From positions 2,580,001 through 2,612,000 of the forward strand of contig NC_014729.1 of assembly GCF_000172995.2 (NCBI RefSeq): DNA of 32,000 bases. The letters run 5' to 3'. Positions 1-32,000 of this stretch are shown here, piece by piece. The number at the start of each line of letters is the position of its first letter. Positions within the stretch are counted from its first letter, which is position 1. The DNA comes from Halogeometricum borinquense DSM 11551. GTDB taxonomy: Archaea; Halobacteriota; Halobacteria; Halobacteriales; Haloferacaceae. Made by a program: the position numbers and the translations under genes. The notes below the pieces were generated by a model. The model was not told where the DNA came from and did no database searches. It saw nothing but the letters and a program-made list of their open reading frames with translations.

Positions 1-146
1 TCGACCGCCTGCACCGACGCGGATTCTACACGGAACCGACGTGTGCCGTCGCACCCGCTGCACTCGGCGAGTACCGCGAACGCGGGGTTCTCTCGGATGA
101 CGACGACGTGGTCGTTCCGCTCACAGGGAGCGGACTGAAGAACTGA
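1..146 (+). CDS. C-terminal end of a threonine synthase-like PLP enzyme (5' part lies outside the window)
   Basis: Frame 3 is open from the window edge to TGA at 144-146. It translates to ...RGFYTEPTCAVAPAALGEYRERGVLSDDDDVVVPLTGSGLKN*, matching the conserved C-terminal layout of threonine synthases (..EPtsA.., ..VV..LTG.GLK). It is absent from the ORF track because it has no start in the window. Confidence 0.5.
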   Translation, partial: DRLHRRGFYTEPTCAVAPAALGEYRERGVLSDDDDVVVPLTGSGLKN

Positions 147-184
147 AGTGAAGAAGGGAATCGAAGCGGACTGAAGAACTGAAG
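129..184. repeat. 20-bp perfect direct repeat, two copies (129-148 and 165-184)
   Basis: agcggactgaagaactgaag occurs twice, 36 bp apart. The first copy overlaps the last codons and stop of the threonine synthase-like ORF. Confidence 0.9.
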
Positions 185-263
185 CAAAGGACCGAGAATT
201 GCGCTGGTTGGGATTTCGTCAAAATTGAGTTAGCTCGGCCGCCCGGCGTTCTCATCGGGCGTT

Positions 264-512
264 TCAGCGTCCATCGTTCGCTTTCCCGCGATATGTATCC
301 ATACCGATCACGTCGTTGAGTGGGCACTTCTGCGTGAGGCCAGTCGTGAGGAGGACGGCCCCGACGACGAGAGCACCCCCTGCGAGGACGAGTCCGAGCG
401 TCCCGGCCGCGATGGTAAACAGGCCCGCGACTGCCGCGGCACCGACGATTACGAGGAGCGGTCCGACGACGAGTCGAGCGATGCGGTCGTAGCCACCGAC
501 GTTTTTCTCCAT
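264..512 (-). CDS. DUF2892 (YgaP-like) small membrane protein
   Basis: MEKNVGGYDRIARLVVG..., two hydrophobic helices and a C-terminal ..QKCPLN.. are typical of DUF2892. The ATG at 512 is preferred over the GTG at 521 used in the track. Confidence 0.75.
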   Translation of the reverse strand: MEKNVGGYDRIARLVVGPLLVIVGAAAVAGLFTIAAGTLGLVLAGGALVVGAVLLTTGLTQKCPLNDVIGMDTYRGKANDGR

Positions 513-587
513 GGGCTTCACCCGGTCTGAGATACGCCGTGTGAGAGAATAACGTAGAGTGTTGCTTCTCGAAACTGGAGAACCGCG

Positions 588-1349
588 TCAGCGCTCGTAT
601 CGACGCTGCCGGCCGCTGAGTCGCTCGTCCCAATCGATCCACTCCTGTTCCCATCCGCTGGGTGCGAAGTACCCAGAGTCACTGAATTCGGCATCCTCGC
701 GGACTGTCCGGTTTCGGACAGGTCCGCTCCGCTGTTCGCCTTCGACCAACAGCGGGTCGAACGCGACGGGTCCGTGCTTTTCGACGACTTCGCCCGCGGC
801 ATCGACGCTCACGAGCGTCTGCTTCGGCCCGCCCATCGGGAAGACGAGTCGGCCGTCGGGTTCGAGTTGCGAGACGAGTCGGTTCGGCGGTTCGATGGCC
901 GCCGCTTCGACGAGGATACGGTCAAACGGCGCGTACTCCGGGAGTCCATCCGCGCCATCACGACAGTCTACGAGGACGGCGGCCGACTCCACGGATTGGA
1001 GATTTGACCGTGCCGCATAGACCAGTCTACGGTCGATATCGACCGCGTGAACGTGCGTGTCACCGACGATTTCGGCTACCAGTGCGGCGGTATATCCGAC
1101 TCCGGCACCGACGATCAGCACGTCTTCGTCCGGTTCTGCCGAGAGCGCAGTGAGCAGTCGAGCGACGTTCGCTGGAGAGAGAACGGTCGAACCCTCGAAC
1201 TTGCTAGCGCGGTTTTGGTACGGGGCGTCCTCGACGAACTCGTGTCGCGGGACGGTTCGCATGGCGAGGGCAACGGATTCGGCCACGTCCATTCCGTGTT
1301 CGAGGCCATCAACCATGTCCTCACGCAGTACCGCAGGGTCCATAGACAA
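588..1349 (-). CDS. pcm: protein-L-isoaspartate O-methyltransferase
   Basis: PIMT-like sequence (..TVPRHEFV.., SAM motif VLIVGAGVGYTAA, ..APFDRILV..) with a C-terminal extension as seen in haloarchaeal copies. Confidence 0.85.
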   Translation of the reverse strand: MSMDPAVLREDMVDGLEHGMDVAESVALAMRTVPRHEFVEDAPYQNRASKFEGSTVLSPANVARLLTALSAEPDEDVLIVGAGVGYTAALVAEIVGDTHVHAVDIDRRLVYAARSNLQSVESAAVLVDCRDGADGLPEYAPFDRILVEAAAIEPPNRLVSQLEPDGRLVFPMGGPKQTLVSVDAAGEVVEKHGPVAFDPLLVEGEQRSGPVRNRTVREDAEFSDSGYFAPSGWEQEWIDWDERLSGRQRRYER

Positions 1350-1364
1350 TCTCGGGTGTCCGCA

Positions 1365-2307
1365 CTAATCAACCGCACGCTCCGGCCGGCGCGCGATGAC
1401 AGCGGTCCGCTCGTCGCCGGGTACCGGCCGTACGGACACAGCACTGAATCCAGCCTCGTCCAGCCACGTCCGATACATCTCCGCTGAATAGGCGTCGCCG
1501 TGTCCGACGCCCAGCGCCCGGATTCGCGCCCGAACCGCCGCAGGAGACCCGTCGCGGAGCGTATCAACAAGCACGAGCGTTCCACCCGGTTCGAGAGCGT
1601 CGAACGCGTGTCCGAGTAGCGTCCGATTCGCCGCAGGGTCGTATCGACTCGTCACGTCGGCGGCGAACACGAGTCCGTACTGGTCGTCGGTCTCGAAAGC
1701 GGGCACGTTGGCTGCGACGGTGCGAACGTCGCGGTGCCCGAGCATCGGTGCGACAGCATCGATAACAGCGGGTGCGTCGAGAAGCATCGCTTCGTACCCG
1801 CGCGCGGCAAACTCTGTCGTACGCGCCGGACGCACCGCAGATGTCGAGAACGCAGTCAGCATTCGGTGCCTCACGGACAGCGGCGGTCACGCGCGCTCGA
1901 ACGGTCGCGTCGTCCATCGCGGCGTGCGCGCCGAGTCGGTTCCGCGTCCACTCGTCGGGGAGTTCAGGAGCGTCGCCTGTCTGCATCGTTTCCGGCAGAT
2001 CAGTCCACAGATCGAACATGTCGAGCGTGTGCGGGAGACGGCCGATAGAGCGGACATCCCGCTTTGCGAGAAAGCCGAGGGCGCGGTTCGTTATCTCGTA
2101 CTCCGCGCCCACTTGCTTGACGAATCCGAGATCCGAGAGAGCGTCTACGACGACGCGAGCGGCGTGTTCGGTCACATCCGCCTCACGTGCAACTGCCTCG
2201 GGCGACCCCGCTGTATCGAGGAGCGCGCCCAAGATACCGCTCCGACGCGCGGCCCACAGCAGGAAATACTCTTCCACCGCCAGTGACGAGTGGTCTCGGG
2301 TCGGCAT
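1365..2307 (-). pseudogene. wHTH plus class-I SAM-dependent (O-)methyltransferase interrupted by a 1-nt frameshift near 1815-1830
   Basis: ORF 1564..2307 reads plausibly up to ..NADCVLDICGASGAY (the SAM-binding GxGxG region) and then turns into Arg-rich junk. ORF 1365..1874 is junk until ..TTEFAARGYEAMLLDAP.. and then reads as the rest of a methyltransferase fold (..LEPGGTLVLVD..). The two frames differ by +1 in the reverse complement of 1810-1830 (GCG TAC G|ACA GAG TTT). Confidence 0.7.
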
Positions 2308-2421
2308 ACGTCTCCTGACGGTGCGACCGGTGAAAAGTTGGCTTCATCCGGCCTGAGAGATGAAACAGCTCAGAAAGCAGTTCACGTCTTGGTGACGATT
2401 TCCGTCCGGAACAATTTCAAC

Positions 2422-2429
2422 TTTTTATA
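2422..2429 (+). promoter_or_regulatory. TATA-like box for the 2455 gene (leaderless arrangement)
   Basis: tttttata is centred about 29 nt upstream of the ATG at 2455, the typical haloarchaeal spacing for leaderless transcripts. Confidence 0.45.
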
Positions 2430-2454
2430 CGATTCTCGTGAGGTTGTTGTCACG

Positions 2455-2934
2455 ATGGATGCCAGAGATGTATTTGCCGACGACTCGGTAGCAGATGGAC
2501 ACACTGCCACGACCTCGTACGATAGCGATTCGGCAAGGGGTGATGCACGTATCTCACGTGACGATGCGTTTCGCCTGCTCCAAGACGAACGGCGTCGAGC
2601 AGTCCTCCGTTTCCTCCGCGCGGAGGAGAACAGCGATCCGACGCCGCTTTCGACGCTCACCTCCTTTGTCGCGGGAGTTGCACACCGAGACGGATCAGAT
2701 GGCGATGACAGCGGCGATACCGGTGGCACCCCCGATGCCAAAGCGCAAGACCGCGCGCGTGTTTCACTCCACCACTCACACCTACCGATGCTCGAAGAGT
2801 ATGGCGTTGTCAAATACGACTCAGAGGACGAGACGGTCGAACCGAAACCGCTGCTTGCGGCACTGACCCCGTTTCTCGCGGACGAACCTGCTCCCGAGGA
2901 GATGTTAGTCGTCGAGGCCGAAGCGGCCGAATAG
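2455..2934 (+). CDS. haloarchaeal winged-helix (ArsR-like) protein; from memory, the DUF7344 family
   Basis: ..FRLLQDERRRAVLRFL.. and ..VSLHHSHLPMLEEYGVVKYD.. form the signature of this family. An internal ATG was chosen because the upstream part of ORF 2290.. is non-acidic, and a TATA-like box precedes 2455. Confidence 0.6.
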   Translation: MDARDVFADDSVADGHTATTSYDSDSARGDARISRDDAFRLLQDERRRAVLRFLRAEENSDPTPLSTLTSFVAGVAHRDGSDGDDSGDTGGTPDAKAQDRARVSLHHSHLPMLEEYGVVKYDSEDETVEPKPLLAALTPFLADEPAPEEMLVVEAEAAE

Positions 2935-2942
2935 CGCGCCTC

Positions 2943-3599
2943 TTACCACGCAGACCACGCGGAGGTGGTCTTGTCCGTGCCGTAGAGACGGTTAATGTCC
3001 TTCGCGTACACCATATCGCCGTCGTGATCGAGTTTGCCGTGGCGGTACTCGGGAGCGTCGTCGCGGACGTGAAGCGCCTTGACGGCGAACTTTTCGTCGC
3101 CGAACTCCTCGGTCTCACCGACGACGAACTCGTAATCGCCGGGAACGTTCACTTTGAAACTCCGTGTGTCCTCGCGGTAGCCGGTCCCCTCTTTCGGGTT
3201 CACGGTGACGTTCACGGAGACGTTGTCCACAGCGCGCGTCCAGATGGTCTCGACATCCTCGACGACGGCCTCCTCAGCGCGTTGCTCGGGACCGGTTTCG
3301 AGACCCGTAATACGAACGAGCATGATGGCCTCGTCCGTGTCCACGATGAACTCCTCGCCGACGGCGATGGTCTCCTCCGGTGGCGCATCGACCATCGTCT
3401 TGAACGAGTCGCCATCCTGCGAAACGATGACCTGCTTTTCGACTTCCTGCTCCGTTTCGATGCGAACTTTGTGGACGTGACTGCACTCCGTACAGCGAAC
3501 CGTCGCCTGCCCACCCGTCTTCAGCACTTCGTGTACTGTCTCCTCCGCGGGCGAACAGGAGGGACAAGCGACCGCGATGCGGTCCTGCGTGTTGCTCAT
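2943..3599 (-). CDS. zinc-finger protein; from memory, the HVO_0476 family
   Basis: N-terminal Zn ribbon with two CxxC pairs (CPSCS ... CTECS), followed by an acidic domain ending ..TSAWSAW. Confidence 0.7.
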   Translation of the reverse strand: MSNTQDRIAVACPSCSPAEETVHEVLKTGGQATVRCTECSHVHKVRIETEQEVEKQVIVSQDGDSFKTMVDAPPEETIAVGEEFIVDTDEAIMLVRITGLETGPEQRAEEAVVEDVETIWTRAVDNVSVNVTVNPKEGTGYREDTRSFKVNVPGDYEFVVGETEEFGDEKFAVKALHVRDDAPEYRHGKLDHDGDMVYAKDINRLYGTDKTTSAWSAW

Positions 3600-3986
3600 G
3601 CGGGGTTCTATCCCGTCACGCCGTAAAAATCCGCCCTTCCGCGCGTCCCGTGGGACTGGGTGTCTGACACGCTCAGACGCAGGATTGATGTTCTGTGACT
3701 GTCAGATTCGGGGAGGGTCTCTCACGGCACGAAAGTAATGACTGTCTTTCTCGCCGCTGTGTTGGTCGTTCTTGCGGCCAGTGTCTGGCTTCTCACTCGG
3801 ATTTCTACTGAACATTCGTGAGTGCTGGTAGCTTCCCGCATTGCCGTCGGTCTCATCACACCGACAGTAGTGAACAAAGTATTGGCGGCACGGAATTAGC
3901 AACTGAGCGGCGGGCGTCTTCGGGCAGTGTTTCGTCGGGAAACGACTACTCGGACAGTTTCACTCGGTTGCCGACTCTCGACGCCA

Positions 3987-4943
3987 TCACTCGACGCTCG
4001 GGAGGTCTACGACCGCGCCGTCCGCGTACACGGTCGGCTCGCGGATGATGCCGTCCAGATGCAGGGGCGCGTCGGTGTCGCCGCCGATACCCGCGTCGTC
4101 ACCGATGGCGATGTGAACCGTTCCGGCCGCCTTCTCGTCTAAGAGAACGGACCCGACTAACTCATCGACGCCGACGTTAGTTCCGATCCCCAACTCTGCG
4201 AGATTGTAAGCGTCGCGGCCGACTTCCTCCGCGCCCGCCTCGATCTGTTTGCGTACGTCGTCGTCAGAAATTTCCGTCACGTAACCGTCTTCGACCTCGA
4301 AGCGGAGTTCCTGTCCCTCCTCTAAGAGTGCGTGCGGCATCATCGTCCCGTCCACGACGTACGTCCCGTTGGCGTTCTCCGGCGAGACGAACACCTCGCC
4401 CGCGGGAAGGTTCGAGAACCCGCCCGCCTCGTGGACGATGCCGGTGTCAGCTAGCCAGTCGCGGGAACCGGGTTCGAAGGTGATGTCGGTACCCGACGGC
4501 GTCGTGACGCGGATTTCCTCAGCCTCGGTTACCTGCTTGAGAACGTCGAGACAGTGTTGGGAGATAGTGTCGTAGTCAGCGTCTAACCCGGTAAGGAACA
4601 CGTCTTCGGTGATTCCGGGAAGCGTCGCACCGCGCGCGCCTGCGTCGCAGGCGTCGCCCCGCGCGCGAGTGTGACTCAGGCTCTTCGTCGTCGGCGCGAG
4701 AAACACGTCCGCCTCGGCCATCGCCACGGCGACGGCGGCTGGCGGTTCCGCACCGTGTTGGTCGCCCGGTGGGTACCGAAGCAGCGTCGTGTCGTCCGTA
4801 ACCTCCGAAGCGACATCGTACAGGGCTTCTCCGATAGCGAGGCGTTTGTCGTCGGTGACGACGACACAGGACTCGTCAGGGGCGAGGTTCATGCACTGCA
4901 CAACTGCCGTCTCTGCGGCGGCGCGTAACTCGGCATCAGTCAT
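3987..4943 (-). CDS. aminopeptidase (M29/AmpS-like family)
   Basis: Full-length resemblance to M29-type aminopeptidases (..VVVTDD.., ..FLAPTTKSLSHT.., ..NLPAGEVF.SP.., ..LLDEKAAGTVHIAIG..). The start is taken at MTDAELR; the track start at 4982 is also possible. Confidence 0.75.
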   Translation of the reverse strand: MTDAELRAAAETAVVQCMNLAPDESCVVVTDDKRLAIGEALYDVASEVTDDTTLLRYPPGDQHGAEPPAAVAVAMAEADVFLAPTTKSLSHTRARGDACDAGARGATLPGITEDVFLTGLDADYDTISQHCLDVLKQVTEAEEIRVTTPSGTDITFEPGSRDWLADTGIVHEAGGFSNLPAGEVFVSPENANGTYVVDGTMMPHALLEEGQELRFEVEDGYVTEISDDDVRKQIEAGAEEVGRDAYNLAELGIGTNVGVDELVGSVLLDEKAAGTVHIAIGDDAGIGGDTDAPLHLDGIIREPTVYADGAVVDLPSVE

Positions 4944-5057
4944 GTCACCGTGTGGGACGCCCGTGCGGTTAGGCGTTCCCATCCCACACTAGTCGGGCGA
5001 TTTCAGGGGTGTGACGACCCGGCGATTAGTAACTCACCTGCGCGAGAATCCTCCCCA

Positions 5058-5072
5058 TTACTCGGGGGAGAG
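5058..5072 (+). promoter_or_regulatory. candidate TrmB-type operator (TACT-N7-GAGT) upstream of the type II GAPDH gene
   Basis: The sequence tactcgggggagagt lies about 60 nt upstream of the ATG at 5133 and upstream of an A/T-rich TATA candidate (aaataactatt, about 5095-5105). It resembles the TACT-N7-8-GAGTA motif reported for haloarchaeal TrmB. Confidence 0.35.
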
Positions 5073-5132
5073 TTAATTCCTGGCAAAAAATCTCCGAAAT
5101 AACTATTGCTGTCCGCATTCGAGACTCCACCG

Positions 5133-6218
5133 ATGATACGAGTGGGTGTCAACGGCTACGGCACAATTGGAAAACGTGTCGCTGACGCCGTGGACGCACA
5201 ACCTGACATGGAAGTCATCGGTGTGGCGAAAACCCAGCCGAACTTCGAGGCCCACACCGCCGTCAAACGCGGGTACCCGATGTACGCCGCAATCCCCGAA
5301 CGGATGCCCCTGTTCTCGGAAGCGGGCATCGATGTCGAGGGTGCCGTCGACGAGATGGTGGCTGACGCCGACATCGTCGTGGACTGTACGCCGTCGGGCA
5401 TCGGCGCGGAGAACAAAGCACTCTACGAATCGCACGACACGCCCGCCATCTTCCAAGGCGGCGAAGACGCCGACGTGGGCGAGGTGAGCTTCAACGCCCG
5501 CGCGAACTACGACGACGCACGGGGCGTAGACTACGTCCGAACCGTCTCCTGTAACACGACCGGTCTCTCGCGCATTATCGCACCCCTGCGCGAGGAATAC
5601 GGCGTCGAGAAGGTGCGCGCGACGCTGGTCCGCCGCGGTGGCGACCCCGGACAGAACTCCCGTGGCCCGATCAACGACATTCTCCCGAACCCGATTTCGA
5701 TTCCGAGTCACCACGGGCCGGACGTGAACACGATTTTCCCCGACCTCGCTATCGATACGCTCGGACTGAAAGTGCCTGCAACGCTGATGCACGTCCACAG
5801 CCTCAACGTCACGCTCGAAGACGACGTGACGGCAGCGCACGTCCGGCAACTCCTCGAATCGGAATCGCGCGTCTACGTCATTCCCGAAGGACTCGGCATC
5901 GACGGCGCAGGGAAACTCAAAGACTTCGCGCTCGACGCGGGCCGCCCGCGCGGTGACCTCTGGGAGAACTGCGTCTGGGGCGAGTCGATCGCCGTCGAAG
6001 GCCGCGACCTGTACCTGTTCCAGGCGATTCACCAGGAATCCGACGTGATCCCCGAGAACGTTGACGCCATTCGCGCGATGACGGAGTCGGTCGATCAGGC
6101 CGAAAGCATGGTGACGACGGATGATTACCTCGGCGTCGGTATCACGGGTGATCCGTCGGGTTTTAGCAACGAGGACGAGGCCGAAGCAGTCACCGAGACG
6201 GAAATCGCCGACGACTAA
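5133..6218 (+). CDS. gap: glyceraldehyde-3-phosphate dehydrogenase, archaeal type II (phosphorylating, NAD(P))
   Basis: [20 protein letters not shown].., active-site ..VSCNTTGL.. and ..IPSHHGPDV.. are typical of type II GAPDH. It carries about 30 aa of extra acidic C-terminal tail. Confidence 0.92.
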
Positions 6219-6254
6219 GCTATCGTCAGGGCGTGGCGGCGGTCCAAGACCCGC

Positions 6255-6743
6255 TCAAACCTCGTAAAACGCCACGTCGCCCTCGTCCACGTCGAGGAGT
6301 GCGACGTGATACGTGTCGTCCGCGCCCGGTATCGGAAGCCCGCCGGGATTCACGTGGACGGTTTCACCGCTCTTTTCGTACGTTCGTTGGTGGGTGTGCC
6401 CGCGGAAGACGTAGTCGTAGTCACCCGATTCGACCAGTCCATCCACCAGCGTCTCGCTCGTTCCGTGGTACGCGGCGACGGCGGTTCCGTCGAAGTCGAA
6501 CGTGGCGCACTCGCCGTGGTACGTCCCGAACGAATCGACGACGTTCGAGAGGTTCCACTCGCCGTCGTTGTTACCGCGGACGGCGTGAAAGTCGAAGTCC
6601 GCGTCGAAGACGTTCGCGGTGAACGGCGAGACGATGTCGCCGCAGTGAATCACCGTCTCGACGCCCGCCGATTCGAACGTCTCCACCACCCCGCGCGCGA
6701 GTTCGAGATTATCGTGCGTATCTGAACAGATGCCGACTCTCAT
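6255..6743 (-). CDS. metallophosphoesterase (YfcE/MJ0936 family)
   Basis: Calcineurin-like motifs DTHDN, GDIV, GNNDGE and GHTH. The start is taken at MRVGICSD (ATG 6743). Confidence 0.85.
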   Translation of the reverse strand: MRVGICSDTHDNLELARGVVETFESAGVETVIHCGDIVSPFTANVFDADFDFHAVRGNNDGEWNLSNVVDSFGTYHGECATFDFDGTAVAAYHGTSETLVDGLVESGDYDYVFRGHTHQRTYEKSGETVHVNPGGLPIPGADDTYHVALLDVDEGDVAFYEV

Positions 6744-6801
6744 GACTCCCGATTCGAGAGAGCAGCGCAAGAAAGTTAGTGCGGTCGAATCGCCGACTGC
6801 C

Positions 6802-8013
6802 TTAGTTATCCTGTAGGACTTCGACACCGACCAGCGATGCACCGGTCAGCGCACGGATGTACGCGCCGCCTGCGATTGAGACGTGGCCGAAGTCGTCCTC
6901 GCTCATCCCGTACATCTCGATAGCGCGGGAGGTGTCGCCGCCACCGACGACGGAGAAGCAGTCCGTCTCCGCGATGGCGCGCAGGACGCCAACCGTCCCC
7001 TCAGAGAAGCGTTCGTCCTCGAACAGGCCGAGGGCTCCCTTCACGAAGACGGCCTCGGAGTCGCGGATAACCGGATCGTACGCTTCGACGGTGTCCGTAC
7101 CGATGTCGAGGTACGCACGGTCTTTTTCGTCGATGTCTTCGACGGCTATCTCGGCGCGTTCGTCGGCTTCGTCTTCGTAGGCGAGGTCAACCGCGAGGGT
7201 AATCTGGTCGCCGCGTTCCTCGATGAGCGATTCGATGGTCTCGTGGTTCGCTTCCCACTGGTCGTCGAACAGGTCCATCCCACCAACGTCGTAGCCGACG
7301 TCGTGACCGGCGGCCCGGAGGAACAGTTCGCCCGCGATGCCGCCCAAGAGGAAGCGGTCCACCTTCTCGCCGAGGTTGTTCATCACGTCGATCACGTCTG
7401 TCGCCTTCGTCCCGCCGACGACCATCGTCACCTGTCCGTCGAACTCTCGGGTGGCGATCGCGGAGTTGGCCTCGTACTCCGTCTGCATCACGCGTCCTGC
7501 GTAGGCAGGCAGTTCGAGGGGGAACCCGACGAGCGACGCGTGCGACCGGTGGGCGGCCGAGTACGCGTCATTCACGTAGGCGTCAAAGTACGGCGCAAGC
7601 GTCTGGACGAACGCCGTGTCTGCCTTCACTTCGGGGTCTTCTTCGGGAAGTTCGTCGTCGCACATCCGCGTATTCTCCAAGAGGAGAATGTTACCGGCGG
7701 ACAGCGACTCGATGGCGTCGATGGCGTCGTCACCGAACGTGTCGGCGACGAATCCCACGTCGTGTCCGACGTGGTCCGCGAGGATTGAAGCGTGCTGTTC
7801 GAGCGAGACGAAGTCGTCGCCGCCCGGACGGCCTTGGTGGGCCATCAGCACGACGCGGTGACCTGCTTCGGCCAGTTCGCTGACTGTCTCTGCGTGTCGT
7901 TCGAAACGTCGGTTATCCTGTACCTCGCCGTCTTCGACGGGAGAGTTCAGGTCGAGGCGAACGAGAACGCGCTGGTCGGCTTCGAGGTCGTCGAGAGTCT
8001 TGAATGTGGACAT
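6802..8013 (-). CDS. pgk: phosphoglycerate kinase
   Basis: Full-length PGK-like sequence (..RVLVRLDLNSP.., ..VLMAHQGRP.., ..GGTKATDVI.., ..VVGGGDT..). Confidence 0.92.
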   Translation of the reverse strand: MSTFKTLDDLEADQRVLVRLDLNSPVEDGEVQDNRRFERHAETVSELAEAGHRVVLMAHQGRPGGDDFVSLEQHASILADHVGHDVGFVADTFGDDAIDAIESLSAGNILLLENTRMCDDELPEEDPEVKADTAFVQTLAPYFDAYVNDAYSAAHRSHASLVGFPLELPAYAGRVMQTEYEANSAIATREFDGQVTMVVGGTKATDVIDVMNNLGEKVDRFLLGGIAGELFLRAAGHDVGYDVGGMDLFDDQWEANHETIESLIEERGDQITLAVDLAYEDEADERAEIAVEDIDEKDRAYLDIGTDTVEAYDPVIRDSEAVFVKGALGLFEDERFSEGTVGVLRAIAETDCFSVVGGGDTSRAIEMYGMSEDDFGHVSIAGGAYIRALTGASLVGVEVLQDN

Positions 8014-8070
8014 GTGTGTGGTCGAGTTGAAAGACGAAGAGATTCCACTTAGTGGTGTGCGGTCGGGCGT

Positions 8071-9123
8071 TCAGCCGTGGGTGATGAAGTGGGCCATATC
8101 GAGCATCCGGTTCGAGAAGCCATACTCGTTGTCGTACCACGTCAGGATCTTGTAGAGACCGCCGTCGTTGACCATGTTCGTAGACTGAAGATCAACCGTC
8201 GAGGAGAACGGCAGACCGACGATATCCGAGGAGACGACTTCGTCGTCAGTGTACCCGAGGACGCCCGCGAGCGGACCGGAGTCAGCAGCGTCACGGAAGG
8301 CGTCGTTTAGTTCTTCGACCGACGGTGTCTCGTCCAGTGAGACGACGAGTTCCGTGATCGAACCGTTGGGGACGGGGACGCGCATCGCCATTCCGTCGAG
8401 TTTGCCGTCCAGTTGCGGCAGAATCTCGGTCGCGGCCTGTGCGGCACCCGTCGAGGTTGGGACGATATTCTCGGCGGCGGCGCGGCCGCGGCGCTTCTTG
8501 GCCTTCGGGCCGTCGATGAGGTTCTGCGATCCGGTGTAGGCGTGGACCGTCGTCAACAGACCGGACTCGATGCCGAACTCTTCGTCGAGGACTTTCGCCA
8601 CGGGCGTGACGGAGTTCGTCGTACACGAGGCGTTCGAGACTACGTCCTCGCCGTCGTACTCGTCGTGATTGACGCCGTAGACTATCTGTTTGACCGGTTC
8701 CTCGCCCTTCGGCGGTGCGGAGATGAGAACCTTATGTGCGCCCGCATCGAGGTGTGCGGAAGCGTCCTGCTTGGTGCGGAAAATGCCCGTACATTCGAGC
8801 GCAACGTCCACGTTGAGTTCGTCCCACGGCAGTTCGGCGGGACTCTGGATGTTGAAAAGCGGGACGGACGTGTCGCCCGCGACGAGTTCGTCGCCGTCGA
8901 GAGAGACCTCATCCTGCCGGCCCATCACCGTATCGTACTTGGCGAGATAGGCCATGTCCTCGAAGTCCATCACGTCGTTGATGCCGACGAGTTCCACCTT
9001 CGGATTCTCCATCACCGCGCGGAACACGTTCCGCCCGATCCGACCGAACCCGTTCAGGCCGACGCGAACTACGTCGTCGTCACCCACCTTCTCACCAGCG
9101 GCGAGGTATGATTTTTCACTCAT
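8071..9123 (-). CDS. gap: glyceraldehyde-3-phosphate dehydrogenase, type I (bacterial-like)
   Basis: ..VGLNGFGRIGRNVFR.., catalytic ..SNASCTTNS.. and ..WYDNEYGFS.. are typical of type I GAPDH. Confidence 0.92.
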   Translation of the reverse strand: MSEKSYLAAGEKVGDDDVVRVGLNGFGRIGRNVFRAVMENPKVELVGINDVMDFEDMAYLAKYDTVMGRQDEVSLDGDELVAGDTSVPLFNIQSPAELPWDELNVDVALECTGIFRTKQDASAHLDAGAHKVLISAPPKGEEPVKQIVYGVNHDEYDGEDVVSNASCTTNSVTPVAKVLDEEFGIESGLLTTVHAYTGSQNLIDGPKAKKRRGRAAAENIVPTSTGAAQAATEILPQLDGKLDGMAMRVPVPNGSITELVVSLDETPSVEELNDAFRDAADSGPLAGVLGYTDDEVVSSDIVGLPFSSTVDLQSTNMVNDGGLYKILTWYDNEYGFSNRMLDMAHFITHG

Positions 9124-9400
9124 ATCCGAGTATTATCGGTCAAGATACTTGAATCCATATGTCTCTCGATAGATGAAACGGGCGAAATCAGCGCCATAAG
9201 AGAGTCGTACTGTCGTTTTAGCGTGAACAATGATTGAAATCGGCACGGAGACGCTCAGAACGAGGCACACAAGGACGAGCAGATACATTCACAGCTGCGC
9301 AGTATCGAACACCGGCGGGAACTCTCGGGGGGAGGCGCACGGCGTCGGTATCTGCTCGGGGGAGAAGGCTTTTGAAAGGTACAGACTAAAGGTCGTCTGC

Positions 9401-9763
9401 ATGAGAGACGATCGCGACGATCCGTTCGACAACATCTTCGATGAAATCGAACGGATGATGAACGAGATGACCGGTGGTGACTCCACTGGATTCGCCTCGG
9501 AGACCCACATCGACGTGTATGATGAGGGCGAGGCCATTCGACTCGTCGCGGACCTTCCGGGTGTGGAGAAGGACGCAATTGACCTGAAGTGCGACGGTAA
9601 AACGCTTACAGTGAGTGCAGCAAGCGACCGTCGAGAGTACGACGAACGAATCCGCCTCCCCGTCCGAGTGGACGAACATTCCGCGGACGCGTCGTTCAAC
9701 AACGGCGTCCTACAGGTCACATTCGAGAAGACAGGGGACTCTGCGGCTATCGACCTCGAATAG
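9401..9763 (+). CDS. hsp20: Hsp20/alpha-crystallin small heat-shock protein
   Basis: The alpha-crystallin domain is visible (..IDVYDEGEAIRLVADLPGV.KD.I.L.., ..ASFNNGVLQVTFEK). The start is taken at the ATG at 9401, about 25 nt after a cttttgaaagg TATA-like stretch. Confidence 0.85.
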   Translation: MRDDRDDPFDNIFDEIERMMNEMTGGDSTGFASETHIDVYDEGEAIRLVADLPGVEKDAIDLKCDGKTLTVSAASDRREYDERIRLPVRVDEHSADASFNNGVLQVTFEKTGDSAAIDLE

Positions 9764-9841
9764 CCGTCACCACAACCGCCGACCCGGTACTGTAAACGGG
9801 CACCGCATACGAGACCGACGGCGGCCTAATCCGATTCTTCT

Positions 9842-10699
9842 TTACGACTGCTCGGCAGTACGGCGTATCAGCGCCGCCAGTCTGTCCCAAAAGTCAGACG
9901 CGTACTTCTCGTGGTCTATCGTCGGCCGGGCGTTCGTCTCGGAGACGACTGTCAGCTCGCCGGTGACCAGCAGATCAACACCGAGATAGTCGATACCAAG
10001 CGCTTCGGCCACCGAAACGGCTAATTCTCGGTGTCGTTCTGAAACCGTCAGTTCGGTCGCCTCTGCGCCCCGGTGAACGTTGTGTTTCCAGCGGCCCTCG
10101 TCGAGTGACTCGGGGAGTCGGCGTTCGACGCCACCGACAACCTCTCCGTCAAGCACCATAATTCGGTAGTCTCGGGCGTTCGGGACAAACTCCTGAATCA
10201 GATACGACTTGTCGCCCGTCGCCCGGTAGTCGTGCACGAGGTTCAGATAATCGACAACGCCGAGCAGCGAATCCACGTCGGACACCTTGGCGACGCCGAC
10301 GCCGCGTGTCGCGGAGTTGGGTTTGACGACCAACGGGAACGAGAGATCCGCGACGGCGTTGATCACCGTCTCCTCATCTACGGGATTCGACACCATGCGC
10401 GTCTCGGGGACGGGCAGTCCCGCCCGCGACAACGCCGCAATCACGCCCGCTTTGTTCCGCGATGAGAGCACCGCCTCGCGGCCGTTCACCCACGGAAGCT
10501 GTCGCTGTGCGGTCAACGCACCGCCCTCCATCAGCCGCGTCGGATAAACGAATCCCACGTCGAAGTCGTCAGCGGTATCGGTCAGGCGAATGGTTCGCGA
10601 GACCGCAGAGAGGTGTTCGACGGCGATATCCCGCGCTGCGAGTGGCTGCTGCATCCGGTCGAACGTCTCGCTAGATGTCGTCACCGCCAGTCGAAGCAT
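9842..10699 (-). CDS. RimK-family ATP-grasp ligase (alpha-L-glutamate ligase-like)
   Basis: ATP-grasp layout (..SRNKAGVIAALSRAGLPVP.T.., ..FPLVVKP..ATRGVGV.., ..YLIQEFV.., ..DYRIMVLDGEVVG.., ..GVDLL..). The substrate cannot be inferred. Confidence 0.75.
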   Translation of the reverse strand: MLRLAVTTSSETFDRMQQPLAARDIAVEHLSAVSRTIRLTDTADDFDVGFVYPTRLMEGGALTAQRQLPWVNGREAVLSSRNKAGVIAALSRAGLPVPETRMVSNPVDEETVINAVADLSFPLVVKPNSATRGVGVAKVSDVDSLLGVVDYLNLVHDYRATGDKSYLIQEFVPNARDYRIMVLDGEVVGGVERRLPESLDEGRWKHNVHRGAEATELTVSERHRELAVSVAEALGIDYLGVDLLVTGELTVVSETNARPTIDHEKYASDFWDRLAALIRRTAEQS

Positions 10700-10841
10700 C
10701 AGCTACGGGTTAGCTGGAGAGTGTAAAAGTAACCGGGTCCCGGCGGCTTGCCGGGCGATTCGGAGGGAAGCTATACGACTCGCACTCGCGTCGAAGACGA
10801 GACGGTCTCCCCCCGAGAAAGCCGAAGAGACGGTCTCCCGA

Positions 10842-11372
10842 TTAGGAGACGAGCAGTTCTTCGCCTTTCTCAACGTCGATGCGGCACGGCGGCGACATCT
10901 TGTTGTAGGCGCGGCGAAGCGCGTCCTTGGCGATGGGCGCATCCTCGACGTCGCAGTAGATGGTGAAGACGCGGTCGTTGCGCTGGATGCGCGCGGCGGT
11001 GCCGACGACCTTCCCGAAGGACTGACGCATCCCGTCGGAAACACGGTCCGCACCTGCACCGGTTGCCTGCTTGTTCTCACGCAGGACCTGGTGGGGGAAC
11101 TTGCGGAGCACCATCTTGTAGTTCTTCTGTCCAACCTGTTTCAGCATGACACGGTTCGCCGACAGACGCGCAGATTCCAGCGAGCCGTGACGGATCTGGC
11201 ACTCCTCTTCGAGGCGGAGGCTGATCTGAACCGGGTAGTCCTCGGGGCCGGTCTGCAGGTTACCCATGTTGTGCTGTGCGATTTTCGAACCGGGAATTCC
11301 AGTGATGTACTCGCGTCGAGTGTACGACGGCTTGTCGATGGTGCGGTACATCGAGGCAGGTTTGTCAGCCAT
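10842..11372 (-). CDS. rpl10e: 50S ribosomal protein uL16 (L10e)
   Basis: [31 protein letters not shown].. is typical of archaeal L10e. The ATG at 11372 is preferred over the extended track ORF. Confidence 0.9.
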
Positions 11373-11496
11373 GGTTACTTGTGCGGAAGAACGGTCATGC
11401 GGCCTAAAAGCGCTTCGAAGCATCAGCCGCTCACAATACCGTGTGTGTCCATCTCACGACCGGAGCGTTCTCGTCGCGTGCGAACGATGTACACGT

Positions 11497-12156
11497 ATGA
11501 TACTCGTTCTGGAGAACGAGGTGAATCCGGAGACGCGCTACTTCGTGCCAGAGATTCGACGACATCTCGAAGCCGCCGGTGCGACCGTCCGCAGCTATCC
11601 GTTCGCAGAGCACGGTGGCAGACCGGACGTACTCCACGCGGCGGACGCTGTCGTCCTCTCGGGGAGTACCGCAGGCGTCTACGAGACGGAGACGTATCCA
11701 TGGATGGACGACTTGCGTGAACTCGTTCGAGAACTGGTCGCCGAGAAAGTGCCGACGCTCGCCGTCTGCTTCGGGCACCAGCTCGTCAACGATGCCCTCG
11801 GCGGAGCCGTCGAACACCACGGTCTCCACGCCGGTATCGACCCGGTTCGGTTCGCAGACGACCCTCTGTTCGACGGCGTCGGCACGCGTGTCCCCCTCGT
11901 CCACAGCGACGTGGTGACCGAACTCGGTGCAGGGATGGAAGCTATCGCCGCCGCGGACTACTACCCGAATCTCGCCAGTCGGCACCGAGACGCGCCGCTG
12001 TGGACCGTGCAGTATCATCCGGAGTTCACGGAACAACTGTTCCCCTCTATCGAGTCAGACTTCGAGTGGCCCGAGGATCCGGCCCACCGCGACTTCGACG
12101 GCGTGACGGTCGAGCGGACGTTCGAGAACTTCGTCCGCCTCGTGGGCGCGCGGTGA
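11497..12156 (+). CDS. class I glutamine amidotransferase-like protein
   Basis: GATase1 nucleophile elbow ..LAVCFGHQL.. and ..VQYHPEF... Start at MILVLENE; the upstream part of the track ORF overlaps rpl10e antisense. Confidence 0.75.
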   Translation: MILVLENEVNPETRYFVPEIRRHLEAAGATVRSYPFAEHGGRPDVLHAADAVVLSGSTAGVYETETYPWMDDLRELVRELVAEKVPTLAVCFGHQLVNDALGGAVEHHGLHAGIDPVRFADDPLFDGVGTRVPLVHSDVVTELGAGMEAIAAADYYPNLASRHRDAPLWTVQYHPEFTEQLFPSIESDFEWPEDPAHRDFDGVTVERTFENFVRLVGAR

Positions 12157-12161
12157 TTAAT

Positions 12162-12938
12162 TTAGTCCCGTGCAGTGCCTTCGTCGTCTACACCGCCCGG
12201 ATTACCTTCGCCGTCCGCTTCCGCAGCGATAGGTTCGGCGGCAACGAACGATAATCCGTTCTCCGCCAGCAACTCCTGCGTGCGGTCGGTTACGGAGGGA
12301 GCAACGAGGATGCCACGCACGCCTTCGTCGGGAAACTCCTCGTCCAGCGCTTCCACGTACCGCTGGAGTTGGCTGGCCGCGGAGGGACCAACGCGACGTC
12401 GCTTCAACTCCACGACGACCGGCTTCCCGTCCGCGTCCGCACCGAAGATGTCAACCGGTCCCGCAGTCGTTTCGCGTTCTGTCGCCTGCGGCACGAATCC
12501 CGCTTCAACGAGTGCAGGATCGTCGAGGATGCGCTGTCTGAGGTCCTCCTCGCTCCCCCGCAGTTGGAGGTCACTTCTGTCCGTCACCTCGTAGGCCGAC
12601 ACCTGTTCGATCCGTTCGAAGGCGACGTCGAGATGTTCTTGCGGCGTCGAGCGCTCGCTTCGGACGCGAAGTCGGCCGTCGCGGACGCTCGCGCGGTGCG
12701 TACACCCCGGTGGTTGCCAGTTGACGGGCTTTCGCTTCTCGTCGGTGTGGACGAGGATGGTTCCGTCCGGTTTGCAGACGACGAGTCGTTCGCCCGGCCC
12801 GAGACTCGACGAAGCACGGCCGTCGTACTCGACCGTACAGCGTCCGAACATCGTCACCATCCGTCCATCGCCGAACGCCTCCTCTAGTAAGTAGAGCGCG
12901 TCGCGGTGCGTCGGCCGGTGTAGCGTCGTTGCCGTCAT
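12162..12938 (-). CDS. nucS: endonuclease NucS (EndoMS)
   Basis: The N-terminal half (..GRCTVEYDGRA.S.L..G.RL.V.KPDGT.LVH..) and the RecB-like C-terminal half (..VDIFG.D..G.PVVVELKRRR.., ..QL.RYV..) are present. The start is taken at MTATTLH. Confidence 0.85.
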   Translation of the reverse strand: MTATTLHRPTHRDALYLLEEAFGDGRMVTMFGRCTVEYDGRASSSLGPGERLVVCKPDGTILVHTDEKRKPVNWQPPGCTHRASVRDGRLRVRSERSTPQEHLDVAFERIEQVSAYEVTDRSDLQLRGSEEDLRQRILDDPALVEAGFVPQATERETTAGPVDIFGADADGKPVVVELKRRRVGPSAASQLQRYVEALDEEFPDEGVRGILVAPSVTDRTQELLAENGLSFVAAEPIAAEADGEGNPGGVDDEGTARD

Positions 12939-13047
12939 CTGAACTGCGTGCCCGGCTTTCGAAGCCACGAGGTAAAAAGAGCGCGTCGGGCGATTGGGCG
13001 ACTCACGGACGCGACGATATTTCCCGCTGTACGACGTAGTGTGTTGT

Positions 13048-13503
13048 ATGTCGCCATCCAACGTGGAGGGGTTCGAGCCGATTCAGGGAAACCCGATGAC
13101 GGACGAGGAAGTGGACGCATTCTTGCGTGAACACGGCGTCGGCGTACTCGCACTCACAGACGGAGAACGGGCGTATGGCGTGCCGATATCGTTCGGGTAC
13201 GACGGAGACAACCTGTACTTCGTGTTCCTCCGAGGAGAGACGAGTCGGAAAGAGGAGTTCGCTGAGAAGACGGCGGGGGCGACGTTGACGGTGTTCGATG
13301 TCGCGGGGCGGTACGAGTGGCAAAGCGTCATCGTCAGCGGAACGATTCGACCGGTCGAGGACGACGAGTGGGACGCAGTCGTCTCTGCAATGGAGGCCAA
13401 CGCGTGGTTCCCGAGCCTGTTCTCGGAATCCGAACCGATGCGGGGTATCGGCGGGTGGACACTCGATATCGCGGAAGCGACCGGGCTCAGAAATCGGCCG
13501 TAA
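13048..13503 (+). CDS. pyridoxamine 5'-phosphate oxidase family (split-barrel flavin-binding) protein
   Basis: ..MTDEEVDAFLREHGVGVLALTDGERAYGVPISFGYDGDNLYF.. is typical of the PNPOx-like family. The ATG at 13096 is an alternative start. Confidence 0.7.
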   Translation: MSPSNVEGFEPIQGNPMTDEEVDAFLREHGVGVLALTDGERAYGVPISFGYDGDNLYFVFLRGETSRKEEFAEKTAGATLTVFDVAGRYEWQSVIVSGTIRPVEDDEWDAVVSAMEANAWFPSLFSESEPMRGIGGWTLDIAEATGLRNRP

Positions 13504-13522
13504 AGCGGTGCCGACTGCTGGC

Positions 13523-13900
13523 TCAACTGTCGTCTAGCCGTCGGGAGACGAGTCGGTAGGCCGCTGCTCCGCAGACGGCACCGATGGTGTTCGCCGCCGC
13601 GTCCCCGAGACTGAACGTCCGCGTCGGGAGCGCCGCTTGCATCAGTTCCACACCGCTACCGAGTACGACAGCGACAACGACGGCCAAAGCGAGTCCGCGA
13701 ACGTCTCGCGCCCGGAGTGCAACGCCCGCGAGGAACGCCGTCACGGCATAGGCTCCGAAGTGGACTACCTTGTCGAGACCGAGACCGAATAGCCCCGCCG
13801 AAACGGGAGCACCCGACTGCACGGGGACGGCAGAGACGATAACGACGAGGGCACACCAACAGACGAGAGAGACGATGCGCACGCGACGTGAGAGATGCAT
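13523..13900 (-). CDS. VanZ-like membrane protein
   Basis: Four hydrophobic segments with the ..DKVVHFGAYA.. and ..D..AN..GA.. motifs of VanZ. Confidence 0.7.
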   Translation of the reverse strand: MHLSRRVRIVSLVCWCALVVIVSAVPVQSGAPVSAGLFGLGLDKVVHFGAYAVTAFLAGVALRARDVRGLALAVVVAVVLGSGVELMQAALPTRTFSLGDAAANTIGAVCGAAAYRLVSRRLDDS

Positions 13901-14098
13901 CCGTACAAAGCCCTTCGCACGTCGTCACCCTGAGCGTTTCCTCTACGGTCGTCGTTGGTGGTATACTGGCGAGGTCGGAGTCGAGCCGCACGGCTCAGAA
14001 GTATAAGTAGTTCAGAGAACTGCCGTGTACGGACCGAACTCAATCGACCGCCGCGTCGTCAGCCTCCGTCCGCTACGCTGTTCGAAGTAATCGCCGAT

Positions 14099-14293
14099 TT
14101 ACAGGCGGGTGACGTTCTTCGCGCGAGGGCCCTTCGGGGCGTCCTCGATCTCGAACTCGATCTCCGTACCCTCTTCGAGGTCCGGGCCGCCGACATCTTC
14201 CATGTGGAAGAAAACGTCCTCGTCGTGGTCCTCAGTCTCTATGAATCCGTAGCCGCCTGTGTCGTTGAAGAAATCAACTTTGCCTTCTGCCAT
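14099..14293 (-). CDS. csp: cold-shock domain protein (CspA family)
   Basis: The 64-aa product MAEGKVDFFNDTGGYGFIETEDHDEDVFFHMEDV.. carries the RNP1/RNP2 motifs. The upstream 120 aa of track ORF 14099..14662 are non-coding. Confidence 0.92.
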   Translation of the reverse strand: MAEGKVDFFNDTGGYGFIETEDHDEDVFFHMEDVGGPDLEEGTEIEFEIEDAPKGPRAKNVTRL

Positions 14294-14516
14294 AGCCTGT
14301 GAACCAAGCCGCCCCCCACTGATAACCCTTCCGAGAATGTTCTCCGAGAGAAAAATCGCAGGAACAGCGCGAAGCAGCCTGTACGGGCTAGTATCTGCAA
14401 TATCACCGTGTGTTATATGAGAGAATAGAACAAGCACACAGAAGCGTTGGGACCGAGTTAGCAGACAGTTCGAGTCTGAAATTCGACGCCATCTCGAAGG
14501 GACGAGAGTGCGGACG

Positions 14517-15221
14517 CTACGCGAGTCCCGCAACGTCCGGATGGTCGAGATGCACGCGCTGCTTCGGTGGCAGACCGCGAGACGACGCGGTGAAGATTTC
14601 GTCGCGGATCCGTTGCCATTGTTCGTGTCTGCAGAGGACGTATACGGGAACCGCTTCGACATCTAACAGTGATGCGATGGCGAATCTGTGAAATCCCTCA
14701 GTCCAGTAGATATCTCCAGAGCGACCGATAACTACGAGCGGTTCCAAGTGGTGGGCGTACGCGTCTTCGTAGGCGCTGTCGTCCGCCGCTTCGTGCGTCG
14801 CATCCGCGTTTGATCGATACCCCTCCCGTTCGATTTTCCGGTACAGTTCGTCGAGATACGTACATCGGACATTTCTGTACGCATCGATACTCTCGTAACC
14901 ACGAACCCGTTTGCCGTTCTCAAACTGCTCTTTCGCTCGACGATATAGCGCCGTCTCCTCCCAGTCGTATCCGTGCGTGAACCGTTGGTTGAGTCCGCTG
15001 TAAATCGTTGTCTCCCGTATCGGAGTGCAGTTCTCCTCTCGATCCCATCGACCCCCCTGCACCCGTCCGAGACCCCAGTTGAGTCGACACGCTCCGTTAT
15101 AATATTCGACATCCGCAGGATCGATTTCGAGGAGCTTCCACGGGTCCGCCGGCGCGGTGTACGTCCGCTCATTACAGTAGTTGTGCCACGCCGTATACTG
15201 TCGGAACTGGCGTCGGTTCAC
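14517..15221 (-). CDS. hypothetical protein with a C-terminal ParB/sulfiredoxin-like domain
   Basis: ..EPLVVIGRSGDIYWTEGFHRFAIASLLDVEAVPVYVL.. fits the ParB/Srx-fold (D/E)GxHR signature. Its composition is rich in R, Y, W and C and is much less acidic than its neighbours. The only start candidate is GTG, so the start is uncertain. Confidence 0.5.
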   Translation of the reverse strand: MNRRQFRQYTAWHNYCNERTYTAPADPWKLLEIDPADVEYYNGACRLNWGLGRVQGGRWDREENCTPIRETTIYSGLNQRFTHGYDWEETALYRRAKEQFENGKRVRGYESIDAYRNVRCTYLDELYRKIEREGYRSNADATHEAADDSAYEDAYAHHLEPLVVIGRSGDIYWTEGFHRFAIASLLDVEAVPVYVLCRHEQWQRIRDEIFTASSRGLPPKQRVHLDHPDVAGLA

Positions 15222-15367
15222 TGCTCGACGGGTACGGCGACGTGAAATAAGATTCTTGTCAAATCTTTTTCTTATCTAGGTTCTGTTAGAGAGGCCGTCT
15301 TTCGAGGAGTCGATCCGTCGTTTCGGCAGCCACTAATCTATTTTTCTTCGCCCGTCCATATTCTGTC

Positions 15368-15748
15368 GTGTCCGACGCCTCGAACGCTGCTGGCCAATTG
15401 TGGCATCGCTGGGGTCGATTCGCCGCCGTCGTCGTCATCACTGTCGTCGTTGCTCTTGGACTAGTCGCTGGCGGACTCTGGCTCTATACCGATCATCTCT
15501 ATCGAACGAGTTACGAGAGCAGTTACACCTACGACGTGGCGCTCAACACGAACGAGACGACGCGAGTAAACGTCATGACGACCGTCGAAGGGCAGAATTC
15601 GTGGTGGGTTTTCGGCTGGAGTTACGACTACTACCGCGACGCGATCAGCGTCGAACTACACGGACCGCACGGCGGATGGATGGACGCCACAGGAACCGTC
15701 GAAGTCGATACCGACCAGCGCCAGCCGCCGTCGCTCCTTGACGCGTGA
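15368..15748 (+). CDS. hypothetical membrane-anchored protein
   Basis: One N-terminal TM helix (FAAVVVITVVVALGLVAGGLWLY) followed by a Y/W/T-rich domain. GTG start, no recognisable family. Confidence 0.45.
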   Translation: MSDASNAAGQLWHRWGRFAAVVVITVVVALGLVAGGLWLYTDHLYRTSYESSYTYDVALNTNETTRVNVMTTVEGQNSWWVFGWSYDYYRDAISVELHGPHGGWMDATGTVEVDTDQRQPPSLLDA

Positions 15749-15780
15749 ATCGACGATCTGACAGACCTCAGCAGCGACGC

Positions 15781-16356
15781 CTACAAGGCAGAGAACAGCG
15801 GGAGAGCCGACTGGAAGCGCACCGCAAGCGCCGGAATCGCCGTTCCGAGCGTTACGACGGCGGTCAGGAACACAACCCACTGAAGCAACACCGGCCACTT
15901 CGACGTTTCGGGCGTCCACGCACTCGAACGACGGTGGATGGCGTAGACGACCGGAGTCGCAAGCAGGACGAATGCGGCCGGGATTCCGGCGATGAGTGGT
16001 ACCGGGCCGATGATCGGTCGCATGAAGTCGGACGTACGTATCGGTTCGAACAGGAACAGAAACGTGATTCCGTACCCGATCCCGAACAGGATAGCGAGAA
16101 GAAGGTACCGCGGGCGAAACGCCACACGCCACGGCGATATCTCAGCCTCAGGCTGTCCGCCTGAAGCGAGGGTGAGGTACCGACGGACGTCGGGAAAGAC
16201 GTAGAGAAACGGGACCGAGAGGACGGCACCGAGAAGGCCGATTCCGCCGGTGATCGCAAAGATGAGAACCATCGACACCACGGCAATAAACAGGATGTAC
16301 AGCCCGAAGCTGATGAGGGAATCGAGCGGTGTCAGTTGAAGCGATACGAATGACAC
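15781..16356 (-). CDS. hypothetical polytopic membrane protein
   Basis: About 5-6 hydrophobic segments. GTG start with ttgttatacgag (minus-strand sense) about 20-27 nt upstream. No recognisable family. Confidence 0.5.
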   Translation of the reverse strand: MSFVSLQLTPLDSLISFGLYILFIAVVSMVLIFAITGGIGLLGAVLSVPFLYVFPDVRRYLTLASGGQPEAEISPWRVAFRPRYLLLAILFGIGYGITFLFLFEPIRTSDFMRPIIGPVPLIAGIPAAFVLLATPVVYAIHRRSSAWTPETSKWPVLLQWVVFLTAVVTLGTAIPALAVRFQSALPLFSAL

Positions 16357-16446
16357 AACGTGTATTCGTTACTCGTATAACAATTCACTCTCGGTTCGGT
16401 GGCGGGACCGAGAGAGCGTCCGACGCGTCGCTGCCATCGGCGGGAC

Positions 16447-17178
16447 TCACAGTTCGACAGCCATCATCACCTCGTCTACGAACGTGCCGTCGAGCGTGTA
16501 GTGATCCCGTCGAATACCTTCCGTGTGCCAGTCGTGGGCTTCGAGGAAGGCAATTGCCTCGTCGTTGATCGCCGGGATGCTGTTGTACGCCTTGCGGTAA
16601 CCGTTCGCCTTCGCCCATTCGAGTGCGCGCTCCAGCAACCGACTCCCGATGCCTCGTCCTCGGTACGCCTCTCGCACCCCGACAGTCACCTGGACGGTGT
16701 TCTGGAGCTTTTCGATCTGCGGTAAGTCGAGGTGCGTCCAGCCGAGGATATCGTCGTTGTGTGCCGCCATGAAGAATACGCGCGATTCGACGGTGTTGTG
16801 TCGGACAATCGTATCCTCGTAGAGGAGTTGTTCGGCGATGCTCTCGGCGACGACGTACTCCGACGACTCTGTGACGTCCCGGATTGTATCGATGAGTTGG
16901 TCGAAATCATCGGTCCGCGCCGGGCGGATCGAGTAGGTGAGGTCGCCACTCGCGTATCGTTCGACAGAGCCGGCATCGAGGACGACTCTGAGCGTTCCTC
17001 CCTCCTCTTCGAGGTATCCGTTAGTGGTGAGTCGCTCCAGTTCCTCGCGGAACTCCTCGGCCGGGAGTTCGACCATGTCTCGAACCCGATGGCGTGCGGC
17101 GGTACCGTGCCGTTCGACGAACTGGTAAATTTCCTTGCTAGCCTCCGTCTCGAAGGTCGGTCGGTCGAGCGTCTCCAT
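16447..17178 (-). CDS. GNAT family N-acetyltransferase with an N-terminal winged-helix-like domain
   Basis: The acetyl-CoA binding motif ..VREAYRGRGIGSRLLERALEWAK.. lies in the C-terminal half. The N-terminal ~75 aa (..IYQFVERHGTAARHRV...LTTNGYLEEEG..) looks like a wHTH. Confidence 0.8.
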   Translation of the reverse strand: METLDRPTFETEASKEIYQFVERHGTAARHRVRDMVELPAEEFREELERLTTNGYLEEEGGTLRVVLDAGSVERYASGDLTYSIRPARTDDFDQLIDTIRDVTESSEYVVAESIAEQLLYEDTIVRHNTVESRVFFMAAHNDDILGWTHLDLPQIEKLQNTVQVTVGVREAYRGRGIGSRLLERALEWAKANGYRKAYNSIPAINDEAIAFLEAHDWHTEGIRRDHYTLDGTFVDEVMMAVEL

Positions 17179-17306
17179 GTCTCGGGTCTACGAAGAGGGT
17201 GGTCTTAGCCTTGTTGTGTGATAGCGTGCAACTTATCCCGAGGAGCGTTGCTGAATTCCGGGGGAGAGGGCGAACGGTTATATTGTATTACGGACATTTT
17301 CGTCGT

Positions 17307-18206
17307 ATGAAGTCAACTACGCCGGTGCGTGGGCGGCGTAGCAAGCGGCTCAAAACCGCTGCCACAGCCGTTCGGACGGGTGGTAATGGAATCACGGGGG
17401 GAGACGGTTCTGGGCGACGGCAGAATTCCGATCAGCGGGGTGATTCGGAACTGTTAGCGCTGTCGGCCGATCCGTACGTCGATGTCGATGACGCTCACGA
17501 ACGGCTTCGGGAGTTACAGGTGGCCTTCGAGGACCGAGGGGACCGCCGTGCGATCTTCCTCTCGGTCTACTCACGGATGACTGGCGCAGTGGCCGAACGC
17601 GTTCGCCAGGGGTATTTCAATGACGCCGACTGGGTGAGAGACTACCTCGTTGTCTTTGCAAACCACTACCGTGAGGCCGTCCACGATTACGAAGCCGGCA
17701 ACACAGCGGACCTGGCCGACGCGTGGCGATTAGCATTCGACGCCGCGGTGCGCGGGGATTCACTCGTCCTCCAAGACCTTGCACTCGGCGTCAACGCGCA
17801 TATCAACTACGACCTCGCGTTGACGCTCGCGACAGTTGGTATCGAGCCGAATCGATCTCAAAAATACGCCGACCACAAAGCCGTCACTGAAATCATCCGG
17901 GACGTGTTCAATGAGGCGCAGAATTCGTTGGCAACGCGTGCTGCCCCCGGAATCAAGACACTCGACGAATCACTCGGGCGACTCGACGAGTGGCTCTGCG
18001 TGTTCACTATCGCCGAGTGTCGAGAAAGCGCGTGGCGGACAGCGGTCGCGCTTGACTCCCGATTTTCGCTTCGACGCCAAGTCGCACGCTGGACCAACGA
18101 CGCCGCTGCCACGGGTGCCGCGCACCTCATCTTGGTCTCCCAGACGAGCGAGCGCGTTCACGATACGCTCCTCATGCTCGAAGGCTCGGCGCACGAAGAC
18201 AACTGA
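17307..18206 (+). CDS. DUF5995-like protein
   Basis: ..AIFLSVYSRMT..V......F.D.DWV..Y...FANHYREA.. and ..LGVNAHINYDLA.. match my recollection of DUF5995. The start is taken at the ATG at 17307, about 25 nt after ttatattgtatta. Confidence 0.55.
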   Translation: MKSTTPVRGRRSKRLKTAATAVRTGGNGITGGDGSGRRQNSDQRGDSELLALSADPYVDVDDAHERLRELQVAFEDRGDRRAIFLSVYSRMTGAVAERVRQGYFNDADWVRDYLVVFANHYREAVHDYEAGNTADLADAWRLAFDAAVRGDSLVLQDLALGVNAHINYDLALTLATVGIEPNRSQKYADHKAVTEIIRDVFNEAQNSLATRAAPGIKTLDESLGRLDEWLCVFTIAECRESAWRTAVALDSRFSLRRQVARWTNDAAATGAAHLILVSQTSERVHDTLLMLEGSAHEDN

Positions 18207-18279
18207 GTCGAACTCCCGGCTATCCGCTTAGGCCGATGCTCGTTCCGAGAATAAATTCGTAAGCGAAGCGTCTCGTCTT

Positions 18280-18333
18280 CCGGATTCTGAACCACACTCG
18301 CTCACTCCGTTCGCTCGCTGGTTCAGAATCCGG
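18280..18333. repeat. perfect 14-bp-stem hairpin with T-arm-like arms and the CTCACTCCGTTCGC core in its loop
   Basis: ccggattctgaacc (18280-18293) and ggttcagaatccgg (18320-18333) are exact reverse complements. The 26-nt loop contains ctcactccgttcgc at 18301-18314. The arm resembles the tRNA-Phe T-arm ccggatttgaacc with one extra base. Confidence 0.9.
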
Positions 18334-18384
18334 TCGGGTCGAACTTTCAGAACCCGCCACGCTCGGTAGTCGGGTTCAGAGAAG

Positions 18385-18470
18385 TGCCGCCTCCCGGATT
18401 TGAACTTCCGGCGAGCAAGCTCGCCGACTCGCCGCTCACTCCGTTCGCGGCGACGGGGACAGCTCGATCT
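18385..18470 (-). other. truncated duplicate of the tRNA-Phe 3' half (positions ~36-73) split by a 48-49 nt structured insert
   Basis: 18385-18405 is identical to 18518-18538, and 18455-18470 is identical to 18540-18555. The intervening 18406-18454 folds into two hairpins (ggcgag/ctcgcc and tcgccgc/gcggcga). No 5' half (acceptor 5' strand or D-arm) is present. Confidence 0.85.
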
Positions 18471-18517
18471 CCCGTGAAGGACAGAAGACTCTCGAACAGA
18501 AATTGTTCGCAGGAAAA

Positions 18518-18591
18518 TGCCGCCTCCCGGATTTGAACCGGGGACAGCTCGATCTTCAGTCGAGTGCTCTCCCAGTCTGAGCTAAGGCGGC
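18518..18591 (-). tRNA. tRNA-Phe: tRNA-Phe (anticodon GAA)
   Basis: The reverse complement is GCCGCCTTAGCTCAGACTGGGAGAGCACTCGACTGAAGATCGAGCTGTCCCCGGTTCAAATCCGGGAGGCGGCA. It folds into a full cloverleaf (7-bp acceptor, CTCGA/TCGAG anticodon stem, loop CTGAAGA, CCCGG/CCGGG T stem). No CCA is encoded. An oligo-T run follows, and an A/T-rich box (tttttgaatc in gene sense) lies about 25-30 nt upstream. Confidence 0.95.
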
Positions 18592-18645
18592 GCGTTTTGA
18601 GAGAGGCCGATGATTCAAAAAAGGGTTTCGATGTGTCGCCGCGCC

Positions 18646-19182
18646 CTACGTCACTTTCCACTCATCGGTGAACGTCTCGTTGCCCGAATTCCACGTCACC
18701 GTCGTGTTCGCCGTCACATGGCCGTCGTTCCGTTTTACGGACAGTGCATCAAGCAAGCCAACCTGAACACGCTTCGTCATCGTTTTCGATTCGCCGGAAT
18801 CGAGTTCCGAGACCGATTCGTTTCCTTGCCAGACCACTGTATCCCCGGTTTCTAACTGAGTCTGAACGGTGACATCCTTCGCCATCTCATCCCCGGTATT
18901 CGTGGCGGTGATAGTCACGTTTCGACAGGTGAACCCGCAGGTCGAGATATTCCAGATATCGAACTCGAACTGCCGGTCATCAGATTGGTCCGCCGTCGAG
19001 TTGGGACTCGCGGCTGAATCGGATACGTCCTGTGGGGCCGAGGTCACTGGTGCGTCGCCGACGGATGCCTGAGCCGCCGGTATCGCACCGGCACCGATAC
19101 CCGATGCGACGACGAGGACGACGACGCCAAGCGTGAATATTCGACCGACCGTTTTGACAGAGTTCCAGCGTGGGAATGCCAT
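18646..19182 (-). CDS. secreted hypothetical protein with an Ig/CARDB-like beta-sandwich domain
   Basis: Signal peptide (..VVLVVASGIGAGAIPAAQA|S), an acidic S/T-rich linker, then ..NVTITATNTGDEMAKDVTVQTQL...ELDSGESKTMTKRV.. reminiscent of CARDB-type domains. Several N-x-S/T sequons are present. Confidence 0.55.
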   Translation of the reverse strand: MAFPRWNSVKTVGRIFTLGVVVLVVASGIGAGAIPAAQASVGDAPVTSAPQDVSDSAASPNSTADQSDDRQFEFDIWNISTCGFTCRNVTITATNTGDEMAKDVTVQTQLETGDTVVWQGNESVSELDSGESKTMTKRVQVGLLDALSVKRNDGHVTANTTVTWNSGNETFTDEWKVT

Positions 19183-19675
19183 GGCAATTGCAGAGTGGTT
19201 CTTAGTAATGAATACTGCGAGAGAATATCAATTCTGATTCTAGCAGAGATTCCTTCTTTTCATGCCGTTCTGTGAAAATTCAGACCCCCAGTCTCGATAC
19301 CGACCGATTACAGCAACTAAACCAGACATATTTCGCCTTTTCCTTGAGATTACCGGGGAAGCATGTGCAGAGATATAGTTGCGCTACTATATACTGGAGT
19401 CAATTTTTTATTTGATATCGGTATCTGAACTTCAACGATGAGTTTCACGAACTCGATACAGCCACCCAGACAGAGCATAAAAACACGCCACCGTATAGCG
19501 ATCCCAGATGCACCGAACAAAAGTGGACTCGGATGGAGTCAGGGGGAGTGCGGTCAGCGCGGCGTTCTGGTCGCAAACAGGCGAACGTACAGCAGACGGT
19601 TCCCCGCGGGAGCAACCGTAGCAGACAGCCAGTAGCGTTGAGCACTGAGTCGAACCACGGCTTCGTCAACCGACA

Positions 19676-20113
19676 TTACAGGCGGCCGCTGCCGACGTAC
19701 GCGAGTCCGAGACTCCCTACGATAATCGACGCGCTGAGTGCGGCTTCGGGCAACTGAAAGAAGTGGTCTCCGAGCGCACCGACCAGTACGAACGCTCCCG
19801 CGACGGCGGCCGGGAGTGGATGCGCCGCCAACTGCCGAACGAAAGCGCGAACCGACCAGTAGACCATCCGCAGTTGCGACGCGACAGCGGCTCCGACCGG
19901 ACGGTTCCCATCCGGATTCTCCGCCGAAACGAACCCGTCGAGGCGGTCGCGGTGAATCGTCACGATTTCACCGGTGTTGCTCCGCCGTCTGTCGGCGTCC
20001 GCAACCCGAAGGAGCGTGACCGTCTCGTCGTCGGTGCCGACAACCCGGTAGACGCCGTCCGAAACAGCTGCGTCGTCTGCCCTGTAATGGTCGTAGATGG
20101 CGGGTGCAGTCAT
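19676..20113 (-). CDS. hypothetical protein (soluble N-terminal domain plus two C-terminal TM helices)
   Basis: Acidic N-terminal ~75 aa and a hydrophobic C-terminus (..LPAAVAGAFVLVGALG.., ..SASIIVGSLGLAYVG..). Codon usage is GC-rich like the host. No recognisable family. Confidence 0.5.
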   Translation of the reverse strand: MTAPAIYDHYRADDAAVSDGVYRVVGTDDETVTLLRVADADRRRSNTGEIVTIHRDRLDGFVSAENPDGNRPVGAAVASQLRMVYWSVRAFVRQLAAHPLPAAVAGAFVLVGALGDHFFQLPEAALSASIIVGSLGLAYVGSGRL

Positions 20114-20260
20114 ATCCGAGCGGTATGTTAGCGAATGAGTATAAAGTTGCAGTCCGAGCGTGGACGCTCACTCGCTTCGTTCGTCGGGACGAACGACTGT
20201 CGATCATTGTCGTGCTTGAAACCCACAAAAAATACTCGTACGGCGATATCTCGGTGTTCG

Positions 20261-20962
20261 TTACCCCGATAGATCATCAATCGTGTAATACACCTTTATC
20301 TCACCAGGATTCCCGCGGTCTGAATCGATTGGCACGTTCTGACTGACTTCCCCGCGTGGACCGCACGCAAGGGTAATGTCCATCGTGTTACTGCCTTCGT
20401 CGGGGCGGCCGGTAAACCAATCCGATGGGGGTTCCCGTTCGGTAACTTTGGTCGTCAGCAGCTTATTCTCAGACCCTCCCTGGGGAACTTTGAAGTTATC
20501 AATCGACGCGCCAAGCGTCTGAGTCGATCCAGTGGGTAGTTTAACGCGAGTGCGTTCGGACTGGCCGCCGTGAATGTCGTGTTCGATTGTCAGCTCTAAC
20601 GCACCCTCTCCCACCCCCTGACCGCTGATAAACTCGACTTTCTCAGCACGGACTGTCACTTCACATTCGTCAGTCCAATCGTCATCGGGACTACCAGCGA
20701 TTGCACCGGTATGAACCTGCACGTGGTCGGGGTTCTCGATGTCAACTTTCTTGATCCCACCGTAGAGGCGGTATCCGTCAGCCTGACCCCATACTGTTCC
20801 GTTCACAGTGCTGCCGTTAACTTGGTCTCCTTGGCCTTTGCTGACGGAAACTCCACCTAGCCTGCCCTCGACTTTTTCGACCTGACCGGTGGCCTGAATG
20901 GTGTAGTCGGATTTTCCATTTCCTAAGCCTTCCATCACGACGTAGTGTTTTGGTTCAGCCAT
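20261..20962 (-). CDS. orphan hypothetical protein, predicted beta-rich, no signal peptide
   Basis: A clean 233-aa ORF with a strong A/T-rich TATA region (taatataatcattaataatg, gene sense) directly upstream. It is G/T/V/Q-rich and visibly lower in GC than its neighbours. I recognise no domain. Confidence 0.5.
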   Translation of the reverse strand: MAEPKHYVVMEGLGNGKSDYTIQATGQVEKVEGRLGGVSVSKGQGDQVNGSTVNGTVWGQADGYRLYGGIKKVDIENPDHVQVHTGAIAGSPDDDWTDECEVTVRAEKVEFISGQGVGEGALELTIEHDIHGGQSERTRVKLPTGSTQTLGASIDNFKVPQGGSENKLLTTKVTEREPPSDWFTGRPDEGSNTMDITLACGPRGEVSQNVPIDSDRGNPGEIKVYYTIDDLSG

Positions 20963-21163
20963 ATCACATCACACATTATTAATGATTATATTACTAACAC
21001 TTGGTTTTTATGCCCGTCCTTCACAAGCACATCGCTGGCAAGTCAGAGAACTGTTCGGTGAGCGTGTCGAACGACCTCTTTTCGGGGGTTGCAGAAGAGT
21101 TGTCGGCGGAGTTGGACGGCTCGCAAAGATGTGAAACTCACTGCTCAAAACGTGCAGAATGGA

Positions 21164-21389
21164 TGGGCTCGGGCGGAGTCGAACCTCGGTCGCTCCACTC
21201 ACTCCGTTCGCTTTGCTCCCTGATTCGACTCCTTGTCGTCCACTCAGACCACGGACGACTTGCTATCGCTCGCAGATTTCAGTGGGCTCGGGCGGAGTCG
21301 AACCACGAGGACGTTGCTTCGCTCGTCCTCTGGGTTCCATCCGACCTCTCGTCGCAGAAATCCTGCTCGCTGTCGCTCGCAGATTTCAG
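21164..21389 (-). repeat. two tandem truncated copies of the tRNA-Val 3' end (T-arm, acceptor 3' strand and trailer) with hairpin-rich spacers
   Basis: tgggctcgggcggagtcgaacc occurs at 21164-21185, 21283-21304 and within the gene at 21390-21411. A 40-nt block, tcgctcgcagatttcagtgggctcgggcggagtcgaacca, is repeated exactly at 21266-21305 and 21373-21412. Spacer hairpins are 21175-21183/21224-21232, 21235-21241/21253-21259 and 21307-21313/21324-21330. Confidence 0.9.
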
Positions 21390-21462
21390 TGGGCTCGGGC
21401 GGAGTCGAACCACCGATCTCTTCCTTGTAAGGGAAGCGTCATGACCACTAGACCACGAGCCC
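21390..21462 (-). tRNA. tRNA-Val: tRNA-Val (anticodon UAC)
   Basis: The reverse complement is GGGCTCGTGGTCTAGTGGTCATGACGCTTCCCTTACAAGGAAGAGATCGGTGGTTCGACTCCGCCCGAGCCCA. It folds into a cloverleaf with CTTCC/GGAAG anticodon stem, loop CTTACAA and GGTGG/CCGCC T stem. Confidence 0.93.
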
Positions 21463-21552
21463 GCACGTCGAACGAAACCGCACATGCGGATAACGGTTTC
21501 CAATTCGTTTCGGTGGCGGAAGCGTTAGGTCCGCGCCATCCGTGGCCCCGGT

Positions 21553-22056
21553 ATGACCGCCTTACGGGACAGGCTCGGCCCCGTCATACTTGCTGTGTTC
21601 ATCGTCGCCTCCGTAGCGGCGGTGGTCGTCGCGTTCAACCCGACGGTTCTCCCCGGCGGCGACCAGTACAACCGGACGACTGTTTCTCTCATCTCCGACG
21701 GCGAACGGGTGGCCGAAGTGAACGTACGAGTCGCGGATACGTACGAAAAACGGTACACTGGGCTCAGCGCCACCGAATCGCTCGGAACGAACGAAGGAAT
21801 GCTGTTCGTCCACGACAGCGAGGGCGAGTACTCCTACGTCATGCGTGACATGGCGTTCCCCCTCGACATCGTCTTCATCGACGCAGATGGTACTATCACA
21901 GCAATTCACCACGCCGAACTCCCGCCCGAGGGAACGCCGGACGGCGGACTGAAGCACTACACCGGGACCGGCAAATACGTACTCGAAGTCCCGTACGGCT
22001 ACACGAACGAGACGGGCGTCGAAGTCGGCGATACGGTTCGCATCGAGAACTACTGA
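21553..22056 (+). CDS. DUF192 domain protein with an N-terminal membrane anchor
   Basis: ..GLS......EGMLFV......YVMRDMAFPLDIVFID.DG.I.. is the DUF192 signature. An N-terminal TM helix is present. Confidence 0.8.
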   Translation: MTALRDRLGPVILAVFIVASVAAVVVAFNPTVLPGGDQYNRTTVSLISDGERVAEVNVRVADTYEKRYTGLSATESLGTNEGMLFVHDSEGEYSYVMRDMAFPLDIVFIDADGTITAIHHAELPPEGTPDGGLKHYTGTGKYVLEVPYGYTNETGVEVGDTVRIENY

Positions 22057-22114
22057 AGCCGGGCGACCGTCCGAGAAGCGAAACGACGAGGTGCGACGAG
22101 ACGCGAGTGGGAGT

Positions 22115-22405
22115 ATGAGCGACGACGCTGACGACACCGGTTCTGACACCGCCGCCCTCGCCGAACTCGACGGCTGGCGTGCCGAAGGGTTCGCCGCCCG
22201 TGTTCACTACCGCGGTGCAGACGACCGGTACAGTATCGAGTACTACGAACCCTCCGAGTGCGTCGTCTACTGGAAGGTGAAAGGCGACGGCGAGACGGCC
22301 GTCCCCGTCGGACGCGACACGGTTCCAAACCCGCTCCGGACGCGCATCCGCGAGGATTTATCCGCCGCCGGAATCGACCCCGAGATCGAGTCTCGGCAAC
22401 TCTAG
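22115..22405 (+). CDS. small acidic hypothetical protein
   Basis: The ORF has haloarchaeal composition (MSDDADDTGSD...). An oligo-T run (ctgttttttc, 22414-22423) follows the stop. No recognisable family. Confidence 0.5.
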   Translation: MSDDADDTGSDTAALAELDGWRAEGFAARVHYRGADDRYSIEYYEPSECVVYWKVKGDGETAVPVGRDTVPNPLRTRIREDLSAAGIDPEIESRQL

Positions 22406-22485
22406 GTCGGACTGTTTTTTCAACTACCGGACTATTTCGATTCGTAACGAACGCTTTAGTGTGACTAACCCTTCAAGAGTGTGTA

Positions 22486-24432
22486 ATGGTCACACCCGCA
22501 GACGAAGACGATCCTTTCGAGGACCAGCGGGAAAACGTCGAGAACCCAATGCGGCGACTGTTCTCCGAGTACGGCCGCGACAATACGTTCGCGTTCGTGA
22601 TTGGACTCCTCTCCAGCGTCGTCGCTCGACTCCTCGACCTGATGCCGCCCGTCCTCCTCACGCTCGCCGTGGACTCCATCTTCCTCGGGGAACGAGACTT
22701 CAGCATCTGGTTGATTCCGGATGCATGGCTTCCGACAACGAAGTTGGGCGAACTGTATCTCTCGACTGGACTCATCGCCTTCGCCTTCTTCGGCGGCGCA
22801 GCGTTCCACTGGACGCGTAACTGGGGCTGGAACTCCTTCGCACAGAACATCCAGCACGCCGTCCGGACGGACACGTACGACAAGATGCAACGGCTCAACA
22901 TGGACTTCTTCGCCGACAAACAGACCGGCGAGATGATGTCCATCCTCTCGAACGACGTGAACCGCTTAGAGCGGTTCCTCAACGACGGGATGAACTCGGC
23001 GTTCCGCCTCGGCGTGATGGTCATCGGCATCGCCGCAATCCTCCTCTACTGGAACTGGCAACTCGCCATCGTCACTCTCCTCGTCGTTCCCCTCATCGGC
23101 TATTTCACCTACCGGTTCATCCAGACGATTCAACCGAAGTACGCCGACGTTCGCTCCTCTGTTGGCCGGGTGAACTCCCGACTGGAGAACAATCTCGGCG
23201 GGATTCAGGTCATCAAAACCTCGAACACCGAGTCGTTCGAGTCCGACCGCGTCGAGGACGTCTCGCAGGACTACTTCGACGCCAACTGGGACGCCATCGG
23301 CACCCGCATCAAGTTCTTCCCGGCGCTTCGCGTCATGGCGGGCGTCGGCTTCGTCCTCACGTTCGTCGTCGGCGGCGTCTGGGTGCACACGTACCAGACG
23401 ACCGGTTCGGCGCCCCTGTTCTTCAGCGGCGCACTCACCCCTGGCGAGTTCGTCGGCTTCATCCTCTTTACCCAGCGGTTCATCTGGCCGATGGCGCAGT
23501 TCGGGCAGATTATCAACATGTACCAGCGCGCCTACGCCTCCAGCGCGCGCATCTTCGGCCTCATGGACGAACCCTCGCGCATCGAGGAGGATCCCAACGC
23601 CGACGAACTCGTCGTGGATGACGGTGAGGTCGTCTACGACGACGTGACGTTCGGCTACGACGACGGCGAAACCATCGTCGAAGACATCTCGTTCGACGTT
23701 GACGGCGGCGAGACGCTGGCGCTCGTCGGCCCGACTGGTGCCGGTAAATCGACCGTCCTGAAACTCCTCATGCGGATGTACGACGTTGACGAGGGCTCTA
23801 TCGAGATTGACGGGACCGACATCCGAGACGTGACCATCCCGAGTCTCCGGCAGGCCATCGGCTACGTGAGTCAGGACACGTTCATGTTCTACGGGACAGT
23901 CGAGGAGAATATTCGGTACGGGACGTTCGATGCCGCACAGGAGGACGTTGTGGAAGCCGCGAAAGCCGCCGAAGCGCACGACTTCATCCAGAACCTTCCG
24001 GACGGCTACGACACCGAAATCGGTGAACGCGGTGTGAAACTCTCCGGCGGCCAGCGACAACGTCTCTCCATCGCTCGGGCCATCCTGAAAGACCCCGAAA
24101 TTCTCGTCTTGGACGAGGCCACCTCCGACGTGGACACCGAGACAGAGATGCTTATCCAACGCTCCTTGGACCGTCTTACCGAGGATCGAACGACATTCAG
24201 CATCGCTCACCGCCTCTCGACGATCAAAGACGCAGACCAGATCATCGTCCTCGAAGATGGCCGCGTTGTCGAACGCGGCGGCCACGACGACCTCCTCGCG
24301 GAAGATGGTCTCTATGCGCACCTGTGGGGTGTGCAAGCGGGCGAGATAGACGAACTGCCCGAGGAGTTCATCGAACGTGCGAGTCGTCGTGCCTCGCGGA
24401 CACCGGTCGAACCCGAGTCTGACGACGACTGA
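22486..24432 (+). CDS. ABC transporter, fused permease/ATPase (MsbA/multidrug-export type)
   Basis: N-terminal six-helix TMD. Walker A GPTGAGKST, signature LSGGQRQRLSIARA, Walker B ILVLDEATSDVD, H-loop ..IAHRLST... Confidence 0.92.
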   Translation: MVTPADEDDPFEDQRENVENPMRRLFSEYGRDNTFAFVIGLLSSVVARLLDLMPPVLLTLAVDSIFLGERDFSIWLIPDAWLPTTKLGELYLSTGLIAFAFFGGAAFHWTRNWGWNSFAQNIQHAVRTDTYDKMQRLNMDFFADKQTGEMMSILSNDVNRLERFLNDGMNSAFRLGVMVIGIAAILLYWNWQLAIVTLLVVPLIGYFTYRFIQTIQPKYADVRSSVGRVNSRLENNLGGIQVIKTSNTESFESDRVEDVSQDYFDANWDAIGTRIKFFPALRVMAGVGFVLTFVVGGVWVHTYQTTGSAPLFFSGALTPGEFVGFILFTQRFIWPMAQFGQIINMYQRAYASSARIFGLMDEPSRIEEDPNADELVVDDGEVVYDDVTFGYDDGETIVEDISFDVDGGETLALVGPTGAGKSTVLKLLMRMYDVDEGSIEIDGTDIRDVTIPSLRQAIGYVSQDTFMFYGTVEENIRYGTFDAAQEDVVEAAKAAEAHDFIQNLPDGYDTEIGERGVKLSGGQRQRLSIARAILKDPEILVLDEATSDVDTETEMLIQRSLDRLTEDRTTFSIAHRLSTIKDADQIIVLEDGRVVERGGHDDLLAEDGLYAHLWGVQAGEIDELPEEFIERASRRASRTPVEPESDDD

Positions 24433-24494
24433 GCGAAGCGGAAGTACCAGACAAACCCCGTCGGTTACAAGCGACTCCAACTCGCAGGGCGAGT

Positions 24495-25241
24495 ATGCGA
24501 CTCTCCGAGGCCACGTGGACGGACGTATCGGACCTCGCAGGCGAGACGAACCTTGCGTTTCTCCCCGTTGGAAGTACCGAACAACACGGCCCGCACGCGC
24601 CGCTCGGAACGGACGCGTTCACCGCCGAAGCCGTCGCAGACGCCGGCTCCGAGGCGTACGACGGCGAGGTTGTCGTCGCGCCGACACTCCCCATCGGTGT
24701 CGCCGCCGAACACCGACAGTTCCCGGGGACGCTGTGGCTCTCACCCGATACCTTCCGCGACACGGTCCGTGAGACAGTTGCCAGTCTCGCCTCCCACGGA
24801 TTCGACCGCGTCGTCGTCGTCAACGGACACGGCGGCAACACCGACGCGCTTCGGGAGGTTACGGGAACGATAACGCGCGAAGACGACGCGTACGCCGTCG
24901 CGTTCACGTGGTTCGAGGCTGTCGGAGAGCACTCCTCGAAGATGGGGCACGGCGGGCCGCTGGAGACAGCGTTACTCCGCCACGTCGCACCCGAGTCAGT
25001 ACGAGAGGAACGAATCGAGACAGCGCGAGAGGGCGGCGCGGACCGGTGGGGAGACTGGGTATCGAAGGTTAACCTCGCGCACGACTCTGCGGAGTTCACA
25101 GCGAACGGCGTCGTGGGCGACCCGTCGGCCGGCGATGCTGAACTGGGCGAGGAACTGTTAGAACTGGCGTCGGCGTCGCTGGCGCGTCTCGCAGCGGCCG
25201 TCGCGGAGCGAGACGTATCACGACCTGCACGGCGGGAGTGA
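24495..25241 (+). CDS. creatininase-family amidohydrolase (possibly the archaeal ArfB-type formamide hydrolase)
   Basis: ..LPVGSTEQHGPHAPLGTD.. and ..VVVNGHGGN.. are creatininase-family motifs. The specific substrate is not inferable from sequence alone. Confidence 0.8.
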   Translation: MRLSEATWTDVSDLAGETNLAFLPVGSTEQHGPHAPLGTDAFTAEAVADAGSEAYDGEVVVAPTLPIGVAAEHRQFPGTLWLSPDTFRDTVRETVASLASHGFDRVVVVNGHGGNTDALREVTGTITREDDAYAVAFTWFEAVGEHSSKMGHGGPLETALLRHVAPESVREERIETAREGGADRWGDWVSKVNLAHDSAEFTANGVVGDPSAGDAELGEELLELASASLARLAAAVAERDVSRPARRE

Positions 25242-25272
25242 AGTCAGTCGCTCAGGGTTGTCGTCGGGAAGA

Positions 25273-25767
25273 TTAGTCGTCGGCTTCTGCCTCGTCGGCC
25301 GTGTCGTCGGCGTCAGCGTCGGATTCCTCGGTATCCTCGTCGGTGTCGGCTTCCGATTCGGCCGCGTCTACGGCGTCTGCAGCGTCCTGCAACTGACTCC
25401 GCAGTTGCGGCATCGTGCTGGTGAGTTCACCGACGAGGTCGCCCGCGTCACCGAGCGTTTCGAGTAGTTCTTCGACCGACGCGATTTCCTCCTCCAGATC
25501 GTCGGCGTCGTCGAACGCCTCGGCGCGCTGGCCGATGATGAACGTCTTCTTGGCCTGACGGAGGTTGTCCTCGGCGTCACCCACGTCGAGCGAGGAGCGA
25601 AGGCCGTTGAGGACACCGAGAATATTGTCGGCTTCGGCGGACCAGACGGTGTCAGCATCCGGTAGTTCCTCGCGGGCGGCATCGAGGTGTTCTTCGACCT
25701 CCGCGCGCATCTCCTCAGCAGCCTCTCCGAACAGGTCGTCATCAGCGAGTGTGCTCTGGCTACTCAT
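25273..25767 (-). CDS. very acidic conserved haloarchaeal hypothetical protein (possibly DUF5790)
   Basis: A 164-aa helical, D/E-rich ORF with a poly-acidic tail. The family assignment is from memory only. Confidence 0.5.
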   Translation of the reverse strand: MSSQSTLADDDLFGEAAEEMRAEVEEHLDAAREELPDADTVWSAEADNILGVLNGLRSSLDVGDAEDNLRQAKKTFIIGQRAEAFDDADDLEEEIASVEELLETLGDAGDLVGELTSTMPQLRSQLQDAADAVDAAESEADTDEDTEESDADADDTADEAEADD

Positions 25768-25852
25768 ATCGGTGGCTTCGGCGCGAGATGGTTTAAATAC
25801 ATGCCCAAAAGTGAAAGTGAAATCTGGTTCGATGGGCGGTCTCCGGTGGGAA

Positions 25853-26197
25853 TCACTCCTCGACGGAGACCAGTTTCATCAGGGGGTATCCGTCCTCCAT
25901 CTCCATCTTAGTCTGGACTGCCGTCCCCTCGTACTCGATGTCCATCTCCACGTCGAGAAAGCGGCCTGTCAGTTCCGTGTAGTCGGCCGTCGCGTCTTCG
26001 AGAGCCGCTTCGAGTTCATCGCGTCGGATGGTGACGCGCACGGCCTCGCAGTACGGCTGATTCGCTATCGACTCTTCGATTGCGCGCGCGAGGCTGTCCG
26101 CGCTTTCGGGACTCACGGGCGTCCCGGCGAACTGGTGGTAGAGCGATCCGAACTTGATTCCCGCCTCGAAACAGGCATTTTGGGCGTCCGTGGGCAT
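25853..26197 (-). CDS. archaeal dihydroneopterin aldolase-family protein (MptD-like)
   Basis: ..FEAGIKFGSLYHQFAGTPVSPES.. matches my recollection of the MptD/PF04038 family. The start is taken at MPTDAQN (ATG 26197). Confidence 0.6.
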   Translation of the reverse strand: MPTDAQNACFEAGIKFGSLYHQFAGTPVSPESADSLARAIEESIANQPYCEAVRVTIRRDELEAALEDATADYTELTGRFLDVEMDIEYEGTAVQTKMEMEDGYPLMKLVSVEE

Positions 26198-26337
26198 GGA
26201 TAATAGTCCGACGGAGCGGTGATAGTCGTGTCGTCTCGCCGTGTACTGCGACGCGGCGAGGGGCGACACGACCCGGAGCGATGCGGAGCGACGCGAATCG
26301 GATATTTCTTAGCCGTCCTTCGCACAGTATTCACCGA

Positions 26338-27102
26338 ATGGACGAACCGGTTCTGTTGACTGGGGCGGGCGGACGTGTCGGACAGGCGATTCTCCGACAC
26401 CTCGGTGACCGGTTCGAGTGGCGATTGCTCGACCGGGAACCGCTTGGGGCAGAGAAACGTCCAGACGGGGTTGGCGAGGAGGACGTGTACGTGACCGACA
26501 TCACCGACGAGGAAGCGGTCGAAGCGGCGATGGACGGTGTGTACGCCGTTATCCATCTCGCGGGCGACCCGCGTCCGGAAGCGCCGTGGGACAGCGTCCT
26601 CCGAAACAACATCGACGGGACGCACACCATCTTCGAGGCGGCCGTCGATGCAGGTGTCGAGAAAATCGCGTTCGCATCCTCGAACCACGCTGTTGGCGCG
26701 TACGAGACCGACGAACGAACGCCCGAGATGTATCGACCGGAAGACGGGTTCCGACTGGACGGAACGGAACTCCCGCATCCGAGCAATCTCTACGGCGTGA
26801 GCAAAGCGACGGGCGAGGTGTTGGGACGTTACTACTACGACCACCACGACCTCTCCGTCGTCAACGTTCGCATCGGAAACCTCACCGAGGGCCACCCGCC
26901 AATTGATTACGAACGCGGGCAGGCGATGTGGCTCTCCTACCGCGACTGCGCGCACCTGTTCGAGCGGTGTGTCCTCGCGGACTACGACTACGAAATCGTC
27001 TACGGTATCTCCGACAACGACCGCAAGTACTACTCCATCGAACGCGCACGAGAGGTGCTGGGGTACGATCCGGTAGATAACTCCGCCGAACACGAAGACT
27101 AA
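26338..27102 (+). CDS. NAD-dependent epimerase/dehydratase family (extended SDR) oxidoreductase
   Basis: Rossmann motif LLTGAGGRVG, ..FASSNH.. and catalytic YGVSK. Confidence 0.8.
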   Translation: MDEPVLLTGAGGRVGQAILRHLGDRFEWRLLDREPLGAEKRPDGVGEEDVYVTDITDEEAVEAAMDGVYAVIHLAGDPRPEAPWDSVLRNNIDGTHTIFEAAVDAGVEKIAFASSNHAVGAYETDERTPEMYRPEDGFRLDGTELPHPSNLYGVSKATGEVLGRYYYDHHDLSVVNVRIGNLTEGHPPIDYERGQAMWLSYRDCAHLFERCVLADYDYEIVYGISDNDRKYYSIERAREVLGYDPVDNSAEHED

Positions 27103-27178
27103 TCGGAGAATACACGAAGACCGAGCGACGCGATCACAAGCCGAACGACGAAATCAGTCGGACGTATCCGCGACGAAA

Positions 27179-27799
27179 TCAGTCGAACAAATCCGACACG
27201 TCGTCTTCCCGACTGCGGCGTCGCCCGACGTGCTGTTCGAGTCGCTGATAGATGAGACTGCGCTGGTCGCGGTCACCGACGAACTCGAACAGCAGAGCGA
27301 CGAACCGCGTCACTGCCGCACCCGACTCCACTTCTTCGCGGCCGTACGTCGCGGCATCAGCGATTACGTCCTCCTCGAATCGTTCTGAATCCGCGGCGAC
27401 GATTGCCGCCGCATCGGTGATTCCCTCGAACGAGAGATCGTCCGCGCGAACGACGGTGCCGTCGAGAGTCAACGGGACGGGCGGCGCCCGCTCACCGAAC
27501 TCCGGGTCGGCGGCCAGTCGGTCGAGATACGTGCGGACGCCGCCGACGTTGACAGTCCGGTAATCGGGTGGGAGCGCGGCGAGATACTCGCTCGCGCTCG
27601 TCGCCAGACCCTGCGCACCGCTCCAGTTTCGGTTGCGGACGTGATGTACCGCCGCCGTGTACTGGATAAGTCCGTGAAGCAGTCGCTCGTCGGCCGTGTC
27701 ATCCTCGAGTGCCAACCACTCGTCCTCCCACGCGTCGTGGGCGGCGTGGTAGTCGCCTGCGTTGAACACTGCCGCGCCGACGCGGAGAGTCCGCTCCAT
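27179..27799 (-). CDS. DUF309 domain protein
   Basis: ..FNAGDYHAAHDAWEDEW......LLHGLIQ..AA.H.. is the DUF309 signature. Confidence 0.75.
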   Translation of the reverse strand: MERTLRVGAAVFNAGDYHAAHDAWEDEWLALEDDTADERLLHGLIQYTAAVHHVRNRNWSGAQGLATSASEYLAALPPDYRTVNVGGVRTYLDRLAADPEFGERAPPVPLTLDGTVVRADDLSFEGITDAAAIVAADSERFEEDVIADAATYGREEVESGAAVTRFVALLFEFVGDRDQRSLIYQRLEQHVGRRRSREDDVSDLFD

Positions 27800-28000
27800 A
27801 TTCGTACGACAACGCTCCGGGAATAAAGATGCTGTCAGCCGATCCGCGGCTCAGTATCTCGGATGCGATGAATCGAGTGCAACGAATCGTGGCGTGAACC
27901 GAGTACGGCGATTCGAGCGGAAATTCTGACCGCATTGAGAAGGTTTGTCGAAGGTAGCTTTCGGCAATGGTCGATAACTATTTGGGGTGAACGATAACGC

Positions 28001-28010
28001 TTTTTTGATA
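28001..28010 (+). promoter_or_regulatory. TATA-like box for citrate synthase (leaderless spacing)
   Basis: ttttttgata is centred about 26 nt upstream of the ATG at 28031. Confidence 0.45.
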
Positions 28011-28030
28011 CCGATGGGAACCTGATTGGT

Positions 28031-29170
28031 ATGTCAGACGACCTGAAGCGGGGTCTAGAAGGCGTTCTCGTTGCGGAATCCGAGCTGAGCTACATCGACG
28101 GGGACGCCGGACAGCTCGTGTATCGGGGCCACACTATCGAGGACCTCGCCCGGAACGCTTCGTACGAAGAAGTCGTCTACCTCCTTTGGCACGGAGAGTT
28201 ACCGACACGTGAACAGTTGGACGAATTCTCGACAGCGATGGCGGAAGAGCGCGAACTCGACGACGCCGTACTCGACGAGATTCGCGCGCTTGCGGCGGCG
28301 GACGAGGTGCCGATGGCGGCGTTGCGGACCATCGTCTCGTCGCTCTCGGCGTACGACGACGACGCGGACCACGAGGATGTGACGGACCTCAAGACGAACA
28401 TCAAGAAGGGATGTCGTATCACGGCGAAGATTCCGACAGCGTTGGCGGCGTTCAATCGCCTGCGAAATGGCGAAGACGTTGTGCATCCGCGAACGGACCT
28501 CAGCCACGCGGCGAACTTCCTCTACATGCTCAACGGCGAAGAGCCGGACGACGTGCTCGCGGAGACGTTCGATATGGCACTCGTCCTGCACGCCGATCAC
28601 GGCCTGAACGCTTCGACGTTCTCGGCGATGGTGACGGCTTCGACGCTCTCGGACCTCCACAGTGCGGTCACGTCGGCAATCGGCACCCTCGCAGGGTCGC
28701 TCCACGGCGGTGCGAACGCGAACGTGATGCGGATGCTCAAAGAGATCGACGAAAGCGACAAAGACCCCACCCAATGGGTCGAGGACGCCCTCGAAAGCGG
28801 CCGTCGCGTCCCCGGGTTCGGTCACCGCGTCTACAACGTGAAGGACCCGCGTGCGAAGATTCTCGGCGAGAAGTCCGAAGCGCTCGGCGAGGCGGCTGGT
28901 GACATGAAGTGGTACGATTACTCCGTCGCCATCGAAGACTACATCGGCGAGGAGAAGGGTCTCGCGCCGAATGTGGACTTCTACTCCGCATCGACGTACT
29001 ACCAGATGGGTATTCCGGTCGATATCTACACGCCCATCTTCGCCATGTCGCGCGTCGGCGGATGGATTGCGCACGTCATCGAACAGTTCGAGGACAACCG
29101 TCTGATCCGGCCGCGAGCGCGCTACGTCGGGAGGGAAGACCAGACGTTCACTCCCATCGACGAGCGATAG
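28031..29170 (+). CDS. citZ: citrate synthase
   Basis: ..LEGV.VAES.LSYIDG..G.L.YRG..I.DLA.., ..GSLHGGAN.. and ..PGFGHRVY.. are citrate synthase motifs. Confidence 0.93.
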   Translation: MSDDLKRGLEGVLVAESELSYIDGDAGQLVYRGHTIEDLARNASYEEVVYLLWHGELPTREQLDEFSTAMAEERELDDAVLDEIRALAAADEVPMAALRTIVSSLSAYDDDADHEDVTDLKTNIKKGCRITAKIPTALAAFNRLRNGEDVVHPRTDLSHAANFLYMLNGEEPDDVLAETFDMALVLHADHGLNASTFSAMVTASTLSDLHSAVTSAIGTLAGSLHGGANANVMRMLKEIDESDKDPTQWVEDALESGRRVPGFGHRVYNVKDPRAKILGEKSEALGEAAGDMKWYDYSVAIEDYIGEEKGLAPNVDFYSASTYYQMGIPVDIYTPIFAMSRVGGWIAHVIEQFEDNRLIRPRARYVGREDQTFTPIDER

Positions 29171-29316
29171 GCGGCGATAGTCGCGGACGGACAACGGATT
29201 TGACACCGTTTTTGCGGAATCCATCTGTAGCAGCAGTTCGCTCGGCGATTCGCGCGACGATTCTATTTTCGGAAAAGACCGGAAGCGGAACAGTACTCCG
29301 ACGCGTACCGGGAATC

Positions 29317-29733
29317 ATGTCGTCGTTCTTCGTCTACGGAACGCTGACGGACGCCGAGCGGGTGGACAGTCTTCTCGACGACTGGTCGTACGGACCGACA
29401 GTCGAACTCGACGGACTCCACCGTGTAGAGGGACGCTACCCGACGCTGGCACCCGGTGGATCGGTCCACGGTCGAATCCTCCGGACCGACGACGTGGCGA
29501 CGCTCGACGAGTACGAAGGCGTCGCCTCCGGATTGTACATCCGTGTCGAAGTCCCCCGGGACGACGGGGGAGAGGCGTTCGTCTATGTGGGTGATGCCGC
29601 CCGACTCGACGCCGACGCCGAGTGGCCCGGATCTGGCCCTCTTCGAACGCGCGTCACCCAGTATCTCGACGCGAACAGAGCCATAATCAAACCGATAGAA
29701 TCGGGAGACGACAAGCGACAGACGGGCGTCTGA
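29317..29733 (+). CDS. gamma-glutamylcyclotransferase (AIG2/GGACT-like) family protein
   Basis: MSSFFVYGTL.., ..LDEYEGV..GLY.R.. are present. The upstream part of track ORF 28909.. merely overlaps the citZ 3' end in another frame. Confidence 0.75.
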   Translation: MSSFFVYGTLTDAERVDSLLDDWSYGPTVELDGLHRVEGRYPTLAPGGSVHGRILRTDDVATLDEYEGVASGLYIRVEVPRDDGGEAFVYVGDAARLDADAEWPGSGPLRTRVTQYLDANRAIIKPIESGDDKRQTGV

Positions 29734-29958
29734 CGCCATATTCATGTCGCCGCCGTCTTGCGTTTTTACTTTCACCGCGCCTGCAGGACGTTTATGTATC
29801 ATCCGAACAGTAGGGTAACTGCACGTCACACGCGTGCATTCCCCCCTTTCAACTTCTCCTGACGCGAAGCGTTGCGATTCGCAGTCAACGGTGCATAAAT
29901 TGTAACGGTCGAAAGTGTAATCCGAACGCTTACCCGGTACGGCGCGGAAGCGCGGCGT

Positions 29959-31170
29959 ATGATTTCGCTCGCTGATATCGAGGCGGCCCGAGACCGCATC
30001 GACGGGGTTGCAAAACACACACCGCTCGACTACTCACACACATTCACCGAGATGACCGGTGCGTCAGTCCACCTGAAACTGGAGAACCACCAGCGCACTG
30101 GGTCGTTCAAGATTCGCGGCGCAATGAACCGCATCACGACGCTCTCGGAGGCGGAAAAAGAGGCCGGCGTGGTAACCGCGAGTGCGGGGAACCACGCGCA
30201 GGGCGTCGCTCTCGCCGCCACTCGGGCGGGTGTCGATTCGAAGGTCGTGATGCCCGAACACGCACCGATCTCGAAAGTGAAGGCGACCCGGCGGTACGGC
30301 GCTGAAACGGTTCTGTACGGGGCGGACTACGACGAGGCCCAGCAACGTGCCCACGAGATAGAAGACGAGGAGAACCGAACCTACGTCCACGCGTTCGACG
30401 ACGAGTACGTGATGGCCGGGCAGGGAACTATCGGCCTCGAAATCGTCGATGACTGTCCGGATGTCGAGACGGTTGTCGTCCCCATCGGCGGCGGCGGCCT
30501 CATCTCCGGCATCTCCACGGCGGTGAAAGAACAACTGTCCGACGTGCGCGTCATCGGCGTCGAAGCGGAGGGTGCATCGAGCGTCGCCACCTCGTTGCAG
30601 AAGGGTTCGGTACACGAACTCGACAGCGTGAACACCATCGCCGACGGCATCGCCACGCGCCGCGTCGGCGACAAGCCGTTCGAGGTCATCGAAAAGTACG
30701 TAGACGAAGTTGTGACCGTCTCCGACGAGGAAATCGCCGTCACGCTCACGTACCTCCTCGAACGCTCGAAGACGCTCGTCGAAGGCGCGGGTGCCGTCGC
30801 GCTCGCCGCTCTCCTCTTCGAGAAGTTCGACTTCACGAAAGACGAAGTCATCGTTCCCGCTCTCTGCGGCGGTAACATCGACATGAACCAACTCACGACC
30901 GTCGTCATGCGCGGTCTCGTGGAGACGGGGCGCTATCTGAAGGTGCGGACGGTGTTGAAAGACCAACCCGGCGCGCTTCACGACCTACTGACGATCATCG
31001 CGGAGGAACAGGCGAACATTTACGCCATCCGTCACGACCGGACCTCCCGGGAAATCGGGATGAACGAGACGGACGTGGAACTCGACTTGGAGACGCGCGG
31101 TCACGACCACGTCGAGACGTTACTGTCGGCGCTCCGCGAGAAGGGCTACCGCGTGGACGTACTCGTCTAA
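29959..31170 (+). CDS. ilvA: threonine ammonia-lyase (threonine dehydratase) with a C-terminal ACT-like domain
   Basis: PLP-lysine motif ..TGSFKIRGA.., ..SAGNHAQGVA.. and ..GGGGLISG.., plus a C-terminal ~75-aa regulatory domain. Confidence 0.88.
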   Translation: MISLADIEAARDRIDGVAKHTPLDYSHTFTEMTGASVHLKLENHQRTGSFKIRGAMNRITTLSEAEKEAGVVTASAGNHAQGVALAATRAGVDSKVVMPEHAPISKVKATRRYGAETVLYGADYDEAQQRAHEIEDEENRTYVHAFDDEYVMAGQGTIGLEIVDDCPDVETVVVPIGGGGLISGISTAVKEQLSDVRVIGVEAEGASSVATSLQKGSVHELDSVNTIADGIATRRVGDKPFEVIEKYVDEVVTVSDEEIAVTLTYLLERSKTLVEGAGAVALAALLFEKFDFTKDEVIVPALCGGNIDMNQLTTVVMRGLVETGRYLKVRTVLKDQPGALHDLLTIIAEEQANIYAIRHDRTSREIGMNETDVELDLETRGHDHVETLLSALREKGYRVDVLV

Positions 31171-31216
31171 GATCGTCTCGGGTCGCTAACCACCCTGTAC
31201 GACAACCTGCTCGGAC

Positions 31217-31247
31217 TGATTCATTCTCGACGTGATCATTCTCGACG
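31217..31247 (+). repeat. tandem direct repeat TGAT(T)CATTCTCGACG, two copies, upstream of cydA
   Basis: tgattcattctcgacg (31217-31232) is followed immediately by tgatcattctcgacg (31233-31247), about 140 nt upstream of the cydA ATG. Confidence 0.85.
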
Positions 31248-31383
31248 TGAGACTGCGCTGTCGGCGACCCAGTACCGACGGTTCCCAATAGCTGAGAACC
31301 ATTCATCACCCTTTGTCGCCGTACTCGCTAGAATTATTGAGTGCAGTAGTGGATTTTTCCCACTCGCACGCGACAGACCGCCA

Positions 31384-32000
31384 ATGATAGATCCAGTCAT
31401 CGCTAGTCGACTGCAGTTCGCACTGACGACCATTGTTCACATCATCTTCCCGGTGATGAGTATGGGTCTTGCGCCGTTTCTCGTCTACTTTACGTGGCGT
31501 GAGATACGCTCCGATGACCCGGTGTACGAGCAGTTGCGACGGTTCTGGACGAAGATTTTCGCCGTCTCGTTCGTCGTCGGTACCGTCACGGGCATCGTGT
31601 TGGAGTTCGAGTTCGGGACGAACTTCGCCGCCTTCTCTACGGTGACCGGCGAACTGTTCGGCGGCCCACTCGCCACCGAGGGGATGATGGCGTTCATGCT
31701 GGAAGCGACGTTCCTCGGCGTGTTCGTTTTCGGTCGCGAGAAGGTCTCTGACGCCCTCTACATGGTGTCGGCCGTCGCCGTCGGCCTCGGGACGTGGCTC
31801 TCGGCCGTCTGGATTCTCGTCGCCAACTCGTGGATGCAGACACCGCGCGGGTTCGAGATGGTGACGAAGAACGGCCAATCTATCGTCTCGCTCGTAGATC
31901 CCATCGCCGCCTACGCCAACCCGCGGTTCCCGTGGATGTTCGTCCACATGCAGAACGCCGCCGTCCTCTCGGTCGCGCTGTTCATGGCGGGCATCGCCGC
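31384..32000 (+). CDS. cydA: cytochrome bd-type quinol oxidase subunit I (5' part; continues beyond the window)
   Basis: My translation from the ATG at 31384 is MIDPVIASRLQFALTTIVHIIFPVMSMGLAPFLV...GELFGGPLATEGMMAFMLEATFLGVFVFG.., typical of CydA. The frame stays open to the window end, so it is missing from the ORF track. Confidence 0.85.
   Translation, partial: MIDPVIASRLQFALTTIVHIIFPVMSMGLAPFLVYFTWREIRSDDPVYEQLRRFWTKIFAVSFVVGTVTGIVLEFEFGTNFAAFSTVTGELFGGPLATEGMMAFMLEATFLGVFVFGREKVSDALYMVSAVAVGLGTWLSAVWILVANSWMQTPRGFEMVTKNGQSIVSLVDPIAAYANPRFPWMFVHMQNAAVLSVALFMAGIA

What the first reader, a model, noticed from the sequence alone, without database searches (positions are those of the whole stretch)
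18301..21211. Identical 14-nt core CTCACTCCGTTCGC in hairpin regions downstream of two different tRNA genes
The exact 14-mer ctcactccgttcgc occurs three times: 18301-18314, 18435-18448 and 21198-21211. Each copy lies in the loop region of a strong hairpin, with stems of 14 bp, 7 bp and 9 bp respectively. Each copy also directly abuts a fragment or look-alike of a tRNA T-arm: tRNA-Phe-like for the first two and tRNA-Val-like for the third.

The stem sequences differ with the neighbouring tRNA, but the loop core is invariant. That is not what simple duplication of one locus would produce. A degenerate fourth copy (ctcactc-gctt-cgttcg, 20167-20183, next to a cgttcg/cgaacg hairpin) lies between the two island ORFs.

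All copies are on the same strand as the tRNAs, so they could be co-transcribed as 3' trailers reading GCGAACGGAGUGAG. Three readings are possible:
- a miniature non-autonomous element that inserts at or copies tRNA T-arms
- the conserved core of an att or recombination site of an element family that uses several tRNAs
- a structured RNA motif for processing, termination or protein binding

I do not recognise it as a described element.
Basis: seen in the sequence. Interest (0 to 1): 0.72.

Follow-up and report, generated by a model that had tools for sequence, protein, structure and literature searches.

The report
Hairpin modules trailing haloarchaeal tRNA genes
The repeated 14-mer is the tip of a small, highly conserved hairpin inside ~110-130-base modules that sit just after many tRNA genes of salt-loving archaea; each module ends in a copy of the tRNA's own last 22 bases, and I found no published description of them.

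Summary
CTCACTCCGTTCGC occurs exactly three times (none expected by chance), on the tRNA strand, at hairpin tips beside tRNA-Phe-like or tRNA-Val-like T-arm copies. The fourth "degenerate" copy is not supported.

On the tRNA strand the motif reads GCGAAC-GNA-GUGAGC. Covariation shows it is a mini-hairpin, not an open loop: two Watson-Crick pairs, a tandem G·A, two more pairs and a 3-4 nt cap.

It caps a stereotyped module: tRNA, T-rich trailer hairpin, arm antisense to the T-loop, conserved centre, then a copy of the tRNA's T-loop-to-3' end (modal 22 nt).

I found more than 69 such modules behind at least 15 tRNA identities in hypersaline metagenomes and named Halobacteria. They often form tandem arrays spaced about 113 nt apart. 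Arm and T-loop covary (p = 2e-12). G·U outnumbers A·C 32 to 9, so the tRNA-sense strand folds as a single strand.

Best reading (0.45): miniature cargo-less insertion modules accreting at the tRNA T-loop recombination site.

Rivals:
- A host-selected trailer RNA.
- Neutral prophage scars.

The same 15-mer also occurs in unrelated phage contigs and at the expected position of the ColE1 single-strand initiation site.

No Rfam family or paper matched.

The parts
21390..21462 (-). tRNA-Val(TAC) gene. Its last 22 nt (21390-21411) are the sequence repeated downstream.
   Evidence: ARAGORN; Rfam tRNA 68.2 bits; coordinates of the 22-mer.
21355..21389 (-). Trailer hairpin (hp1) directly after tRNA-Val. 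It has a variable stem (GAAATC/GATTTC) capped by the mini-helix GCGAGC-GACA-GCGAGC (21365-21380).
   Evidence: Sequence. RNA and DNA folds show the same shape. The orthologous Halogeometricum trailer has a different stem and GUGAGC-GACA-GCGAAC, a compensatory U-A to C-G change.
21283..21354 (-). Val module 2:
- antisense T-arm-like arm, 21331-21342
- apex hairpin GAGGACG-AGCGAAGCAA-CGTCCTC, 21307-21330
- exact 22-nt copy of the tRNA-Val 3' end, 21283-21304

It has no 14-mer.
   Evidence: (D2, D3); RNA fold z -3.07.
21259..21282 (-). Second copy of the tRNA-Val trailer (CTGAAATCTGCGAGCGATAGCAAG), so the direct repeat runs past the tRNA end.
   Evidence: Repeat D3, 48 nt at 96% identity.
21164..21258 (-). 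Val module 3:
- antisense T-loop arm GGAGTCGAATCAGGG, 21218-21232
- mini-hairpin GCGAAC-GGA-GUGAGU, 21197-21211 (contains the 14-mer)
- third exact 22-nt copy of the tRNA-Val 3' end, 21164-21185
   Evidence: It has the same subtype architecture as metagenome modules L256 and L272.
18518..18591 (-). tRNA-Phe(GAA) gene.
   Evidence: ARAGORN; Rfam 65.5 bits.
18481..18517 (-). Decayed trailer hairpin after tRNA-Phe. It starts with TTTTCCTGCGAAC (18505-18517), the usual 5' half of hp1 in other loci.
   Evidence: Compare the hp1 consensus TTTTCCTGCGAAC-N-GTGAGCAGTGAAAA in L281 and L259.
18385..18480 (-). Phe module 2, a copy of the tRNA-Phe 3' half interrupted by about 45 nt:
- anticodon-stem/variable-loop copy, 18454-18469
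- mini-hairpin 18434-18448 on a 7-bp stem
- second hairpin GGCGAGCTTGCTCGCC, 18410-18425
- 21-nt tRNA 3'-end copy, 18385-18405
   Evidence: (D6, D7). Its 3' ~80 nt (GCTGTCCCC to GGCGGCA) is about 90% identical by eye in Halogeometricum pallidum, although the neighbouring protein is only 61% identical.
18270..18333 (-). Distal Phe module:
- 15-nt perfect arms (18319-18333 antisense; 18280-18294 T-loop-like TGGTTCAGAATCCGG)
- mini-hairpin 18300-18314
- decayed acceptor copy AAGACGAGAC, 18270-18279
   Evidence: Inverted repeat I2; RNA fold z -5.8 and DNA fold z -4.4.
19647..19658 (-). Isolated 12-nt copy of the tRNA-Val T-loop region (GTGGTTCGACTC), just after ORF 19676-20113. It is a probable decayed right boundary of the two-ORF island that begins after Val module 3.
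   Evidence: (D1, D5). Halogeometricum has only one ORF between tRNA-Val and tRNA-Phe.

Best explanation
**What it is (shown).**
- On the tRNA-sense strand the 14-mer belongs to a 15-nt mini-hairpin, GCGAAC-GNA-GUGAGC. Its pairs are G-C, C-G, tandem G·A/A·G, A-U and C-G, closed by a 3-4 nt cap.
- The mini-hairpin is the apex of a long hairpin. The 3' arm is a copy of the adjacent tRNA's T-loop. The 5' arm is the antisense of that T-arm.
- After the hairpin come a single-stranded copy of the tRNA's T-stem/acceptor 3' strand and discriminator, and often a copy of the tRNA's trailer.
- One module is a trailer hairpin, the antisense arm, the conserved centre and the tRNA 3'-end copy. Modules sit 20-100 nt behind complete tRNA genes, always on the same strand, and often in tandem.
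- The window holds two such modules after tRNA-Val and two variant ones after tRNA-Phe.

**How it most likely arises and works (inferred).**
- The modules are miniature, cargo-less, non-autonomous insertion units.
- They enter at the boundary between the T-stem and T-loop of a tRNA gene, the same point at which haloarchaeal prophages leave a 22-nt tRNA duplication.
- Each unit brings its own T-loop-to-3' end, so the tRNA stays intact. The previous 3' end is pushed downstream, and arrays grow by accretion.
- The element is selected to fold as a single strand of the tRNA-sense polarity. That strand could be a transcript or single-stranded DNA.
- In that fold the antisense arm pairs with the T-loop copy. 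This either rebuilds a duplex image of the tDNA T-arm or masks the pseudo-3' end. The tandem-G·A mini-hairpin provides a conserved cap or recognition point.

**Not shown:** which enzyme moves the modules, and whether the folded strand is RNA or DNA.
For: **In the window.**
- Exact 22-nt tRNA-Val 3'-end copies x3 and 21-nt Phe copies x2.
- The trailer is duplicated too (D3).
- The hairpins fold well.

**The family.**
- 69 of those loci have the antisense arm.
- 60 of the 69 have at least 400 nt of upstream sequence. In 56 of these 60 a complete tRNA lies upstream on the same strand, with the motif starting 48-307 nt (mostly 48-110) after its end.
- At least 15 tRNA identities are involved.
- The exact duplicate of the tRNA end is modally 22 nt (14 cases), with 7 more at 23-24 nt. 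Identity begins at GGTTC.
- Among about 25 tRNAs not selected by the motif, 14 carry a copy of their own last 14 nt 80-170 nt downstream.
- Arrays: of 73 tRNAs, 28 have 1 copy, 22 have 2 and 4 have 3 or more. Median spacing is 113 nt.

**Mobility or turnover.**
- The same ~40-nt centre (CAGTCGCGCGCA-M-GAGCACGTCTG) follows Arg, Gly, Ala, Glu, Val, Met, Ser and Ile tRNAs.
- The orthologous tRNA-Val(TAC) carries 0, 1 or 2 modules of different subtypes in the window, L121, L129, L256 and L258.
- A Haloquadratum prophage end is marked by a 22-nt tRNA duplication (PMC3119063).

**Single-strand fold.**
- T-loop position A/G against arm U/C: AU 39, GC 19, GU 4, AC 0 (Fisher p = 2e-12).
- In the arms G·T occurs 32 times and A·C 9 times (p = 4e-4).

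**Mini-helix.**
- In pattern-unbiased instances the inner pair is AU 7, GC 8, mismatch 0. The outer pair is CG 11, UA 3, UG 1, mismatch 0.
- On alignment A3, 83.8% of cells are paired against 60.7% in shuffles. The covariation score is 0.64 against 0.21, reached by 0 of 500 shuffles, and slid controls stay at or below 0.18.
- The only base that varies within the selected 15-mers is the middle of the cap; all four bases occur there.
Against: - No transposase or integrase accompanies the modules. No recombinase was found among the ten window ORFs scanned, which span about 14-25 kb.
- A ~130-bp unit is too small to excise or circularise as ordinary double-stranded DNA.
- No empty-versus-filled pair from closely related strains was obtained, so insertion itself has not been observed.
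- Arrays could also grow by slippage between the 22-nt repeats.
- Arm and T-loop covariation could come from copying rather than selection. Only the G·U versus A·C asymmetry argues for selection.
- Phe module 2 is ~90% conserved over its 3' ~80 nt between genera. That fits a host function as well as it fits an old insertion.
- Nearest-neighbour energies give the isolated 15-mer almost no stability: RNA -0.2 kcal/mol and DNA 0 kcal/mol.
Frequencies are therefore not genome-wide estimates.
Confidence: 0.45

Rival explanations
1. **Host-selected trailer RNA.** The modules are transcribed with the tRNA. tRNase Z releases them, and they act as RNA: a read-through terminator or insulator, a stable 3'-trailer small RNA, or a switch in which the antisense arm can pair either with the tRNA's own T-arm or with the downstream copy. 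Under this view arrays and subtype differences come from local duplication and gene conversion, not insertion.
For: - Orientation is always the same as the tRNA (56 of 56).
- G·U is favoured over A·C on the sense strand.
- RNA energy parameters predict the mini-helix in context whereas DNA parameters do not.
- The complement strand does not fold.
- Phe module 2 is about 90% conserved over its 3' ~80 nt between genera whose flanking protein is 61% identical.
- The centre carries conserved mismatches (U·U, C·A), as protein-bound RNAs often do.
- The modules are chromosomal rather than viral: 3 hits in 2.9 million viral contigs against more than 120 in metagenomes.
Against: - Most tRNAs are followed at once by a T-rich tract, the usual archaeal stop signal (established knowledge). 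Much transcription may therefore end before the module.
- Presence, number and subtype differ between orthologous tRNA loci, and about half of tRNAs lack a module. That is odd for a core processing function.
- An RNA function does not explain why the duplicate is exactly the 22 nt typical of prophage att repeats.
- No transcript data were available.
Confidence: 0.3
2. **Neutral scars.** The tRNA 3'-end copies are leftover attR sites of prophages or plasmids that integrated and were later deleted. The hairpins are remnants of element ends with no present function.
For: - tRNA 3'-end duplication is the hallmark of integrase-mediated insertion. One case is seen directly in L253: tRNA-Val(GAC), then 2.4 kb of AT-rich DNA carrying a tyrosine recombinase-like ORF (347 aa, recognised by its conserved motifs; no Pfam scan was run on it), then a 34-nt attR.
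- L202/L207 is a myovirus-like contig (Baseplate_J) that ends in such fragments.
- The window itself has a two-ORF island bounded by a Val T-loop copy.
Against: - Random decay would not give a constant spacing (median 113 nt, IQR 97-134).
- It would not give a ~40-nt centre identical across many tRNA types and GC contents.
- It would not give arm and T-loop covariation with a G·U bias.
- In L253 the module lies beyond attR, so it predates that element and is independent of it.
- No cultured halovirus carries the module.
Confidence: 0.1
3. **General single-strand recognition module.** The 15-mer is a portable hairpin read by some protein, and its tRNA linkage in haloarchaea is secondary. Candidates are a single-stranded-DNA priming or initiation signal like the PriA primosome assembly site of ColE1 and phiX174, or an L7Ae-type G·A motif in RNA.
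For: - In 120 viral loci with GC from 0.33 to 0.72, 70 of 100 unique contexts extend the 14-mer with C. Many place it on variable complementary stems, including a compensatory G-C to A-T change.
- 589 plasmid records, mostly small ColE1-type, carry CGAACGGAGTGAGCGA. In the one record inspected it lies between ori and rop, where ColE1 plasmids have their ssi / n'-pas site (PMC5935869; PMC3167613).
- One phage family places it beside two DnaA boxes.
- Haloarchaeal plasmids carry it without a tRNA.
Against: - PriA is bacterial (established knowledge), so it cannot explain the archaeal or giant-virus copies.
- The motif has a symmetric 2x2 G·A loop and no 3-nt bulge, so it is not a K-turn.
- Links to terminase genes and contig ends in viral contigs are probably sampling bias.
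- That the plasmid stretch is the functional ssi rests on position and on my memory of the pBR322 sequence. It was not tested.
Confidence: 0.1

Closest known systems
tRNA-gene att duplications left by tyrosine-integrase elements (for example the haloarchaeal prophage with a 22-nt tRNA repeat, PMC3119063), and their decayed or accreted derivatives (CIME-like arrays in bacteria, from my own knowledge)
   Same: - Direct repeats of the tRNA 3' part, with a modal length of 22 nt.
- The tRNA stays intact.
- Tandem accretion downstream of the gene.
- The same left boundary at the T-stem/T-loop junction.
   Different: - Units are only about 110-130 nt, with no integrase and no cargo.
- They carry an internal arm antisense to the T-loop and a conserved centre.
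- They show selection for a single-strand fold.
- In L253 they are distinct from the real integrase element.
Integron attC sites and the CTX-phage folded attP (single-stranded hairpin recombination sites)
   Same: - Imperfect inverted repeats of about 60-110 nt around a central region.
- Structure is conserved more than sequence, and folding is strand-specific.
- Arrays of co-oriented units lie next to one primary site.
- The hairpin stem rebuilds a duplex copy of the target site.
   Different: - No IntI-like or Xer-type partner has been identified.
- Units carry no ORFs.
- The centre is highly conserved in sequence, whereas attC centres are not.
- The host is archaeal and the target is a tRNA T-loop.
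- The resemblance is architectural only and was not tested.
ColE1/phiX174-type single-strand initiation (ssi, n'-pas) hairpins and d(GCGAAGC)-type G·A mini-hairpins
   Same: - Purine-rich GAGCGA / GCGAA words.
- A near-identical 16-mer, CGAACGGAGTGAGCGA, at the expected ssi position of ColE1-type plasmids.
- Folding is possible on one strand only.
   Different: - PriA is absent from archaea.
- The haloarchaeal copies are tied to tRNA 3'-end repeats, not to replication origins.
- The functional identity of the plasmid stretch was not tested here.
t-elements (tRNA-like structures processed by RNase P and tRNase Z in Haloferax; PMC4946936, PMC4326828)
   Same: Both are tRNA-derived sequence downstream of, or between, genes in haloarchaea that could direct RNA end formation.
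   Different: The modules lack any 5' acceptor strand, and their T-loop is sequestered in a long helix. They therefore cannot form the acceptor/T-arm minihelix that those enzymes need.
Kink-turn / K-loop (L7Ae-binding) motifs
   Same: Tandem sheared-type G·A/A·G next to G-C pairs.
   Different: There is no 3-nt bulge or asymmetric loop. The motif is a symmetric 2x2 internal loop in a continuous helix.

Membership tests
Integrase-mediated integrative element at a tRNA gene | Direct repeat of the tRNA 3' segment on both sides of the inserted DNA | tested here: met
   Exact 22-nt repeats x3 for Val and 21-nt repeats x2 for Phe. The modal length is 22 nt in 21 metagenome modules.
Integrase-mediated integrative element at a tRNA gene | A site-specific recombinase gene inside the bounded segment | tested here: not met
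   - The bounded segments are about 110-130 nt with no ORF.
- Pfam scans of ten window ORFs between 14 and 25 kb found no recombinase.
- tblastn with the L253 integrase found homologues in only 2 other loci.
Integrase-mediated integrative element at a tRNA gene | The element can exist as an excised circle with attP | not testable with these tools
   This needs read-level or experimental data. No cultured halovirus carries the module, and only one of the three viral-contig hits, L202, is halovirus-like.
MITE (miniature inverted-repeat transposable element) | Terminal inverted repeats related to a parent transposon, with a short (2-10 bp) target duplication | tested here: not met
   - The inverted repeat is internal, and one arm is the duplicated target itself.
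- The duplication is 22 nt or more.
- The ends of the unit (for example L219, compared by eye) are not inverted repeats.
Integron attC-like folded recombination site | Strand-specific single-strand hairpin of imperfect inverted repeats | tested here: met
   - Mean of 23 enclosing pairs per unit.
- G·T 32 against A·C 9 on the sense strand.
- The G·A mini-helix can form on one strand only.
Integron attC-like folded recombination site | Adjacent integron integrase and attI; cassettes carrying ORFs | tested here: not met
   No integrase lies next to the arrays. Spacing between repeats has a median of 113 nt, which leaves no room for ORFs.
Kink-turn / K-loop | Tandem G·A pairs flanked by a 3-nt bulge and a canonical stem | tested here: not met
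   The tandem G·A sits between Watson-Crick pairs on both sides with no bulge. This holds in all 16 aligned instances.
PriA-type primosome assembly site / ssi | A single-stranded hairpin next to a plasmid or phage origin that recruits PriA | not testable with these tools
   A sequence match to ColE1-type plasmids lies between ori and rop. The literature places ssiA there. Function and archaeal relevance were not tested.
t-element / tRNA-like minihelix | Acceptor stem stacked on a T-arm | tested here: not met
   No sequence complementary to the acceptor 3' strand lies upstream. The T-loop is paired to the antisense arm. Rfam tRNA-type models hit only the true tRNAs.
Any Rfam RNA family | Match to a curated covariance model | tested here: not met
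   Only tRNA, plus chance sub-threshold hits, in the window, in 17 viral loci and in L249.

The most novel reading that the evidence does not exclude
Halobacteria may harbour an archaeal counterpart of integron attC or CTX-phage recombination sites. Small modules would fold as single-stranded DNA so that the hairpin stem rebuilds a duplex copy of the tRNA gene's T-arm. A T-loop-specific tyrosine recombinase would insert them, building cassette-like arrays behind tRNA genes. In this reading the tandem-G·A mini-hairpin at the tip is a cross-domain single-stranded-DNA structural module, shared with the priming sites of bacterial plasmids and phages.
Probability: 0.18. Interest if true: 0.85.

Novelty: new variant of a known kind. 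Interest (0 to 1): 0.68.

Why it matters
**If the modules are real insertion units.**
- tRNA genes of haloarchaea would carry a layered record of recombination at one fixed point.
- A very small element, about 130 nt and with no genes, would have spread across many tRNA identities and genera.
- This gives a concrete substrate for asking how archaeal T-loop-specific recombinases recognise their sites, and whether folded single strands are used outside bacteria.

**If they are host RNAs instead.** Roughly half of haloarchaeal tRNA genes would have an unrecognised structured 3' partner.

**Either way.**
- Genome annotation currently leaves these stretches blank or risks calling them tRNA fragments.
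- The 22-nt copies are potential secondary integration sites that matter when prophage boundaries are mapped.
- The mini-hairpin is a clean example of strand-swapped covariation. It recurs in phages, plasmids and a giant-virus tRNA intron, which makes its partner, or its physical properties, worth measuring.

Tried and rejected
- **Rfam.** Scans of the window, 17 viral loci and a typical module found nothing but tRNAs.
- **Literature.** Searches for the 11-mer and for tRNA-linked repeats, t-elements, haloarchaeal att sites and termination returned only primers, chance hits or general background. None describes this module.
- **Intron-containing or split tRNA genes.** Rejected, because no 5' acceptor strand exists upstream of any module. 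ARAGORN in intron mode gave only implausible kilobase-long introns.
- **K-turn or C/D-box reading.** Rejected, because there is no bulge and no C box.
- **Casposon-like or MITE reading.** Rejected, because there are no terminal inverted repeats and the duplication is 22 nt.
- **Sarcin-ricin loop, Shine-Dalgarno and CsrA-site resemblances.** These were considered from memory and dropped as coincidental.
- **Viral-contig association with terminase genes (about 12 loci) and contig ends.** I judge this to be sampling bias from short, hallmark-selected contigs.
- **Sequencing adapter or assembly artefact.** Rejected, because the motif occurs in isolate genomes, in named species and at orthologous loci.
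- **The single genome-contig scan.** The window's own genome was not in the collection (best hits 61-66% identity), so no whole-genome copy count was possible.
- **MAFFT alignment.** It misaligned mini-hairpins with 5-nt caps, so those were left out of the formal count.

Full report
**1. The observation**

The 14-mer CTCACTCCGTTCGC occurs exactly three times in the window, at 18301, 18435 and 21198 on the + strand. No exact match appeared in 100 dinucleotide-preserving shuffles.

The only tRNA genes are tRNA-Phe(GAA) at 18518-18591 and tRNA-Val(TAC) at 21389/90-21462. Both lie on the minus strand, so the motif reads GCGAACGGAGTGAG on the tRNA-sense strand.

| Copy | Stem | RNA fold z-score |
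|---|---|---|
| 1 | 15-nt perfect inverted arms | -5.8 |
| 2 | 7-bp stem | -2.7 |
| 3 | 9 bp or more | -1.5 |

The T-arm neighbours are more than look-alikes:
- The 22-mer GGTTCGACTCCGCCCGAGCCCA (T-loop to discriminator of tRNA-Val) is present three times, at 21390, 21283 and 21164.
- The 21-mer GTTCAAATCCGGGAGGCGGCA of tRNA-Phe is present twice, at 18518 and 18385.

The proposed fourth copy at 20167-20183 shares words but not the structure, and folds no better than shuffles.

**2. The motif is a mini-hairpin**

Relatives show that only one base inside the 15-mer varies, the middle one of GGA. It is C in Halogeometricum and Halorubellus, A in other loci, and all four bases occur in metagenomes.

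Read as GCGAAC-GNA-GUGAGC, the two hexamers pair as G-C, C-G, G·A, A·G, A-U, C-G.

The trailer hairpins directly after tRNA-Val use the same two hexamers with the strands swapped:
- GUGAGC-GACA-GCGAAC in Halogeometricum.
- GCGAGC-GACA-GCGAGC in the window (21365-21380), which is a U-A to C-G compensatory change.

Further variants were found:
- GCGAGC-GGA-GCGAGC (L254).
- GUGAAC-GNA-GUGAAC (L143, L309).
- GCGACC-GGA-GGGAGC (two plasmids).

I then searched with a pattern that allows all 16 combinations at the two variable pairs. Among instances that sit on a flanking stem, the counts were:

| Pair | Standard pairs | Mismatches | Fisher p |
|---|---|---|---|
| Inner | A-U 7, G-C 8 | 0 | 1.6e-4 |
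| Outer | C-G 11, U-A 3, U·G 1 | 0 | 0.009 |

A formal count on 16 aligned instances gave:
- 83.8% paired cells, against 60.7% in shuffles.
- A covariation score of 0.64 against 0.21, reached by 0 of 500 shuffles.
- Slid controls at or below 0.18.

Energy models add little:
- The isolated 15-mer scores -0.2 kcal/mol as RNA and 0 kcal/mol as DNA.
- The complementary strand does not fold.

That tandem G·A in a C-GA-G context and C-GNA-G caps are unusually stable is established knowledge. These parameter sets capture it only partly, and I did not test it.

**3. The module around it**

A scan of metagenome contigs for the motif followed within 33 nt by a T-loop-like word stopped at its 120-locus limit.

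Sixty-nine loci, with GC mostly 0.5-0.7 and many carrying names that suggest hypersaline sources, share one architecture:
- an arm antisense to a T-arm (for example GGATTTGAACC);
- a spacer;
- the mini-hairpin inside a centre that is often about 40 nt and conserved (CAGTCGCGCGCA-M-GAGCACGTCTG);
- a T-loop copy that pairs with the arm, giving a mean of 23 enclosing pairs;
- the T-stem/acceptor 3' strand and the discriminator.

Sixty of the 69 loci have at least 400 nt of upstream sequence. In 56 of these 60 a complete tRNA gene lies upstream on the same strand, with the motif starting 48-307 nt (mostly 48-110) after its end. At least 15 tRNA identities are represented.

The copy of the tRNA end is exact over 22 nt in 14 cases and over 23-24 nt in 7. 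Identity starts at GGTTC, and the tRNA's own trailer is often copied as well.

Between the tRNA and the module there is usually a first hairpin. It has a T-rich 5' arm, the same mini-helix and an A-rich 3' arm.

Tandem arrays are common. Of 73 tRNAs, 28 have one downstream copy of their end, 22 have two and 4 have three or more. Median spacing is 113 nt.

Among about 25 tRNAs that the motif did not select, 14 have such a copy 80-170 nt downstream. This includes 5 of the 9 tRNAs in genome loci that were fetched only through a flanking protein.

The window therefore holds ordinary members of this family:
- Two modules lie after tRNA-Val. Module 2 has the apex AGCGAAGCAA instead of the 15-mer.
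- Two lie after tRNA-Phe. The distal one is a decayed classic module.
- The proximal Phe module is a variant in which the mini-hairpin and a second hairpin interrupt a longer copy of the tRNA-Phe 3' half.
- Over its 3' ~80 nt that variant is about 90% identical (by eye, on the alignment) in Halogeometricum pallidum, where the neighbouring protein is only 61% identical.

**4. Which strand and what state**

The base after GTTC in the T-loop copy (A or G) pairs with U or C in the arm. The counts are A-U 39, G-C 19, G·U 4 and A·C 0 (Fisher p = 2e-12).

Over the arms as a whole G·T occurs 32 times and A·C 9 times (binomial p = 4e-4). This asymmetry, and the one-strand nature of the G·A helix, show that the tRNA-sense strand is selected to fold as a single strand.

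Whether that strand is RNA or DNA is not settled:
- RNA energy parameters predict the mini-helix in context.
- The T-tracts directly after the tRNAs, and the kinship with bacterial single-strand initiation sites, point the other way.

**5. Relation to mobile elements**

Locus L253 is decisive on one point. It contains, in order:
- tRNA-Val(GAC);
- 2.4 kb of AT-rich DNA with an ORF whose C-terminus looks SHOCT-like and a tyrosine recombinase-like ORF (both recognised by eye from their sequences; neither was scanned against Pfam);
- a clean 34-nt attR;
- only then the trailer hairpin and the module with a third copy of the tRNA end.

The module was therefore already resident behind the tRNA and is not the end of that element.

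Other evidence:
- L202/L207 is a myovirus-like contig (Baseplate_J), and it shows the same order.
- The T-loop-coupled pattern has only 3 hits in 2.9 million viral contigs, none in cultured phages, and 4 in haloarchaeal plasmids.
- The 22-nt duplicate with a fixed left boundary matches the 22-nt tRNA repeat that marks a Haloquadratum prophage end (PMC3119063).
- The same centre follows many different tRNAs.
- The orthologous tRNA-Val(TAC) carries 0, 1 or 2 modules of different subtypes.

These facts fit small units that insert at the T-loop recombination point, bring their own tRNA 3' end, and push older copies downstream. They fit neutral scars poorly, because spacing, centre and pairing are all conserved.

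A host RNA function remains a serious rival.

**6. Beyond haloarchaea**

Findings there:
- In 70 of 100 distinct contexts, with GC from 0.33 to 0.72, the next base is C. This completes the 15-mer.
- Many copies sit on unrelated complementary stems. One phage family shows a G-C to A-T compensatory change.
- In that family the hairpin lies beside two DnaA boxes and upstream of a terminase gene. I regard the terminase and contig-end associations as sampling bias.
- A BLAST of a 30-mer found 589 plasmid records, mostly small ColE1-type replicons.
- In pSMS35_3 the stretch CCGAACGGAGTGAGCGAATGAGCGAGGAAGCGGAA lies between ori and rop. That is where ColE1 plasmids have their PriA-dependent single-strand initiation site (PMC5935869, PMC3167613).
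- A giant-virus contig has the motif inside the intron of a tRNA-Gly-like gene.

The mini-hairpin is therefore a portable module used in all three domains' mobile DNA. Why is unexplained.

**7. What it is not**

- No Rfam family matches.
- It is not a K-turn, because there is no bulge.
- It is not a t-element, because there is no acceptor stem.
- It is not a MITE or casposon, because it has no terminal inverted repeats and the duplication is 22 nt.
- It is not a tRNA with an intron.
- No paper in the searchable library describes it, including a 2021 review of archaeal tyrosine recombinases and the Haloquadratum mobile-element catalogue.

**8. Limits**

- The window's genome was not in the genome collection, so I could not count copies per genome.
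- The metagenome set was selected for the motif plus a T-loop and was truncated.
- The taxonomy of those contigs is inferred from GC content, sample names and similarity to named Halobacteria.
- No transcript data or strain-level comparisons were available.
- Insertion has not been observed directly.

**9. Verdict**

I rate this a new variant of a known kind: site-specific insertion at tRNA genes, here as gene-less hairpin modules with a conserved G·A mini-hairpin. Interest is 0.68.

Noticed in passing
window 19647-21163: Two co-oriented ORFs (20261-20962 and 19676-20113; no Pfam hit) lie between the Val modules and an isolated 12-nt copy of the tRNA-Val T-loop at 19647-19658. Halogeometricum has only one ORF between tRNA-Val and tRNA-Phe, a homologue of 18646-19182. 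This looks like a small integrase-less island bounded by Val att-like repeats.
   Followed up: partly
L203 4250-4450 (same giant-virus MAG contig as L240): A tRNA-Gly(UCC)-like gene in a giant-virus MAG carries AGCGAACGAAGTGAGCG inside what looks like an intron at the canonical position. The next tRNA (Asn-like) has an intron without the motif.
   Followed up: partly
L204 (E. coli pSMS35_3) 395-435; 589 plasmid records: Small ColE1-type plasmids carry CCGAACGGAGTGAGCGAATGAGCGAGGAAGCGGAA between ori and rop. This is the expected place of the PriA-dependent single-strand initiation site, and it is made of the same G·A words as the haloarchaeal mini-hairpin.
   Followed up: partly
L006, L018, L038, L049, L059, L109 (alignment): A family of low-GC phage contigs has a conserved intergenic block about 130 nt upstream of the terminase gene. 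It contains a G6-TT-C6 hairpin, the mini-hairpin on a covarying stem, and two DnaA boxes (TTATCCACA).
   Followed up: partly
L253 2702-5400 (motif-oriented coordinates used, i.e. the strand on which the motif reads GCGAAC...): A compact 2.4-kb AT-rich element is integrated into tRNA-Val(GAC) with a 34-nt att repeat. It carries a tyrosine recombinase-like ORF and an ORF with a SHOCT-like C-terminus (both judged by eye, no Pfam scan). The repeat is longer than the 22 nt of the hairpin modules, which implies a different crossover point.
   Followed up: yes
L123 17227-18350: In Haloarcula onubensis a homologue of the L253 integrase (41% identity) lies directly beside tRNA-Leu(CAA). This is probably another integrated element.
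   Followed up: no
L047, L053, L064, L090, L222, L250, L278, L279, L305: A high-GC, apparently bacterial family places the 15-mer after a CCCCC-TCGG-GGGGG hairpin (…GGGGGGCA-GCGAACGNAGTGAGC-GTGGGGG…). Several copies are in proviruses of isolate genomes.
   Followed up: no
L326 2495-2530 and L327 2495-2530: Plasmids of Haloplanus aerogenes and Natrinema pellirubrum share a variant centre, GCGCGCGCA-GCGACC-GGA-GGGAGC-GAGCAC. It lies in the intergenic region next to a TFB-family gene and is not linked to a tRNA.
   Followed up: partly
L028 1-900: A giant-virus MAG has a ~394-nt tandem repeat, and each copy carries the 15-mer on a TGGTGC/GCACCA stem.
   Followed up: no

Follow-up and report, generated by a model that had tools for sequence, protein, structure and literature searches.

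A partial tRNA copy that lies next to a tRNA gene is, as a matter of routine, dismissed as an integration scar. The tRNA-linked repeats of Escherichia coli have, to our knowledge, been known since the 1980s and are unexplained. We checked in the sequence that the E. coli tyrT region contains the 3'-terminal 19 nt of tRNA-Tyr six times; the three copies downstream of tyrV are 178 nt apart and overlap rttR. These repeats are transcribed together with the tRNA (10.1101/2024.07.17.603846). Direct repeats of tRNA 3' ends are also a product of integration (PMC5861418; bioRxiv 10.1101/2022.07.05.498093), and integrated elements of Haloferax gibbonsii terminate in tRNA remnants (PMC7921747).

Here, we focus on the tRNA-Phe locus of Halogeometricum borinquense in a window of 32 kb (the whole stretch of DNA that was analysed). 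An initial annotation described a partial tRNA-Phe copy 47 nt downstream of the intact gene, split in its T arm by a double-hairpin insert that carries a shared 14-nt core. This architecture is borne out by our analysis. The copy consists of two exact blocks (Table 1), which are adjacent in the 74-nt tRNA-Phe gene and parted by 48 nt (18406-18453) in the copy, and the gap between gene and copy (18471-18517) lies downstream in the gene sense. GCCGCCTCCCGGATTTGAAC has two exact occurrences (18386-18405 and 18519-18538), with none expected in 100 shuffles when up to three mismatches are allowed; CGGGGACAGCTCGATCT also occurs exactly twice (18454-18470 and 18539-18555), again with essentially no chance expectation. 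The insert comprises two hairpins, H1 and H2, and shows neither a target-site duplication nor a loss of bases at the junction. Of the interpretation proposed earlier, one part is supported: a hairpin-forming insert cleanly breaks a once-contiguous tRNA-Phe fragment. The reading as an attL/attR scar is not supported (see below). The idea that the insert is instead a duplicate of tRNA nt 41-53 was dropped because the match is weak. Scans against Rfam (gathering and E<=10) returned only the two tRNAs and weak chance matches.

The annotated second copy is real, but it is not the only one in the window, which also holds a third, degenerate Phe copy and two partial copies of tRNA-Val (Table 1). Same-sense Phe 3' copies are located at 18518, 18385 and ~18269, and those of Val at 21390, 21283 and 21164. 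The shared core, the 14-mer CTCACTCCGTTCGC, has three sites (18301, 18435 and 21198). A 15-mer version of it, for which 0.01 occurrences are expected by chance, is found in the 32-kb window only at three tRNA-trailer sites. The third Phe copy has an acceptor-like tail similar to the tRNA in a sequence comparison, and homologous modules are present in H. rufum and H. luteum. Its T loop is the canonical GGTTCAAATCC in H. borinquense strain L001 and GGTTCAGAATCC in the window, a one-base difference. The window is 100% identical over 20.5 kb to L002 (DSM 11551), and the two H. borinquense strains (window/L002 vs. L001) are 99.6% identical save for a replaced segment of ~0.8 kb (~15.6-16.4 kb), which spans unannotated ORFs of 191 and 126 aa. 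In the Val array, one 48-nt repeat takes in 24 nt of the trailer, and H. pallidum retains the loop GAGCGACAGCGA of the trailer hairpin on an entirely different stem (GAAATC/GATTTC vs. CTACAAC/GTTGTAG).

Table 1. Features of the tRNA-Phe and tRNA-Val loci in the window (positions in nt from the first letter of the window).
Feature	Position	Strand	Basis or detail
tRNA-Phe(GAA), intact, source of copied segments	18518-18591	minus	ARAGORN; Rfam tRNA 65.5 bits
Trailer TTTTCCTGCGAAC, T run plus 5' half of GA/GNA apex motif	18505-18517	minus	sequence; comparison with relatives
Spacer with two small hairpins (18493-18509, 18467-18489)	18467-18509	minus	RNAfold; alignment A2 and pair counts
Copy block a, tRNA-Phe nt 37-53 (third anticodon base, 3' part of anticodon loop, 3' strand of anticodon stem, variable loop, 5' strand of T stem)	18454-18470	minus	17/17 identical
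Hairpin H1, stem TCGCCGC/GCGGCGA, apex GAACGGAGTGA (tandem G.A pairs plus GNA triloop)	18429-18453	minus	sequence, RNAfold, RNAalifold
Hairpin H2, stem GGCGAGC/GCTCGCC	18410-18425	minus	sequence, RNAfold, RNAalifold
Copy block b, tRNA-Phe nt 54-74 (last T-stem base, T loop, 3' strand of T stem, 3' strand of acceptor stem, discriminator)	18385-18405	minus	21/21 identical
Further trailer hairpin GAACCCG...CGGGTTC, between second and third copies	18346-18381	minus	RNAfold
Third, degenerate tRNA-Phe 3' copy as hairpin module	18269-18333	minus	15-bp perfect arms
Third copy, inverted T-arm	18319-18333		
Third copy, loop with GCGAACGGAGTGAGCG	18299-18314		
Third copy, T-arm	18280-18294		
Third copy, acceptor-like tail	18269-18279		
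Array behind tRNA-Val(TAC)	21164-21462	minus	gene 21389-21462
Val trailer hairpin with GCGAAGC apex	21308-21331	minus	
Val partial 3' copies	21283-21307, 21164-21188	minus	gene's last 25 nt; spacings 107 and 119 nt
Val module, inverted T-arm plus apex motif	21224-21232, 21197-21211	minus	

Orthologous loci were fetched via flanking proteins (for the upstream 178-aa protein, four homologues were found). Furthermore, 12 metagenome contigs were found by a scan anchored on the tRNA-derived flanks, and thus their flanks are fixed by the search pattern. The interrupted copy lies ~50-55 nt behind tRNA-Phe in H. pallidum, where it reaches 5' to nt 21 and is decaying (H1 5/7 pairs), in a Halobacteriaceae MAG (L135) with other hairpin stems, and in 6/12 metagenome contigs. 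In four more contigs it is located 69-202 nt downstream, and in 2/12 no intact tRNA-Phe 3' end was located upstream of the copy. H. luteum has a T-arm hairpin module first, followed by a decayed interrupted copy; H. rufum has the hairpin module only, and the module decays in L132 also. Judged from these loci, the arrangement is older than the split of the Halogeometricum species and related uncultured lineages.

The copy was annotated as starting at tRNA position ~36, which is correct for H. borinquense but not for the relatives, as nearly all of their copies begin at nt 25/26 (gCACTCGACTGAAGATCGAG...). Hence, the ~36 start represents a local divergence and not an att core boundary. The 5' edge of the relatives' copy is the centre of an inverted repeat, and the H. 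borinquense spacer is homologous to the 55-nt spacer of the relatives, an inverted imperfect partial copy of tRNA nt 25-42. In alignment A2, spacer and anticodon-arm region of the copy are 79% paired as compared to at most 44% when slid. A hairpin A formed by these two segments was rejected: the complementarity is real, but the covariation is not significant. The trailer element TTTTCCTGCGAAC follows the interrupted copy on its 3' side in most relatives and the real tRNA-Phe in H. borinquense.

The arrays are also dynamic. The order of the modules varies between species, and L135 and L147 lack the tRNA-Val modules, which marks the element as dispensable. Behind the tRNA-Val of L146 (~4649-4900), two 124-nt units that are nearly identical stand in tandem; each consists of trailer hairpin, T-arm module and tRNA 3' end, and the pair looks like a recent unit duplication. 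The varied module order, the shifted TTTTCCTGCGAAC, the L146 tandem and the lineage losses fit unequal recombination between repeated 3' ends. The trailer motif GCGAAC-GAA-GTGAGCG, which is unbroken in H. rufum, is split at the triloop by ~25 nt in both H. luteum and H. pallidum (tACCGAGggagcggagcgACCGAGtc; L011 ~8745-8690 and L009 ~9785-9740). The split triloop suggests that hairpin tips might be insertion hot spots.

Covariation was assessed in alignment A1, which comprises 14 distinct sequences. Five pairs are altered on both sides in H1 (98.4% of cells paired) and five in H2 (99%). Together, H1 and H2 have 10 double-changed pairs and 97.8% of cells paired, values reached in 0/500 shuffles in a test that is inflated by the mutual relatedness of the 14 sequences; with slid partners, at most 41% of cells are paired. 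RNAalifold independently gives H1, H2 and a closing stem, in which the variable-loop/T-stem strand pairs with the T-stem/acceptor strand, and it counts nine compensated pairs. The copy can form a 10-bp helix of acceptor/T type. At the H2 position two versions of the stem are found, most relatives having GARAGRC/GYCTYTC capped by GAGCGNAGCGA. The alignment shows that the predicted pairing of H1 and H2 is maintained by compensatory substitutions across related haloarchaea. Base pairs retained through two-sided changes in independent lineages are what is expected of a selected structure in RNA or ssDNA. The initial annotation had itself named a shared arrangement with compensatory changes in relatives as evidence against a scar. 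This is what the 14 sequences exhibit, and its own argument thus turns against the scar. Taken together, the comparisons establish that a tRNA-derived module of the repeat array contains a double hairpin that is old and structurally maintained.

The apex GAGCG-N-AGCGA is invariant in the 14 sequences but for N, the free middle base of the triloop. As compared to the others, the H. borinquense apex GAACGGAGTGA has a G-C to A-T swap in which the pair is kept. The 14-mer CTCACTCCGTTCGC is one variant of a predicted structural motif, GC-GA-RC-GNA-GY-GA-GC, in which a C-GNA-G triloop sits on tandem G.A pairs. The d(GCGAAGC) mini-hairpin with its GNA triloop is an extra-stable DNA, and presumably the apex described here (C-GNA-G closed by G.A pairs) resembles it. 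The stems below such apexes contain 36 G.T vs. 14 A.C mismatches. This strand-specific bias suggests folding of the purine-apex strand, either as RNA or as ssDNA, and not a symmetric duplex property. A literature search with the motif sequence gave only unrelated primer matches and no description of the apex motif, and nothing relevant was found in the literature on haloarchaeal intergenic hairpin repeats.

The motif extends beyond Halogeometricum. In a genome scan for the 16-mer GCGAACGRAGTGAGCG, 32 of the 120 matches listed are in Halobacteria of many genera. By our own estimate Halobacteria make up ~1% of the collection, suggesting a strong enrichment among the matches listed. At the haloarchaeal sites among these matches, the motif usually caps a hairpin with a lower stem that differs between sites. 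tRNA-linked modules with the motif are found at tRNA-Val of Halobellus rarus, tRNA-Gly of Natronococcus pandeyae and tRNA-Ala of H. pallidum, and at tRNA-Arg of Haloferax marisrubri a motif module is accompanied by three downstream copies. At one tRNA-Ala and one tRNA-Arg, the motif is antisense to the tRNA. Judged from these sequences, arrays of such modules lie behind several tRNA genes in several haloarchaeal genera, including Halobellus, Haloferax and Natronococcus. In a fetched and therefore biased sample of haloarchaeal tRNAs, 19/36 have a direct copy of the tRNA 3' core within 400 nt downstream and 1/36 upstream. tRNAs of the same sample that are far from a motif match have no direct 3'-core copies; thus the phenomenon is frequent and not universal. 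A short apex class is 3.8-fold over shuffles in haloarchaeal loci and 3.1-fold in identically chosen non-haloarchaeal loci, and since this control is not clean, we make no enrichment claim for that class.

Several further occurrences of the motif were observed. In a methanogen, Methanosarcina spelaei (L080 3858-4007 and L075), GCGAACGRAGTGAGCG is located between complementary flanks in 67-nt tandem repeats. In Halorubrum and others (L015, L017, L043, L105, L122-L124 and L126), the motif tips long composite hairpins with common flanks such as GGGACTCAAAGGGGCAGCC...GGCTGGGGCTT and GGGGAGGTGTGAGGTG, apparently a separate and larger repeat family. In a Pseudomonas group (L030, L039, L063 and L120), repeated sites with the flanks ...CTAAC and GTTAG... 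have GCGAACGRAGTGAGCG at their centre and look like integron attC, with seven such sites in 8 kb in L030.

We favour, with moderate confidence, the explanation that the tRNA-Phe 3' trailer carries an array of tRNA-linked repeats, of which the interrupted copy is one module, and that this module is structured and selected on the tRNA-sense strand. It would have originated as an old partial tandem duplicate of tRNA-Phe (nt ~25-74), the 5' edge of which is an inverted repeat of itself. The T arm of the duplicate would then have gained two hairpins, each with a GA.AG/GNA mini-hairpin as cap. Selection may act on the structure as a folded single strand of tRNA sense; most probably this strand is RNA that arises by read-through from tRNA-Phe and ends at the T run past the copy, because the first T run in most relatives comes only after the copy. 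Candidate roles of such a trailer are 3'-end formation or termination, protection against exonucleases, or a platform for protein binding. Termination sites in Haloferax are commonly preceded at short distance by a hairpin, and in a reporter assay with one hairpin 59% of the transcripts were terminated (PMC7237163). Parallel to the Phe array, trailer arrays are found behind tRNA-Val, Gly, Ala and Arg. As in the tyrT repeats of E. coli, recombination between the repeated 3' ends might cause the modules to multiply, vanish and change their order.

Some observations weigh against a trailer function. The module is decaying in H. pallidum, H. luteum and L132, the tRNA-Val modules are missing from some lineages, and at a tRNA-Ala and a tRNA-Arg the motif has antisense orientation. 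In H. borinquense, TTTT directly follows the real tRNA-Phe on its 3' side, and thus the copy may be poorly transcribed in this species. The tRNA-derived flanks, furthermore, could be kept identical by gene conversion instead of selection. More broadly, Halobacteria might hold an undescribed class of strand-specific hairpins with the GC-GA-RC-GNA-GY-GA-GC apex, which use neighbouring tRNA arms (T, anticodon, acceptor end) as stems and would act on tRNA transcripts or loci as termination or processing signals, as protein platform or as attC-like ssDNA recombination sites. We put this generalization forward only tentatively and consider it doubtful.

As the main alternative, the hairpins may represent a selfish or mutational repeat whose stems are drawn from local sequence, i.e., a REP-, MITE- or double-hairpin-like unit with the GA/GNA apex that inserted in a neutral pseudo-tRNA. 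Its pairing would be kept by a need of the element itself or by fold-back or template switching, and it would have no role for the host. The clean break in the tRNA sequence, the over-representation of the 16-mer in Halobacteria (among the matches listed) at the tips of differing stems and the loss of modules in some lineages are all consistent with such a unit. The stems are often local sequence (T arm, anticodon arm, acceptor end), which fits inverted duplication. Within the window, however, the motif is confined to the two tRNA trailers, the trailer copy is on none of the plasmids searched, including those of this species, and the insert lacks a target-site duplication. Moreover, compensatory changes that occur in place at a single orthologous site are explained better by selection than by reinsertion over and over. 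We therefore regard a selfish or mutational origin as unlikely, if still a serious contender.

Integration would explain the copies differently: repeated integration at tRNA-Phe left 3' copies, and internal deletions of the elements brought these beside the gene. The locus does contain a direct repeat that matches the tRNA 3' part without a single difference (20/20 and 17/17 nt), and both the direct repeats that result from integration and the tRNA remnants at the ends of H. gibbonsii elements, cited above, are of this kind. In contig L136, a phage tail-tube gene (T4 gp19-like, 7567-8094) is found ~0.7 kb beyond the array. On the other hand, no Phage_integrase or mobile-element genes were detected among the window ORFs (Pfam) or within 6-10 kb on either side of eight related loci with gene calls (precomputed Pfam; H. 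borinquense (2 strains), H. rufum, H. pallidum, H. luteum, a MAG and JGI contigs). When the tRNA-Phe 3' segment was searched as attP, the phage collection returned only tRNAs of bacterial phages, and plasmids and an exact scan of IMG/VR nothing. The relatives have neither an empty site nor a large element at the locus and instead share the short arrangement, be it intact or decayed. Inverted T-arm copies and an apex motif common to different tRNAs are not expected from integration, nor is the start of the relatives' copy at nt 25/26 that of an anticodon-loop core. Together with the age of the arrangement and the covarying hairpins, these data argue against the attL/attR scar proposed initially, and we consider it improbable. 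For the very first duplication, an integrase origin is still conceivable.

A folded ssDNA recombination site of attC type is very improbable, and so is a non-canonical intron or one half of a split tRNA: the same 16-mer is central to the attC-like Pseudomonas sites, but no recombinase is encoded nearby; and L136, a 9-kb contig with no canonical tRNA-Phe, carries a full-length tRNA-Phe-like gene with the double-hairpin insert (6553-6684), but its anticodon is AAA and the T loops of most relatives' copies are 8-9 nt long, so that removal of the insert would not restore a normal tRNA. In addition, inspection of the folds places the junctions at the base of ordinary hairpins, which does not fit a bulge-helix-bulge layout. 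A split tRNA gene, which the initial annotation had considered, would require a 5' half; none is present in the window, and the copy is without its 5' 36 nt. T-loop lengths, the AAA anticodon in L136 and the junction geometry as judged by inspection speak against a bulge-helix-bulge intron or split tRNA.

As the tRNA-Phe copy is structurally maintained across species, the default reading of such copies as scars can be wrong. The locus joins three haloarchaeal themes, namely tRNA-linked repeats, a recurrent GA/GNA-capped hairpin motif that is found in many genera, and the reuse of tRNA arms as stems. A functional trailer would offer a new handle on termination and processing of archaeal tRNA transcripts, and a selfish one would represent a new class of small repeats that prefer tRNA loci. 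Pseudo-tRNA fragments of this kind can be miscalled and hence matter for tRNA annotation.

REP elements and mitochondrial double-hairpin elements are small intergenic hairpins like the modules described here. REP families share their stems, whereas the haloarchaeal hairpins have a common apex on differing stems, and mobility is only a candidate property. Partial tRNA duplicates made by tyrosine integrases, e.g., those of SNJ2 type in haloarchaea, likewise place a direct repeat of the tRNA 3' part beside an intact gene. In contrast to these, the array has no element or integrase, its repeats are only ~110-130 nt apart, it includes inverted arm copies and conserved hairpins, and it is stable across species. 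In Haloferax gibbonsii, tRNA remnants also lie beside a full gene, distinct from those in which integrated elements terminate (PMC7921747); the paper lists remnants only and describes no structure, conservation or motif. The closest parallel is provided by the E. coli tyrT tRNA-linked repeats (RttR/rtT RNA, Rfam RtT), which share with the haloarchaeal array several regularly spaced same-sense copies of the tRNA 3' end within the trailer of that tRNA. The haloarchaeal array differs in being archaeal, in having no sequence or Rfam RtT match, in its units of ~107-133 nt, and in modules with inverted tRNA-arm copies and GA/GNA-capped hairpins, one copy being broken in the T arm. tRNA-linked repeats as such are thus already known from E. 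coli tyrT, and the haloarchaeal array is a variant with features of its own.

Follow-up and report, generated by a model that had tools for sequence, protein, structure and literature searches.

Tandem copies of a tRNA-Val 3' end in Halogeometricum borinquense belong to a family of structured non-coding modules behind haloarchaeal tRNA genes

Introduction

The 3' ends of tRNA genes are classic landing pads for the mobile elements of archaea and bacteria, and tRNA fragments found beside tRNA genes are routinely taken as the scars of lost proviruses. Integron attC sites and the attP(+) hairpin of the CTX phage are recombination sites of another kind, made of folded single strands. The attC sites are imperfect hairpins of ~60-140 nt in which structure is conserved over stem sequence and unpaired features are strand-specific, and integron cassettes form tandem arrays by polar addition beside a fixed site, with the folded stem reproducing a double-stranded target. 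Among the haloarchaea, both Haloferax and Halogeometricum can be cultured, and Haloferax is also genetically tractable. Duplicated att segments at tRNA genes have been described for Haloquadratum and Halobacterium, with examples of 22-43 nt and 27 nt (PMC3119063, PMC7002104), and the PATEs, SMRs, and MITEs of Haloquadratum walsbyi are small haloarchaeal repeats that lack a transposase, of which SMR-A targets palindromes (PMC3119063). Sequences derived from tRNAs can also have roles as RNA. The t-elements, which are tRNA-like sequences beside stable RNA genes, are transcribed and can be processing signals (PMC4326828), and a stable 3' trailer of tRNA-His, ~60 nt in length, was seen on northern blots of Haloferax volcanii, so such trailers are transcribed and can accumulate (PMC3495736).

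Here we describe an array of tRNA 3'-end copies on the chromosome of Halogeometricum borinquense, located in a stretch of 32,000 nt (hereafter the window, within which all positions are given). The array consists of a tRNA-Val(UAC) gene and two stacked members of a Halobacteria-wide family of non-coding modules that lie directly 3' of tRNA genes. Literature searches, including searches with literal loop motifs, found no description of this family, and it is apparently undescribed.

Results

The tRNA-Val array

The tRNA-Val gene that anchors the array (anticodon UAC) lies on the minus strand at 21389..21462, with its lower boundary at 21389/21390 according to ARAGORN and Rfam (RF00005, 68.2 bits). 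Its final 22 nt, comprising the T-loop, the 3' strand of the T-stem, the 3' strand of the acceptor stem, and the discriminator, read TGGGCTCGGGCGGAGTCGAACC on the forward strand and GGTTCGACTCCGCCCGAGCCCA in tRNA sense. An exact scan of the whole window found this 22-mer three times, starting at 21164, 21283, and 21390 (start-to-start distances of 119 and 107 nt), and only the copy at 21390 sits in a complete tRNA gene. No additional copies with three or fewer mismatches were present in the window, and none of 100 dinucleotide shuffles contained any match (chance expectation 0). The original prediction had reported these three direct copies and a 40-nt exact block that carries 17 nt of trailer beyond the tRNA end. 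The copies and the shared trailer are confirmed, while the block is one nucleotide longer than claimed: when the strings were compared by eye, the exact run common to the copies at 21283 and 21390 was 41 nt, to which the tRNA end contributes 22 nt, the trailer 17 nt, and the T-stem 2 nt; a separate search had located only a 39-nt exact substring of it. Allowing mismatches, 21259-21306 and 21366-21413 form a common block of 48 nt at 96% identity. Outside this block, the two units of the window are different module types and align with little similarity (3-way mean column identity 66%); what they have in common is confined to the T copy and 17-24 nt of trailer. Tandem Repeats Finder reported zero arrays at the locus because the units differ from one another outside the shared blocks.

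Two NCBI assemblies of H. borinquense that were made independently (GCA_004150395.1 and GCA_000337855.1) contain an identical array, which is therefore not an assembly artefact, a possibility that had been raised with the prediction. A Logan read assembly has an identical array start, and the locus there stops 6 nt beyond the tRNA. A comparison of copy number among strains had also been suggested; within H. borinquense there are three copies in 4/4 assemblies, and it is between close relatives that whole modules differ (see below). In the H. borinquense strain at locus L028, the trailer shared between copies is missing, and the extra shared trailer in our window is a lineage-specific replacement.

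Read in tRNA sense, each module follows the order H1, rc(T), H3, T. H1 is a trailer hairpin whose stem is free and whose apex is conserved, C-GA-(GC or AC)-GNA/GNNA-(GC or GU)-GA-G; rc(T) is an inverted copy of the T-loop and 3' T-stem of the local tRNA; H3 is a second, GA-rich hairpin with the common core AGGGAGC...GCGACCGRGG; and T repeats the final ~22 nt of the local tRNA in direct orientation. rc(T) and T pair into a long helix that is capped by H3. On the minus strand of the window, the first module begins after the tRNA's own 3' end (T copy 1, 21390..21411) with an H1 hairpin at 21355..21389, which has a variable stem and the apex C-GA-GC-GACA-GC-GA-G, with tandem G.A mismatches and a GNNA loop. 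It continues with a degenerate inverted copy of the T-loop region, gaggtcggatggaaccc (21332..21348), a weak match with an insertion relative to rc(T), and a non-canonical H3 hairpin at 21305..21331 with a 7-bp stem (gaggacg/cgtcctc) and the loop agcgaagcaa. This module is closed by T copy 2, an exact 22-nt copy at 21283..21304. The second module, also on the minus strand, starts with a chimeric H1 remnant at 21260..21282, whose initial 17-24 nt copy the start of module 1; strain GCA_040679015.1 has a different 77-nt H1 region at this position. A 7-bp hairpin follows at 21235..21259 (gtcgtcc...ggacgac), and then the inverted copy of the tRNA-Val T-loop and T-stem, aaGGAGTCGAATC, at 21222..21234, which was recovered in the search for inverted repeats. 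The canonical H3 core AGGGAGC...GCGACCGA, with a GA/GNA apex, occupies 21186..21221. A covariance model of the family matches this module at 21170-21237 with 52.3 bits. The array ends with T copy 3 at 21164..21185, which is exact, is followed by an unrelated trailer, and has one substitution in the L028 strain; if modules are stacked at the tRNA as proposed below, this distal copy would be the oldest and the original chromosomal 3' end.

The original prediction further held that both spacers carry hairpins and that the first contains an inverted T-loop copy, and both features were recovered. Hairpins of 7-10 bp occur in each of the spacers (85 and 97 nt), and 21221-21232 is 92% complementary to 21294-21305 over 12 nt. 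Compared with shuffled controls, the array as a whole has a more favourable fold (z=-2.78), and a GA-apex motif located between genes at 20114-20260 shows no such advantage (z=-1.26).

The window contains a further anchor, the tRNA-Phe (GAA) gene at 18518..18591 on the minus strand (ARAGORN, Rfam). A partial tRNA-Phe copy (gatcgagctgtcccc ... agttcaaatccgggaggcggca) lies behind it on the same strand at 18385..18469, its T-stem interrupted by two hairpins at 18428-18454 (GAACGGAGTGAG apex) and 18407-18427, and the same interrupted copy recurs at four other loci (L011, L015, L002, and L018). It is followed by a module at 18278..18384, also on the minus strand, with an H1-like hairpin at 18344-18384 and the rc(T)-H3-T part at 18280-18333, whose arms carry a compensated 1-nt insertion. 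The covariance model matches 18278-18335 with 43.1 bits (E=5e-9), and this site was absent from its training set. In the 12 loci examined, which had not been selected for tRNA-Phe, tRNA-Phe copies were found in six.

Spread of the module family

Among the species-representative haloarchaeal genomes that share the 22-mer, 7/26 hold it two or three times at a spacing of 105-150 nt. When up to 3 mismatches in 18 nt are allowed, 15 of ~24 haloarchaeal tRNA-Val(UAC) loci (about two thirds) have a copy, and occupied loci hold 1-5 modules; at the tRNA-Val loci of Halobellus and Halodesulfurarchaeum, modules are absent. Modules also occur in hypersaline metagenomes at tRNAs of at least 17 other identities. 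A scan of these metagenomes with the H3 core gave ~55 genuine matches directly 3' of tRNAs for Pro, Leu (4 anticodons), Asp, Lys, Met, Cys, Thr (2), Gly, Val (3), His, Gln, Arg, and Ser, as well as intron-containing Trp and Met, and the core is invariant across these identities. In 227 kb of sequence, the covariance model returned 19 matches with E<0.01, all on the sense strand and just 3' of a tRNA when the coordinates were compared by eye. The modules have a median length of 112 nt (5-95% range 73-149 nt, n=117) with none above 182 nt, and many open with a T-run. At the Rfam gathering score only the two tRNAs of the window pass, and a permissive search of 18100-21600 gave only chance-level matches over the modules and no family. 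Spurious ORFs are called across module arrays.

Fold and strand

The 11-bp core helix between rc(T) and T is formed, and its arms fit the local tRNA. T-loop position 57 covaries (UA 26, CG 14, UG 2, unpaired 0), and 79.3% of cells are paired compared to 72.3% in shuffles, a value that 0/500 shuffles reach; sliding the partners drops paired cells to 20-43%. Past position 12, fewer than half of the cells pair at most positions of the gapless comparison (57% pair at position 14), and in a fitted alignment the five outermost pairs are 14-60% paired; despite this poor pairing, the acceptor segment of T remains the same as that of the tRNA. Tandem GA/GA internal loops were counted 114 times on the sense strand of 53 units and once on the antisense strand, and the sense strand has the more stable fold in 50/53 units. 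The tRNA-sense strand is the strand built to fold. Its stems covary, with compensatory changes between close relatives.

We compared these hairpins with several known motifs. K-turns, bulge-helix-bulge motifs, H/ACA, and box C/D RNAs did not fit on inspection, as the G.A loops, being symmetric (2x2), lack a 3-nt bulge, and there is neither a pseudouridylation pocket nor a set of C/D boxes, but the H1 apex may be K-loop-like. Neither ARAGORN nor Rfam calls the modules as tRNAs, and the 5' strand ahead of the T copy (CGAGG) is, on inspection, unpaired with the copied 3' strand of the T-stem, so that a pseudo-tRNA or t-element was rejected. A snap-back or template-switch origin of the T-H1-rc(T) part fails as a full explanation, as the H3 core is not local sequence and duplicated H1 loops retain their orientation. 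An analogy of rc(T) with the primer-binding site of retroelements found no reverse transcriptase context.

Turnover between relatives

Related genomes carry from 0 to 5 modules behind the same tRNA. The locus L081 has the order A-B-A', compared with B-A at L087, while their flanks are 93.5% and 82.7% identical; the additional proximal A of L081 is 97.5% identical to the A of L087. Haloferax species have one or two modules with reassorted halves, and L040 holds a tandem pair of identical modules. Close relatives differ by whole modules. At L101, a module of the Val(CAC) type lies inside a Val(GAC) array, so that a module has evidently passed from one tRNA-Val isoacceptor locus to another. Halogeometricum limi (L015) and Halobium salinum (L014) have H2/H3 halves that, compared by eye, match at all but 2 of ~68 nt, even though the modules of their congeners are unrelated. 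Decay is also visible in the arrays: terminal T copies have a mean of 1.54 mismatches versus 0.95 in internal copies (Mann-Whitney p=0.006), and 29/38 internal copies are perfect. The modules of L103 are 87-91% identical, compared to 60-66% for their flanks. T and the start of the trailer have been co-duplicated in the window (41-48 nt), in L094 (T plus 29 nt), and in L004 (T plus 57 nt).

Discussion

Origin of the modules

We believe, with a probability of roughly 0.5, that the modules are duplicative and largely selfish DNA that has been stacked through recombination at the repeats of the tRNA 3' end, and we infer their mobility only from comparisons between genomes. A new module would be added at the tRNA-proximal repeat, leaving the newest module beside the gene and the displaced original 3' end to decay at the far end of the array, and recombination among these tRNA 3'-end copies could delete modules or rearrange them. 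The host's own homologous recombination might mediate such exchange, either from genome to genome or inside polyploid cells, or a recombinase might act in trans. The original prediction had listed ~110-bp miniature elements stacked at the tRNA among its options, and the occurrence of one architecture at many tRNA species in many genera supports that option. In the strain of our window, module 2 was probably later partly overwritten by the start of module 1, which accounts for the shared block of 41-48 nt. More speculatively, the rc(T):T hairpin could be a recombination site in folded single-stranded form, imitating the double-stranded tRNA target in the manner of integron attC sites and the attP hairpin of the CTX phage. 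Counting against the mobile reading, the viral and plasmid collections searched contained no module, the number of copies is constant among the H. borinquense assemblies, and the match of rc(T) to each tRNA is not explained by simple recombination.

The main rival, which we regard as possible but rather doubtful, is that the modules are a structured functional RNA, a long 3' trailer co-transcribed with the tRNA. H1 and H3 would then be protein-binding hairpins (tandem G.A, K-loop-like), T/rc(T)/T would act in cis on pre-tRNA folding, 3' processing, termination, or stability, or would free a stable small RNA, and unequal recombination between the repeats would have produced the arrays and their variation as a side effect. 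Conserved mismatches and loops confined to the transcribed sense strand, covarying stems with compensatory changes among close relatives, an H3 core unchanged over tRNA identities, and the folding of the window array (z=-2.78) all speak for an RNA, as does the stable ~60-nt tRNA-His trailer of H. volcanii (PMC3495736). The compensatory substitutions that arose in situ and the better conservation of L103 modules than of their flanks agree with purifying selection for an RNA function no less well than with mobile DNA. Such an RNA is harder to reconcile with 0-5 modules behind one tRNA in related genomes and none at the tRNA-Val of Halobellus and Halodesulfurarchaeum, with the decay of distal copies, and with unrelated module types at the same locus in congeners. 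In addition, the acceptor part of T stays tRNA-identical though it is poorly paired, the T-run at the start of many modules could already end transcription, and the sequences have no Rfam family.

By analogy with integrons, the preferred reading of stacked selfish DNA could be extended to a genome-wide cassette system anchored on tRNAs in Halobacteria, although we consider this unlikely. In such a system, gene-less modules of ~110 nt that fold as single strands could enter essentially every tRNA gene at the 5' edge of its T-loop, each module supplying a fresh 3' end, with the rc(T):T stem mimicking the target and a recombinase provided in trans.

The original prediction also proposed that serial integration and excision left the copies as att remnants. 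In this account, integrase-bearing proviruses or plasmids integrated repeatedly at tRNA-Val and have shrunk by internal deletion to their two attP arms, which our results largely refute and which we hold to be very improbable. Duplicated att segments at tRNAs classically run from the T-loop to the 3' end, as the copies do here, and integrase-bearing elements do target these tRNAs: at the metagenome loci L062 and L071, such an element is inserted between the tRNA and the module. However, these elements leave just 13-14 nt of tRNA 3' end and have ends without H3, H1, or a module-like arm, and in relatives that are free of the element (L065/L090 and L066) the same modules adjoin the tRNA. The ~117 units are also tight in length, they share their hairpin architecture at different tRNAs, and they contain no gene fragments, nor was coding sequence seen in the units inspected; at <=182 nt they are therefore too short for a gene remnant. 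The 20 window ORFs scanned with Pfam have housekeeping or unknown functions, with no integrase among them, and tblastn of the window with a haloarchaeal integrase returned nothing, in agreement with the prediction on this point. The attP-like match that might have been expected was likewise missing: four exact and degenerate pattern scans of IMG/VR (39-mer, 22-mer, H3 core, and H3 core plus T-arm) gave nothing or chance matches, including a coding repeat (L032) and 29 matches to ordinary tRNA genes of bacteria or phages. When 50,697 phage records and 72,556 plasmid records were searched with blastn, tRNA similarities were all that came up.

Plain local tandem duplication of the tRNA 3' end and trailer by slippage or unequal crossing-over, followed by drift, which had also been offered as an explanation, has hardly any probability as a full account despite the co-duplicated trailers in the window, L094, and L004 and the identical pair in L040, since the window units differ outside the shared block with no Tandem Repeats Finder array, the L028 strain is without the shared trailer, and the inverted copy, the H3 core at other tRNAs, and near-identical modules across genera are left unexplained; duplication is probably one process acting on existing modules.

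Many haloarchaeal "scars" belong instead to a coherent, structured family of ~110-nt modules, found behind tRNAs of most identities, always with both inverted and direct copies of the local tRNA tail, and turning over between close relatives. Predictors of att sites and proviruses will misread such arrays, and the covariance model is now able to find the modules. If they are mobile, they would represent a type of miniature element not seen before and offer a tractable way to study how a sequence can target and regenerate any tRNA gene, and if the cassette system is real, it would add to archaeal mobile elements a new class that targets tRNA genes in a new way. Should they be RNA, they would form a widespread, unmodelled class of tRNA-trailer RNA with tandem-G.A hairpins that bears on archaeal tRNA maturation.

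Comparison with known systems

The array resembles a CRISPR in its short direct repeat (22-25 nt), its unlike spacers, and its polarity, with older units distal to the "leader". In contrast to the unrelated spacers of 25-50 nt in CRISPRs, module spacers are 65-100 nt, mutually homologous, and structured, and the repeat is the tRNA's own 3' end. At this locus, the 85- and 97-nt spacers are related to units elsewhere, and Pfam found no cas domains among the scanned ORFs of the window. The modules are like t-elements and stable trailers in being tRNA-derived sequence beside stable RNA genes, but they fold into no cloverleaf, and the 5' strand of the T-stem is unpaired with the copied 3' strand.

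With PATEs, SMRs, and MITEs they share a non-coding, palindrome-rich make-up of ~50-110 bp, high numbers, variability between strains, and an enigmatic mobilisation. PATEs and SMRs, however, leave their target unduplicated and have no association with tRNAs, whereas modules are flanked by a 22-nt target repeat; compared with PATEs derived from IS200/IS605, which have subterminal hairpins and a target of 4-5 nt, the modules do have hairpins near both unit ends, yet the 22-nt repeat flanks each unit. MITEs have fixed terminal inverted repeats and a short target-site duplication, whereas the inverted and direct arms of modules change with the tRNA, unit ends are not inverted repeats, the rc(T)/T pair is internal/terminal, and the repeat is ~22 nt of the target.

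The archaeal proviruses and plasmids that integrate into tRNA genes with tyrosine recombinases (e.g., of the SNJ2 type) leave a direct repeat of the tRNA 3' end downstream of an intact gene, as do modules, and in both cases the proximal copy keeps the gene functional while the displaced copy decays. Unlike these elements, modules have neither an integrase nor an element body between the repeats and measure ~110 nt rather than kilobases, and they carry the inverted T-loop copy and conserved hairpins, whereas real elements use a 13-14-nt core.

Integrons differ in other respects. Their R''/R' boxes (RYYYAAC/GTTRRRY) are not fitted by the module arms (...TTYGAAC / GGTTCRAAT), and the 20 scanned ORFs of the window, unlike the surroundings of an integron with its intI and attI, include no integrase. 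Modules also carry no genes and are scattered over many tRNAs, unlike cassettes gathered on a single platform. Even so, the modules are attC-like in forming an imperfect hairpin with covarying stems and with GA/GA loops on one strand only.

Repeated 3' ends behind tRNA-Val

The last 22 nt of the tRNA-Val gene (anticodon UAC; 21389-21462, minus strand), hereafter T and GGTTCGACTCCGCCCGAGCCCA in the tRNA sense, occur exactly three times in the window. These exact matches start at 21164, 21283 and 21390 in plus-strand coordinates (spacing 119 and 107 nt), bearing out the original prediction of three 3'-end copies with one in a complete gene; no further match was found at up to three mismatches in the window, and shuffled sequences gave zero matches. 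Read in the tRNA sense, the locus consists of the tRNA, unit 1 (85 nt), T, unit 2 (97 nt), T and an unrelated trailer, and the spacer hairpins and inverted T-loop copy that had been described are both present. So is the longer block common to two of the copies, which extends over 48 nt at 96% identity around the gene's T and the next one, with the correction that its exact run, counted by reading both strings, is 41 rather than 40 nt. As units 1 and 2 are dissimilar beyond this block, Tandem Repeats Finder reported no array at the locus. The gene content is that of an ordinary chromosome (PGK, GAPDH, NucS, citrate synthase, ABC transporter, creatininase), and no integrase was identified among the 20 window ORFs scanned, in agreement with the first reading.

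The DUF192 protein adjoining tRNA-Val is identical in the Halogeometricum borinquense assemblies GCA_004150395.1 and GCA_000337855.1 and in one Logan read assembly, and 98% identical in the divergent strain GCA_040679015.1. The arrays of GCA_004150395.1 and GCA_000337855.1 are base-for-base the same as in the window, which excludes the assembly artefact that the original prediction had considered; the Logan locus is the same through tRNA-Val and stops 6 nt beyond it. Two ORFs, 21001-21444 (+) and 21159-21848 (+), span the array and are counterparts of a 164-aa "gene" without a Pfam hit annotated across the array in the divergent strain (locus L028, 2398-2892, +); these calls are probably spurious, caused by GC-rich repeats.

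One module architecture behind many tRNAs

Scanning one genome per species, we found the 22-mer at 26 haloarchaeal loci, with 2-3 exact copies at 105-150-nt spacing at seven of them (Halobonum, two Halococcus, Halohasta, two Haloferax and one MAG); with mismatches allowed, at least one extra T copy is present at 15 of the ~24 loci with enough downstream sequence. A single architecture is common to all units: H1, a short linker, rc(T), H3 and T. H1 is a hairpin immediately 3' of the discriminator, with a free stem and the apex C-GA-(GC or AC)-GNA/GNNA-(GC or GT)-GA-G, while rc(T), which is GGGCGGAGTCGAAYC behind tRNA-Val, is the inverted T-loop and 3' T-stem, and H3 is a second hairpin, likewise with tandem G.A. 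The H3 base, cAGG-GA-GC ... GC-GA-CC-GAGG, is identical behind tRNA-Val and tRNA-Phe, and rc(T) and T vary with the local tRNA. Units at many loci (e.g., L003, L027, L002, L012 and L081) have a short (T)GTAT(A/G/C) motif in the linker, the unpaired stretch that separates H1 from rc(T).

The same trailer type follows tRNA-Phe(GAA), 2.8 kb from tRNA-Val in the window (18278-18517, minus strand), and likewise in five other genomes. This array comprises a partial tRNA-Phe copy in which two hairpins interrupt the T-stem, an exact repeat of the final 20 nt and an H1-like hairpin, and its rc(T)-H3-T module carries a compensated 1-nt insertion in the arms. A partial copy interrupted in the same way is present in other genera (loci L011, L015, L002 and L018), and behind tRNA-Arg in Halogeometricum limi (L015) the same architecture is found with a degenerate T copy (4-5 of 19 mismatched) that falls below the cut-off of the stricter screen. 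Between both tRNAs, positions 18646-20962 have a G+C content of 0.54-0.58 versus ~0.62 and encode proteins of 178 aa (weak DUF11), 145 aa and 233 aa, with no significant Pfam hits; the 145-aa ORF is absent from GCA_040679015.1, where a 48-aa call is found instead. Upstream of this ORF, an intergenic stretch (20114-20260, minus strand) contains the apex-type motif GAACGAAGCGAG, and its folding is no better than that of shuffled sequence (z=-1.26).

A metagenome scan with the H3 core joined to GGTTC gave 84 loci, of which ~55 are genuine, lying 41-90 nt 3' of a tRNA or deeper in an array; the remaining matches were discarded as chance, in non-halophile contigs. The host tRNAs are Pro, Leu (UAA, CAA, CAG, UAG), Asp, Lys, Met, Cys, Thr (2), Gly, Val (3), His, Gln, Arg and Ser, together with intron-containing Trp and Met tRNAs when introns were allowed in the tRNA search. 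In every genuine case the arms fit the tRNA immediately upstream, even where the T-loop is unusual (TTCAATT in Gly and His, TTCGACT in Val, TTCGGAT in Thr). In an alignment of 42 sequences, 79.3% of cells were paired versus 72.3% after shuffling (0 of 500 as high) and 20-43% with slid partners, the paired percentage being biased upward because a sequence needed 8 or more of the 11 arm pairs to be included; the informative parts are the covariation and the slid controls. Two-sided changes amounted to 90 cells against 46 expected in this alignment, and the T-loop 57 pair was UA in 26 sequences, CG in 14, UG in 2 and unpaired in none. A covariance model built from it and run on 227 kb (the window and 25 loci) gave 19 hits at E<0.01, all on the sense strand and just 3' of a tRNA when coordinates were read against tRNA positions, including one at tRNA-Phe (window 18278-18335), a site absent from training.

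Strand-specific folding

Among 53 non-redundant units, tandem GA/GA internal loops numbered 114 on the sense strand versus 1 on the antisense strand, and stability favoured the sense fold in 50 units under RNA parameters and in 48 under DNA parameters. The inner pair of the GA-flanked apex hairpins is GC/GC (38) or AC/GT (25), the commonest apex loops are GNA or GNNA (GAA, GGA, GCA, GACA, GTCA, GATA), and the H1 and H3 stems show compensatory substitutions between close relatives. Both C-GNA-G triloops and 5'-Y-GA-R-3' tandem mismatches confer unusual stability on DNA, and RNA, too, commonly contains tandem sheared G.A, so the choice between an RNA transcript and the non-template DNA strand is left undecided by this motif.

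Unit size, polarity and turnover

Measured from T start to T start, units have a median length of 112 nt (5-95% range 73-149 nt, n=117). In a sample enriched by how the loci were found, 3'-end copies lie downstream of 65 of 100 tRNAs and upstream of 3 of 103, all three of the latter being tandem tRNA genes. Terminal copies average 1.54 mismatches of 19 versus 0.95 for internal ones (p=0.006), and 29 of 38 internal T copies are perfect; this greater terminal divergence is a polarity to be expected of arrays that take up new units beside the gene.

Relatives differ by whole units. The tRNA-Met arrays of two close genomes (flank identities 93.5% and 82.7%) read A-B-A' and B-A; the additional A next to the gene matches the other genome's A at 97.5% identity, and A', the counterpart of that A by position, reaches just 88.5% and has lost the H3 apex. 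Haloferax larsenii, H. elongans and Haloferax sp. S1W have the first H1 in common, followed by one or two units with halves reassorted, and the downstream flank is common to the first two. Behind an intron-containing tRNA-Trp (L040, 3560-3790), two identical 104-nt modules in tandem precede a third H1 start, which looks like a very recent amplification, and at L101 a unit with tRNA-Val(CAC) arms lies inside a tRNA-Val(GAC) array, the acceptor end being common to both tRNAs. By our own count, the H2/H3 halves of Halogeometricum limi and Halobium salinum (L014) differ at 2 of ~68 positions, and the units of H. borinquense and H. pallidum are unrelated to them. A tandem pair of tRNA-Asp genes precedes one module at L059 and at least three of differing types at L039, where the extra material begins within the H1-like trailer, not at a T copy.

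Duplication of T often takes in the beginning of the H1 that comes next (T+17-24 nt in the window, T+29 nt at L094, T+57 nt at L004). The divergent strain GCA_040679015.1 also has three T copies, and its unit 2 (179 nt versus 119 nt in the window) opens with other H1-type sequence and meets the window's unit 2 only from the junction of ...GAGCGA with TAGCAAGTCG. This different start shows that the window's T plus 17-24-nt block is a lineage-specific replacement, in which the start of unit 1 took the place of the start of unit 2; for the same reason we rejected the block as an ancestral att arm.

Origin of the modules

The modules are structured, strand-specific and matched to their tRNA, form polar arrays, and differ between relatives by whole units. 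We infer that they are duplicative DNA, spread and reshuffled through recombination at the repeated tRNA 3' end. The main alternative, a functional RNA trailer of the tRNA, would account for the motifs on the sense strand, for the covariation, for compensatory changes arising in situ, for an H3 core that does not vary and, in one comparison, for modules that outdo their flanks in conservation, and a stable tRNA-His trailer of ~60 nt is known from Haloferax volcanii (PMC3495736). It sits poorly, however, with 0 to 5 copies behind the same tRNA, decayed distal copies, congeners with unrelated module types at one locus, and conservation of the acceptor part of T even though it pairs poorly. These readings are compatible, as a selfish module may need folding or may be co-opted.

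The original prediction had also considered att remnants of serial integration and excision at a tRNA, here called the scar reading (scars of lost proviruses), and integrase-bearing elements do occur between tRNA-Met or tRNA-Val and modules (L071, 6698-7711; L062, 1-466). At both loci, foreign DNA ending in an integrase gene takes the tRNA's place before modules also present at L065/L090 and at L066; Pfam Phage_integrase matches the L071 ORF (5e-10), whose catalytic C-terminus shows 41% identity with the L062 fragment (E=2e-21). At these junctions the tRNA 3' end is cut to 13-14 nt, with no H1 or H3 on the element side, so the integrase core is shorter than T, and the elements went in between the tRNA and a module already in the chromosome; the modules are not their arms. 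These junctions and the tight unit sizes oppose the scar reading, as does the finding of no attP-like match in virus, phage and plasmid collections.

For duplicative DNA, an incoming T-H1-rc(T)-H3 fragment or circle would insert by way of the tRNA body at one end and of T, together with H1 where that is similar, at the other, placing a new unit beside the gene and shifting the older 3' end outward. Recombination between T copies would delete units, and apex microhomologies (GAGCGA, CGAGG) would yield chimeras, of which the window's unit 2 may be one. Haloarchaea are polyploid and recombine across species, and host homologous recombination alone could suffice for insertion and loss; integrases acting in trans might also serve, because each T copy includes their 13-14-nt core. 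An rc(T) that matches each tRNA goes beyond recombination alone and would need either a hairpin under selection or some templated step.

Comparison with known systems

Rfam 15 has no model matching the modules, and we found no description of the family in the full-text literature searched; relevant here are the "tRNA-like elements" of Hoelzle 2012, reportedly 47 in H. volcanii. A categorically new recombination system seems unlikely. The rc(T):T hairpin with its strand-specific mismatches, and the sharp left repeat boundary at the 5' edge of the T-loop, recall the single-strand folded sites of integron attC and CTX phage, a likeness of function that we regard as speculative. Published haloarchaeal scars are 22-57-nt partial tRNAs bounding kb-sized, integrase-bearing islands (PMC3119063, PMC7002104), from which the modules differ as another thing. 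Features of tRNA att duplications, of small transposase-free haloarchaeal repeats and of attC-like hairpins are each partly found in the modules, yet these fall outside all three kinds as each is defined.
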